Assembly: GCA_947632535.1 (NCBI GenBank)
Contig: CANRPR010000003.1
Location: 1 to 52,518 of the forward strand
DNA length: 52,518 nucleotides
Direction: 5' to 3'
From: an uncultured Clostridia bacterium
GTDB taxonomy: Bacteria; Bacillota; Clostridia; TANB77; CAG-508
This document shows, one piece after another, positions 1 to 52,518 of the stretch (position 1 is the stretch's first letter; each line of letters begins with the position of its first letter). The notes under the pieces are model-generated. The model searched no databases, had not been told where the DNA came from, and saw only the letters and a list, made by a program, of their open reading frames with translations. The translations under genes were made by a program, and so were the position numbers.

Positions 1-167
1 TCATTTTGCTCTGCTTCTGCATACTTATCCTTTCCTTCTTTTGCTCTTGCTAATATTCCATTCTCTCCAAAGGTTAAGCTTATTGTTACCCCTGCTAGTA
101 TTAGTAACACTATTATTGTTATTACTAATGCTATTAATGTTATACCCTCTTCTTTTCTTCCTTTCAT
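1..167 (-). CDS. prepilin-type N-terminal domain (pseudopilin-like) protein, first ~55 codons only; gene runs off the left edge
   Basis: Own minus-strand translation: ATG at 167-165, AGGAG at 180-176. Product is MKGRKEEGITLIALVITIIVLLILAGVTISLTFGENGILARAKEGKDKYAEAEQN... A short basic leader, then G, then a long hydrophobic helix is the type IV pilin-like signature. Absent from the ORF track because it is truncated. Confidence 0.6.
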   Translation of the reverse strand, partial: MKGRKEEGITLIALVITIIVLLILAGVTISLTFGENGILARAKEGKDKYAEAEQN

Positions 168-229
168 ACATACATCTCCTACCTTTTTTCTTATGATTTT
201 TTAACACCTTTTTCTTGTGTTCTTTTATC

Positions 230-258
230 ATTTTACAGTAAAGATAATCTATTGTCAA
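230..258 (-). promoter_or_regulatory. sigma-A-type promoter upstream of the pilin-like gene
   Basis: Minus strand TTGACA (258-253), 17 nt spacer, TAAAAT (235-230), about 60 nt upstream of the ATG at 167. Confidence 0.45.
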
Positions 259-384
259 GTGGTTGCATAATATTTCTTTTTGGACTTTCCGACTATATAG
301 AAACACTACTCCCATATATGTTTTACAAGTATAGTATGCCAGAATATTATGTAATGTGTATAGCATTTTTGTATTTGCTTTTGA

Positions 385-420
385 ATAAAAAATCGCCTTG
401 AACTTACTAAATTCAAAGCA
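385..420 (-). terminator. intrinsic terminator downstream of splB
   Basis: Plus-strand gccttgaa (395-402) pairs with ttcaaagc (412-419) around a 9-nt loop. On the minus-strand RNA the hairpin is followed by a U6 run (A-run 387-392). Confidence 0.55.
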
Positions 421-605
421 ATTCTATATATTTTTAACTCAAACATTCCTCACACCTCTTTGCGAAGCAAAGCGGTTCTTTGTATGGCATTTTGTCTATC
501 GCATTTTCTAATTTTATAGAAGCGTCCCAACTTGGACATTTTGTCCAAAAGAGAACCGTCCCCAAATGGACAAAATGTCCAAAAAAGAACCATCCCCATT
601 TGGTC
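388..605 (+). repeat. composite intergenic repeat, copy A (two full ~32-nt units plus a partial unit at 518-605, then degenerate modules and a hairpin at 388-517)
   Basis: GAAGCGTCCCAACTTGGACATTTTGTCCAAAAGAGAACCGTCCCCAAATGGACAAAATGTCCAAAAAAGAACCATCCCCATTTGGTC. The right end overlaps the splB stop codon (604-606). Modules 388-438 and 485-517 are homologous to 39959-40040. Confidence 0.85.
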
Positions 606-1611
606 ATACAATATACATTATTTTATTATTTGGAAAGCATTTTTTCATTTCGTTTCTTAAAAATGTTTCTCCCTCTTCTCGAATTTCTTTTTTATACATA
701 TACTTGCCTTTTCCTCTCCCTGTCATAAGTGCCTTATCGTATAAATCCACTCTATCTGGAAATGCTTCTTTATTAATTGCATTATGCACATAGCTATATG
801 TCATAAAAATTATTTCGAAAAAAACATCTTTTTTTACATTTTCGCTTAAATTGTCTGCAAGATATTGTATCAATGTTTGGTATTGTTCTTTCCAGTTTTC
901 GACTAGAATAACTGGTGCAATTAAAATTCCTATAGTGTATCCCGCTTCTTTTAATTTATTAATTGCTTCAACTCTATTTTGCAGAGGCGAAGTACCAATT
1001 TCAATATTACTTATAATTTCTTGAGGATTTACACTCATTCTTACAACTATTTTTCCCTTGTGTTCTAAGTTTAAAATTGGTTCTACCATGCTGAACTTAG
1101 TTGGAAAAGTCAGTTTTCCTTTTTGAGATTTTTTTGCAAAATTTTCAATAGTCCATTCTAAATTCTGTGTAATTGTATTTTCTAGAATTAAATCACTGTT
1201 GCTTCCTATTTCAAGAGTTAAATCCTTATCTGCATTATTGGATACTTTTATTATTTTATCTAGCATTTGTTCGCGATTCACAAACAGTCTTAAATATGCA
1301 CATTTGTTGTAATTACAAACTAGATAGCAATACATACACATTGCAATACAACCTGAGGATGTATATGGAACTAAGAAGTCCGAAGTTTTATGATTCGGCA
1401 CAAATTTGTGTGTTTTTCTAATGCCAATAATTAAATTTTGTTTCATTTGTGGAAATTCTTTGTTTTCCTTTTTTCTCATTTCTTCTATATTATTATGGCT
1501 TTCTATTTCTATACATGTTACACCTTTTTCCTTATACATATTTAACAGTTTTTTTCCTAATTCATAATTTTCTGCCTCTTTTTCAAAAAAAATTTCTCTT
1601 GGTACAAACAT
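604..1611 (-). CDS. splB: spore photoproduct lyase (radical SAM)
   Basis: 335 aa with the radical-SAM cysteine triad C-x3-C-x2-C in SSGCIAMCMYCYL. Overall SplB-like layout, AGGAGG RBS before the ATG at 1611, sporulation gene context. Confidence 0.85.
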   Translation of the reverse strand: MFVPREIFFEKEAENYELGKKLLNMYKEKGVTCIEIESHNNIEEMRKKENKEFPQMKQNLIIGIRKTHKFVPNHKTSDFLVPYTSSGCIAMCMYCYLVCNYNKCAYLRLFVNREQMLDKIIKVSNNADKDLTLEIGSNSDLILENTITQNLEWTIENFAKKSQKGKLTFPTKFSMVEPILNLEHKGKIVVRMSVNPQEIISNIEIGTSPLQNRVEAINKLKEAGYTIGILIAPVILVENWKEQYQTLIQYLADNLSENVKKDVFFEIIFMTYSYVHNAINKEAFPDRVDLYDKALMTGRGKGKYMYKKEIREEGETFLRNEMKKCFPNNKIMYIV

Positions 1612-1685
1612 TTTATCCTCCTGTTTAATAAGGTTTTATATAGTGTTTGTAAAAAGAGATTTTCTATTCGTTTTATTTGACAACT

Positions 1686-2231
1686 TCATAATAATTTTAA
1701 GCTATTATAATATTTTGTTAAACCTAAATATTTATTATTCCATGGTTCTAATTTTCCACTTAGAACATACGTGTATATTAATGTTTGTCTTTTATGATAT
1801 TCAGTATCTTCTGCGGTGTAATTTTCCTTATACTGCATAACTTTATCGTATAAAAATAAGGCTGGTCTATTTTCATAATATGTTGTTTCAACCCTAAAAC
1901 TTTTATATCTTTTTAAATGTTTGCAATAATTTATCGTGTCAAGTAAAACTTTTTTCCCGTAGCCCATTCTTCTAAACTGTGGTAATATTGCAAACCAATC
2001 TAGCCATATTGTATCTGGATATTCTCTAAAAACATCTACACCAGTAATGCCTATCAATTTTTCTTTATCATAAACTAAGAAAAAGCAATTATCGTCTAAT
2101 GGATTTATTGCTTTATCATATAAATCATTATAGTCTGGATCTTCTGGCCATATTGATTTCTGAATAGTAAATGCTATATCAACCGTGGTTTCATCAAGTT
2201 TTACATAAGTTAATTTATATTTTGATTCCAT
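1686..2231 (-). CDS. GNAT family N-acetyltransferase
   Basis: 181 aa. The acetyl-CoA binding-type segment LPQFRRMGYGKKVLL (Q/R-x-x-G-x-G/A) is typical of the GNAT fold. Confidence 0.7.
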   Translation of the reverse strand: MESKYKLTYVKLDETTVDIAFTIQKSIWPEDPDYNDLYDKAINPLDDNCFFLVYDKEKLIGITGVDVFREYPDTIWLDWFAILPQFRRMGYGKKVLLDTINYCKHLKRYKSFRVETTYYENRPALFLYDKVMQYKENYTAEDTEYHKRQTLIYTYVLSGKLEPWNNKYLGLTKYYNSLKLL

Positions 2232-2327
2232 ATAAATCTCTAATTATCCCCCTTATAATATAAATAGATTTTCCTATTATAATTAAAACTATATTGCATT
2301 TGACAATATGTGAATTTTATATCAATC

Positions 2328-2680
2328 TGGTGGAGGCGAGGAGAGTCGAACTCCTGTCCACTAACCCTTCATTACAAACTTCTTCGAGTACAGTTTGTTA
2401 TTAAAATTCCCAATAAAGAAAGTTAACAAACAAACTTTAATTATTAGTATCCTTTAAATACCCCCTGCTTTCAAGGAAAAAGCAGCTTCGTTTCCTACTA
2501 TTTCGACACCTTAATATAACCGTAGGCCTTTATATTAAAGCGTAGCTGCAACTAGGCAGCTAATGCTAATTCATTATTTCTAGCGTTTATTTTTAGTTTC
2601 TCGTTTTTTTAAGTGGCCAACGAGAATCCACTACTCGCTATTTGTAAGTCTAGATTAATGTCGAAACCCATTACGCCCCC
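2328..2680 (-). ncRNA. ssrA: tmRNA (transfer-messenger RNA)
   Basis: Minus strand starts GGGGGCGTAATGGGTTTCGAC (2680 downward) and ends GGAGTTCGACTCTCCTCGCCTCCACCA (CCA at 2330-2328). Internal tag ORF GCT AGA AAT AAT GAA TTA GCA TTA GCT GCC TAG gives predicted tag ARNNELALAA. Confidence 0.93.
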
Positions 2681-2696
2681 ATATAGTGTATCTTTT

Positions 2697-2725
2697 ATTA
2701 TACTTCATTTTTTATTATTTGACAA
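2697..2725 (-). promoter_or_regulatory. sigma-A-type promoter for ssrA (inside the 3' end of yqeG)
   Basis: Minus strand TTGTCA (2725-2720), 17 nt, TATAAT (2702-2697), 16 nt upstream of the mature tmRNA 5' end. Confidence 0.55.
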
Positions 2726-3211
2726 GTGCATTTCATATTTTTTCTTTATCAAATTCTCTATAGGTCTTTTTATGATTGTTATAAATATATCCTTTTCTTC
2801 AATTGGATCTACTAAAACAGAAAGCATTTTGCATCTATTTGCTCCTAACACATCTGTAAATATCTGGTCTCCAATTACAGCAATTTCATTTGATTCTAAA
2901 TCCATTATTTTTTTTGCTTTGTTTAATCCTGATTTTAGAGGTTTTTTTGCAAAAAATATGTAAGGTATATTAAGTTGTTTTGCCACAGTTTCTACTTTTT
3001 CTTTTTTATTACTATTAGATGCAATACAAAATTTTATACCTTGTTTTTGCAAGTCTTTACACCATTTTTCCGTACCCTCTGGCATATTTCTATAATAGTC
3101 TATTAAAGTGTTATCTACATCTAAAATAACACCTTTTATTCCATTGTCTTTTATCATTTCAATTGTAAATTCAGTTACATTTTTTAAATAGTATTTTGGA
3201 AATAATAGCAT
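2705..3211 (-). CDS. yqeG: YqeG-family HAD-IIIA phosphatase
   Basis: The DxDxT motif (ILDVDNTLI) and IGDQIFTDVLGAN are typical of the YqeG subfamily. Start moved to ATG 3211 (MLLFPKYY), which has a GGAGGGA RBS 6 nt upstream. Confidence 0.8.
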   Translation of the reverse strand: MLLFPKYYLKNVTEFTIEMIKDNGIKGVILDVDNTLIDYYRNMPEGTEKWCKDLQKQGIKFCIASNSNKKEKVETVAKQLNIPYIFFAKKPLKSGLNKAKKIMDLESNEIAVIGDQIFTDVLGANRCKMLSVLVDPIEEKDIFITIIKRPIENLIKKKYEMHLSNNKK

Positions 3212-3356
3212 ATCGTTCCCTCCGATATTATTATATAACATGATGTATTAATTATTCAAGATTGATTTATTAAAATAAAATCGAAATTTTATTTTTTATG
3301 TGTTTACATTTTATTTTTCTTACTATATAATAATTTGGATAGGAGAGTTTGTACAA

Positions 3357-4646
3357 ATGAATGAAGTTATTTTAAATGAAAATAAAAAATTTAATTTGCG
3401 ATTGTTCCCTTTTTATAAAGCACTTTCATGGGATCTTCTTTTTTATTATGCAATTTCATTTTTATTTTTTACTCAAACTAAGGGACTTAGTGCTTCACAG
3501 GTTATTTTAATAGATGGTATTTACACAACTTTTAAATTTACTTCCATAATTTTTTGCAATTTAATTACTGATAAGTTAGGAGAAAAGCGAGCTTTAATCT
3601 TAGGTAATGTATTAGTAGCAGCCTTTACTCTAACTATTATTTTAGCAAATAACATTGCAATATTTATTATATCACAACTTTTTTGTGCTATAGGTTATAA
3701 TTTTAAAACCATCACAGAGAATAATTTGTTATACTCTTCTATACCAAAAAATGATAATAGAAATACCGTTTTTTCAAATGTTGATGGGCGTGCAAGTTCT
3801 TTTTATTACTTTATTGATTCCATAACATCTCTTTTTACTGGTTTTTTGTTTGTTATAAATGGTTATTTACCTATGATATTAACATTATTGCTAAATATTC
3901 TATCAATATATATATCTTGCAAATTTAAAGAAGTTGAAGATGAAACTGAAGTTAAAAATGGCACTACTTTTAAAAAGGAACTTGGAGATATTAAACAAGG
4001 TTTTAAATTTATTTTTAAATCCAATAGACTAAGACATTTAATTTTATTTTCAGCTATATTTACCGGAATTATTTCATCTATGTCAAACTTAAGAAGTAGT
4101 ATTTTGACAGACATTAATTTACCTGCACAGTATTTTGGTATTGTAACTGCTGTTTTACAAATTCTATCTGGTATATTTTCGGCTAAGTCTATGTTGTTCC
4201 ATAAAAAATATAGAAATAGAACATTGCAAAAACTTGCAATTCCTTATTGCATATCTATGCTTGTAATTGGCTTCACTGCTGCATATATTTTTAACACTCA
4301 ATATATTTTGTGTTTAATTATTTGCTTGAGTATGTTTGCTTTACAAGCAATAGTAAAAGGTCCTTACTTTACCTTAATAAAAACATATTTAAATAGTTTT
4401 GCCTCACACACTATGCGAAATAAAATACAATCCGCTTCTGAATTTAGTAATAGTATAGTAAGAACTATTATATCTCTTGTATGTTCTGCATTGCTTGGAA
4501 TTATAAGCACAGATTATGTATTTATAATAGTTGGCTGTGTATTAACAATTTTCTTTGTTTTATTATTAGATAAAATGAGACATACTGTCGGATTAAAGCC
4601 TGAAGAATATCGTAAACAAGATATTGAATTTACTGAAGTTCATTAA
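3357..4646 (+). CDS. MFS-type transporter (about 12 TM segments)
   Basis: Highly hydrophobic 429-aa product with two six-helix halves and a charged central loop (KFKEVEDETEVKNG). Start at ATG 3357 after AGGAGAG. Confidence 0.65.
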   Translation: MNEVILNENKKFNLRLFPFYKALSWDLLFYYAISFLFFTQTKGLSASQVILIDGIYTTFKFTSIIFCNLITDKLGEKRALILGNVLVAAFTLTIILANNIAIFIISQLFCAIGYNFKTITENNLLYSSIPKNDNRNTVFSNVDGRASSFYYFIDSITSLFTGFLFVINGYLPMILTLLLNILSIYISCKFKEVEDETEVKNGTTFKKELGDIKQGFKFIFKSNRLRHLILFSAIFTGIISSMSNLRSSILTDINLPAQYFGIVTAVLQILSGIFSAKSMLFHKKYRNRTLQKLAIPYCISMLVIGFTAAYIFNTQYILCLIICLSMFALQAIVKGPYFTLIKTYLNSFASHTMRNKIQSASEFSNSIVRTIISLVCSALLGIISTDYVFIIVGCVLTIFFVLLLDKMRHTVGLKPEEYRKQDIEFTEVH

Positions 4647-4661
4647 TTTAATATTTTTTAA

Positions 4662-4689
4662 TTGAGCATGTTTTTAATTACATGCTCAA
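4662..4689. terminator. hairpin between the convergent MFS and gpr genes
   Basis: ttgagcatg (4662-4670) pairs with catgctcaa (4681-4689), with AT/T-rich flanks. It overlaps the last gpr codons. Confidence 0.45.
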
Positions 4690-5616
4690 ATTAATTCCTC
4701 TAGCTATAATATCTTTCATATTCTCAATTAAATCGTCTATTTCTTTTGGTGTTACAATAAAGTTATAATCATTTGGAATTAATGCCTCTTTTATCATGTC
4801 ATACTTATCCTCTTTTGCAAGATTATTTAAAAATTCATTTGAAGATGCATCTTCTTGCAATTTTTCAATGAATAAGTCTAAACTATCAGAAGTAATTGTT
4901 GCAACATCTACAACTGTAGGTATACCTATTGCAATTACTGGTATTCCCAATGTTTCTACACTTAAATTTTTTCTTGTATTTCCAACACCAGCCCCAGGAG
5001 TAATACCTGTATCTGCCAATTGTATAGTGCTGCTAATTCTTTCCATACTCTTTGAAGCTAAAGCATCAATTACAATTAACAATTTTGGTTTTATATTATC
5101 TACAATTCCTTTTATTATTTCTAAAGTTTCTATTCCAGTTGTTCCTAATACACCTGGTGAAACAGCACTAACTGGTCTTGTGCCTTCTGGCAGTATCTGT
5201 GGCATGTAATTTAAAATATGTCTTGTAACATCAATTTCATTAATTACCTTTGGTCCCAGAGAATCTGGTGTTACATATAAATTTCCTAATCCAACAACTA
5301 AAATGTCGTCTTTATCCTGTATTTTAGCTTCTAGTAACTTTTTCAATTCGCTTGATAAAGTTTCTGCTGCCAGTTGTATATCTTCGTCTGTTGCTACTTT
5401 TAGCTTTTTTATGTCTATTGTAATATAGTTACCTATTGGCTTATTTAATGCATCCGCTCCCGCTTGATTTTCAACTTTCACACGATAAGTTTTTATCTTA
5501 TCATTAATTTCTTCTTCCTCACTTTTTATTCCCTCAACCTCTTTTATATTATTTGCTTTTTGATATATATCTCTTCTTTCTAACGCCAAATCCGTTCTAA
5601 AATTATACAATTGCAC
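4678..5616 (-). CDS. gpr: germination protease (GPR endopeptidase)
   Basis: N-terminus ...FRTDLALE and the segments VVGLGN / TPDSLGP / VIDAL are typical of the GPR family. GTG start at 5616 (TTG at 5610 is possible). Confidence 0.9.
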   Translation of the reverse strand: MQLYNFRTDLALERRDIYQKANNIKEVEGIKSEEEEINDKIKTYRVKVENQAGADALNKPIGNYITIDIKKLKVATDEDIQLAAETLSSELKKLLEAKIQDKDDILVVGLGNLYVTPDSLGPKVINEIDVTRHILNYMPQILPEGTRPVSAVSPGVLGTTGIETLEIIKGIVDNIKPKLLIVIDALASKSMERISSTIQLADTGITPGAGVGNTRKNLSVETLGIPVIAIGIPTVVDVATITSDSLDLFIEKLQEDASSNEFLNNLAKEDKYDMIKEALIPNDYNFIVTPKEIDDLIENMKDIIARGINLSM

Positions 5617-5631
5617 TCACTCTCCCAAATC

Positions 5632-6444
5632 CTATTTTAATATTAAATTCGGATCTTGTTGCACACCATCTTTTAATATTTCAAAATGCAAATGTGATGC
5701 ATCTGCTATTTCAAAAGTCGCTGTATTTCCTACTGTTCCTATACTTTGTCCTTGTTTTACTTCTTCTCCAATTTGTACAAACTCTGTTGATAATAAGTTT
5801 GAATATAAAGTTTCATAGCCATTTGCGTGTTCTATAATAACCGATAGTCCATATCTTGGGTCATTTTTTATAGATTTAACCTTTCCTTCTTCTGATGCCT
5901 TTACTATTGTTGTTTTATCTGCCTTTATGTCTATTCCTAAGTGAGTAGTCCATTCTCCTAATGTTTCAGAATATAATAAGTTATCTTTAGCAAAACTTTT
6001 TAAAATATCCCCATCAACTGGTTTTATAAAACTTATTTCTTTCTTTTCCTCACTTGATGTAGTTACTGTTTTTTCAGTCTCTGTTGACTTTTTAGTTGTA
6101 CTGTTAGTATTGGTATTCTTTTTAACTGTATTTTCCACAGTGGTATTGTTTTCATTAATTGCCTCATTAGTAACAATATCAACATTATTATATTCATTTG
6201 AAGATTTAACTTCTTCTACTGTCTTTCCTATATCTGTACTTATGCTTTCTGTTTTGTCAATATCTTGTACAATTTGCGATATCTTCTGACTATCTAATTT
6301 TGATTCTTGGACTTGCTCTTGCATTTTACTTTTATATGCTGTAAAAGCTACAATAAATGTGATAATAGCTAATCCTATTGCAGTACCTGTTAAATACCAT
6401 ATACCTTTTGATGTTTTTTTAACATGTTTTCTATTTTCTCTCAT
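5632..6444 (-). CDS. spoIIQ: membrane-anchored M23/LytM peptidase, SpoIIQ-like
   Basis: N-terminal TM helix, low-complexity linker, and a C-terminal LytM domain (HLGIDI ... HLHFEI). Sits next to spoIID, as spoIIQ does in Peptostreptococcaceae. Start chosen at the second ATG (6444) for RBS spacing. Confidence 0.65.
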   Translation of the reverse strand: MRENRKHVKKTSKGIWYLTGTAIGLAIITFIVAFTAYKSKMQEQVQESKLDSQKISQIVQDIDKTESISTDIGKTVEEVKSSNEYNNVDIVTNEAINENNTTVENTVKKNTNTNSTTKKSTETEKTVTTSSEEKKEISFIKPVDGDILKSFAKDNLLYSETLGEWTTHLGIDIKADKTTIVKASEEGKVKSIKNDPRYGLSVIIEHANGYETLYSNLLSTEFVQIGEEVKQGQSIGTVGNTATFEIADASHLHFEILKDGVQQDPNLILK

Positions 6445-6526
6445 AGACATTCCTCCAATTTATTTTTCTAAAAAGAGTATGTCCTTTTTTTTACTGTTTA
6501 TACAATTTTTTGAAATTTTTTCAACT

Positions 6527-7528
6527 TCACATATCAATTATATCTACACCTACATAAAAATGTTTTATTATTTGTTCATAGTTTTCTCCTTGCCTTGCCA
6601 AGGCATCCGCACCTGTCTGGCTCATTCCTACCCCATGTCCATATCCAATAACATTAAATTTTATTGTGTCGTCCTTTATTTCAAATGTAAAATTTGCAGA
6701 TTTTAGTCCTAGTATTGTCCTTATTTCTACACCTGCTAAATTCAAGTTCCCCACTTTTAATGTTTTTACTCTACCTCCATCAGTATTTTCCACTATTTGT
6801 ATGCAATTATTAGAGTTAAAGTCTATTACTAAATCCGGATGTTGCTGCCTTATTTTATTTTCAAATTCACTTTTCGTAAGTTCTACTTCGGAATAGTATT
6901 GTGAGTATGCATCTTCTCCGCTTGTTTCCACTACTTGTAAATATGGATAACCGCTTCCTCCCCATACATTAATAGGAACTTCCGTTTTTCCTCCACTATT
7001 TGAATGAAAAAATGCATTAATAGGTTCATTATTATATGTTATAAGTTTTCCTTGAGTTTCATTTACTGCATTAGTTATTTTTGTCCAGTTACTATCTCGC
7101 ACATTTTCATCCCATTTTGCTAATCTATCCTCTTTAGATATCCATGCTTGACAGCATGAAGAATTGTCACATATATCTGCTTCCCCATGTTTTTTCTCGT
7201 CATGTATAAGTCTATATATAGTGTATGTTCTTGCGACAACTGCTTGAGCTTTTAGTGCTTCTTTGCTAAAATCAGCTGGCATTTCTGCTGAAACAACATT
7301 ACATAAATAATCGTCTAATTTCACGCTTTCTATCTCATTTGTGTTTGTATGTAATAATTTTACTGTTTGATAATTTTTATAATCATAGTTATTTTGAATT
7401 ACTACTTCTTCCTCTTTTTGTGGTTCTACTACTGTTGGTTCTATTTGCTTTGTAAACACTATAGGAATTAAAAATATAGTAAACATTAATATTCCAATAT
7501 ATATTAGTATTTTTTTCATATTACTCAT
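6527..7528 (-). CDS. spoIID: stage II sporulation protein D (lytic transglycosylase)
   Basis: 333 aa with a signal anchor. SpoIID-family segments EALKAQAVVARTY, FHSNSGGKTE and GHGVGMSQTGA. Confidence 0.9.
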   Translation of the reverse strand: MSNMKKILIYIGILMFTIFLIPIVFTKQIEPTVVEPQKEEEVVIQNNYDYKNYQTVKLLHTNTNEIESVKLDDYLCNVVSAEMPADFSKEALKAQAVVARTYTIYRLIHDEKKHGEADICDNSSCCQAWISKEDRLAKWDENVRDSNWTKITNAVNETQGKLITYNNEPINAFFHSNSGGKTEVPINVWGGSGYPYLQVVETSGEDAYSQYYSEVELTKSEFENKIRQQHPDLVIDFNSNNCIQIVENTDGGRVKTLKVGNLNLAGVEIRTILGLKSANFTFEIKDDTIKFNVIGYGHGVGMSQTGADALARQGENYEQIIKHFYVGVDIIDM

Positions 7529-7539
7529 TCCTTATATAT

Positions 7540-8286
7540 TTAACTAGTTAATTTTAATTTCATTTCACTAAGTATTCTTCGTTCTATTCTAGAAACTTGT
7601 ACTTGTGTAATGCCTAAAACCTTTGCAACTTGTGCTTGTGTTTTATTTCTATAAAATCTTAATAAAATAACTTGTTTTTCCCTGCTGTTTAATTCTTCTA
7701 TCAGATTTCTAACTACTATCTTATTTGTTATTAATGTAGCTTCATCTTCATTATTTGTTAATTTATCTAAAATTGTTCTTTCATCTTCTGTGCCTGATGA
7801 ACATTCTTCATATATTGATGTTACAGGTTGTATTGCTTCTAATGCAAAGCTTATTTCTTCTTTTGTAATATTTAATATTTCTGCTATTTCTGTAACGCTT
7901 AATTCTCTATTTTCCTTTTTTATGTATTCATTCTGTATTTGCATAATTTTTACTGCTAATAATTTTGTACTTCTACTTACTCTTACTAAATTATTATCTC
8001 GAATAAATTTTTTTATTTCTCCTAATATATATGGAACTGCATAAGTAGATAATTGTACTTCTAAACTTGTATCAAATCTTTTTATTGCTTTAATAAAACC
8101 TAAACATCCAATTTGATAAATATCTTCTGTTTCTACTCCTCGTCCTATAAATCTTTTGACAATATTCCAAATTAATCCATTATTATTTTGTATTAAATTC
8201 TCCATTTCTTGCTTATTACCATTTTTAGCTTTTTCAATAGACAAGTATAACTCTTGAATATGTTGACCTTTTGCTATTTCTTGCAT
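7540..8286 (-). CDS. sigF: sporulation sigma factor SigF
   Basis: 248-aa sigma-70 family protein (regions 2-4 recognisable, e.g. YAVPYILGEIKKFIRD) immediately downstream of spoIIAA-spoIIAB. Confidence 0.92.
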   Translation of the reverse strand: MQEIAKGQHIQELYLSIEKAKNGNKQEMENLIQNNNGLIWNIVKRFIGRGVETEDIYQIGCLGFIKAIKRFDTSLEVQLSTYAVPYILGEIKKFIRDNNLVRVSRSTKLLAVKIMQIQNEYIKKENRELSVTEIAEILNITKEEISFALEAIQPVTSIYEECSSGTEDERTILDKLTNNEDEATLITNKIVVRNLIEELNSREKQVILLRFYRNKTQAQVAKVLGITQVQVSRIERRILSEMKLKLTS

Positions 8287-8310
8287 AAATTATCTCCTTC
8301 TATCTTTTGT

Positions 8311-8790
8311 TTATATTTTGAAAGAATTTAATTTTTCGTCTATTTCCTCCTCATCGTTTTTTATTTTTATAGTTTTTTTCATGCTTACTTTTGTGCCTAA
8401 ACCTAATATAGATTCTATTTTTACATCTTCCATAAAACTTTCCATTATAGTGAATCCCATGCCAGACCTTTCTAAGTCTGGTTTTGATGTGTATAGTGGT
8501 TCTTTTGCTAATTCAACATTTTCAATACCTTTTCCACTATCTGCTATTTCAATATAAATAGTATTTCTTGATAATTTGCAAAAGATATTTATTAAACCTT
8601 CTTTTTCCTCATACCCATGTATAATACAATTTGTAACTGCTTCTGATACAGCAGTTTTTATATCTGCTAATTCTTCTATAGTTGGATCTAGTTGTGAAGC
8701 AAATGCGGCAACACTAATTCTTGCAAATGCTTCATTGTTAGATTTACTAAGGAATTGCAATTTCATTTCATTTTCATACATATTTTTCAT
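8311..8790 (-). CDS. spoIIAB: anti-sigma F factor (serine kinase)
   Basis: [39 protein letters not shown] closely mirrors SpoIIAB. GHKL ATPase motifs are present. Operon position fits. Confidence 0.92.
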
Positions 8791-8819
8791 TTTTTAATTA
8801 AACTCCTTAAATTATATTT

Positions 8820-9155
8820 TTAAATAACTTCTTGTATATCTTTATTGTCCTGTATAATTGGAATAATCTTTAAAACTCCACTCATTTCAAATATTTTTCT
8901 AATACTTGTTTTTACATTAATAAGCTCTGTACTAGCTCCAAAAATTCTGGCAATTTTATATCTTCCAATTAACATACCTATTCCTGCACTATCCATGAAA
9001 GTAACATTATTAAAATCAAATATAACTCTTTTTGGCATATATCTTTGAATTTCATTATCCATTTTCCTCCTTATTTTATCTGTTGTATGGTGGTCAATTT
9101 CTTCTGTAATTTCAAATAACAGCAGCTTGTCCACATCTTTATACTTTACATTCAC
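8820..9155 (-). CDS. spoIIAA: anti-sigma F factor antagonist (STAS domain)
   Basis: 111-aa STAS protein with the phosphorylatable-serine motif FMDSAGIG. First gene of the spoIIA operon. GTG start. Confidence 0.9.
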   Translation of the reverse strand: MNVKYKDVDKLLLFEITEEIDHHTTDKIRRKMDNEIQRYMPKRVIFDFNNVTFMDSAGIGMLIGRYKIARIFGASTELINVKTSIRKIFEMSGVLKIIPIIQDNKDIQEVI

Positions 9156-9235
9156 ATGTATCCCCCCTGTTTTTTATACTTGACTTATTATACATTAATT
9201 GGAAATATTTTCCTATAGTGAAACATAGGAAGTTT

Positions 9236-9261
9236 TGTCGATTTATAAGATTTTTTCGACT
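9236..9261 (-). promoter_or_regulatory. two Spo0A-box-like heptamers upstream of the spoIIA operon
   Basis: TGTCGAt at 9236-9242 and TTCGACt at 9255-9261, each 6/7 to the 0A box TGTCGAA or its complement, 80-105 nt upstream of the spoIIAA start. Confidence 0.3.
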
Positions 9262-9281
9262 AAATATGACATAGGCATTAT

Positions 9282-9313
9282 AAAAAGAGTATGTTGTACA
9301 ACATACTCTTTTT
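9282..9313. terminator. bidirectional intrinsic terminator after ftsZ
   Basis: AAAAAGAGTATGTTG-TA-CAACATACTCTTTTT, a perfect palindromic stem flanked by an A-run and a T-run. Confidence 0.8.
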
Positions 9314-9324
9314 GAAAATTAATA

Positions 9325-10455
9325 TTATTTATTTAAACCTTTATTCTTTCTTAAAAAGGAAGGAATGTCTAAATCGTTAGAATTATTTGAACTTTCTGTT
9401 GATGCTGGAACTGACTTCATTCGTCCTTCCCAAGCTTTTGTTACAATATTGTTTACATTGTTATTTATTCCTATTGTTGATAATGGTGGTTCTTTTTCAA
9501 ATCCAGTGGCAATTACTGTAATAGATATTTCTTCTCCCATGTTCTCATCTATAACGGCACCAAATATAATGTTGGCTTCTGGATCAACACTGCGTTGAAC
9601 TAATTCAGCAGCTGTATTTACTTCATGTAATCCTAAGTCTGCTCCACCAGTTATGTTTATTATAACACCTCTTGCACCTTCTATTGATGTTTCTAATAAT
9701 GGACTTTGAATTGCTTGTTTTGCAGCATCTTCTGCTCTATTTTCTCCAGTTGCTTGTCCTATACCCATATGTGCCATTCCTGTATTTAACATAATTGTTT
9801 TTACATCTGCGAAGTCTAGGTTTACAAGACCTGGTACTGCAATTAAATCTGATATACCTTGAACACCTTGTCTTAAAACATCGTCTGCCATTTTGAAAGC
9901 ATCTATAATTGATGTTTTTCTATCTATTATTTGAAGTAATTTGTCATTTGGAATTACTACTAATGTATCTACTTTTCCTTTTAAACTTTCTACTCCGCGT
10001 TCTGCTTGAGATAATCTTTTTTTACCTTCAAAAGTAAATGGTTTTGTTACAACTGCTATTGTTAAAATTCCCATTTCTTTTGCAATTCCTGCTACTATAG
10101 GTGCAGCTCCAGTTCCTGTTCCTCCACCCATACCCGCTGTTACAAATACCATATCTGCTCCGCGTATTACTTCTGCTATTTCAGATTTTGTTTCTTCTGC
10201 AGATTGTGCTCCTATATCAGGGTTTGCTCCTGCTCCAAGTCCTCTTGTAATTTTTTCGCCTATTTGAATTTTAGTAGAAGCTTTTGATTCTTGTAATGCT
10301 TGTCTATCTGTATTTACTGAAATAAATTCTACTCCTCTTATTCCTGATTCTATCATTCTATTTACAGCATTATTTCCTGCTCCTCCAACGCCAATTACTT
10401 TTATTGTAGCTGTTCCATCCATCATTCTATTGTCCATTTCATCATAATCCTTCAT
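9325..10455 (-). CDS. ftsZ: cell division protein FtsZ
   Basis: Tubulin signature [25 protein letters not shown]. Confidence 0.98.
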
Positions 10456-10502
10456 TATGTTTTCCTCCCTAATTTTTATAATTTTTTATTTAATAACTAT
10501 TT

Positions 10503-11747
10503 TTATGAATAAAAGAAATCTTTTATTTTTTCTATTATATTTTTTATTAAGCCTTCTTCTGATTTCATATCTATACTGCTTGACACAGTTTTCGTAAATG
10601 GTTTTGCAGCAATATATCTAACTAATGAATATGCTACTCTATAATTTGGTCTTACTGTATTCATTAATCGTCCTGTTGATATTTTGACTGGAATGTTTAA
10701 GATTATTTTTCCAGCTACATCACTTTTACTGATGTTTACAATTCCTTGACCTGTTAGTACTACTTTATTTATTCTGGATTTAACACCTTGGTTTGTAATA
10801 TCTCTATTTACTAATGAGAATATTTCTTCAATTCTTGCCTCTATAATTTCGATCAACTCTGAACTCTTAATTGCTTTACTTTTGTTGTCTCCTTTATATG
10901 TATTTAATATAATGTCATTGTCGTTATCTATATATGATTTTAATGCTAGTCCATATTGTCTTTTTAATTTATCTGCTTCTTCTTCAGATACTTGCAAAAC
11001 AATTGAAATGTCTTGTGTGATGTTGTTTCCTCCTAATGGAATTGTATTGGTATATATAAATGAATCACCTTCAAATATTCCAATATCAGTATTTCCTGCA
11101 CCTACATCTATTATCATGATGTTATCATTTAATTCATTTGCATCAAGTGTTAAGTTTTTTTCTGCCAAAGTTATTGGTACAATACCATCTACTTCGATTC
11201 CAGCTTTTTTGAAAATAGAGTTTAGCTGTTTTACATAGTCTTTTTGAGCTAAAACTATTTGTGCATTTAATGTAAATTCTGAACTTAAATTTCCTACTGG
11301 GTCTTCCATTACTTTTCCGTCTTTTAATATAAATTTATTAGGTACAATATCTATTATTGTTTTTCCATCTGGTACTTCTATATCTCTTACTTGCATCATA
11401 GCTGATGCAACATCTCTTACAGCAATACCCGAATATTTATCTTTTAGTTCCTTTGTTATACTATTCTGGACAATTGTTGCATATTTACCTGGCATGGTAA
11501 CATATGCAGAGTTTATCTTTAAATTCACTTCTTCTTCAGCTTCTTGAATTGTTTTAGCCACAGCTAGAGCAACTTCTTCTTCGTTTATTATTTTTCCTTT
11601 TTTTATGCCACTACATTTACAATTAGTAGCACACATGATTTCTATTTGATTGAAATTGTTTACTTCTCCTACAACAGTAGATACTTTAGAAGTTCCAATA
11701 TCAATTCCAACAATTATATCTCCTATTGCCAAAGTTGACTCCTCCAT
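10503..11747 (-). CDS. ftsA: cell division protein FtsA
   Basis: Actin-fold ATPase (VGIDIGTSKV, DVGAGNTDI) directly upstream of ftsZ. Confidence 0.95.
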   Translation of the reverse strand: MEESTLAIGDIIVGIDIGTSKVSTVVGEVNNFNQIEIMCATNCKCSGIKKGKIINEEEVALAVAKTIQEAEEEVNLKINSAYVTMPGKYATIVQNSITKELKDKYSGIAVRDVASAMMQVRDIEVPDGKTIIDIVPNKFILKDGKVMEDPVGNLSSEFTLNAQIVLAQKDYVKQLNSIFKKAGIEVDGIVPITLAEKNLTLDANELNDNIMIIDVGAGNTDIGIFEGDSFIYTNTIPLGGNNITQDISIVLQVSEEEADKLKRQYGLALKSYIDNDNDIILNTYKGDNKSKAIKSSELIEIIEARIEEIFSLVNRDITNQGVKSRINKVVLTGQGIVNISKSDVAGKIILNIPVKISTGRLMNTVRPNYRVAYSLVRYIAAKPFTKTVSSSIDMKSEEGLIKNIIEKIKDFFYS

Positions 11748-11834
11748 TTTCCCTGAATTTTTGTTATGCTAAGAATATTATATTTTGATAAAAATGTCAA
11801 TAGATTTTGTAATATTTTTGTAATATTTTTGTAT

Positions 11835-12224
11835 TCATTTTGTAATATTGTCTTGTTTGTCGTTTTCATTCTTTTTTGCAAGTTTATTTGTCCATTTATC
11901 TATATAATATCTTCTAATAATTGCTAAGTTTGTAAACATTCTTCCAACAAAAACTACAATTGCTGCAAGATATATATCTACATTTAGCCTTTCTCCTAAA
12001 TATGTTAATGCAATTGATAAAATCGCATTTCCAAAAAAACCTGATACAAATATTTTTAAATCAAAATTTCCCTTTAGTACAGAAGTAATTCCTCCAAAAA
12101 CAGAATCTAAAGCTGCAATTATTGAAATTGCTAAATATCCAGACATTGTATATGGAATTACTGGTGCATTCATTCCTAATAATGCTCCTATTATACATCC
12201 TACTAATATAGCTATGAATATCAT
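11835..12224 (-). CDS. sbp: small basic protein (DUF1290)
   Basis: About 129-aa, four-TM protein between the DUF881 genes and ftsA, as in the B. subtilis ylxW-ylxX-sbp-ftsA order. Start at ATG 12224 after GAGGGGGAG. Confidence 0.75.
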   Translation of the reverse strand: MIFIAILVGCIIGALLGMNAPVIPYTMSGYLAISIIAALDSVFGGITSVLKGNFDLKIFVSGFFGNAILSIALTYLGERLNVDIYLAAIVVFVGRMFTNLAIIRRYYIDKWTNKLAKKNENDKQDNITK

Positions 12225-12225
12225 T

Positions 12226-12936
12226 TTACTCCCCCTCATCATTTAAATACTTTACATTTAATTCTTTGTTATATTTATATATTTTTATATTATTTTCTCT
12301 TTCCAATGTTACTTTCTTTCCTGACCTTATCATTGTATCTATGTATCCAGTTGTTTTTGTATTTAATGCACTTTCTAAATATTTCTGATCCCCTATTGCC
12401 TTTACAACATATGGAGATGCTACTTTTTCTGTATTAACTAAAATCGCATCTGTATCTACAATTTCTGTCATATTGATAACTCTTATATCATTAATGCTAA
12501 TTGCTTCTGCTCCTGCTAGTCTTAATGCTTCTACTAAATCTCGTAAGTTTAGTGATGTTATAATTCCATCCTCACTATCATTATCGTCTTCCAAAGTAAC
12601 AACTACTCCTGCTCCTTTTACATCTGTAATTCCAACTAGTTGTCTTGCTTGTTCAAGTTCTTTTTCCACTAGTTCTGTAGTTTCTTGATTAGCTATTTTC
12701 CTTTCATTGTATTCTTCCAATCTCTGCTTAGATTCAGTTAGTTTTTGTTCTACATCTTCATATTTTTCGGTCCAACTGGCTAACTTTTCTCTTAAATCAC
12801 TTTCTCTGGCATTTTCTATTTGTGTAATATCTGTTTCTTCTACTACTTTAAACTGCATAAACATTACATATGTTAGTACAAAGCATATCAAGCCTATTGT
12901 AACAGTCATAATTATTTCACCTTTTTTTGCTTTCAT
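12226..12936 (-). CDS. DUF881 domain protein (YlxX/YlxW-like division-associated)
   Basis: TM anchor, coiled coil, and a C-terminal DUF881-like region (GAGVVVTLED ... LRLAGAEAISINDIRV). Start at ATG 12936 after GGAGGA. Confidence 0.75.
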   Translation of the reverse strand: MKAKKGEIIMTVTIGLICFVLTYVMFMQFKVVEETDITQIENARESDLREKLASWTEKYEDVEQKLTESKQRLEEYNERKIANQETTELVEKELEQARQLVGITDVKGAGVVVTLEDDNDSEDGIITSLNLRDLVEALRLAGAEAISINDIRVINMTEIVDTDAILVNTEKVASPYVVKAIGDQKYLESALNTKTTGYIDTMIRSGKKVTLERENNIKIYKYNKELNVKYLNDEGE

Positions 12937-12963
12937 GTGAATTCCTCCAAACTTATTCATTTA

Positions 12964-13671
12964 TTACTGCTCTTTTAAAAATTTCGTTGTTAATACTCCA
13001 TTATACTTTGGTATTTCAACTTCACTACTCTTTTTTATTTCATGTGGAATCATACAATATTCTTCCATGTAATTCAAATAACTTCCTGGTCTATCTATAC
13101 TAAGTAAAACATTTTGATTACCAATTGCCTTGATTTCGAATGGACTACCTACTTTTTCTCCATTTATTTGTATTACACTTCCAACACATGTAATTGCAGA
13201 TGTTTGCACTATTCTTTGGCCATTAATACTAATTGCCTCTGCTCCCGAATTTTTTAGTTCATTTACAATATCTCTTAAGTCTGCATCATGTATAATATCA
13301 TTATTGGCTGTTATCATACTACCTTCTGTATTATCTTTTATAGTTATTATTATTCCTTCTCCTACAACATCTGTTAGTCCCAAGTATGTATTAATTTTCT
13401 TAAGTTCTTCTTGATTTTTTTGAGATTGTTCATTGTTATTTGTACTTTCTGTTCTTATTTTTTCTAGTTGTTTTTCAATTGTTTCTAATTCTGCATATTT
13501 CCTATCATATTCTTCTTTTGCTCGTAGAACTTGGTCTCTTAATTTGTTTTCTGTTTCTGTTTTTCCAGCTGAGCTAATAGCATTTGTTATAGTATTTAAT
13601 TGTACGCTTATTGCATATGCAAGTACTATGCACATAATTCCTAATGTAATGGCAATTCTTTTCTTGTTCAT
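12964..13671 (-). CDS. DUF881 domain protein (YlxW/YlxX-like)
   Basis: Paralog of the preceding gene (GEGIIITIKD ... LKNSGAEAISINGQRI). Synteny with divIB upstream. Confidence 0.75.
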   Translation of the reverse strand: MNKKRIAITLGIMCIVLAYAISVQLNTITNAISSAGKTETENKLRDQVLRAKEEYDRKYAELETIEKQLEKIRTESTNNNEQSQKNQEELKKINTYLGLTDVVGEGIIITIKDNTEGSMITANNDIIHDADLRDIVNELKNSGAEAISINGQRIVQTSAITCVGSVIQINGEKVGSPFEIKAIGNQNVLLSIDRPGSYLNYMEEYCMIPHEIKKSSEVEIPKYNGVLTTKFLKEQ

Positions 13672-13686
13672 TTTACATTACTCTCC

Positions 13687-14589
13687 TTATTCTTCAAATT
13701 GAAATACTACTTTTCCATTTTTTGTTGCATCATTGGCTAAAATTTTTCCTTCGATTCCTTCTTCTCTCTCAATAATAGCTTTTGAATATAGCAATTTGTT
13801 ACTTAAATTTGAATCATTTCCTAAGTGAATCGTTTTCTTTTTTTCATCCATTCTTATAATATAATCATTAGAATTTGCAATGTCAATATATGTAATAAAT
13901 TCACCTATTGAAATTCCATTTGCTATATCTATAATTTTCAAAACACTACCTAGTTTGTTTAAATCCTCTGAGTTAAGTCTGTTACCTGGTTTTATATTTT
14001 CCTCTTCAGTAGATATCGACTTTATTATAGGAGCTTTTATTGGTTCTTTTGATATTTCTAAAATGTATCCTTGGTTATTTAAATACGCATAACTTCCTGC
14101 ATATTCTATCATTAATGTTGGTGTTCTTTCTTCAATTATTAATTGAATTTTATCTGGTAGTTCTCTTACTACTTCTACTTTCTCTACATATGGCTCTTTT
14201 TTTATATTCTGTACTACTTTGTTTTTTATTATTTTAAATGTGTTTTCTCCTATAATTATTTCAGATAAACTGATATATGTATCACTACTAATTTTATTAT
14301 TATTTATAACTTTTACTTCTGTGATATTGAATATTGGTGATAAAAGGAATAATATTATCGCTGTTATGAACACTCCTGTTAGTAATATGCATGTAATAAC
14401 TTTTTTAGCTTTGCTGTTTTTTAATTTTGGCTTGTCCTTTTTTTTCTTCTTTTTCTTAATTTTTTTCTTGCTGGTTTGATTCTCTGGATTTACTGTTACA
14501 CCAATTACAATCTCATTATCAAAATCAAATTTATCATTTTTTTTCTGGGCAGATTTTTTCTTATCTGCCCTTTTTTTATTTTTTGCCAT
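13687..14589 (-). CDS. divIB: cell division protein DivIB/FtsQ (POTRA)
   Basis: Lys-rich cytoplasmic tail, single TM, POTRA-like segment (ITEVKVINNNKISSDTY). Lies between murA and ylxW/X-sbp-ftsA. Confidence 0.75.
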   Translation of the reverse strand: MAKNKKRADKKKSAQKKNDKFDFDNEIVIGVTVNPENQTSKKKIKKKKKKKDKPKLKNSKAKKVITCILLTGVFITAIILFLLSPIFNITEVKVINNNKISSDTYISLSEIIIGENTFKIIKNKVVQNIKKEPYVEKVEVVRELPDKIQLIIEERTPTLMIEYAGSYAYLNNQGYILEISKEPIKAPIIKSISTEEENIKPGNRLNSEDLNKLGSVLKIIDIANGISIGEFITYIDIANSNDYIIRMDEKKKTIHLGNDSNLSNKLLYSKAIIEREEGIEGKILANDATKNGKVVFQFEE

Positions 14590-15847
14590 CTACTCACCTT
14601 CTTTTATAATGATGTTTGCTCCTAGACTAGATAGTTTTTGCTCTAATTTACTATATCCTCTTAATATATATTCTATATGCTCTACTTTCGTTGTTCCTTT
14701 TGCTACTAATCCCGCTAAAACTAATGCAGCTCCACCTCGTAAATCTGTAGCTTTTACATTTGTTGCATTTAGCTTTCTTACTCCCTTAATAACTGCCGTT
14801 CTTCCTTCTATTACAAATTTTGCTCCCATCTTTTTCAATTCATTTGAATATTTATATCTACTTTCAAAAATATTTTCTATTACTACTGAAGTTCCCTTTG
14901 CTGTAGATAACATACTACAAAATACTGACTGCATATCTGTTGGGAAACCAGGATACGGCATTGTTTTTATATTAACTGCTTTTAGTTTTTTTGGTGCTTT
15001 TAAATACACTTGATTTTTTCCTATTTGTATTTCACAACCACATTCTCTTAATTTGTCTAATACTGGTGATAGATGTTCTGGTATTATTTTCTTTAGAATT
15101 ACCTCTCCTCCTGTAGCTGCCACGAAGCATAATATTGTACCTGCTTCTATTCTGTCTGGTATAATTGTATAGCTAACATTTTTTAGTTTTTTTACACCTG
15201 TTATTATTATTTCACTGGTACCTGCTCCTCTTATATTCGCTCCCATTTTGTTCAAAAAGTTTTGTAAATCCACTATTTCTGGTTCCATTGCTGCATTTGT
15301 TATTATAGTATCTCCTTCTGCAAAAACGGCTGCTAACATTGTATTCTCAGTTGCTCCAACACTTGGAAAATCTAATTGTATTTTTCCGCCCTATTATTTT
15401 ATCACATTTACATTCAATAAATCCAGAGTTTTCTTGTATTTTTATACCTAAATTTTGAAATGCTTTTAAGTGTAGGTCTATAGGCCTAGAACCAATATCA
15501 CATCCACCTGGATATGAAAATCTAACATTTTTGAATCTGCCTAAAATTGCTCCCGCAATAATTACTGAAGACCTCATTTCGCTCATTAATTCTTCTGGTA
15601 TTTCTTTTAAATTAATTTCTCTCGAATCTATTACAACTTTATCCTTATGTTTTTTTACTTTGCAACCTATTTTGGTTAGTATTTTTAATGTTACATTTGT
15701 ATCTTTTATTTCTGGAATATTGTATAATTTTGTTATTCCATTATTTAGTATTGTAGCAGCAAGAATTGGTAGTGCAGCGTTTTTGGAACCCGATGCATAT
15801 GTTTCTCCTATTAACTTTCTTCCGCCCTCTATTATGTACATTGACAT
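14590..15847 (-). pseudogene. murA: UDP-N-acetylglucosamine 1-carboxyvinyltransferase, interrupted by a single frameshift
   Basis: ORFs 15347-15847 (N-terminal part, includes the catalytic YPGGCDIGSRPIDLH) and 14590-15339 (C-terminal part) together make one MurA. The frames join at ...DKIIGRK|IQLDFPSVGATEN if one base is removed from the A5 run (T5 at 15381-15385). Confidence 0.85.
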
Positions 15848-15921
15848 TAAAATTCACCCTCCTTTATGCTTATATATTATGCTAACTGGGTGAATTATGT
15901 GAATTTTACATATTAACTATA

Positions 15922-16824
15922 TTATTTCATTATATTATAAAAATTTTCAAATCTGTAACCTTTTTCTCTCAGGTATGCAATTACATCTGGCAAAGTTTCA
16001 TATGTCAATATTTTATCACTTGCATCGTGCATTAATATTACCACACAATTTTTTTCTCCAACTGTTTGTTTTATGTTATCTATTAATGCTTCTTTTGTTT
16101 TTGCACCTGCAGCATCTTGACTTAATGCATTCCAATCTACATAGCTAATTCCATTGTCCTGCAATGCTCCTTTTATTTCATTTTTTATATTGCGATATCT
16201 TCCACCTGTTGATCCTCCTGGAAATCTAAATAAATGTCCATCGTAGTCTATACCTAATGCATTTTTTATGACATTTTGTGTTCGATAATATTCGTCTAAA
16301 GTTGCTTGAACAGATGCATATATACTTTGATATGAATGAGTATATCCATGGTTTGCAATATAATGTCCTTCTTTGTATTCTCTTTTTACTATATCTGGAT
16401 ATAATTCCACTCTATTTCCTAATACAAAAAATGTTGCTTTTATATTTTCGTTTTTTAGCAAGTCAAGAATTAGTGGTGTTACAGATTTTGATGGTCCATC
16501 ATCAAATGTTAAATATGCTATTTTTTCTGAAGAATGATATATATTGTTCATTCCTTGTTTTGCATTTTCAGTATAATTTGGCAAGAAATTTACTACTGAA
16601 ATGTGCTTATTTTTGTGATTTGTATTATTTTCGATGTCACTTTCATTTGTAGATATTTCTATGTTTTCTTTTGTATTATTTGAGTTATTTTTCTTAATAA
16701 TTATAAATAGCCCTATTAGCAATATTAAAACTAATATTGCTAATATTGATGCTATTATAATTTTAAATTTTTTATTTTTTGGTTTTACTTCTAATACATC
16801 ATATATATCATACATATTATACAT
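15922..16824 (-). CDS. polysaccharide deacetylase (NodB domain), membrane anchored
   Basis: NodB motifs YLTFDDGP and NHGYTH. N-terminal TM helix. Confidence 0.8.
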   Translation of the reverse strand: MYNMYDIYDVLEVKPKNKKFKIIIASILAILVLILLIGLFIIIKKNNSNNTKENIEISTNESDIENNTNHKNKHISVVNFLPNYTENAKQGMNNIYHSSEKIAYLTFDDGPSKSVTPLILDLLKNENIKATFFVLGNRVELYPDIVKREYKEGHYIANHGYTHSYQSIYASVQATLDEYYRTQNVIKNALGIDYDGHLFRFPGGSTGGRYRNIKNEIKGALQDNGISYVDWNALSQDAAGAKTKEALIDNIKQTVGEKNCVVILMHDASDKILTYETLPDVIAYLREKGYRFENFYNIMK

Positions 16825-16830
16825 TTCCTT

Positions 16831-18474
<1,644 letters not shown>

Positions 18475-18492
18475 TTACCGCTTTTGTAAAAT

Positions 18493-18544
18493 AAAAAAAA
18501 TAGATTAACAAAAAACCGGAAAATTTGGTTTTTTTTTAATCTAT
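18493..18544 (-). terminator. strong intrinsic terminator between mbl and pyrG (mbl terminator and/or pyrG leader attenuator)
   Basis: Minus-strand RNA UAGAUUAAAAAAAAACC-loop-GGUUUUUUGUUAAUCUA followed by U8 (A8 at 18493-18500). Confidence 0.7.
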
Positions 18545-18604
18545 CAAAATATATTTATATTTTACCATGAAAAAAAACACTTTGCAACATTTTTCTTCAT
18601 TTTT

Positions 18605-19603
18605 TTATGCATGACCTTCTAACTGGTCTAAATTGTCTAAAGCTTTTCCTGTTCCTAAAGCCACACATGATACACTGTCTTGTGCTATCATAACATTTAT
18701 TCCTGTTTTTTCTTGCAACAGTTTATCTAATCCATCTACTAAACATCCGCCACCAGTCATATATATTCCTCTATCGCTAATATCTGCTGCTAATTCTGGA
18801 GGTGTTTTTTCTAATACTGAATGAACAGCATCTACTATCATCATTGCTGGTTCTGTTAATGCTTCCATCATTTCACTAGAGTGAATTGTTAGAGTTTTTG
18901 GTAATCCTGTAGTTAAATCTCTTCCTCTTATATCCATTTCCACATCTTGTATTTTAGGATATACACAACCTATATTTACTTTTAAATCTTCTGCTGTTCT
19001 TTCTCCTATTATTAGATTGTGTTTCCTTTTTATGAATTTTACAATTGCCTCGTCAAATTTATCTCCAGCTATTTTTAGAGATGTACTAACAACTGATCCT
19101 CCTAATGATATAACTGCAACATCTGTTGTTCCTCCACCTATATCTACTATCATATTTCCACATGGTTTTGATATATCTATTCCAGCACCTATCGCTGCTG
19201 CTATTGGCTCTTCTATTAAGTATACTCTCCTTGCACCTGCTTTTGATGCTGCATCTATAACTGCTTTTTTTTCTACTTCTGTAACACGAGATGGTATACA
19301 AATCATAATTCTTGGTGCAAAAATAAATTTTCCGCATACTTTATTTATAAAATGTTTTAACATTTTTTCTGTAACAGTATAATCTGAAATAACCCCGTCT
19401 TTTAGAGGTCTTATTGCAACAATATTTCCTGGTGTTCTACCTAGCATTCTTCTTGCTTCTTGACCAACAGCTAAAACATCTCCTGTTATATTGTCTATAG
19501 CAACAACAGAAGGTTCTCTTAAAACGATTCCTTTACCTTTTACATATGCAATTACTGTTGCAGTTCCCAAATCTATTCCTATATCTTGACCAAATCCAAA
19601 CAA
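18605..19603 (-). CDS. mbl: MreB/Mbl family rod-shape protein
   Basis: DIGIDLGTATVIAYV and DIGGGTTDVAVISLGG actin-fold motifs. TTG start at 19603. Confidence 0.9.
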   Translation of the reverse strand: MFGFGQDIGIDLGTATVIAYVKGKGIVLREPSVVAIDNITGDVLAVGQEARRMLGRTPGNIVAIRPLKDGVISDYTVTEKMLKHFINKVCGKFIFAPRIMICIPSRVTEVEKKAVIDAASKAGARRVYLIEEPIAAAIGAGIDISKPCGNMIVDIGGGTTDVAVISLGGSVVSTSLKIAGDKFDEAIVKFIKRKHNLIIGERTAEDLKVNIGCVYPKIQDVEMDIRGRDLTTGLPKTLTIHSSEMMEALTEPAMMIVDAVHSVLEKTPPELAADISDRGIYMTGGGCLVDGLDKLLQEKTGINVMIAQDSVSCVALGTGKALDNLDQLEGHA

Positions 19604-19951
19604 TTATTATCTTTCCTTCCCTATATAGTATGTTACATTTTCGTTACAATTATATTACAATGTTTGTAAAATTTCAACCTATTTTTAGATTTTTTTTGAA
19701 GACTTGGTATATATCTTTTATTATTAATATTATAGTCTTGGACTTTCGCTATTTTGCTACTTGAACAAGACTACTTTTTATGTGTTTATGGCATATGCTA
19801 TGCCAAAGGAATCAAACCTCTTTGATACAAATCCATTGTTATACATTTTTGAACATATCCTCGGTAGTACCCTTAAGTAGCTACCCATCTGGGACAGAAA
19901 TTTTAATTTCTTCAAACGAATACAAATTTTATTCGCTAGTGTATCGAAGTG

Positions 19952-20112
19952 CTAGAACGTGAGCACCGGGCGGAACCCATTATTGTTCCACGCATTGCCA
20001 TTATTCGCATTCGAATTCAACACGCCTGCATTAGCTCTATCATTGCAATTGCCACCGCGATTCAAGAACGATCTGCTAGCTTATTACCGGCTTAATCCCT
20101 ATAATGTTTGGT
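19952..20112 (-). other. non-coding, Asn-codon-saturated remnant of a C-type-lectin/FGE-fold C-terminus; resembles a DGR template repeat
   Basis: Own minus-strand translation gives ASRSFLNRGGNCNDRANAGVLNSNANNGNAWNNNGFRPVLTF*. It is preceded in frame by TAA TAA and has no start. An upstream piece, IIGIKPVIS*, is in another frame. Twelve Asn codons (11 AAT, 1 AAC). Visibly GC-richer than its AT-rich flanks. Confidence 0.5.
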
Positions 20113-20355
20113 ATTTATATACTAATGTATTATAATTTTATAAATTTGTTTTAAAAAAATATTCGGTTTGTTCCGACTATTTTTTAATTTTTCTATTTTG
20201 TTATTAATATGTGTCAAAATCTGTGTTTTATGCATTACATTCTATCTAAAAATTACCAGTTTAAAAAAATATTTTTCGCACATCATATTTATTGAAAAAG
20301 CAAAGAATGTTTTTTCATAATGCAAAATTACAATTTACCAGGAGGTGAAATAATA

Positions 20356-20562
20356 ATGGCATCAAATAATAGTAATATAAAAGCTGTTCCAGAAGCTATG
20401 GACGCTTTAGAAAAATTCAAATATGAAGTAGCTAGCGAAGTTGGTGTAACTTTAAAGGATGGTTACAATGGAAATATATCAGCTAGAGACGCTGGTAGAA
20501 TCGGTGGTAACATGGTAAGAAAGTTAATACAACAAGCTGAAAACCAAATGATTGGTAAATAG
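20356..20562 (+). CDS. alpha/beta-type small acid-soluble spore protein
   Basis: 68 aa with LEKFKYEVASEVGV and GGNMVRKLIQQAE SASP signatures. GGAGGTG RBS before ATG 20356. Confidence 0.92.
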   Translation: MASNNSNIKAVPEAMDALEKFKYEVASEVGVTLKDGYNGNISARDAGRIGGNMVRKLIQQAENQMIGK

Positions 20563-20621
20563 TTTGTAATATAACTATAGTGCTATAATAAGACAGGAAT
20601 ATTATTTTGCTTTTTTATACA

Positions 20622-20654
20622 TAAAAAGGCAGGATTGTGTTCCTGCCTTTTTTC
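20622..20654. terminator. bidirectional intrinsic terminator (SASP gene / XRE gene)
   Basis: AAAAGGCAGGA-ttgtgt-TCCTGCCTTTT with flanking A and T runs. Confidence 0.85.
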
Positions 20655-20671
20655 ACTAAAATCAACATATT

Positions 20672-21085
20672 TTATAAATTCTTATACATTTCTGGCATTG
20701 ACGAAACAAGTTGCATTGATTTTATAAAGTATAAGACTCCTATAATACATAATAGCACTAACATAATCCTTGCAAGCACTATAACTGTATACATTGATAC
20801 TCCCATTAATTTACTTATTGTTTCAATCACTCCTAAATGAATATCATCAACTCCACCTTGAATAGTTTGTTCATGTAATGTTAGTAGTTCTTCATATGGT
20901 TCTTCATATATTTCTGATAGTCTCTTAATTACATCCGTATCTGGATGTGACAATCCTCTTTCCCAGTTTCTTAAATCATTACTTGTAACTTTTTTCATAC
21001 CTATTTTTTCAAGAAGTGCTTCATAATCAAGTCCATTCTTTCTTCTCAAGTATGCTAATCTAGTTCCAAATTCATTATATTTCAT
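20672..21085 (-). CDS. XRE-family HTH regulator with C-terminal transmembrane segment
   Basis: The N-terminal part (FGTRLAYLRRKNGLDYEALLEKIG...) looks like an HTH_3 domain. C-terminal hydrophobic stretch YTVIVLARIMLVLLCIIGVLYFI. Confidence 0.65.
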   Translation of the reverse strand: MKYNEFGTRLAYLRRKNGLDYEALLEKIGMKKVTSNDLRNWERGLSHPDTDVIKRLSEIYEEPYEELLTLHEQTIQGGVDDIHLGVIETISKLMGVSMYTVIVLARIMLVLLCIIGVLYFIKSMQLVSSMPEMYKNL

Positions 21086-21116
21086 ATATTTCCCCTTATT
21101 TCTTATAAACTTTATC

Positions 21117-21650
21117 TTATGCTTCTGGTTCTACTAAACCATAATTTTTTGATTCTTTTAATCTAAATATTACATTAACTTTATTTGTATCTACATTTAT
21201 AAATGTGTAAAAATTGTTTTGTGGTTTTTCTTGTAATTTTAATTTTGCATCTTCTACACTCATTGGTTTTACTTCATAATATATTGTTTTTATTACTTCA
21301 TTTTCTATTTCTACTTTTGATTGCATTTCATCAATTAATTCTCTTTGTTTTATTGAGTCTTCTTTAGTTTGTTTATCTCTTTTTGTTTTCATTTTTCTGA
21401 TTTGACCTTCTAATATATCTATATCCTTATCAATTGATGCATATAAATCTCTTGTAGCTGAAACCGCTCTAAATGTACATTGTTTTACAGTCACTTGCAT
21501 TTCTGCGATTTGTTCTGTTCCTTCTGCTTTTATTGTAACGCCTACCTCGAACTCCTCAAAATATTTTTGTATCCTTTCCATTTTCTTTTCAACATATGTT
21601 TTAATTGCATCTGTTGTTTTTAAATCTTTCCCTGTTATTTTTATATTCAT
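21117..21650 (-). CDS. hpf: ribosome hibernation promoting factor (long HPF / RaiA family)
   Basis: MNIKITGKDLKTTDAIKTYVEKK... is a sigma-54-modulation/HPF N-domain, followed by a C-terminal dimerisation domain (VKPMSVEDA). Start at ATG 21650. Confidence 0.9.
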   Translation of the reverse strand: MNIKITGKDLKTTDAIKTYVEKKMERIQKYFEEFEVGVTIKAEGTEQIAEMQVTVKQCTFRAVSATRDLYASIDKDIDILEGQIRKMKTKRDKQTKEDSIKQRELIDEMQSKVEIENEVIKTIYYEVKPMSVEDAKLKLQEKPQNNFYTFINVDTNKVNVIFRLKESKNYGLVEPEA

Positions 21651-21739
21651 ATTCTTCATCCTTTCATATATTCTTCTTGTATTTCTATTTTCATTGTTAT
21701 TATATATGATTAAAAAATATAAGTCAATATTTTGCAAAA

Positions 21740-21950
21740 AAATACCCCCGCCTTAGCCGATAGTTGCCAAGAAATTTTACGGACCTGTACTCACACAGGT
21801 GGGTGCCTACCTGAATACTCATGGGCTTCTTACATAAATGCAAGCATGCACGCCATATCCAGAGGTCAGCTCCCTTTTCCAAAACTTGTAGGTTCTAAAA
21901 TATCTTGTCGCACGTACTACGCAGGGAAATATTATTAACTTATTTAATTT
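21740..21950 (-). ncRNA. structured ncRNA upstream of hpf, probable raiA-motif RNA
   Basis: A roughly 200-nt GC-rich island in an AT-rich spacer, with no ORF support and its own promoter. It ends in GGCGGGGGUAUUUUUUU. Its position immediately upstream of hpf/raiA and downstream of comFC matches the described raiA-motif context. The motif itself was not verified by a covariance model. Confidence 0.5.
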
Positions 21951-21958
21951 ATATATTT

Positions 21959-21987
21959 ATATTACCATATTTTCTAATGCTGTTCAA
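21959..21987 (-). promoter_or_regulatory. sigma-A-type promoter for the raiA-like RNA / hpf
   Basis: Minus strand TTGAAC (21987-21982), 17 nt, TAATAT (21964-21959). Confidence 0.45.
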
Positions 21988-22072
21988 ATCGTACTTTATA
22001 TTCATTAAGTAGCTTTAAATCGTGATTTATTCGATTTTCTTATTTTATCATGTTTAATCTTCGCTTTTCACA

Positions 22073-24058
22073 TTATTCTTCTATTTCTCTTTTTACACTG
22101 CCTCCAAACATTGGTGTTTTATATTGGTCTATAATATATCCTAAATCTTTAGAGAATTCCTTCAACATTACCATTTTTATTGTAATTTCCTTGTTGTTTG
22201 TATAGTCATCCATAATTTGTTTTAACTGTTTTATATTCCTCATTTCTGGTTCAATTTCCTTTGGATATAATTTAACCCTATTTACTAATTTTTCTTTTAT
22301 AGTCATTATATCCTCATTACTTGCACAAGAAATTCTTTGGAACATTTGGAATACATCATAATATTTAAATATTGGTACATTCATACATTCTTGGTCAAAA
22401 CGTTCATAGAAAGTTTCCATTTTCATTGGAATGCACTTAAATATTTCATCAGCTTTCTCCATATACATCTTATCTTTTAGTTGCATATTTAGTTGATTGA
22501 AATGTTTTAAGATTTCTTCTATATCTGCATCTGTTTCACCTACAGTGATTTTTGAAAGTTCTTCTTCTACATTCTCACAATATTTAGAATTTAATGAAGA
22601 TATATTCATTCCATTAAAGAAAAGACTTTTTATTGTTTTTATGTCATAATTTATTAAATCTTTTTTTATAAAATAGCTAAAATATACAAATATTTTTACA
22701 ATGTCAATTAGTTCTAGTCTTCCATTTTTTACATCATCTACAATTTCTTCAATTATGCTTGGGAATTGATCATCATTAATTTTCCAATATTCTTCTGTTA
22801 ATAACCTTTTATATGCTGGTAATTTATCTGTATCTACAGTATTTATAATTACCTCCATGTTGTCCTTAAATACCTTCATATCAAAAATTCTTGTACGCAC
22901 ATATATTTCTATAAATTTGAAGAAACGATATTCTGATTTAAAGTTATAGTAATAATTACTATCAAATTCCTTAATATAGAATTGCCTATTATCTGTTATT
23001 AAAACCCTAGAAGATACTAATATTGCTTTATATTCTTCGTTGTCTTTTATATTTACAAACTTTTCTTTTGTAATTTTTCCTGCTTTTATTTCAAAAGATA
23101 CAGCTATGGTGAATATTAACATAGTTTGTAGTACCCTGTTATTAGTATTTGGATATTGCTGACTTACCATTTCAAATATTTTTCTAAAGTCATTTAATGC
23201 ATGTTTTAAAATTCTTAGGTTTTTAGTTCCACTTTTATTGAATGTAGATATAATTAACCCTGTATTTGCTCTTAAAAATCTAATTAGTTCTGCATTGTTT
23301 TCATATCTCATTAATAATCCGTTTATTATATAATTAAATTCTGGAGCATATTCAAAAGTTTCACCAATTAATTTTTCTTTTATTCTTTCATAATCATTTG
23401 CTTTGTCAAATACATATTCAATTTTATCTCTTATTTTTTCTACCATTGGAACATCATGTTTTTCTAAAGAACCTTCTTTATCCAATAAGTATGTAGCAAT
23501 GAATGTTTTCATTTCCAAATTGCTACTTTTTAATTTTGTAGATAATTCTTTTTCATTACATATAATTATAGTTTTTATATGATCATGTTCAACGAAATTG
23601 TTAATGTAACCTAAAATATCTATAACATCTACATTAGCTCTTTCCAAGTCGTCAAAGCATAAAACTTTATCGTCTGTTGAGAAAAATTCTTCATAATCTA
23701 TTTTATCGCCATTTTGGCTAACTCCAAAAAAGTTTGCCATATCTAATCCAGTTTTTGCATATTCTGGTATTGTTGTTTGATTATGAACATCCATATATCT
23801 TTTTAAGTTTTTATCCATTAACTGGGTAGTTTCAATGAATATTTTTTTACTGATTTCTTCCAAATTAGAAATTCCATATAAAGACATATATATTGGCGTG
23901 TATCTTCTCCCATTAAATTGCATTGTTTCTATTTTATTTCTAATTCTATTATTCCAAAAGTAAGTTTTTCCGCTTCCCCATTCACCATTTATCATAATAG
24001 CATAATCTGTATAATCTGCTCTTACATAATCTAAAATGCTTTCTACTAAATCCTCCAT
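22073..24058 (-). CDS. KAP-family P-loop NTPase (stand-alone)
   Basis: Walker A YAIMINGEWGSGKTYF and Walker B VLCFDDLERA match the KAP NTPase pattern (GxWGxGKT ... DDLDR), followed by a long alpha-helical C-terminal region. Start at ATG 24058 after AAGGAGAGG. Confidence 0.7.
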   Translation of the reverse strand: MEDLVESILDYVRADYTDYAIMINGEWGSGKTYFWNNRIRNKIETMQFNGRRYTPIYMSLYGISNLEEISKKIFIETTQLMDKNLKRYMDVHNQTTIPEYAKTGLDMANFFGVSQNGDKIDYEEFFSTDDKVLCFDDLERANVDVIDILGYINNFVEHDHIKTIIICNEKELSTKLKSSNLEMKTFIATYLLDKEGSLEKHDVPMVEKIRDKIEYVFDKANDYERIKEKLIGETFEYAPEFNYIINGLLMRYENNAELIRFLRANTGLIISTFNKSGTKNLRILKHALNDFRKIFEMVSQQYPNTNNRVLQTMLIFTIAVSFEIKAGKITKEKFVNIKDNEEYKAILVSSRVLITDNRQFYIKEFDSNYYYNFKSEYRFFKFIEIYVRTRIFDMKVFKDNMEVIINTVDTDKLPAYKRLLTEEYWKINDDQFPSIIEEIVDDVKNGRLELIDIVKIFVYFSYFIKKDLINYDIKTIKSLFFNGMNISSLNSKYCENVEEELSKITVGETDADIEEILKHFNQLNMQLKDKMYMEKADEIFKCIPMKMETFYERFDQECMNVPIFKYYDVFQMFQRISCASNEDIMTIKEKLVNRVKLYPKEIEPEMRNIKQLKQIMDDYTNNKEITIKMVMLKEFSKDLGYIIDQYKTPMFGGSVKREIEE

Positions 24059-24130
24059 AAAATTCCTCTCCTTCGTAATATTTTTAGTAAGTTGCAATTA
24101 CTTGCAATTGCTAATTTATATCTGTTTTCT

Positions 24131-24676
24131 CTATGTTGAATCTTTTGCTATAGTTAGTACATCTACCATACTTGCTCCTGACATTTTTAGCATCCTACTA
24201 CACTCATTTACTGTGCTCCCTGTTGTATATACATCGTCAAATAACAATACTTTTTTATCTTGTATTTTTTCTGTGTTTATTACATCATAGGCATTTTGTA
24301 CATTCTGTTGCCTTTCTTTTCGAGTTAATGTACTTTGTGGCACAATGTTTTTGGTTTTTATTAAAATATCTTTTTCAAAGTGTAATATATTTGTTTTATC
24401 ACATATTTTTCTTGCAATAAGCTCTGTTTGGTTGTATCCTCTAATTTTCTTTCTTGACTTGCTTATTGGTGTTGGAATAATTATATCATAATTTTTTAAA
24501 AATCCACATATTTTTTTATTTTTTACAATAAAATTTACAAACATTTCATTTAAATATGCTTTGTCTTTAAATTTGTACTGTATTATTTTTTCTTTTATTA
24601 TTCCATCATACTCAAATAAATATAAGTGTCTTACAAAATTTTTGTCAGAATAATTGTTTATTTTGCATTGTAACAT
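24131..24676 (-). CDS. comFC: ComF-family phosphoribosyltransferase (ComFC); true 5' end probably further upstream
   Basis: PRTase motif VLLFDDVYTTGSTV. The same frame stays open upstream to 24785 and encodes the expected zinc-finger N-terminus (ILDFIYPQTCGICEKICKEPICKKCENK), but without a canonical start codon. Confidence 0.8.
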   Translation of the reverse strand: MLQCKINNYSDKNFVRHLYLFEYDGIIKEKIIQYKFKDKAYLNEMFVNFIVKNKKICGFLKNYDIIIPTPISKSRKKIRGYNQTELIARKICDKTNILHFEKDILIKTKNIVPQSTLTRKERQQNVQNAYDVINTEKIQDKKVLLFDDVYTTGSTVNECSRMLKMSGASMVDVLTIAKDST

Positions 24677-24820
24677 TTCATTAATTTTGTTTTCACACTT
24701 TTTGCATATTGGTTCTTTGCATATTTTCTCACATATTCCACAAGTTTGTGGATAAATGAAATCTAAAATTTGTCCTATAATTTTTAATCACATTCCTTTC
24801 TTTTTGTAACTTTTTTGGGG

Positions 24821-24850
24821 CAAAAAAAGAGGAAAATTTTTTATTTTCCC
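24821..24850 (-). terminator. intrinsic terminator after the pyruvyl transferase gene
   Basis: Minus-strand GGAAAAU-AAAAA-AUUUUCC followed by UCUUUUUUU. Confidence 0.5.
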
Positions 24851-24861
24851 CCAATTGTATG

Positions 24862-25917
24862 TTATTTATTTATCCATTCTTCAACCTTTAATAGTTGTCC
24901 CTTTGATGCTTCTTTTATTTTATTTAGGTTTTCTATATTTACCTCGCAAAACATATCTTCTTTTATTATCATATCTTCTTTAATGTCTCCAAGGCTGCAA
25001 TAGTTTTCTTTATTACATAATTTTAATTCTTCTATTACATTGTCTATTTTTTTACTATATGATATAACATAAAATTTTTGTTTAAATACATATGATAAAA
25101 TCATTGCATGGAATTTTAAACATATGTTATATTCCATTGAGCTATATATTTCCATGAATTTATCCATGTTTCCATCATAACTTACTACTTTTACCATATC
25201 TTTATATTTATTTGGCAATATCGCTGTAATATCATTTATTGCTTTCATATCTCCCTCAGGTTCGCAGTAAGAAAATAAATATACTTCTTTTCCCTTATCA
25301 ATATAGTACATTATATTGTTAGCCATCATTTTTAAATATTGCTCTTTTTTATCTTTTTCTTTTCTTATACTCAAATCTATTATTGTTATTCCTATGGTGT
25401 TTTTCTTGGTATTAATTGGCTCAAATTCATAGTCAAATACTAAATCTGGCGCATATCTTATTGAACTTATATCTTTAAATAAATCATACGAATAAATATC
25501 TCTAAAGCACAAATCTGTACAATTTTTGAATGTGTCTTTACACAATTTAAAATATTCTTCTGTTTGATATGGTCCAAAATTAGAACTAACATAGAAGAAA
25601 GGCTTATTTTGCTCTTTGCATTTCTTCATGAATTGATTACAGCCCTCGTCTAAATTATATACTTTTCCGCCCTCCATAAATATTGATCCACCAATATATA
25701 TAAAGCCATCATATGAATTTATATCTATGTTTTCAAAGTTCTCACTTTTGCCATTTATAATTTGTACATTATTATAACCTTTTAGTATTTCTTTGTACTT
25801 ATCCTCTACAAAGTTAATAACGAATTGTTCATTTGGGTATTTGTCTAAAAGCATTTTTATAAACAAGTCATCACCCAAATTTTGTCTTGCATATGCCATT
25901 AAAAATATTTTTTTCAT
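24862..25917 (-). CDS. polysaccharide pyruvyl transferase family protein
   Basis: 351 aa. The N-terminal AYARQNLGDDLFIKML motif and overall layout are typical of the CsaB/PF04230-like pyruvyl transferases. Confidence 0.7.
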   Translation of the reverse strand: MKKIFLMAYARQNLGDDLFIKMLLDKYPNEQFVINFVEDKYKEILKGYNNVQIINGKSENFENIDINSYDGFIYIGGSIFMEGGKVYNLDEGCNQFMKKCKEQNKPFFYVSSNFGPYQTEEYFKLCKDTFKNCTDLCFRDIYSYDLFKDISSIRYAPDLVFDYEFEPINTKKNTIGITIIDLSIRKEKDKKEQYLKMMANNIMYYIDKGKEVYLFSYCEPEGDMKAINDITAILPNKYKDMVKVVSYDGNMDKFMEIYSSMEYNICLKFHAMILSYVFKQKFYVISYSKKIDNVIEELKLCNKENYCSLGDIKEDMIIKEDMFCEVNIENLNKIKEASKGQLLKVEEWINK

Positions 25918-25926
25918 ATTTTAATA

Positions 25927-27162
25927 CTATCTCCCTTGTAATTTTGCTTTTATTTGATTCCAAATTTCATTGGTTCTTAAATAATCTTTGTAATTTTTCT
26001 CTACATTCATATCAGCTTTTTCTAAAGCTTGTATTACCTCACAAAAATCCACTGTACTAAATAATGCATCTATTTGTGGTATGCTACTTTCTAGTTTTTG
26101 TTTAATTATTTTTATATTTTCTTTATATTCTTTTTTATTAGTAATGTACATAAATAAAGGTTTATATTTAATCCATCCTAATGATGCTTGTAAAAATCTA
26201 TTTTCAATATTTTCTTCTGTACTAATTTTTCTTAATGCCTTAGGATATTTTCCTTTCATAATACCTGTGTATTTTAAAAATCCATCATGGAAATGATAAA
26301 CTGGTATTCTTTTTACTATACTGTCTTTTAACATTGTTGAGAAAAATGTATCTTCTCCTCTTGCACCTTCTGGATTATAGAATGCCGGAATTCTATCGAG
26401 ATTCTTTAAGTTTAAACATAAGGTTGACCCTGCTATCCACTTTCCAAATCCATCATATTGTATTTCATATTCATGCCCTTCAAGTATTTCCCTACTTGCA
26501 TATGTTACACCATTATCTTTTTGGAACCTTTCTTTGATAGTATTCCAGTTTACAATATCGTTACTTATGCTTTCTATGAAATTTTTAAAATCTTCTTCGT
26601 TTATTTGGCTTCCGAAATCTACATATGGTATTGGTGAAATATATCCACAATGATATCCTATTGTTATATCGCTATTTTCTATATATTTTAAATGTTCTGT
26701 GATGTTTTCTTGTTCGTACCATTCTATGCTTTTATCTTCATTTTTTACAACTGCTACTGGATATTCGTCATCATCCCAAAATAATAAGTAATCTATTCGA
26801 TTTTTTACTGCATAATACATTAATGTATTTCTTCCTTTTGCATGTCCATGTCCAAATATTAGCTCTACATCTTTTTTACTAAAAGAATGCCTTGAAATAA
26901 GTTTTTTCTTTTCTTCTTCTATGTCTTCAGGAGTTATATATTTTATTCTTATGTTTTTATAAGCATCTGGTATAATGCTATAAAAATCTGTTCTTTTTGT
27001 ATATTGATAACTCAAATCATATAGTATAAAGATAGTAAATTTTATTTGTTTACCTATTAAATTTGTTTGCTTTAATATGTTATTGTAATAGCTATTTATT
27101 AGTCTACATACATTAGGTCTGCCTGTTACAAAACCAATTCCCATGTTTATAACTTCATCCAT
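25927..27162 (-). CDS. hypothetical protein, possible GT-A-fold glycosyltransferase (DxD)
   Basis: LLFWDDDEYP (DxD-like), GHAKGRN and GARGEDTFF segments suggest a nucleotide-sugar transferase. No family recognised with certainty. Start at ATG 27162 after AAGGAGA. Confidence 0.35.
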   Translation of the reverse strand: MDEVINMGIGFVTGRPNVCRLINSYYNNILKQTNLIGKQIKFTIFILYDLSYQYTKRTDFYSIIPDAYKNIRIKYITPEDIEEEKKKLISRHSFSKKDVELIFGHGHAKGRNTLMYYAVKNRIDYLLFWDDDEYPVAVVKNEDKSIEWYEQENITEHLKYIENSDITIGYHCGYISPIPYVDFGSQINEEDFKNFIESISNDIVNWNTIKERFQKDNGVTYASREILEGHEYEIQYDGFGKWIAGSTLCLNLKNLDRIPAFYNPEGARGEDTFFSTMLKDSIVKRIPVYHFHDGFLKYTGIMKGKYPKALRKISTEENIENRFLQASLGWIKYKPLFMYITNKKEYKENIKIIKQKLESSIPQIDALFSTVDFCEVIQALEKADMNVEKNYKDYLRTNEIWNQIKAKLQGR

Positions 27163-27324
27163 TTTATTTCTCCTTAGCATTGTTTATTGTTAACTCCCTA
27201 ATTATACTATATTTTTTCATTTCAGTCAATTATATATACATATTTCTTAATATTTACATTTATTTCTATTTTTCTCAGCATTTTTCATGTTTTCTAAATA
27301 TTTTAAAACTCTTTGAGAATTTTT

Positions 27325-27365
27325 ATAAAAAAAATAACTAGCATTTTTAATTAATACTAGTTATT
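27325..27365 (-). terminator. intrinsic terminator enclosing the stop codon of the phosphatase::GT-D gene
   Basis: aataactag (27333-27341) pairs with ctagttatt (27357-27365), followed on the minus strand by U8. Confidence 0.6.
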
Positions 27366-28831
27366 CTTGCTATTATTTGTTTTTCATAATTTTCATCTTT
27401 TATATCTTTAATATTTAATCTTTCTTCTTCACTCTCGGCTTTGGCTCCCATTACACCTTGTTCACCCATGTATTTTGACTCTATCTTTATTTTAGTTTTA
27501 GCCTTTCTTAAATACCATTCGTATTCAATATCTACATGTCCTATATCTATTGCTTTATATCCCAACTTATGTAAATCATATGCAAGTACAGTTGCTGTTG
27601 GTCCTAATGCAAGTAGAATCAAATTATTCTTACTTGTTTTCTTTATTTCTTCTAATATTGAATCATATTTTAAAAATGCATTTTCTGGAGGGCATAGTAT
27701 TCTTTTTATTGTTCGCATATTATCAAATAAATCATTTCCTACACCTAATCTACTTTTTTCTCCCTCTACAATTACAACATCTCTATCATTCCACAATTCT
27801 TTTAGCATTTTAACATAGTTTGCAACATTGCTCTTATCTTTATAATCTAAATAAAATCTAGATATTTGTGCAGAATAGTATTTTTTGTTGGGATTAATCA
27901 ACTTTTCCATTTTTTCTTCATTTTTTTGTAGCCAGTCTACCCAATATTCTTTAGCAAAACCTTCATATAATTCACAGTTTTGTGGGTTCAAAGCTATTGG
28001 TAAGCCTATTAGTAAATTTGGAACATTACTATTTAATATCTCTTTCAATCTATTTGCTAACTCTTCATTATATGGCTGAAAATACAAACCAATCTTTTCT
28101 ATGTATGATAGTTCTCCATCTCCAAATCTTGCTATAGATACATTTGGTTCATATAACTTTTGTATAGTTTCTTCTGAACTTGCTATATTAAACTTACTAT
28201 TTTTCATATTTTCCTCTCTTGTCTGTAAGTGCTCTATATCGTTTAGTTTTATTAGTTTAAATCCTTTTTCAGTATATATTAATTCATTTATACTAGTATT
28301 TTTTTGACTATATTCTTCTCTTTTTATTTTAAATGGTTCATTAGTAACTTTTCTCAAGAATGCTTCTATTGCTACTCCATGTGACGAAATTAATACTGTA
28401 TTTCCAAAGTTTTCTTTCGCAATTTTTTCTATTTCTTTATACATTCTATCTGCTACTTCTTGTGAACTTTCTTGTTGCTGGATTTCCATTATTTCATTGG
28501 TCTCTTCATGTAATTTTCTTATTTTAGGATTTACTTTATCTACTTCTTCCCATTTCCAACCATCATATATCCCAAAATCCATTTCGCACAAATTATCTGA
28601 TGTAATAATTTTGCAATTATTAATTTCTGCTATAGGCTGAACTGTTTTTATTGCTCTTCCAGATGTACTAGAATATATTTTATCAAATTTTATTTGTTTT
28701 AATCTTTCTACTAATTTGTTTATATATTCATATCCATCTTTGGTTATTTCCGAATCTACTCTTCCTAATAATCTCTTTTCTACATTGCCTATTGTTTGTG
28801 TATGCCTTACTATATAGATTTTAGTTTCCAT
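27347..28831 (-). CDS. fusion protein: histidine phosphatase (PGM-like) domain + GT-D/DUF1792 (SP_1767-type) glycosyltransferase domain
   Basis: N-terminal half has IYIVRHTQTIGN ... SSTSGRAIKT ... ISSHGVAIEA (RHG / H phosphatase motifs). C-terminal half has SIARFGDGELSY, VVIVEGEKSRLGVGNDLF and ALGPTATVLAYDL ... IDIGHVDIEYEWY (DUF1792 hallmarks). Confidence 0.7.
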   Translation of the reverse strand: METKIYIVRHTQTIGNVEKRLLGRVDSEITKDGYEYINKLVERLKQIKFDKIYSSTSGRAIKTVQPIAEINNCKIITSDNLCEMDFGIYDGWKWEEVDKVNPKIRKLHEETNEIMEIQQQESSQEVADRMYKEIEKIAKENFGNTVLISSHGVAIEAFLRKVTNEPFKIKREEYSQKNTSINELIYTEKGFKLIKLNDIEHLQTREENMKNSKFNIASSEETIQKLYEPNVSIARFGDGELSYIEKIGLYFQPYNEELANRLKEILNSNVPNLLIGLPIALNPQNCELYEGFAKEYWVDWLQKNEEKMEKLINPNKKYYSAQISRFYLDYKDKSNVANYVKMLKELWNDRDVVIVEGEKSRLGVGNDLFDNMRTIKRILCPPENAFLKYDSILEEIKKTSKNNLILLALGPTATVLAYDLHKLGYKAIDIGHVDIEYEWYLRKAKTKIKIESKYMGEQGVMGAKAESEEERLNIKDIKDENYEKQIIARITSIN

Positions 28832-29711
28832 ATTTTACATCCTTTATTTCTTTTAGTTTGCCGAAATTTAATTTGTAATTTCTCTTTGGCATTACTCCCA
28901 ATTCAACTCCATTTTCAATAGAATTTAATACTGTATCTATTCTTTCTACTAAATTGTTTGTTTCATTTCTAATAAAGCTCATTAAATATGGCTTGTATGC
29001 TTGTGGAGTTATTTCATATAATTTCATTACATTTTCTAGCATTTTATACATATCACTACATCTTCTTATTGATGGAGTAGACATTATACTGCCTTCTCTA
29101 TTTCTGTAATAGTTATATATTGGGAAGGCTCCATATCCTACTTTATCTGCTAAAATTGTAGCTTTTATAGAATATACCATATCTTCATAGTACATATCTT
29201 TTATAAATTCAAGTTTCTTTTCTTCTATGAATTTTCTTCTCCAACATTTACTTGAAACTGCAAAATGCATATCACACGCAATTCTTGCTTCTTTAGTTGA
29301 ATTCATTTTATTTGGTATATAACATTTATTGCTTCCACCAACATATTGTACTCCAAAATAGCAAATGTCTAAATTTTTATCTCCTATTGTTTTGTTAATT
29401 CTATCTAAGGTATCATTACTATATAATGTATCGTCTGCATCCAAATACAAAATATATTCTCCAATTGCTTTTTTTATTGCTTTATTTCTTGAAGCTCCTA
29501 ATCCTATATTTTTTCTATTATTTATAATTCGTATATTCTTGTATGTTTTTAATATTTTTAATGTTCTATCTGTGGAACCATCATTTACAACTATTAATTC
29601 GTAATCTTTAAAAGTTTGCTTTGTTATACTATCTATGGCAGTTTCAATATATTTTTCAACATTATATGCAGAAATTATAATGCTGAATCTTTTTGATTTA
29701 CTCTTTATCAT
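28821..29711 (-). CDS. family 2 glycosyltransferase
   Basis: FSIIISAYNVEKYIETAIDSITKQTFKDYELIVVNDGSTD and YLDADD motifs. The stop overlaps the start of the downstream gene by 11 nt. Confidence 0.85.
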   Translation of the reverse strand: MIKSKSKRFSIIISAYNVEKYIETAIDSITKQTFKDYELIVVNDGSTDRTLKILKTYKNIRIINNRKNIGLGASRNKAIKKAIGEYILYLDADDTLYSNDTLDRINKTIGDKNLDICYFGVQYVGGSNKCYIPNKMNSTKEARIACDMHFAVSSKCWRRKFIEEKKLEFIKDMYYEDMVYSIKATILADKVGYGAFPIYNYYRNREGSIMSTPSIRRCSDMYKMLENVMKLYEITPQAYKPYLMSFIRNETNNLVERIDTVLNSIENGVELGVMPKRNYKLNFGKLKEIKDVKYGN

Positions 29712-29800
29712 AAAATTCCCCCGATAATTTTAATTATAATACTTTTTATGTAAGTAGTCAACCAAAAAGTTCATACATTATCTTAATATTTTATTAAATA

Positions 29801-31561
29801 CTATTTCTCTACATCTAGCTTTATATGTACTTCTTTTAATTGTTTTTCGGTAACAACACTTGGTGCTCTCATAAGTAAATCTCTTGCTTTTTTGTTCTTT
29901 GGAAATGCTATTACCTGTCTTAAATTTTCTTCGTTTGCAATTAACATTACCATTCTATCCAATCCAGGCGCTGCACCTGCGTGTGGTGGTGTTCCATATT
30001 GGAAAGCATTAAATAATGCTCCAAATCTTTCTTCTACATCTTTTCTTGAATATCCTGCTATTTCAAATGCTTTTACCATTAACTCTGGATCATGATTTCT
30101 TACCGCTCCTGATGCCATCTCATATCCATTACATACAACATCATACTGGTATGCTAATATTTCTAGTGGATTTTTATTTAATAAGCTATCCATTCCACCT
30201 TGTGGCATAGAAAATGGATTGTGGTTAAAGTCTATTGTTCCTTCATCTGATAATTCATACATTGGAAAATCTACTATAAAACAAAAACGATATACATCTT
30301 TTTCTAGTAAGTCTAGTCTTTTACCTAGTTCTATTCTGATTCCACCTGCAATTTTTTGTGCAGTTTCTAATTTATCTGCAATGAAGAATATTGCAGAATT
30401 TTTTTGTGCTTTGGTTAATTCAAGTAATTTATTTTTTTCCTCTTCATTAATAAATTTTGAAATTCCTCCGCTTAAGTTTTTATCTTCTTCTACTTTTACC
30501 CATGCCAATCCCTTTGCTCCTAATTCTTCAGTCGCAAATGTAGACATATTATCAAAGAATTTTCTTGGTTGTTCAACTGCATTTTCTACACAAATTACTT
30601 TAACAGTTTTATCTTTAAATGCATTGAATTCCGTGTTATTAAAAATTTCTGTTGCATCTTCTATAATTAATGGATTTCTTAAATCTGGCTTATCTATACC
30701 ATATTTATCCATTGCTTCTTTATATGTAATTCTTCTAAATGGACCCTTATCTACTTTCCATGTAGAATGTTTTTCAAATACATATGGTATAACTTCTTCT
30801 AATACTTTAAATACATCTTCTTGTGTTGCAAAAGACATTTCAAAATCTAGTTGATAAAATTCTCCTGGTGCTCTATCTGCCCTTGGATCTTCATCTCTAA
30901 AACATGGTGCAATTTGATAATACTTGTTAAATCCTGCTACCATTAATAACTGTTTAAATTGTTGTGGTGCCTGAGGCAATGCATAAAACTCTCCTGGATG
31001 TAATCTGCTTGGTACTAAGAAATCTCTTGCACCCTCTGGCGATGAATTGGCTAGTATTGGTGTTTGAATCTCTGTAAAGCCTAATTCGTCCATCTTATTT
31101 CTTAAAGTTTTCATAATTTGTGATCTTAATAATATATTTTTATGAATATGATCATTTCTTAAATCTAAAAATCTATATTCTAAACGCAAATCCTCTCTTG
31201 CAGTATTATCTTCTGTTGTATTTATTTCAAATGGTAATACATTTTTGCATTTTCCAAGCATTGTAATGTTTTTGGCTACCACTTCTATATTACCAGTTGC
31301 TATTTTTTCATTTTTACTTGCTCTTTCAACTACTTTTCCAGATACGCTGATACAGCATTCTGTAGTTAAGTCCTCACATTGCTTAATAATATTTTCTTCG
31401 TTTTCAATTACAATTTGCGTAATTCCAAATTCGTCTCTTAAATCAATAAATCTCATTCCGCCTAAATTTCTAATTCTTTGTACCCATCCTGCTAATTTAA
31501 TCTCTTCACCAAGATTTGTTTCGTTTAATTCTCCACAATTGTGTGTTCTATATTCGTTCAT
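29801..31561 (-). CDS. aspS: aspartate--tRNA ligase
   Basis: 586 aa, bacterial-type AspRS (RTHNCGEL..., FRDEDPRADR, GLDRMVML). Confidence 0.95.
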   Translation of the reverse strand: MNEYRTHNCGELNETNLGEEIKLAGWVQRIRNLGGMRFIDLRDEFGITQIVIENEENIIKQCEDLTTECCISVSGKVVERASKNEKIATGNIEVVAKNITMLGKCKNVLPFEINTTEDNTAREDLRLEYRFLDLRNDHIHKNILLRSQIMKTLRNKMDELGFTEIQTPILANSSPEGARDFLVPSRLHPGEFYALPQAPQQFKQLLMVAGFNKYYQIAPCFRDEDPRADRAPGEFYQLDFEMSFATQEDVFKVLEEVIPYVFEKHSTWKVDKGPFRRITYKEAMDKYGIDKPDLRNPLIIEDATEIFNNTEFNAFKDKTVKVICVENAVEQPRKFFDNMSTFATEELGAKGLAWVKVEEDKNLSGGISKFINEEEKNKLLELTKAQKNSAIFFIADKLETAQKIAGGIRIELGKRLDLLEKDVYRFCFIVDFPMYELSDEGTIDFNHNPFSMPQGGMDSLLNKNPLEILAYQYDVVCNGYEMASGAVRNHDPELMVKAFEIAGYSRKDVEERFGALFNAFQYGTPPHAGAAPGLDRMVMLIANEENLRQVIAFPKNKKARDLLMRAPSVVTEKQLKEVHIKLDVEK

Positions 31562-31663
31562 GTTTTGCCTCCTAAATTAATATGTTATTATTATATCACT
31601 TTTACTGACTATATTACAACATTTTTTATTAATATATATATATATTCTTGTATAATAATCGTC

Positions 31664-31692
31664 TTGATTTTTTATGTAAAATAGTTTATAAT
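31664..31692 (+). promoter_or_regulatory. sigma-A-type promoter for the orphan plus-strand gene
   Basis: TTGATT (31664-31669), 17 nt, TATAAT (31687-31692). Confidence 0.45.
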
Positions 31693-31741
31693 TGTTGTTG
31701 TAACTTTAGTGTTTTAACTTTACATTATTTTGGAGGTCAAC

Positions 31742-32116
31742 ATGAAAAGCGAAAGCTACACATCTTCACAACAAGAGCCACAGCAAGAACAAGAGGAATT
31801 TCTTTTTTTCGTAAAAGAATATTTGGAGTCAAATCATCCTCCTCTATCTGCTGAACACAAAGACGCGGACACGGCATCGTTTTCTTTTGAAGATGGTAAG
31901 TATGGTAAAGTAACCGTATTATTCTTCAAGGGAGGACACGATGTTTTCCGCTATTATGCACATTGTGTAAATGCGCCACAAAGCAGTCCTTTATCGAGAC
32001 TGATTGCTGCTACACCTAATAATACTGCTATTGGCAATTTTTCTGTTCACTATAAAGAGAACAATATTACCAAGCATTATTATATCAATGTTGGTAAAAG
32101 CAGTGACGCTATGTAG
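31742..32116 (+). CDS. hypothetical protein (GC-rich orphan, 124 aa)
   Basis: GGAGGT RBS then ATG 31742. Acidic/Gln-rich N-terminus, then a mixed alpha/beta-looking core. Own promoter and terminator. No family recognised. Confidence 0.55.
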   Translation: MKSESYTSSQQEPQQEQEEFLFFVKEYLESNHPPLSAEHKDADTASFSFEDGKYGKVTVLFFKGGHDVFRYYAHCVNAPQSSPLSRLIAATPNNTAIGNFSVHYKENNITKHYYINVGKSSDAM

Positions 32117-32118
32117 CC

Positions 32119-32178
32119 GAAATAACCACCCTATTAGCTAGAATTTAGCATAATTTGGGTGGTTATTTCTTTTTATTT
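32119..32178 (+). terminator. intrinsic terminator of the orphan gene
   Basis: GAAATAACCACCC (32119-32131) pairs with GGGTGGTTATTTC (32157-32169), followed by TTTTTATTT. Confidence 0.75.
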
Positions 32179-34123
32179 AACAGTATTTTTCTATTTTTTC
32201 TTTTACCATATCAATAAAATCATTTACCTTCATTGCACCTGTGTCGCCTTGCTCTCTTGTACGAACTGCAACAGTTTGTTCTTCCTGCTCTTTATCGCCT
32301 ACTACAAGCATATATGGTATTTTTTGTAATTGTGCTTCACGAATTTTGTAACCAGTTTTTTCATTTCTGCTATCTACTTCAACTCGTAATCCAGCCTCTT
32401 CCATTACATCCTTTATTTTTTCTGCATATTCCAAATGCTTTTCAGATATAGGCAAAATTCTAACTTGCACTGGAGAAATCCATATTGGGAATGCTCCTGC
32501 AAAATGCTCTGTCAAAAGACCTATAAATCTTTCAAATGAACCATATATTGCTCTATGTACTAATATAGGTGTTTTTTTGTTTCCGTCCATATCTATGTAT
32601 GAAAGATTAAATCTTAATGGTAATTGGAAATCAAGTTGTATTGTTCCCATTTGCCATTGTCTTCCTAAACAATCTTTCATTTGTATATCTAATTTTGGTC
32701 CGTAGAATGCTCCGTCCTTTTCTTTTATAGGATAATTTCCTTCGCCATACATTTCATTTAGTATTGATTTCAATTCCTCTTCTGCCTTATTCCACAACTC
32801 TATATCTCCCATAAAATCGTCTGGTCTGGTTGAAAGTGCTGGAACAAATTCTAATCCAAATACTCCATAAAATACTTTGGCAAGTTCCAAAATGCTCTTT
32901 ATTTCGTCTTTAATTTGTGTTTCAGTTATAAAATTATGAGAATCATCTTGTCTAAACTCTCTAACTCTAAATAATCCATTTAACTGTCCTGATTTTTCGT
33001 TTCTATGAATAACATCAACATCATTAAATCTAAGAGGTAAGTCTTTATAACTTCTTAACTTAGTTTGGTAAACCTTTATAGCATTAGGGCAGTTCATTGG
33101 CTTTATTGCTTGTTCATTGCCATCAGCATCAGTTAAAACATACATATCCTCTTTATAGTGATCCCAATGCCCAGATGTTTTCCATAACTCACTGCTATTT
33201 ATCTGTGGACCTGAAAACTCCATATATCCTCTTTTTTTATGTTCTTTTCTCCAAAATGAAATTAATGTGTTCATTATTGTTAAGCCATTTGGTAGCCAAT
33301 ATGCCATACCAGGTGCAGTTTCGTCAAAGAAAAATAATTCTAGCTCTTTACCTAATTTTCTATGATCCCTCTTCTTTGCTTCTTCAATCATATTAATATA
33401 TTCTTCTAATTGACTAGTCTTTGGGAAAGAAATACCATAAACCCTTTGTAACATCTTATTATGCTCATCACCTCTCCAATAAGCACCAGAAGCAGACAAC
33501 AATTTTACCGCCTTCACTTTACCAGTACTCATTAAATGTGGACCTGCACATAAATCTACAAACTCACCTTGCCTGTAAAAAGAAATTTCTTCACCATCTG
33601 GCAACTCTTTTATCAACTCAACCTTATATGGTTCTTTTCTCTCCTCCATAAACTTAATTGCTTCATCTCTTGGCAAAGTAAACCTTTCAATTGGTAAATC
33701 TTCCTTAATAATCTTCTTCATTTCATTTTCAATTTTTTCAAAATCATCTGAAGAGATATTCCTATCAACATCAAAATCATAGTAAAAACCATCATCGATT
33801 GCAGGTCCTATTGTAAGCTTTATATTACTATCATTATCATATAACCTTTTAATAGCCTGTGCCATAATATGAGATGTAGTATGCCAGTAAGCCTTCTTGC
33901 CCTCTTCAGAATCAAATGTCAAAATACTCACTTCACAATCATGTTCCAATTTAGTTCTCAAATCCTGTACCTTGCCATCTACCAAAGCCACAGTAGCAAC
34001 CCTTGCTAAGCCCTCACTAATTTGCTTTGCAAGTTCTATAACACTGCATCCTTTCTCAACCTCCTTAATAGAGCCATCTTTCAACCTAACATTCACCATT
34101 GATTTTTCCGTTGTTTTTTCCAT
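32177..34123 (-). CDS. thrS: threonine--tRNA ligase
   Basis: 648 aa with TGS, editing (HTTSHIMAQA) and class II catalytic domains. Preceded by a T-box leader. Confidence 0.97.
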   Translation of the reverse strand: MEKTTEKSMVNVRLKDGSIKEVEKGCSVIELAKQISEGLARVATVALVDGKVQDLRTKLEHDCEVSILTFDSEEGKKAYWHTTSHIMAQAIKRLYDNDSNIKLTIGPAIDDGFYYDFDVDRNISSDDFEKIENEMKKIIKEDLPIERFTLPRDEAIKFMEERKEPYKVELIKELPDGEEISFYRQGEFVDLCAGPHLMSTGKVKAVKLLSASGAYWRGDEHNKMLQRVYGISFPKTSQLEEYINMIEEAKKRDHRKLGKELELFFFDETAPGMAYWLPNGLTIMNTLISFWRKEHKKRGYMEFSGPQINSSELWKTSGHWDHYKEDMYVLTDADGNEQAIKPMNCPNAIKVYQTKLRSYKDLPLRFNDVDVIHRNEKSGQLNGLFRVREFRQDDSHNFITETQIKDEIKSILELAKVFYGVFGLEFVPALSTRPDDFMGDIELWNKAEEELKSILNEMYGEGNYPIKEKDGAFYGPKLDIQMKDCLGRQWQMGTIQLDFQLPLRFNLSYIDMDGNKKTPILVHRAIYGSFERFIGLLTEHFAGAFPIWISPVQVRILPISEKHLEYAEKIKDVMEEAGLRVEVDSRNEKTGYKIREAQLQKIPYMLVVGDKEQEEQTVAVRTREQGDTGAMKVNDFIDMVKEKIEKYC

Positions 34124-34145
34124 AACATATTACCTCCTTATCATT

Positions 34146-34200
34146 GTCCAATTGGGGACGGTTCTTTTTTGGACATTTTGTCCAATTAGGGACGCTTCTC
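34146..34200 (-). repeat. composite intergenic repeat, copy B (reverse orientation) in the thrS 5' UTR
   Basis: The reverse complement reads GAGAAGCGTCCCTAATTGGACAAAATGTCCAAAAAAGAACCGTCCCCAATTGGAC. It lies between the T-box terminator and the thrS AAGGAGG RBS. Confidence 0.85.
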
Positions 34201-34214
34201 CAATTTTTATTTTA

Positions 34215-34430
34215 GTATAAAAAAATACACATCCCAAATGCATATTAAAATTGCATTTAGGTGTGCTTTTATTACACGGTTCCAACCTAATTTTTAACTT
34301 ATTTTAATTATAACGTAATTACCGCTTAGTTTTGCTAAGAACTTTGTAAGAGTAGTATTTCAAATACATTTTCTTAAGTTAGCTTTCAGCCTATGACTAA
34401 CTCTCTCTTTAAGCAACCCTTATTTTACTT
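34215..34430 (-). promoter_or_regulatory. T-box riboswitch leader (Thr specifier) of thrS
   Basis: Minus strand has the AGAGAGAG stem I motif, Thr codons ACU-A / ACA-A in the specifier region, the T-box sequence AAAUUAGGUUGGAACCGUG, then the terminator CACACCUAAAUGCA...UGCAUUUGGGAUGUGU plus U7. Confidence 0.85.
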
Positions 34431-34467
34431 GTTTCTTATATTGTTTTTATTATTTTTACATATTGTT

Positions 34468-34496
34468 ATTTTACTACTTTATTTATTCGTTGTCAA
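34468..34496 (-). promoter_or_regulatory. sigma-A-type promoter of the thrS leader
   Basis: Minus strand TTGACA (34496-34491), 17 nt, TAAAAT (34473-34468). Confidence 0.55.
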
Positions 34497-34600
34497 TATA
34501 ACATAAAAAATTACATAAAAAAACTGCTAGACATGCTTGATGCTTAACAGTTTTTTTATTATTTATATGTTTTTTAGTGTGTTGCTTTGTATATTTTTTA

Positions 34601-34656
34601 GAGAAGCGTCCCTAATTGGACAAAATGTCCAAAAAAGAACCGTCCCCATTTGGACA
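34601..34656 (+). repeat. composite intergenic repeat, copy C
   Basis: GAGAAGCGTCCCTAATTGGACAAAATGTCCAAAAAAGAACCGTCCCCATTTGGAC, ending 4 nt from the rplQ stop codon (34660-34662). Confidence 0.85.
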
Positions 34657-34659
34657 CTA

Positions 34660-35184
34660 TTATAATAGTTGTAATAGTGCAGTTGGAGCTGCATCTCCTT
34701 TTCTTACACCTGTTTTTACAATGCGTGTGTATCCACCAACATTGTTTGTATATTTTGGTGCTATTTCGTTGAATAGTTTTGATGTTAAATCTACATTTTT
34801 TCCATCTGCATCTTTAACTTTGTTAATCATTTTCATCATTTTTCTTCTTGCATTTAATCTAGATGGCATGTCTTTTTGTTTTTGTACTGTTTTTTCTTCT
34901 TTTACAACTCTTAAATATTCTTTACCGTTTTTGCTTTTTACTTTTTCGGTTTCTTTATTTCCGTTACCATCTAATTTTGCTGTAACTACTTTTACATCAA
35001 CCATTTCATAGTTATCTTTTTCTTTAACAGCTAGTGCAATCAAACTATCTGCTATTGCTTTTACTTCTTTAGCTCTAGTTTCTGTTGTTTCAATTTTACC
35101 ATGTAAAATTAAATCAGTTGTTAAAGTTTTTAACATTGCTAATCTTTGGTCTGTAGTTCTTCCTAATTTTCTATTTCTAGCCAA
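34660..35184 (-). CDS. rplQ: 50S ribosomal protein L17 (with ~50-aa internal insertion)
   Basis: RKLGRTTDQRLAMLKTLTTDLILHGKIETTETRAKE and GGYTRIVKTGVRKGDAAP are canonical L17. Probable TTG start at 35184 after AGAGGTGA. Confidence 0.93.
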   Translation of the reverse strand: MARNRKLGRTTDQRLAMLKTLTTDLILHGKIETTETRAKEVKAIADSLIALAVKEKDNYEMVDVKVVTAKLDGNGNKETEKVKSKNGKEYLRVVKEEKTVQKQKDMPSRLNARRKMMKMINKVKDADGKNVDLTSKLFNEIAPKYTNNVGGYTRIVKTGVRKGDAAPTALLQLL

Positions 35185-35268
35185 TTTATTCACCTCTTAT
35201 TAATTTTTTAGTTACTTGTTATATTTATTAAGCCTATATTTTATTAAGTTTTGCCTACTTTTTCTTGT

Positions 35269-36216
35269 TTAATCTTCTTCAGCTGCGAAATCTAATCCTA
35301 ATGAATGTACTTTATGAGTAATTTCGTCTAATGATTTTTTACCTAAATTTCTTACTTTCATCATTTCATTTTCTGTTTTATTAGTTAAGTCTTCTACTGT
35401 AGATATTCCAGCTCTTTTTAAACAATTAAAAGATCTAACTGACAATTCTAATTCTTCAATAGACATTTCTAATACTTTCTCTTTTTTAGATTCTTCCTTT
35501 TCAATCATTACTTGAGTATTTTTTGTGGTTTCTGATAAATCTATAAATATTTCCAAATGTCCTGTCATAACTTTAGCAGCTAAGCTTAAGGCTTCATATG
35601 CTTTTAGGCTTCCATCTGTCCATATTTCCATAATTAATTTATCATAATCTACCATTTGTCCAACTCTTGTGTTTTGAACTTGATAATTAACTTTTTTTAC
35701 TGGAGTATATATAGAGTCGATTGGTAATACAGATATATCTTGATTTGGTTTTTTATTTTTATCTGCACTGTTGTATCCTCTTCCTCTATCAACTGTCATT
35801 TCCATTTTTAAAGTTCCACCTTCTGAAACAGTAGCAATATGTAAGTCTGGGTTTAATACTTCTACTGTACTGTCAGTAATAATGTCTCCTGCTGTAACTT
35901 CTCCTTCTCCTTTAAAGTCGATTCTTATAGTTTTTTCTTCATTATCAAATGTTTTTAATCTAACACTTTTCAAATTAACTATTATTTCTGGTACATCTTC
36001 AACAACATTTGGTATTGTTGAAAATTCATGTACCACACCATCTATTTTTACACTTGTTATAGCACTTCCTGGAAGAGACGACAATAATATTCTTCTTAAT
36101 GAATTTCCAATTGTTACACCATATCCTCTTTCTAATGGTTCGCATACAAATTTTGCATAATTGTTATCCTCATCTACTTCTAAACATTCTATATTTGGCT
36201 TTTCAAATTCTATCAT
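35269..36216 (-). CDS. rpoA: DNA-directed RNA polymerase subunit alpha
   Basis: 315 aa with [28 protein letters not shown] and the C-terminal-domain segment [16 protein letters not shown]. Confidence 0.98.
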
Positions 36217-36249
36217 TTTTACCTCCCTATATTAAGGTCTACTTAATTA

Positions 36250-36876
36250 CTATTTTGAATAAAGCTCTACTATTAAGTGTTCTTCTACTGGTAAGTCGAT
36301 GTCTTCTCTTGTTGCAAGTCTTATTACTTTTCCACTTAACTTCTCAGCGTCTTTTTGTAACCATGCTGGAACTGGTCTTGAAGCTAATGCTTCAACATTC
36401 TCCTTTATAACTGGACTATCTTTTCTAATTTCTCTAACAGCTATAACATCTCCTTCTTTTACTAAGTATGATGCGATATCTACCTTTTTACCATTTACTT
36501 CAAAATGTCCATGATTTACAAGTTGTCTTGCTTGTGGTCTTGAACTGCCATATCCTAATCTATATACAACATTGTCTAATCTACTTTCTAATATTTGAAG
36601 TAAGTTATCTCCAGTAATTCCTTTTTTATTTGAAGCCATCTCAAAATATTTTCTAAATTGCTTTTCTCCTACTCCATAAAATGCTTTTGTTTTTTGTTTT
36701 TCTCTTAATTGAGTACCGTATTCAGAAAGTTTACCATTCTTTTGTCCATGTTGTCCTGGTGCATAATTTCTTCTAGAAATTGCACATTTATCAGTATAAC
36801 ATCTTGTACCCTTTAAGAATAGTTTTTGACCTTCTCTACGGCAAATACGGCATTGTTCATCTTTATATCTTGCCAT
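36250..36876 (-). CDS. rpsD: 30S ribosomal protein S4
   Basis: [23 protein letters not shown]...; alpha operon position. Confidence 0.97.
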
Positions 36877-36950
36877 AATGTTCTTTACACCTCTTTCATA
36901 AAATTATTTGATTTATTTTCTTCTTATTTTTTACTATTATAAATTTGCTA

Positions 36951-37352
36951 TTATACCCTTCTTCTTTTTGGTGGTCTACAACCATTATGTGGTATTGGCG
37001 TTACATCCTTAATAGCACTAATTTCTAAACCAGCAGTTTGAAGTGAACGAATTGCAGCTTCACGACCTGAACCTGGTCCTCTTACGAATACTTCTACAGT
37101 TTTTAATCCATGTTCCATACCTGCTTTAGCAGCTGTTGTTGCAGCTTCTCCAGCAGCAAATGGTGTGCTTTTTTTAGAACCTTTAAAACCTAATTCTCCT
37201 GCACTTGCCCATGAAATTACATTTCCTTGTGTATCTGTAATTGTAACGATTGTATTATTAAATGTTGAATGAATATGTGCTGCACCTTTTTCAATATTTT
37301 TTCTATTTTTTCTAGGTGTTTTCTTTACTACAGTAGTTTTCTTATTAGCCAT
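36951..37352 (-). CDS. rpsK: 30S ribosomal protein S11
   Basis: [18 protein letters not shown] and [13 protein letters not shown]. Confidence 0.97.
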
Positions 37353-37368
37353 TTGGTTTTATACCTCC

Positions 37369-37740
37369 TTATTTTTTACTCTTACTAACTAATTTTCTTG
37401 GACCTTTTCTTGTACGAGCATTAGTTTTTGTTCTTTGTCCTCTTACAGGTAGTCCTCTTCTATGTCTTAATCCTCTATAACAACCAATTTCAGTAAGTCT
37501 TTTGATATTTAAGGCAACTTCTCGTCTTAAATCACCTTCTAATTTGTATTCATCTTCTTCAAGTACTTTTCTTATACTGCTTACTTGGTCATCAGTTAAA
37601 TCTTTTACTCTTGTATCTGGGTTAACTCCAGCTTTTTTTAGTATTTTTTGAGAACTTGAAAGTCCTATTCCATAGATATAGGTAAGTCCTACTTCAACTC
37701 TTTTTTCTCTAGGTAAATCTACTCCTGCTATACGAGCCAT
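37369..37740 (-). CDS. rpsM: 30S ribosomal protein S13
   Basis: [26 protein letters not shown]. Start at ATG 37740 after GGAGGTGC. The longer ORF-track N-terminus is non-coding. Confidence 0.96.
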
Positions 37741-37920
37741 ATATTTTTGCACCTCCAAAATTATTGTTTTTGTTATTATATCTTTCAATAAAAGTGAAAT
37801 GTACATGAACCGGATTACTTCATGTAAGTGTCTTTTTTCTACTCAATATAAATGTATATAAACACAAAACTATATTTATCAGCCGCTACATAGTTTTGTG
37901 TTAATATCAATTGTTTTTTA

Positions 37921-38034
37921 CTATCCTTGTCTTTGTTTGTGTTTAGGATTTTCACAAATTACTCTTATTTTTCCTTTTCTTTTTATAACCTTACACTTTT
38001 CGCATATTGGTTTTACAGATGGTCTTACTTTCAT
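37921..38034 (-). CDS. rpmJ: 50S ribosomal protein L36
   Basis: Own translation: [49 protein letters not shown]. Too short for the ORF track. Confidence 0.95.
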
Positions 38035-38116
38035 TTCTTTCACCTCTCTTAGTTTTATCTATTTTTGGGTTAAAAGTTTTATTTATATAAAATTAAAATG
38101 ATGTATATCACTTTAA

Positions 38117-38335
38117 TTATTTAGCACGCCATGTGATTCTACCACGCGATAAATCATAAGGTGAAAGTTCTACTTTTACTTTATCTCCTGGTAGTATTTT
38201 GATATAATTCATTCTTAATTTTCCAGAAATATGTGCCAATATTTGATGCCCATTTTCTAGTTCTACTTTAAAATTAGTATTTGGTAATGTTTCTACAACA
38301 GTTCCCTCTACTTCAATTACATCTTCTTTTGCCAA
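38117..38335 (-). CDS. infA: translation initiation factor IF-1
   Basis: (M)[29 protein letters not shown]... Probable TTG start at 38335, 8 nt after AAAGGAG. Confidence 0.96.
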
Positions 38336-38410
38336 TTTTTTCACTCCTTTTAAGTTTAAAATGTTTCATAAGCATTTTTAACTTTACACAATTAGCTTAT
38401 ATATTATATA

Positions 38411-39187
38411 TTATTTTCTAATTATTGTCAATATTTCTGGTTCATTTTCTGTAATTAATATTGTATTTTCATAATGTGCTGATAATTCTCCATCTTCTGT
38501 TATTATTGTCCAGCCATCTTCTAATTGCAAAATATCTGGTTTTCCTGCCATAACCATTGGCTCTACTGCTAGTGTCATGCCTGGTTCTAGTCTTATACCT
38601 CTACCAGCCTTTCCGTAATTAGGTATACCCGGATCCTCATGCATACTTCTTCCTATACCATGACCTTGGAACTCTTTTACAACACTATAGCCTTTTTTTT
38701 GCACAAATTCGCCTATTGCATGAGATATATCTCCAATTCTATAACCTGGTTTTGCAAATTTTATTCCTTCATAGAAAGCTTGCTTAGTTACATTTATTAA
38801 ATTTTGCGCTTTAGAGCTAATTTTTCCTACTGCATATGTTCTTGCTGCATCTCCATTGTATCCATTTTTGTATGCTACTAAATCAACACTAACAATATCT
38901 CCATCCTTTAGTACAACTCTAGAAGATGGGATTCCATGGATTACTTCATCATTGACAGAAGCACATATTGATGCTGGAAAATCCATAACTCCCTTTTCTC
39001 CACTTGGATAGCCTTTTTCAGCTGGGATTCCTCCGTTTTCTCTTATTACTTTTTCTGCAACCCTATCTAACTCTAAAGTTGTTATTCCTGGTCTTATTAT
39101 TTTTGCGATTTCTTCATGTACTAATGCTGTTACTCTACAAGCTTCTCTCATTAACTCTATTTCTCTTTTTGACTTAATTTCTACCAT
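38411..39187 (-). CDS. map: type I methionine aminopeptidase
   Basis: 258 aa with metal-ligand segments (VSVDL, GDAARTY, GHGIG, AVEPM) and the position adk-map-infA. Confidence 0.96.
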   Translation of the reverse strand: MVEIKSKREIELMREACRVTALVHEEIAKIIRPGITTLELDRVAEKVIRENGGIPAEKGYPSGEKGVMDFPASICASVNDEVIHGIPSSRVVLKDGDIVSVDLVAYKNGYNGDAARTYAVGKISSKAQNLINVTKQAFYEGIKFAKPGYRIGDISHAIGEFVQKKGYSVVKEFQGHGIGRSMHEDPGIPNYGKAGRGIRLEPGMTLAVEPMVMAGKPDILQLEDGWTIITEDGELSAHYENTILITENEPEILTIIRK

Positions 39188-39188
39188 T

Positions 39189-39857
39189 TTAGAAATTCTC
39201 CTTTAAATCTGCAATTACATCTTCTGCAACTTCTTTTCCAAATCTGTTTATTCTTTCACTTACTTCTTCTGTGCGAAGAACATTCTTGTTGCTATAAAAT
39301 TCAACTAAAGGACTTGTTTGTTTAAAATATGTGTCTAATCTACTTTTTACTGTTTCCTTTGTGTCATCTTTTCTTTGTATTAAATCTGATCCACATACAT
39401 CGCACTTTCCTTCTACTTTTGGTGGATTTAATTTTAAATTAAACACTGTTTTGCAATTTTGATTTGAGCAAATTCTTCTTGTTACAATTCTTTCTATTAC
39501 TTCTTCCTCTGGTGTTGTTAAATTTATAACTACATCTACTTTTTTTCCTCTTTTTGCAAAAAATCTATCTAATTCTTCTGCTTGTTCTATAGTTCTTGGA
39601 AATCCATCTAATATAACTCCATTTTCCATATCTGGCTGTTCTAATCTATTTTCTACTATTCTTATTGTTAAATCATCTGGAACCAAAGCCCCTTTTGATA
39701 AATATCCATCTAATTCTTGTCCTAAAGCATCTTTCTTTGCAATACATTCTCTAAAAATATCTCCACTTGATAAATGTGGTAGATTTAATCTTTCTTTCAA
39801 AATGGCTGCTACTGTTCCTTTTCCTGTTCCAGGTGCACCTAACATAATAATATTCAT
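39189..39857 (-). CDS. adk: adenylate kinase (zinc-lid type)
   Basis: MNIIMLGAPGTGKGT P-loop. Cys4 lid CSNQNC...CDVCG. Start at ATG 39857 after GAGGAG. Confidence 0.96.
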   Translation of the reverse strand: MNIIMLGAPGTGKGTVAAILKERLNLPHLSSGDIFRECIAKKDALGQELDGYLSKGALVPDDLTIRIVENRLEQPDMENGVILDGFPRTIEQAEELDRFFAKRGKKVDVVINLTTPEEEVIERIVTRRICSNQNCKTVFNLKLNPPKVEGKCDVCGSDLIQRKDDTKETVKSRLDTYFKQTSPLVEFYSNKNVLRTEEVSERINRFGKEVAEDVIADLKENF

Positions 39858-39896
39858 AATAACACTCCTCATCTCTTTAAATTTTAATACTCCTAT

Positions 39897-39925
39897 AATA
39901 TACATCTTTTTTTGCAATTTTTCAA
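39897..39925 (-). promoter_or_regulatory. possible internal promoter ahead of adk
   Basis: Minus strand TTGAAA (39925-39920), 17 nt, TATATT (39902-39897), just downstream of repeat copy D. Confidence 0.3.
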
Positions 39926-39958
39926 GAGTTTTTATGTATAATATATTATATTATGTAT

Positions 39959-40095
39959 AATAATTGCTTTGAACTTATTTCTAAATCCAAAGCAATTTTA
40001 TATATTTTTACGGCATTTTGCCAACTTGCATTTTTTATTAGAGAAGCGTCCCTATTTGGACAAAATGTCCAAAAAAGAACCGTCCCTATTTGGAC
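39959..40095 (+). repeat. composite intergenic repeat, copy D (unit region 40041-40095 plus hairpin/degenerate modules 39959-40040)
   Basis: GAGAAGCGTCCCTATTTGGACAAAATGTCCAAAAAAGAACCGTCCCTATTTGGAC. The right end overlaps the secY stop codon (40095-40097). The hairpin TTGCTTTGAA...TCCAAAGCAA and the GGCATTTTGCC module are homologous to copy A. Confidence 0.85.
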
Positions 40096-41411
40096 TATTC
40101 CAAAAATCCCTTATAATGTCTCATCATTAATTGAGATTCTAATTGTCTAACTGTTTCTAATGCAACACCAACTACGATAAGTATTGATGTTCCACCAAAT
40201 GCAACATTCATTCCAGTAAATCTCATTAGCATTGGTAAAATTGCTATTAAGGCTAGGAATAAACCTCCAAACCATGTTAATTTTGAAATAATAGAAGATA
40301 AATAATCTGCTGTTGGTTTTCCAGCTCTTATTCCTGGTATAAATCCTCCATTTTTCTTAATATTGTTTGCAACTTCTGCTGGGTTAAATGTTGCGTATGT
40401 GTAGAAGAATGTAAATCCTATTATTAATAATAAATATACTATTGCGTTAGCAATTGAATATCCAATTGGTACACTTGATGTTGATGTAGCAATTGAAAAC
40501 TTATATACTCCTGCCCAGAAACCTGTTTGTGTTGATATATCTTTTATAAATATTTGTAATATCATTGCAGGAAATGTCATAAATGATGATGCAAAAATAA
40601 CTGGCATTACACCTGCCATAGCAAGTTTTAATGGAATATGTGTATTTTGTGCTCCAACCATTTTTCTTCCTACTACTTTTTTAGAATATTGTACTGGTAT
40701 CCTTCTTTCAGCTTCTTGTACAAATACAACTCCGGCAACTAATATAATAGCTCCAATTATTATTCCAAGTGATAGTAATAATCCACTTGTGCTAAATGAA
40801 CCTGTTCCCATTATTAATCCCCATATTGTAGTAACAACTGATGGTAGGCTTGAAATAATACCTATAAAGATAATTATTGAAATACCATTTCCTATACCTT
40901 TACTTGTTATTTGCTCTCCTAACCACATTAATAAAGCTGTTCCTGTTAATAAAGATAATACCGTTAAAAATCCTGTTAAGAATCCTGGCTCAACAAATAC
41001 TCCAGAATTTCTGTATGATAAATAAATACCTAAAGCTTCTATTAATGCTAATATTAATGTTACAATTTTAGTATATCTATTTATTTTTGCTCTTCCTTCT
41101 TCTCCACCTTCTTTGGTTAACCTTTCTAATGCTGGTATAATCATGGCTAATAACTGTATTACGATAGATGCAGTAATATATGGTGTTATTGTCATTGCGA
41201 AAATTGAAAATCTAGAAAAAGCTCCTCCTGAAATTATATTAACTAATCCAGCAATACCATTGGCATCCATTGCTTCATTTAATGCAAATGAATTAACTCC
41301 TGGTATTGTAATAAAACATCCCATTCTAAATATAATAATTAATACTAATGTATATAATAATTTTTTTCTTACTTCTGGTGTTTTTAGTGCGTTTTTTATT
41401 GTATTAAACAA
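40095..41411 (-). CDS. secY: preprotein translocase subunit SecY
   Basis: 438 aa, 10 TM, with LLYTLVLIIIFRMGCFITIPGV; located between rplO and adk. TTG start. Confidence 0.97.
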   Translation of the reverse strand: MFNTIKNALKTPEVRKKLLYTLVLIIIFRMGCFITIPGVNSFALNEAMDANGIAGLVNIISGGAFSRFSIFAMTITPYITASIVIQLLAMIIPALERLTKEGGEEGRAKINRYTKIVTLILALIEALGIYLSYRNSGVFVEPGFLTGFLTVLSLLTGTALLMWLGEQITSKGIGNGISIIIFIGIISSLPSVVTTIWGLIMGTGSFSTSGLLLSLGIIIGAIILVAGVVFVQEAERRIPVQYSKKVVGRKMVGAQNTHIPLKLAMAGVMPVIFASSFMTFPAMILQIFIKDISTQTGFWAGVYKFSIATSTSSVPIGYSIANAIVYLLLIIGFTFFYTYATFNPAEVANNIKKNGGFIPGIRAGKPTADYLSSIISKLTWFGGLFLALIAILPMLMRFTGMNVAFGGTSILIVVGVALETVRQLESQLMMRHYKGFLE

Positions 41412-41846
41412 CTAAATCACCTCTATCTTTCCACCTGCAGCTTCAATTTTTTCAGTAGCAGATTTAGTAAATCTTTTAGCTTTAACAGTTAATTTCTTAT
41501 CTAAACTTCCTGTTCCAAGTATTACAATACCATCATTAACTTTAGATATAATTCCTTCAGCTAATAATGTTTCTGCACTTACTTCTGTTGCTTTAGACTT
41601 ATTAAGCATTGTTAATGTTACTTCTACATAATTTTTTGCATGTATATTAGTAAATCCTCTTTTTGGTAATCTTCTATATAATGGTGTTTGACCACCTTCA
41701 AATCCTCTTCTTACTCCTCCGCCAGATCTTGCTTTTTGTCCTTTATGACCTTTTCCTGAAGTTTTTCCTAATCCTGAACCAACTCCACGACCAAGTCTTT
41801 TTCTTGACTTTTTCTCAGTTACTGGACTTAAATTGTCTAATTGCAT
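41412..41846 (-). CDS. rplO: 50S ribosomal protein L15
   Basis: [26 protein letters not shown]. Start at ATG 41846, 7 nt after AAGGAGG. Confidence 0.96.
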
Positions 41847-41864
41847 TTTGTGCACCTCCTTAAA

Positions 41865-42356
41865 TTATAATATGTCTTCTACTTTTTTTCCTCTCTTTTT
41901 AGCTATTTCTTCAATAGTACTCATATTTTCTAGAGCATTAATAGTAGCATAAACAACATTTCTAGGATTATTTGTTCCTATAACTTTTGTTCTTATATCT
42001 TTATATCCTGCAAGTTCTAATACTGATCTTACGCTACCACCTGCTATAACTCCAGTACCTTCTGCTGCTGGTTTTAACATTACATTTGCACTACCAAATT
42101 TTCCAACATATTCATGTGGTATTGTTGTTCCTACTACTGGAACTGTTATTAAGTTCTTTTTAGCTTCTTGCATAGCTTTTCTTATTGCATCTGGAACTTC
42201 TGCTGCTTTTCCATTTCCAACTCCTATATGTCCATTTGAATCTCCAACTACAACAACTGCACTAAATCTAAAAGTTCTACCACCTTTTACAACCTTAGCT
42301 ACTCTATTAATAGCTACGACTTTCTCTTTTAATTCTACTGCGTTATCTTCTTGCAC
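41865..42356 (-). CDS. rpsE: 30S ribosomal protein S5
   Basis: [30 protein letters not shown] start. Confidence 0.97.
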
Positions 42357-42374
42357 TTAACTTTCCCTCCTTTT

Positions 42375-42734
42375 TTAGAATTCTAAACCTGCCTCACGAG
42401 CAGCTTCTGCTAATTCTTTTACTACTCCATGATATATATATCCACTTCTATCAAAAACAACTTCTTTAATATTTTTTTCAATAGCTCTTTTTGCAATTAA
42501 AGCTCCAACTTCTTTTGCTGCTTCTTTATTTGCATGTTTTGTTTTTACTTCTTTATCTAATGTAGAAGCACTAACAATTGTATTTGCAGCAACATCGTCA
42601 ATTATTTGTGCATATATGTTTGTATTGCTTCTATATACACATAATCTTGGACATTCTGCTGTACCACTTATTTTTCTACGAACACGAATATGTCTTCTTT
42701 CTCTTTGTGCTTTTCTATCTATTTTAGTAATCAT
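42375..42734 (-). CDS. rplR: 50S ribosomal protein L18
   Basis: [34 protein letters not shown]. Confidence 0.97.
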
Positions 42735-42779
42735 TTTCTTCTCCTTTCTGCTAATGTAACAGCATTAGCTTACTATCCT

Positions 42780-43319
42780 TTATTTCTTACCAGTTTTACC
42801 TTCCTTGCGTCTAATAACCTCTTCAGCATATTTAATACCTTTACCTCTATATACTTCAGGTGGTCTTTTAGTTCTAATTACAGCAGCTGTTTGACCAACT
42901 AATTCTTTGTCAACTCCTCTTACTATAATTGTATTAGGATTTGGAACATCAAATGTAATTCCTGTTGGTTCTTCCATTTCTACTGGATGAGAATATCCTA
43001 AACTCATTACTATTTTCTTTCCTTGTTTTTGTACTCTATATCCAACACCATTAATTTGTAATTCTCTTGTGAATTCTTCCTTTACACCACGAACCATGTT
43101 ATTGATTAATGCTCTTGATAATCCATGTAAACTTCTATTTAATGCTTCGTCATCATCTCTTTTTAGAGTAATTACATTATTTTCTAATGATACATGAATA
43201 TTTGGATGTATCTCTCTTTCTAAAGTTCCTTTTGGTCCTTTTACAGTAATTTTGTTACCATCTACTTTTACTTCAACATCTGATGGCACTGTAATAGGAC
43301 TATTTCCTATTCTTGACAT
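42780..43319 (-). CDS. rplF: 50S ribosomal protein L6
   Basis: MSRIGNSPITVPSDVEVKVDGNKITVKGPKG. Confidence 0.97.
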   Translation of the reverse strand: MSRIGNSPITVPSDVEVKVDGNKITVKGPKGTLEREIHPNIHVSLENNVITLKRDDDEALNRSLHGLSRALINNMVRGVKEEFTRELQINGVGYRVQKQGKKIVMSLGYSHPVEMEEPTGITFDVPNPNTIIVRGVDKELVGQTAAVIRTKRPPEVYRGKGIKYAEEVIRRKEGKTGKK

Positions 43320-43352
43320 TTCTTTTTCACCTCTTTATTTTAGAATTTTATA

Positions 43353-43751
43353 TTACCAGATATAAGCTAAAACTTCTCCACCTATACCTTCTTGTCTTGC
43401 TTTTTTATCTGTCATAATACCTTTTGATGTAGATATTAATGCTATTCCAAGACCGTTTAATACTTTTGGTAATTCGTCTTTTGCTGCATAAACTCTTAAA
43501 CCTGGTTTACTAATTCTTTTTAATCCAGCAATTACTTTTTTACCTTTTTCATCATATTTTAATGTAATTCTAATTACACCTTGATTTTCATTACTTACTT
43601 CTTCAAATGCTTTTATATATCCTTCTTCGAATAAGATTTCTGCTATTGCCTTCTTTATGTTTGAAGCTGGTATATCAACAGTTTTATGTTTTGAAGTACC
43701 TGCATTTCTTATTCTTGTTAACATATCTGCTATTGGGTCTGTAGTATTCAT
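43353..43751 (-). CDS. rpsH: 30S ribosomal protein S8
   Basis: [13 protein letters not shown] ... GGEVLAYIW. Confidence 0.97.
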
Positions 43752-43827
43752 TAATTCTTAAACCTCCTTTTTTGTTTCTAAGGATTTACCATCACTATAA
43801 TATGGTTTTCACCTTAGTATTTTTATA

Positions 43828-44013
43828 TTACCAACTTGCTTTTTTTACACCTGGAATTTCACCTTCATGAGCCATTTTTCTAAAGCATACACGGCAAATT
43901 CCATATTTCCTAATATATGCATGTGGTCTTCCACAAATTTTACATCTGTTATATTCTCTTGTTTTATACTTTTGTGGTTTTTGTTGTTTTATAATCATTG
44001 ACTTTTTAGCCAT
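43828..44013 (-). CDS. rpsN: 30S ribosomal protein S14, type Z (zinc-binding, 61 aa)
   Basis: CxxC...CxxC ([20 protein letters not shown]), ends KKASW. Confidence 0.97.
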
Positions 44014-44062
44014 AGTTTTCTCCTTCCTTCAACCTTTAATATTGTAAATTAATTCTTTCTAA

Positions 44063-44602
44063 TTAATTTTTAAATGGCATTCCTAAAAGTGTTAATAACT
44101 CTTTAGCTTCCTCATCAGATTTAGCTGTTGTTACGAATATAATATCCATTCCTCTTAATTTATCAACTTTATCATATTCAATTTCAGGAAAAATTAATTG
44201 CTCTTTAATACCCATTGAATAGTTTCCTCTACCATCAAATGAATCTGGTGAAACTCCTCTAAAGTCTCTAACTCTTGGTAATGCTACATTAAATAATTTA
44301 TATGCAAAATCATACATCTTTCCACTTCTTAATGTAACTTTACAACCAACATTTGCACCTTCTCTTAACTTAAATGCAGCAATTGACTTTTTAGCCTTTG
44401 TTACAACTGGTTTTTGACCTGTTATAATGCTTAAGTCATTTATAGCATTATCTAATGATTTAGGATTATCTCTAATATCTCCTAATCCTATATTTATAAC
44501 GATTTTTTCTAGCTTTGGAACTTCCATTATAGATTTATAATTGAATTTTTTCATTAAAGCTGGAATTATTTCTTTTTGATATTGTTCTCTTAATACTTCC
44601 AT
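44063..44602 (-). CDS. rplE: 50S ribosomal protein L5
   Basis: [14 protein letters not shown] ... [20 protein letters not shown]. Confidence 0.97.
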
Positions 44603-44628
44603 CTGGATTTAATCCTCCTTTCCTACAT

Positions 44629-44937
44629 TTATTTTAATTTTTGACCGCATTTCTTACAAACACGCACTTTTTCGTCTTTTTCTATTACATAACCTATTCT
44701 TGTTGCTTTATTGCATTTTGGACATACCACATTTACTTTTGCACTATGTATAGCACATTCTACTGGTATAATTCCACCTTCTTCACCTTGTTTTCTAGGT
44801 TTAATATGTTTTTTTCTAACATTAACGCCTTTTACAATTACTTTTTGTGTTTTTGGTATTACTTCTAAAACTTCTCCTGTTTTACCTTTATCATTTCCTG
44901 ATAAAACTTTAACAGTATCTCCTTTTTTTATTTTCAT
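44629..44937 (-). CDS. rplX: 50S ribosomal protein L24 (with CxxC...CxxC pair)
   Basis: MKIKKGDTVKVLSGNDKGKTGEVL KOW motif. C-terminal CPKC...CKKC. Confidence 0.96.
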   Translation of the reverse strand: MKIKKGDTVKVLSGNDKGKTGEVLEVIPKTQKVIVKGVNVRKKHIKPRKQGEEGGIIPVECAIHSAKVNVVCPKCNKATRIGYVIEKDEKVRVCKKCGQKLK

Positions 44938-44990
44938 TACAGATTTTCACCTCTTTTTATAAGTTTTATTTCTCAATACTAATATTTTTA

Positions 44991-45359
44991 TTATAGTACT
45001 TCTGGAGCAAGTGAAATAATTTTCATATAATCTTGATCTCTTAATTCTCTTGCTACTGGTCCAAATATACGAGTACCTCTTGGAGTTTTATCGTCACGAA
45101 TAATAACTGCTGCATTTTCGTCAAATTTCAAATAAGAACCATCGGCGCGTCTTATACCTTTTTTTGTTCTTACTACAACAGCTTTAACAACTTCTCCTTT
45201 TTTTACAACGCCGCCTGGTATTGCTGTTTTTACAGAAGCAACTATTACATCTCCAATTTCTGCATATTTTCTATAAGAACCGCCTAAACATCTAATGCAC
45301 ATAATTTCTCTTGCACCAGTGTTATCAGCAACTTTTAATATACTTTGTTGTTGTACCAT
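44991..45359 (-). CDS. rplN: 50S ribosomal protein L14
   Basis: [23 protein letters not shown]. Confidence 0.98.
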
Positions 45360-45410
45360 TTTTTTCCCTCCTCATTTTCGGAAGCTTGATGCACCTTGCA
45401 TCTACAACCT

Positions 45411-45674
45411 TTATTTAACAACTGCTTTTTCCATAATTTCAACAACTCTCCATCTTTTATCCTTTGAAAGAGGTCTTGTTTCCATTACTTTAACTTTATC
45501 TCCAACGCCACATTTATTTTCTTCATCATGTGCCTTTAATTTGTATGTTCTTTTTACTATTTTTCCATACATATCATGTTTTACATTTGTTTGTACAGCA
45601 ACAACAACTGTTTTATCCATTTTGTCAGATACTACTGTACCAACCATAACTTTACGAAGATTTCTTTCTTCCAT
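45411..45674 (-). CDS. rpsQ: 30S ribosomal protein S17
   Basis: [21 protein letters not shown]... Confidence 0.97.
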
Positions 45675-45700
45675 AATTTTCTCCTTTCCTTATAGGATTA

Positions 45701-45898
45701 TTATTTATTTGTTAATTCTCTTTGTTTTAAGACTGTATTAATTCTAGCAATGTCTTTTTTCACTTCTCTTATTTTCATTGGATTATCTAATCCATTTGTA
45801 GCTAGACTAAATCTTAATTTGAATAATTCATTTTTCAATTCGCCTAGTTCTTTTTCTAGTTCTGGTGAAGACATTTCATTTATTTTATTTATCTTCAT
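45701..45898 (-). CDS. rpmC: 50S ribosomal protein L29
   Basis: [33 protein letters not shown] 45898 overlaps the end of rplP. Confidence 0.95.
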
Positions 45899-46328
45899 CA
45901 CTATCACCACCTACTTCAGTTTCTCTTGTAACAAATTTTGTTTTGATTGGTAGTTTATTAGCAGCTAATCTTAAAGCTTCTCTTGCAACATCTTCTGATA
46001 CATCTGCAATTTCAAATAAAACTCTACCTGGTTTTACCACTGCTACCCAAAATTCTGGAGCTCCTTTACCTTTACCCATACGAGTATCAGCTGGTTTCTT
46101 TGTTACTGGTTTGTCTGGGAAAATTTTAATCCAAACTTTACCACCTCTTTTTATATAACGAGTCATTGCAACACGGGCTGCTTCTATTTGATTTGTTGTA
46201 ATCCAAGCAGCTTCTAGTGCTTGCATTCCATATTGTCCATCACTTACTACATTTCCTCTTGTTGCCTTTCCTCTATTTCTACCTTTTTGCATTTTTCTAT
46301 ATTTTGTTCTTTTTGGTATTAATGGCAT
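45885..46328 (-). CDS. rplP: 50S ribosomal protein L16
   Basis: [20 protein letters not shown]. Confidence 0.98.
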
Positions 46329-46990
46329 TATTTGTCTCCTCCTTCCACTTTTTCTTTCTTAGTTGGAAGAACTTCACCTTTATAAATCCAAACTTTAACA
46401 CCTATTTTTCCATAAGTAGTATTAGCTTCATAGAAACCGTAATCAATATCTGCTCTTAAAGTTTGAAGTGGAATAGTACCTTCTTTATAGAATTCTGTTC
46501 TAGCCATATCAGCTCCACCTAATCTACCAGATACAGAAGTTTTTATTCCTAAAGCACCTGCTTTCATTGTTTTTTGCATTGCTTGTTTCATAGCACGTCT
46601 GAATGAAATTCTTCTTTCTAGTTGAGCACAAATATTTTCTGCAACTAGTTGTGCATCTAAATCAATATTTTTAACCTCAACTATATTTAAATTTACTTCT
46701 TTTCCTATCATTTTTTGTAACTCATTTTTTAATGTATCTGCAAGAGCTCCACCTTTTCCTATTACTAATCCTGGTTTTGCTGTATATACATTAACTTTTA
46801 TCATTTTAGCTGTTCTTTCTATTTCTATTTTAGAAATACCGCTCATAAATAATTTTTTCTTAACATATTCACGGATTTTATGGTCTTCTACTAAATAATC
46901 ACTAAAGTTTTTAGAATCAGCATACCATTTTGAATTCCAGTCTTTAATTACACCAATTCTTAATCCTTGTGGATGCATTTTTTGTCCCAT
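46328..46990 (-). CDS. rpsC: 30S ribosomal protein S3
   Basis: [24 protein letters not shown]. Confidence 0.98.
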
Positions 46991-47008
46991 ATTTGTAAAT
47001 CCTCCTTT

Positions 47009-47368
47009 CTACACTCTCTCTTTTAAAACTATTGTTATATGACTTGTTCTTTTTCTTATTCTAACTGCAGAACCTTTTGCAGCTGGTCTTATTCTCCTTA
47101 ATGTTGGACCTTGATTTGCATATATTTGGTCTACATATAAATTACTTGAACTCATACCATGGTTATTCTCTGCATTGGCAATTGCTGATTTTAATAATTT
47201 TTCAATTATATCAGATGATGCCTTTGGTGTGAATTTTACTATAGCTAAAGCTTCATTAACATGTTTACCTCTAATAAGGTCTGCTACAATTTTTACTTTT
47301 CTCGCAGAAATTCTAGCATATCTTAATGTTGCACTAGCTTGTTTTACTGTTTCTTGCATTTCTTCCAC
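47009..47368 (-). CDS. rplV: 50S ribosomal protein L22
   Basis: [23 protein letters not shown]. Start uncertain: GTG 47368 is 8 nt after GGAGG, and ATG 47359 is the alternative. Confidence 0.93.
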
Positions 47369-47404
47369 TTGCAATACCTCCTTCAATTTTTAGACTTTAT
47401 ATCT

Positions 47405-47686
47405 CTAATTTTTAACAGTCGTAGCTTTTTCTCCTGAATGACCTTTAAATGTTCTTGTAGGAGCAAATTCGCCTAATTTATGTCCTATCATTTCTTCAGT
47501 AATATATATTGGAACATGTTTTCTTCCATCATGAACAGCTATTGTATGTCCAACCATTTGTGGATATATTGTAGATGCTCTTGACCATGTTTTTAAAACT
47601 TCTTTTTTTCCAGTTTCATTCATTGCTTCTACTCTTTTTAATAATTCAGGAGCAACAAATGGTACTTTTTTACTTGATCTTGACAT
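47405..47686 (-). CDS. rpsS: 30S ribosomal protein S19
   Basis: [16 protein letters not shown] ... [16 protein letters not shown]. Confidence 0.98.
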
Positions 47687-47702
47687 GTATTATTTCCTCC
47701 TT

Positions 47703-48533
47703 CTATTTTCTTCTCTTAACTATAAATTTATTTGTTGACTTATTTTTCTTTCTTGTCTTGTATCCTAGAGCTGGTTTACCCCAAGGAGTTAATGGTCCTG
47801 CGTGTCCTACTGGTGCTCTACCTTCACCACCACCATGAGGGTGATCTACTGGGTTCATTACAGAACCTCTAACTGTAGGTCTAATTCCCATATGTCTTGT
47901 TCTTCCTGCTTTACCTAGTTTAACATTTTCATGATCTGTATTTCCTATTGTTCCAATAGTAGCTCTACATTTTGTCATGACTAATCTCATTTCTCCAGAA
48001 GGTAATCTAACATGTGCATATTTTCCTTCTTTAGCCATTAATTGTGCACTTTGTCCAGCTGCTCTTACCATTTTTCCACCTTGTCCTGGATTTAATTCTA
48101 TATTGTGAATTAAAGTACCAACTGGTATGTTTTCAATAAGCATACAGTTTCCTGGTTTAATATCTGCACTTTCTCCTGCTACAACTTTATCTCCATCTTT
48201 TAATCCAATTGGTGCTAATATATATGCTTTTTCTCCATCAGCATATTCAATTAATGCTATATTTGCACTTCTGTTTGGATCATATTCAATACCAATAACA
48301 GTTGCTTCCATGTTATCTTTACTATTTCTTTTAAAATCAATCATTCTATATTTTTGTCTATTTCCTCCACCTTGATGTCTAACTGTAATTCTACCATATG
48401 AGTTTCTACCTGCATTTTTCTTTTTCTTAGCAAGTAAAGATTTCTCAGGTGTTTTTTTAGTTATTTCATCAAAAGTTGAAACTGTCATGTTTCTTCTTGA
48501 TGGAGTATATGGTTTAAAATGTTTCATTGCCAT
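47703..48533 (-). CDS. rplB: 50S ribosomal protein L2
   Basis: [17 protein letters not shown] ... [14 protein letters not shown]. Start at ATG 48533 after AAAGGAG. Confidence 0.97.
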
Positions 48534-48651
48534 TTTAATTTCTCCTTTCAACTTATATATGGATTTTTTCCTGCTCCATATTAACAGATATTTTTTATTT
48601 TCCTGGTATTTTCCAGATATTTTTCATTATTTATTGTTAATGTTTCTAATC

Positions 48652-48999
48652 TTATGCTCCCATGAATTCATCTATTGAATCTTTGTATTTCTTAGATACT
48701 TTAACTTCTTTTCCACCTTTTCCTAAATACTTCATATCTTGTGGATTTGTTTCTATGGTAACAATAGCTTTTTTCCAATCTGAAGTCTTTCCGATTCGTC
48801 CATTAACTCTTTTTTCTTTTCCTTTTACATTAACAGTATTTACTTTTAGTACCTTTACTTCAAATAATTTTTCTACTGCGTTTGTAATATCTACTTTTGT
48901 TGCTTTTTTATTAACCTCAAAGGTATACTTTCCAACTTGTATCCCATCATTACTTTTTTCTGTAATAACTGGTCTAATAATAACATCTTCTGGTTTCAT
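48652..48999 (-). CDS. rplW: 50S ribosomal protein L23 (C-terminally extended)
   Basis: [12 protein letters not shown]... with about 20 extra C-terminal residues. Confidence 0.95.
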
Positions 49000-49622
49000 T
49001 ATGCGTACACCTCCTCTAATTTCTTAACAGCATCTACTGTTACAACAAGCTTTTTATATTTTAATAAATCATATACATTTATTGTATTTACTAGTGTTGT
49101 TTTAACACCTTCAATATTTCTTGCTGATTTTTGTACATTTTCATTTTTCTCAGGTAGTAATATTAAAGTTCTTCCTTCTACTTTTAATTTATTTAAGGCA
49201 TCCGCCATTTTTTTAGTTTTGATTTCTTTTAATTCCATTTTATCAACAACTACTAATTCGTTTTCAATAACTTTAGAGCTTAATAAAGATTTGATTGCTA
49301 ATCTTCTTTCTTTTTTATTTACTCTATATTTATAGCTACGTGGTTTTGGTCCTAATGCTATACCTCCACCAACCCAGTGTGGAGCACGGATACTTCCTTG
49401 TCTTGCTCTACCTGTTCCTTTTTGTCTCCAAGGTTTCTTTCCGCCACCAGATACTTCTGATCTAGTTTTTGTACTCTGTGTTCCTTGTCTTTGATTAGCT
49501 AAGAAATTAATTAGTACATTATGTACTACAGCTTCATTTGGTTCAATTCCAAATACTGCTTCGTTTAATTCTATATCGCTAACTTTTTTACCTTCCATAT
49601 TATATACATCTATTTTAGGCAT
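48999..49622 (-). CDS. rplD: 50S ribosomal protein L4
   Basis: [26 protein letters not shown]. Confidence 0.98.
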
Positions 49623-49641
49623 GTCTTATCCTCCTTCCTCT

Positions 49642-50274
49642 CTATTTACTAGCCTTTACTGTTGATTTTACTTTTAAGATAGCACCTTTTGGACCTGGTA
49701 CACTACCTTTTACTAAAATAACATTTTTGTCTAAATCTATTCTTACAACATCTAAATTTTGTATCGTAACAGTTTGAACTCCCATGTGTCCTGGTAATTT
49801 TTTACCTTTAAATACTCTACCTGGTGTTGATGTTGGTCCCATTGAACCTGGTCTTCTATGATACATAGAACCATGTCCCATTGGTCCTCTTGATTGTCCA
49901 TGTCTTTTTATAACACCTTGGAATCCTTTTCCTTTTGTTGTTCCTTGAACATCTATTTTATCTCCAATTGCAAAAACATCTGCTTTAACTTCATCTCCAA
50001 CTTTTAGTTCTTGAACATTGTCTACTCTAAATTCTCTTAAATGTTTTTTGTTAGCAATGTTTGCTTTTGCAAAATGACCTTTCTCTGGTTTATTAATGTG
50101 TTTATCTTTTACTTCTCCATATCCTAATTGAATAGCATTGTATCCATCTGTTTCAACAGTTTTTACTTGTGCAACTGTGCATGGACCTGCTTCAATTACT
50201 GTAACTGGAATAACTGAACCTTTTTCATCAAATATTTGTGTCATTCCAATTTTCTTTCCTATAATTGCTTTCAT
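49642..50274 (-). CDS. rplC: 50S ribosomal protein L3
   Basis: [19 protein letters not shown]. Confidence 0.98.
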
Positions 50275-50344
50275 TTAAATTTTCCTCCTAACTATTGGCT
50301 AATCTTATTTTTGACTAGCTTGGCTTTGATTTTGCTTTTTAAAA

Positions 50345-50674
50345 TTATAATTTGATTTCTATATCAACACCTGCTGGTAAGTCTAATTTCATAAGACTGT
50401 CAACAGTTTTTTGTGTTGGATAAAGAATATCTATAACTCTTTTATGTGTTCTCATTTCAAATTGTTCTCTTGAATCTTTGTCCTTATGAGGACAACGTAA
50501 AATTGTTACAACTTCTTTTTGTGTTGGTAGTGGAATAGGACCTGAAACTTTTGCTCCTGTTCTTTTAGCAGTATCTACTATTTTCTCAGCAGACTGATCT
50601 AAAACAACATGGTCATAAGCCTTTAATCTTATTCTAATTTTTTGGTTTACTACCGCTTGATTTGTTGTTGCCAT
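50345..50674 (-). CDS. rpsJ: 30S ribosomal protein S10
   Basis: [23 protein letters not shown]. Confidence 0.98.
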
Positions 50675-50751
50675 AGTATATTTCCCTCCTTAATTTTAAA
50701 AATGTTACCTGGCAAGTTTAAACACTTCCTAGTGTTTCTTTTTTGTCCACT

Positions 50752-50782
50752 AAAAATTCCCAAGTGCATGATAATTCTTGGG
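50752..50782 (-). terminator. attenuator-like hairpin in the S10 operon leader
   Basis: Minus-strand CCCAAG-AAUUAUCAUGCA-CUUGGG followed by AAUUUUU, about 75 nt upstream of the rpsJ ATG. Confidence 0.4.
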
Positions 50783-50911
50783 ATAAGTGTGTTTTATATA
50801 ACTTACCGCCTGGTCTATGCCAAGACATACTCCGCGAAAGTTCCCTCCAATTCTAGTTTACTCTAGCATTGTAGCCACATTTCGCCTCAACGCAAATCTA
50901 CATGCCTGTAT

Positions 50912-50940
50912 ATTATATAACGCAATATTTACAATGTCAA
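50912..50940 (-). promoter_or_regulatory. consensus sigma-A promoter of the S10 operon
   Basis: Minus strand TTGACA (50940-50935), 17 nt, TATAAT (50917-50912). Perfect hexamers, giving a leader of about 230 nt. Confidence 0.7.
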
Positions 50941-50992
50941 GTGTTTTTTGTAATTTTTTCTTGTTTTGGCGTAATTTTGTTTATGTAAAATA

Positions 50993-51052
50993 TAATAAAA
51001 AACTGTACAAATTTTCAAAGTGTCTTACTATTTCTTTGAAATTTGTGCAGTT
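50993..51052 (-). terminator. intrinsic terminator after the FGE/CLec-fold gene
   Basis: About 18-bp stem, AACTGCACAAATTTCAAAG...CTTTGAAAATTTGTACAGTT on the minus strand, followed by TTTTTATT. Confidence 0.7.
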
Positions 51053-51107
51053 TTTTGTGTGTGCTATTTTTCAGTTAATCTGTAAAACTATTATATTTTT
51101 GGAATAC

Positions 51108-51225
51108 TCAGAATGTTAGTACTGGACGGAATCCCACATCAATCCATGCTTGACCACCATAGGCTGAATCTCTAAGAACTCCTATCGAGCCAATGTCACT
51201 ACGTGCCCATCCTCCGTCGTGTCAA
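51108..51225 (-). other. GC-rich C-terminal cassette of the FGE/CLec-fold gene (variable-region-like), out of frame with the upstream ORF
   Basis: Own translation of the frame that ends at TGA 51110-51108: ...GGWARSDIGSIGVLRDSAYGGQAWIDVGFRPVLTF*. This is the expected RGG...GFRxVL end of the fold. The annotated ORF leaves this frame near 51215-51219 and stops at 51199. Confidence 0.6.
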
Positions 51226-52518
51226 AAAATCAAAAGCAGCACTACCTATTATTACACAGTCATTATTCCATGTTGTTCCCAATTTTTCCTCTTTATCATT
51301 AATATCTGTTTTCCAACCCGCTGTTGTTCCATTTATTAATCCCCTATAGCTCCAATTTCCTGTTACTTCATTCATTCCTATTCCCTTTTTTTCTGCTAGT
51401 TTATTCCATGTTATTTCTGCTAATTCTTTTCTTTTTTGTTCTGCTTCTATATTTTTATTGCCCATTCCCCATAATGCATCTTGCGTTATAGGTCCTGATA
51501 CTCCAGTTATTGTTATGCTATTGCTTTTTTCTTCATCACTTACTTCATATGTTTCCCAATACTTTACATACTGTGTTTCTAATTCATTTACAGTATTAAA
51601 GTATTTTATTTCTGTAGTACCATGAGTATTACTTTTTCCTTTTTCACTTATATTTTTATTCCTATTATTAAAAAACACTGCTACAAATTCTGATGCTCCT
51701 CCACTCATATCATATATTCCATACACATTTCCTGTTGTACTTGCTAATTGTCCCAATGCTGTATTATAATTATGAGTTCCTTTGTTCCATTCTTCTGAGT
51801 CATATACATTTTCATCATTTGATGTAAATGGTCCAGCACCTGTGTGCAAGTCAAAAGAAGTAATATCCACATCTACATTTCCGTTACTCATAGGAACATT
51901 ACCAAAAGCGCTATAACACAAATATGCTACTGCTCCCCACTCATTATTTTTAATTAAGTGACTATCTACTGTAGTATCCCAACCATATTTGTTTAATGTA
52001 TCATTTTTCATTTCCATACTTTGATATTGGCTTTCTCCTATGGTTATGTGTCTCCAACTTATTGCATCTGGCAATACTTTTACATATGTACTGTCGTCTG
52101 CTTCTGTTACTGATTCTGTTCCTCCTTCTCTATTTCCTACTGCTTTATTTTCACTATTTAATCCACTTGCTTCAAACTTTGCTACCCATATCCCTGTTAG
52201 GTCTTTTTCTCCAAATCTGAATGCTGGATGTACTATTTTTGGTGTCGGTTGGTTTGGCGATACTTGACTTAAATCATAATTATATGTTCCATCATCATTT
52301 TTCGTTACTTCTATTCCTGTTTCCTCGTCTGTTCTTGCTCCATAATCTACTCCGTCTGTTCCTATATTACTTGTACCTTTTAAGAATGTTATACTTATTC
52401 TTTTTGTTTTTGAATTTGTTTCTGCTGGTGTTTCTTCATTTGATGTCTTTGTTCCTTCTCTTATACTATATGCATATCTTGGTATCCATACAAAAAATGT
52501 TGTTATATCTTCCATTGG
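51199..52518 (-). CDS. FGE-sulfatase / C-type-lectin-fold protein (partial, N-terminus beyond right edge; 3' end frameshifted)
   Basis: FVWIPRYAYSI, HPAFRFGEKDLTGIWVAKFEAS and NVYGIYDMSGGASEFV resemble the FGE/SUMF1-type CLec fold (compare GLYDMSGNVWEW). The ORF is open to the window edge. Confidence 0.65.
   Translation of the reverse strand, partial: PMEDITTFFVWIPRYAYSIREGTKTSNEETPAETNSKTKRISITFLKGTSNIGTDGVDYGARTDEETGIEVTKNDDGTYNYDLSQVSPNQPTPKIVHPAFRFGEKDLTGIWVAKFEASGLNSENKAVGNREGGTESVTEADDSTYVKVLPDAISWRHITIGESQYQSMEMKNDTLNKYGWDTTVDSHLIKNNEWGAVAYLCYSAFGNVPMSNGNVDVDITSFDLHTGAGPFTSNDENVYDSEEWNKGTHNYNTALGQLASTTGNVYGIYDMSGGASEFVAVFFNNRNKNISEKGKSNTHGTTEIKYFNTVNELETQYVKYWETYEVSDEEKSNSITITGVSGPITQDALWGMGNKNIEAEQKRKELAEITWNKLAEKKGIGMNEVTGNWSYRGLINGTTAGWKTDINDKEEKLGTTWNNDCVIIGSAAFDFLTRRRMGT

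Follow-up and report, generated by a model that had tools for sequence, protein, structure and literature searches.

The ribonucleoprotein of the Bordetella phage BPP-1 diversity-generating retroelement (DGR) contains an 11-bp avd:Sp duplex, the 'cPRT Stop', together with an adjacent TR:Sp template:primer duplex, a stem-loop, and adenosines, and such elements have been predicted in 207 other DGRs (Handa et al., 10.1101/2023.10.23.563531). The RT-1 to RT-19 motifs are structured RNAs that were defined by their proximity to reverse transcriptase (RT) genes (Weinberg et al. 2017, PMC5737381), and the main text of that paper assigns only RT-10 to a DGR, as the Bordetella phage spacer. Among the DGR architectures described by Wu et al. 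2018, family D comprises Firmicutes DGRs with a MutS-like (MSL) accessory gene (PMC5758913). Dispersed or incomplete DGR loci that are served in trans have been reported for Thiohalocapsa PB-PSB1 (PMC10907252), and for Treponema and others (PMC5758913).

Here we describe a locus that touches on all of these systems, in a 52,518-nucleotide stretch of DNA from an uncultured Clostridia bacterium (the window, meaning the whole stretch that was analyzed). The minus strand at 19707-20100 holds a complete, structurally intact DGR template RNA gene of the MSL-Avd-RT lineage, which diversifies pilin-like C-type-lectin-fold (CLec) proteins in uncultured low-GC gut Clostridia, and this gene stands alone between housekeeping genes, with no RT, Avd, or target gene nearby. 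We put the probability that it is a genuine DGR template RNA module at about 95%, and we conclude with high confidence that the element belongs to a known RNA family (RT-14) and to a known DGR lineage; its solo arrangement is unusual.

The template repeat and its flanking RNA

The most conspicuous part of the locus is a GC-rich, Asn-codon-rich frame on the minus strand (19952-20080) that cannot be expressed; read from 20080 to 19952 it gives ASRSFLNRGGNCNDRANAGVLNSNANNGNAWNNNGFRPVLTF*, and an in-frame TAA TAA stands just before it. The 150-nt bin at 19950-20099 has a GC content of 48%, compared with 29.5% for the whole window. The original prediction had reported the Asn-rich frame, the GC-rich island, and the tandem stops, and all three are confirmed. 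The template repeat (TR) itself (19955-20080, minus strand) consists of 42 codon-like triplets, 12 of which are AAT or AAC (AAY), and 29 of its 32 adenines fall at codon positions 1 and 2 in the frame that matches the target C-terminus. A 37-amino-acid, TTG-start open reading frame listed at the TR is of no consequence.

The interval first proposed for the element, 19952-20112, contains the TR but falls short of the whole feature, which is an RNA gene of ~19707-20100 composed of a 5' duplex strand (AGGGATTAAGCC), the TR, the invariant sequence TAGCACTTCGATACAC, and a ~250-nt structured spacer RNA of the RT-14 family. The 5' strand (20089-20100) is conserved before all family TRs, where the motif preceding the TR reads GGGATTAAACTG in the family and GGGATTAAGCCG in the window. 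The upstream peptide IIGIKPVIS*, previously taken for a second homologous piece, is a mere translation of this 5' motif, and we reject it as a coding remnant given that the RNA pairing strand GGGATTAA(A/G)C(T/C)G stands before every family TR. On the other side of the TR, the near-invariant TAGCACTTCGATACAC (19939-19954) is recognized by the conservation of this flank in family modules, and it includes GATACA (19940-19945), the 5' strand of a long-range helix (LR2) whose partner is TGTATC at 19824-19829.

Just downstream of the TR are two hairpins, H1 (19896-19936) and H2 (19863-19885), identified with RNAalifold and by pair counts. The alignment and pair counts also delimit a spacer core (19807-19829) made up of TGTATC (the 3' strand of LR2), AAAGA, and GGTTTGATTCCT, the 3' strand of a second long-range helix (LR1). 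Folding places hairpin H3 (19789-19805), an A-rich single strand (TAAACACATAAAAAGT), and a terminal hairpin (19730-19772) in the remainder (19730-19805). The Rfam RT-14 model (RF02921) matches 19731-19877 over its full extent (model positions 1-144), with 53.5 bits against a gathering score of 48.1, and a spacer profile built from the family matches the window at full length (nhmmer, E=3.6e-54). We note that the window copy has an extra 6-bp hairpin (CGAATA...TATTCG) before the family H1, within 19896-19936, which is absent from the other 61 modules in our alignment. Upstream of the module there is no conserved promoter at a fixed distance, the region being AT-rich with scattered -10-like boxes only, and no terminator was found after the spacer, so that none separates the template RNA unit from the mbl gene that follows.

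Covariation and integrity of the scaffold

The fold was derived from an alignment of 62 modules, using RNAalifold unguided and then pair counting, and five helices were recovered (LR1, LR2, H1, H2, and H3). LR1 joins the 5' motif (20089-20100) to the spacer core (19807-19818), with 98.9% of cells paired and 8 of its 12 pairs changed on both sides; LR2 joins GATACA after the TR (19940-19945) to TGTATC (19824-19829), with 99.7% of cells paired and three compensatory pairs. Overall, 95.9% of cells are paired, compared with 36-50% in controls with slid partners, and changes on both sides are seen in 32 of 41 pairs; these values were reached by none of 500 shuffles. In the window copy, all 12 pairs of LR1 and all 6 of LR2 are intact, and the predicted fold shows the TR left as a loop between the two. 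Both duplexes have counterparts in the Bordetella phage DGR: the 5' strand of LR1 corresponds to the avd strand of the 'cPRT Stop' duplex, and GATACA of LR2 to a strand of the template:primer duplex. H3 and the A-rich strand after it are arranged like the stem-loop and the adenosines in the cPRT Stop element.

The window copy is well preserved. Of the 41 consensus pairs it retains 38, all 18 long-range pairs among them, against a family median of 40 and a minimum of 32. Among columns with at least 95% conservation in the other 61 modules, 83 of 87 have the expected base in the window, and three of the four departures lie in base pairs that are still paired. At columns 19 and 438, the window has C-G where 60 of the 62 modules have U-A, a change that it has in common with one other module. 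The GC content of its TR (47.9%) is close to the family median (46.2%), with no shift toward AT in its 29.5% GC setting, and when the window copy is folded alone, LR1 and the hairpins form in the minimum free energy structure (z=-2.9). The nearest sampled relative of the module is only 73% identical, and the window TR is 79% and 76.5% identical to those of its relatives L091 and L089, with differences on all four bases. An intact scaffold whose nearest relative is 73% identical indicates that selection on the scaffold has acted along most of a long branch.

Related loci and the search for partners

Relatives were sought in species-representative genomes, using the CLec protein encoded in the window and then an alignment of the RTs found beside its homologues; the RT scan gave 266 confirmed matching stretches, and the best 80 loci of these were kept. 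Their hosts are uncultured low-GC gut Clostridia. A recurrent arrangement, which is the MSL type of architecture described by Wu et al. 2018 (PMC5758913), groups a MutS-domain-I gene with bAvd and an RVT_1 reverse transcriptase gene on one strand, and has on the opposite strand a pilin-like/CLec target gene with its variable region (VR), followed 90-230 nt on by a TR and then by ~250 nt of conserved RNA; the domain assignments of the family are RVT_1 for RT, bAvd for Avd, and MutS_I for MSL. In these relatives, mismatches between TR and VR fall at TR adenines in 16/17, 16/16, 12/12, 22/24, 21/23, and 17/17 cases (90-100%), and the loci are therefore genuine DGRs. The window element is homologous from end to end with their TR-spacer modules (5' motif, TR, TAGCACTTCGATACAC, and spacer RNA), including modules at loci with a verified adenine-restricted TR/VR pair and an RT. 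The proposal that the element is a DGR TR, or the relic of one, is thus borne out by homology that runs from flank to flank with bona fide DGR TRs.

In most of the related loci the TR-spacer module is transcribed convergently to the RT gene and ends 30-150 nt from the RT 3' end, and the two are within ~3 kb of each other in the loci where both are seen. In nearly every locus of the lineage, bAvd and RT are immediately preceded by a gene for a small MutS-domain-I protein (PF01624; for example L092:15296-15667, L114:13697-14134, and L097:8129-8617, with 70+ further loci), which we identify as the MSL accessory gene described by Wu et al. 2018 (PMC5758913). Several loci carry tandem arrays of three to eight TR-spacer units by a single MSL-Avd-RT operon (L216:3346-7763, with eight units; L215:7108-10297, with four; L114:10779-12123, with three; and L236:7128-8338); one unit measures ~470-730 nt in L114 and L216, and the extra TRs in these arrays have no adjacent VR. 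One unit of the L216 array is VR-like, with only two Asn codons, as if the template copy itself had been rewritten.

Other variations on the arrangement were seen. At L092:13409-13755, L159:6173-6497, L170:7128-7506, and L175:3826-4175, target C-termini without Asn enrichment run directly into the full spacer RNA, with no separate TR and no 5' GGGATTAAACTG strand, which could result from VR/TR recombination or from self-templating. Many loci have a GC-rich hairpin, GGGTGCGT(T/A)AGCACCC, between VR and TR (e.g., L176, L179, L188, L209, and L213), and others have the motif AAATACGGG in that position (e.g., L174, L185, and L190-L194). By analogy with the hairpin downstream of the Bordetella VR, these two may be target-recognition elements; both are absent near the window TR and near the tail of the CLec gene in the window. 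We also considered a phage origin for the RT lineage and rejected it, with only three weak RT relatives (33-47% identity) in IMG/VR compared with 266 stretches in species-representative genomes; blastn of the locus against phage records gave no match.

The window does contain one gene of the pilin-like/CLec DGR-target family, which is cut by the window end (51115-52518, minus strand) and whose tail is GC-rich and VR-like. The S10 ribosomal operon comes directly downstream, and neither a TR nor a spacer follows the gene; the tail is out of frame with the body, the shift lying near 51222 and not being repaired by a single homopolymer error. The original prediction had compared the TR with this tail (51115-51225) at the protein level, and accurately so, with all eight Asn positions differing and 12 of the 13 others being identical. 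In the DNA, the agreement drops to 35 of 55 aligned bases, and of the 20 mismatches 12 fall on non-A bases of the TR element, mostly at synonymous third positions in FRPVLTF; over the whole element the tail matches 49 of 104 non-A positions, whereas an active VR would match them all. Because so many mismatches are at non-A bases, we regard the 51.1-kb gene as a family relative rather than the partner of this TR, and it is rejected as the cognate VR.

No other part of the window supplies a partner either, the 49 of 104 non-A positions being the best non-self match to the TR. The original prediction placed the element alone among housekeeping genes with neither RT nor avd in the window, and tblastn with the family RT and Avd agrees: there is no DGR-clade RT in the 52.5 kb (best E=5.8) and no credible Avd, one match of E=0.007 being antisense to a ribosomal-protein gene region, and MSL has no match in the window. 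At least 19 kb of sequence on one side of the module and at least 32 kb on the other, up to the window ends, are free of any RT. Searches of genome, metagenome, and viral contig collections, in which the host is barely represented, with two designs of A-to-N TR pattern and with the copy-specific spacer core returned 0 matches, and protein searches for a VR, based on the TR peptide and on an alignment designed to represent possible VR products, gave no usable candidates at low sensitivity. Exact look-ups of the Mbl, SASP, and HTH proteins found only low-coverage same-strain contigs of 0.6-3.5 kb and contigs of a sister lineage, and the TR open reading frame, S10, and L3 proteins are not on record in such look-ups. 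With the host genome almost absent from the searched collections, these negative searches say little.

A solo template: trans use, alternatives, and known systems

Comparison by blastn with three contigs of the sister lineage (L082, L085, and L086; ~86% nucleotide identity) delimits a 545-nt unit, at 19695-20239 on the minus strand, that the window lineage has and the sister lineage lacks: the block upstream of mbl ends at 19694 and the ssp block starts at 20240. The unit comprises the entire template RNA gene and, upstream of it, ~139 nt that are AT-rich, and its size is that of one unit of the tandem TR-spacer arrays beside RTs in relatives; it probably arrived or separated as one ~545-nt 'TR plus spacer' cassette, of the kind that RTs of relatives have beside them in multiple tandem copies. 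Directly downstream is the mbl/mreB-like gene (18605-19603, minus strand), in the place that the RT 3' end occupies in other family loci, and a promoter-like site at 19649-19677 lies within sequence conserved with relatives. On the other side (20240-21085) are the ssp block (20240-20651; ssp gene at 20356-20562, plus strand), which is inverted relative to the sister lineage, and an HTH_3 gene (20672-21085, minus strand), which encodes a 137-amino-acid product with a hydrophobic C-terminus and is absent from that lineage. In the sister contigs, hpf, ssp, and mbl are co-directional, and there is no TR, spacer RNA, or HTH gene. The ssp inversion and the extra HTH_3 gene mark a local rearrangement beside the element, and no convincing inverted or direct repeats were found that explain the inversion or the insertion. 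None of 80 Mbl loci of other species (species representatives) has the module; gene order differs among these relatives, and since they share only ~90 nt upstream of mbl, they provide no outgroup by which to polarize a gain here versus a loss in the sister lineage. Elsewhere in the window are a 6S RNA (21741-21930, minus strand, 87 bits), which explains a second GC-rich island near 21.8 kb; a tmRNA (2328-2680, minus strand, 164 bits); and, between the 6S RNA and housekeeping genes, a gene for a 674-amino-acid KAP-family P-loop NTPase (22073-24097, minus strand), which is also present in sister contig L082.

Two readings of this solitary gene, use in trans and a decayed DGR, had been set out at the start, and that choice holds; we consider the two about equally likely. 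If the module works as its Bordetella phage counterpart does, the template RNA would be transcribed from the minus strand, the strand just upstream of the TR would pair with the spacer core as the 'cPRT Stop' duplex, and GATACA after the TR would pair with TGTATC of the spacer as the template:primer duplex, the two thereby looping out the TR. An RT-Avd complex encoded elsewhere would then bind the RNA scaffold, prime in cis, and copy the TR while misincorporating opposite adenines, and the cDNA would replace the matching variable region of a remote target gene.

The chance that the module is still used in this way is, in our judgment, roughly even. Several observations lend trans use plausibility. 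First, with the template RNA convergent to the RT gene in most loci, RNA and RT always meet in trans at the RNA level, as Wu et al. likewise argue (PMC5758913). Second, the tandem arrays hold TRs that have no VR beside them. Third, the module of L091 is followed by rplU/rpmA and has no RT within 10 kb upstream, and its TR has a matching VR on another contig of the same metagenome-assembled genome (MAG), A being the site of 15 of the 19 mismatches between the two. Fourth, a family RT is present in at least nine of the MAGs that are nearest to the window when compared by Mbl, and finally, there is published precedent for dispersed loci with remote targets and supply in trans. Two independent low-coverage assemblies of the same strain break at 19958 and 19971, in the A-poor 3' end of the TR, which could be a weak sign of a second TR copy elsewhere.

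A recently stranded relic is a serious alternative, to which we give somewhat less than an even chance. The gene would then be a genuine template RNA gene whose RT and target were lost by rearrangement or through loss of the DGR, and it would be intact because little time has passed. What counts against trans use counts largely for the relic: neither the window nor the searched collections yielded an RT, an Avd, or a cognate VR; module and RT are within ~3 kb wherever both are seen; the site is rearranged, with the inverted ssp block and the extra HTH gene beside the unit; and neither promoter nor terminator was recognized. The only family target in the window is frameshifted, unmatched to the TR, and devoid of the AAATACGGG and GC-hairpin motifs often found beside VRs, which fits a decaying system. 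Set against the relic is the lack of any sign of erosion in the conserved columns (83/87), in the pairs (38/41), or in base composition, and the intact frame and adenine placement of the TR; the window copy also has a compensatory pair of its own, a change that could nonetheless predate stranding.

It is very improbable that the element is instead what is left of a CLec target gene formerly at this site, a pseudogene fragment derived from the 3' end (VR), even with its protein-level likeness to CLec C-termini, including that of the 51.1-kb gene. Its 12 AAY codons are what TRs of the family have, compared with 0-5 in the paired VRs, and it has the TR-specific 5' duplex strand before it and the full spacer RNA after it, both of which VRs with a separate TR lack. 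The TR is also 100% identical, over the 161-174 nt covered, in same-strain contigs from two other samples (L083 and L084), as expected of an invariant TR rather than a VR. The original prediction had noted that an intact gene with the same Asn-rich tail in close relatives would point to a pseudogene, and the sister lineage has no gene at the site. A reading unrelated to DGRs, whether as a chance GC-rich island or as an ordinary small RNA or cis-acting leader of mbl, has next to no probability, as its position directly upstream of mbl on the same strand with no intervening terminator is set against homology to DGR modules at E=3.6e-54 and the conservation, among the 80 species representatives, of only the last ~90 nt before mbl, with none having the unit.

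Returning to the template RNA gene as one that may serve in trans, we tentatively suggest a broader view, which we hold at rather less than even odds: that the DGR of this clade is a dispersed modular system, in which self-contained TR-scaffold RNA genes are exchangeable trans templates for one MSL-Avd-RT machine, each addressing its own unlinked pilin-like CLec gene, and either multiplying in tandem (up to eight copies by one RT) or moving alone to unrelated sites. Should the module be functional, it would show that an RNA scaffold alone suffices to recruit the enzyme in nature, and not only from laboratory plasmids. Should it be only a relic, it documents how DGRs fall apart and is of modest interest.

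The locus shares with the dispersed DGR loci a scattering of components in the genome, diversification there being attributed to an RT and/or TR encoded elsewhere. Those loci consist of target genes, some accompanied by a TR, and have no RT, whereas the window has the template RNA gene only, with no target beside it. We note that DGR searches usually start at the RT and seek a TR within a few kilobases, such that a functional template tens of kilobases away would be missed. Compared with the MSL DGRs, the window has a template RNA homologous to those of 60+ MSL-Avd-RT loci and a member of the same CLec target family, but lacks MSL, Avd, RT, and a matching VR.

The RT-14 model (RF02921) describes only the 3' ~145 nt of the RNA, with the spacer core unpaired, no TR, and no long-range pairs, whereas in the window the core pairs ~270 nt upstream, across the TR (~240 nt in most family members). 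Other RT-14 matches (two in L092, and one each in L159 and L207) occupy the same position, after a TR or the end of a target gene; the window copy differs in having no RT gene near it, its downstream neighbor being mbl. The comparison assigns Rfam RT-14 to a specific DGR lineage.

Relative to the BPP-1 DGR RNA, there is no recognizable sequence similarity, the upstream strand is non-coding in the window but is the end of avd in BPP-1, and neither avd nor brt is adjacent, so that a function for the window RNA is suggested by analogy. What the two share is architecture. In each, a strand upstream of the TR forms 11-12 bp with the spacer, and the 3' flank of the TR forms an adjacent duplex with it; a stem-loop and unpaired adenosines come next, and hairpins closely follow the TR. 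Covariation places the TR-enclosing duplexes of the Bordetella cryo-EM structure in a distant Firmicute lineage as well, and the ~400-nt self-contained template cassette is a natural analogue of the retargetable DGR templates built in E. coli.
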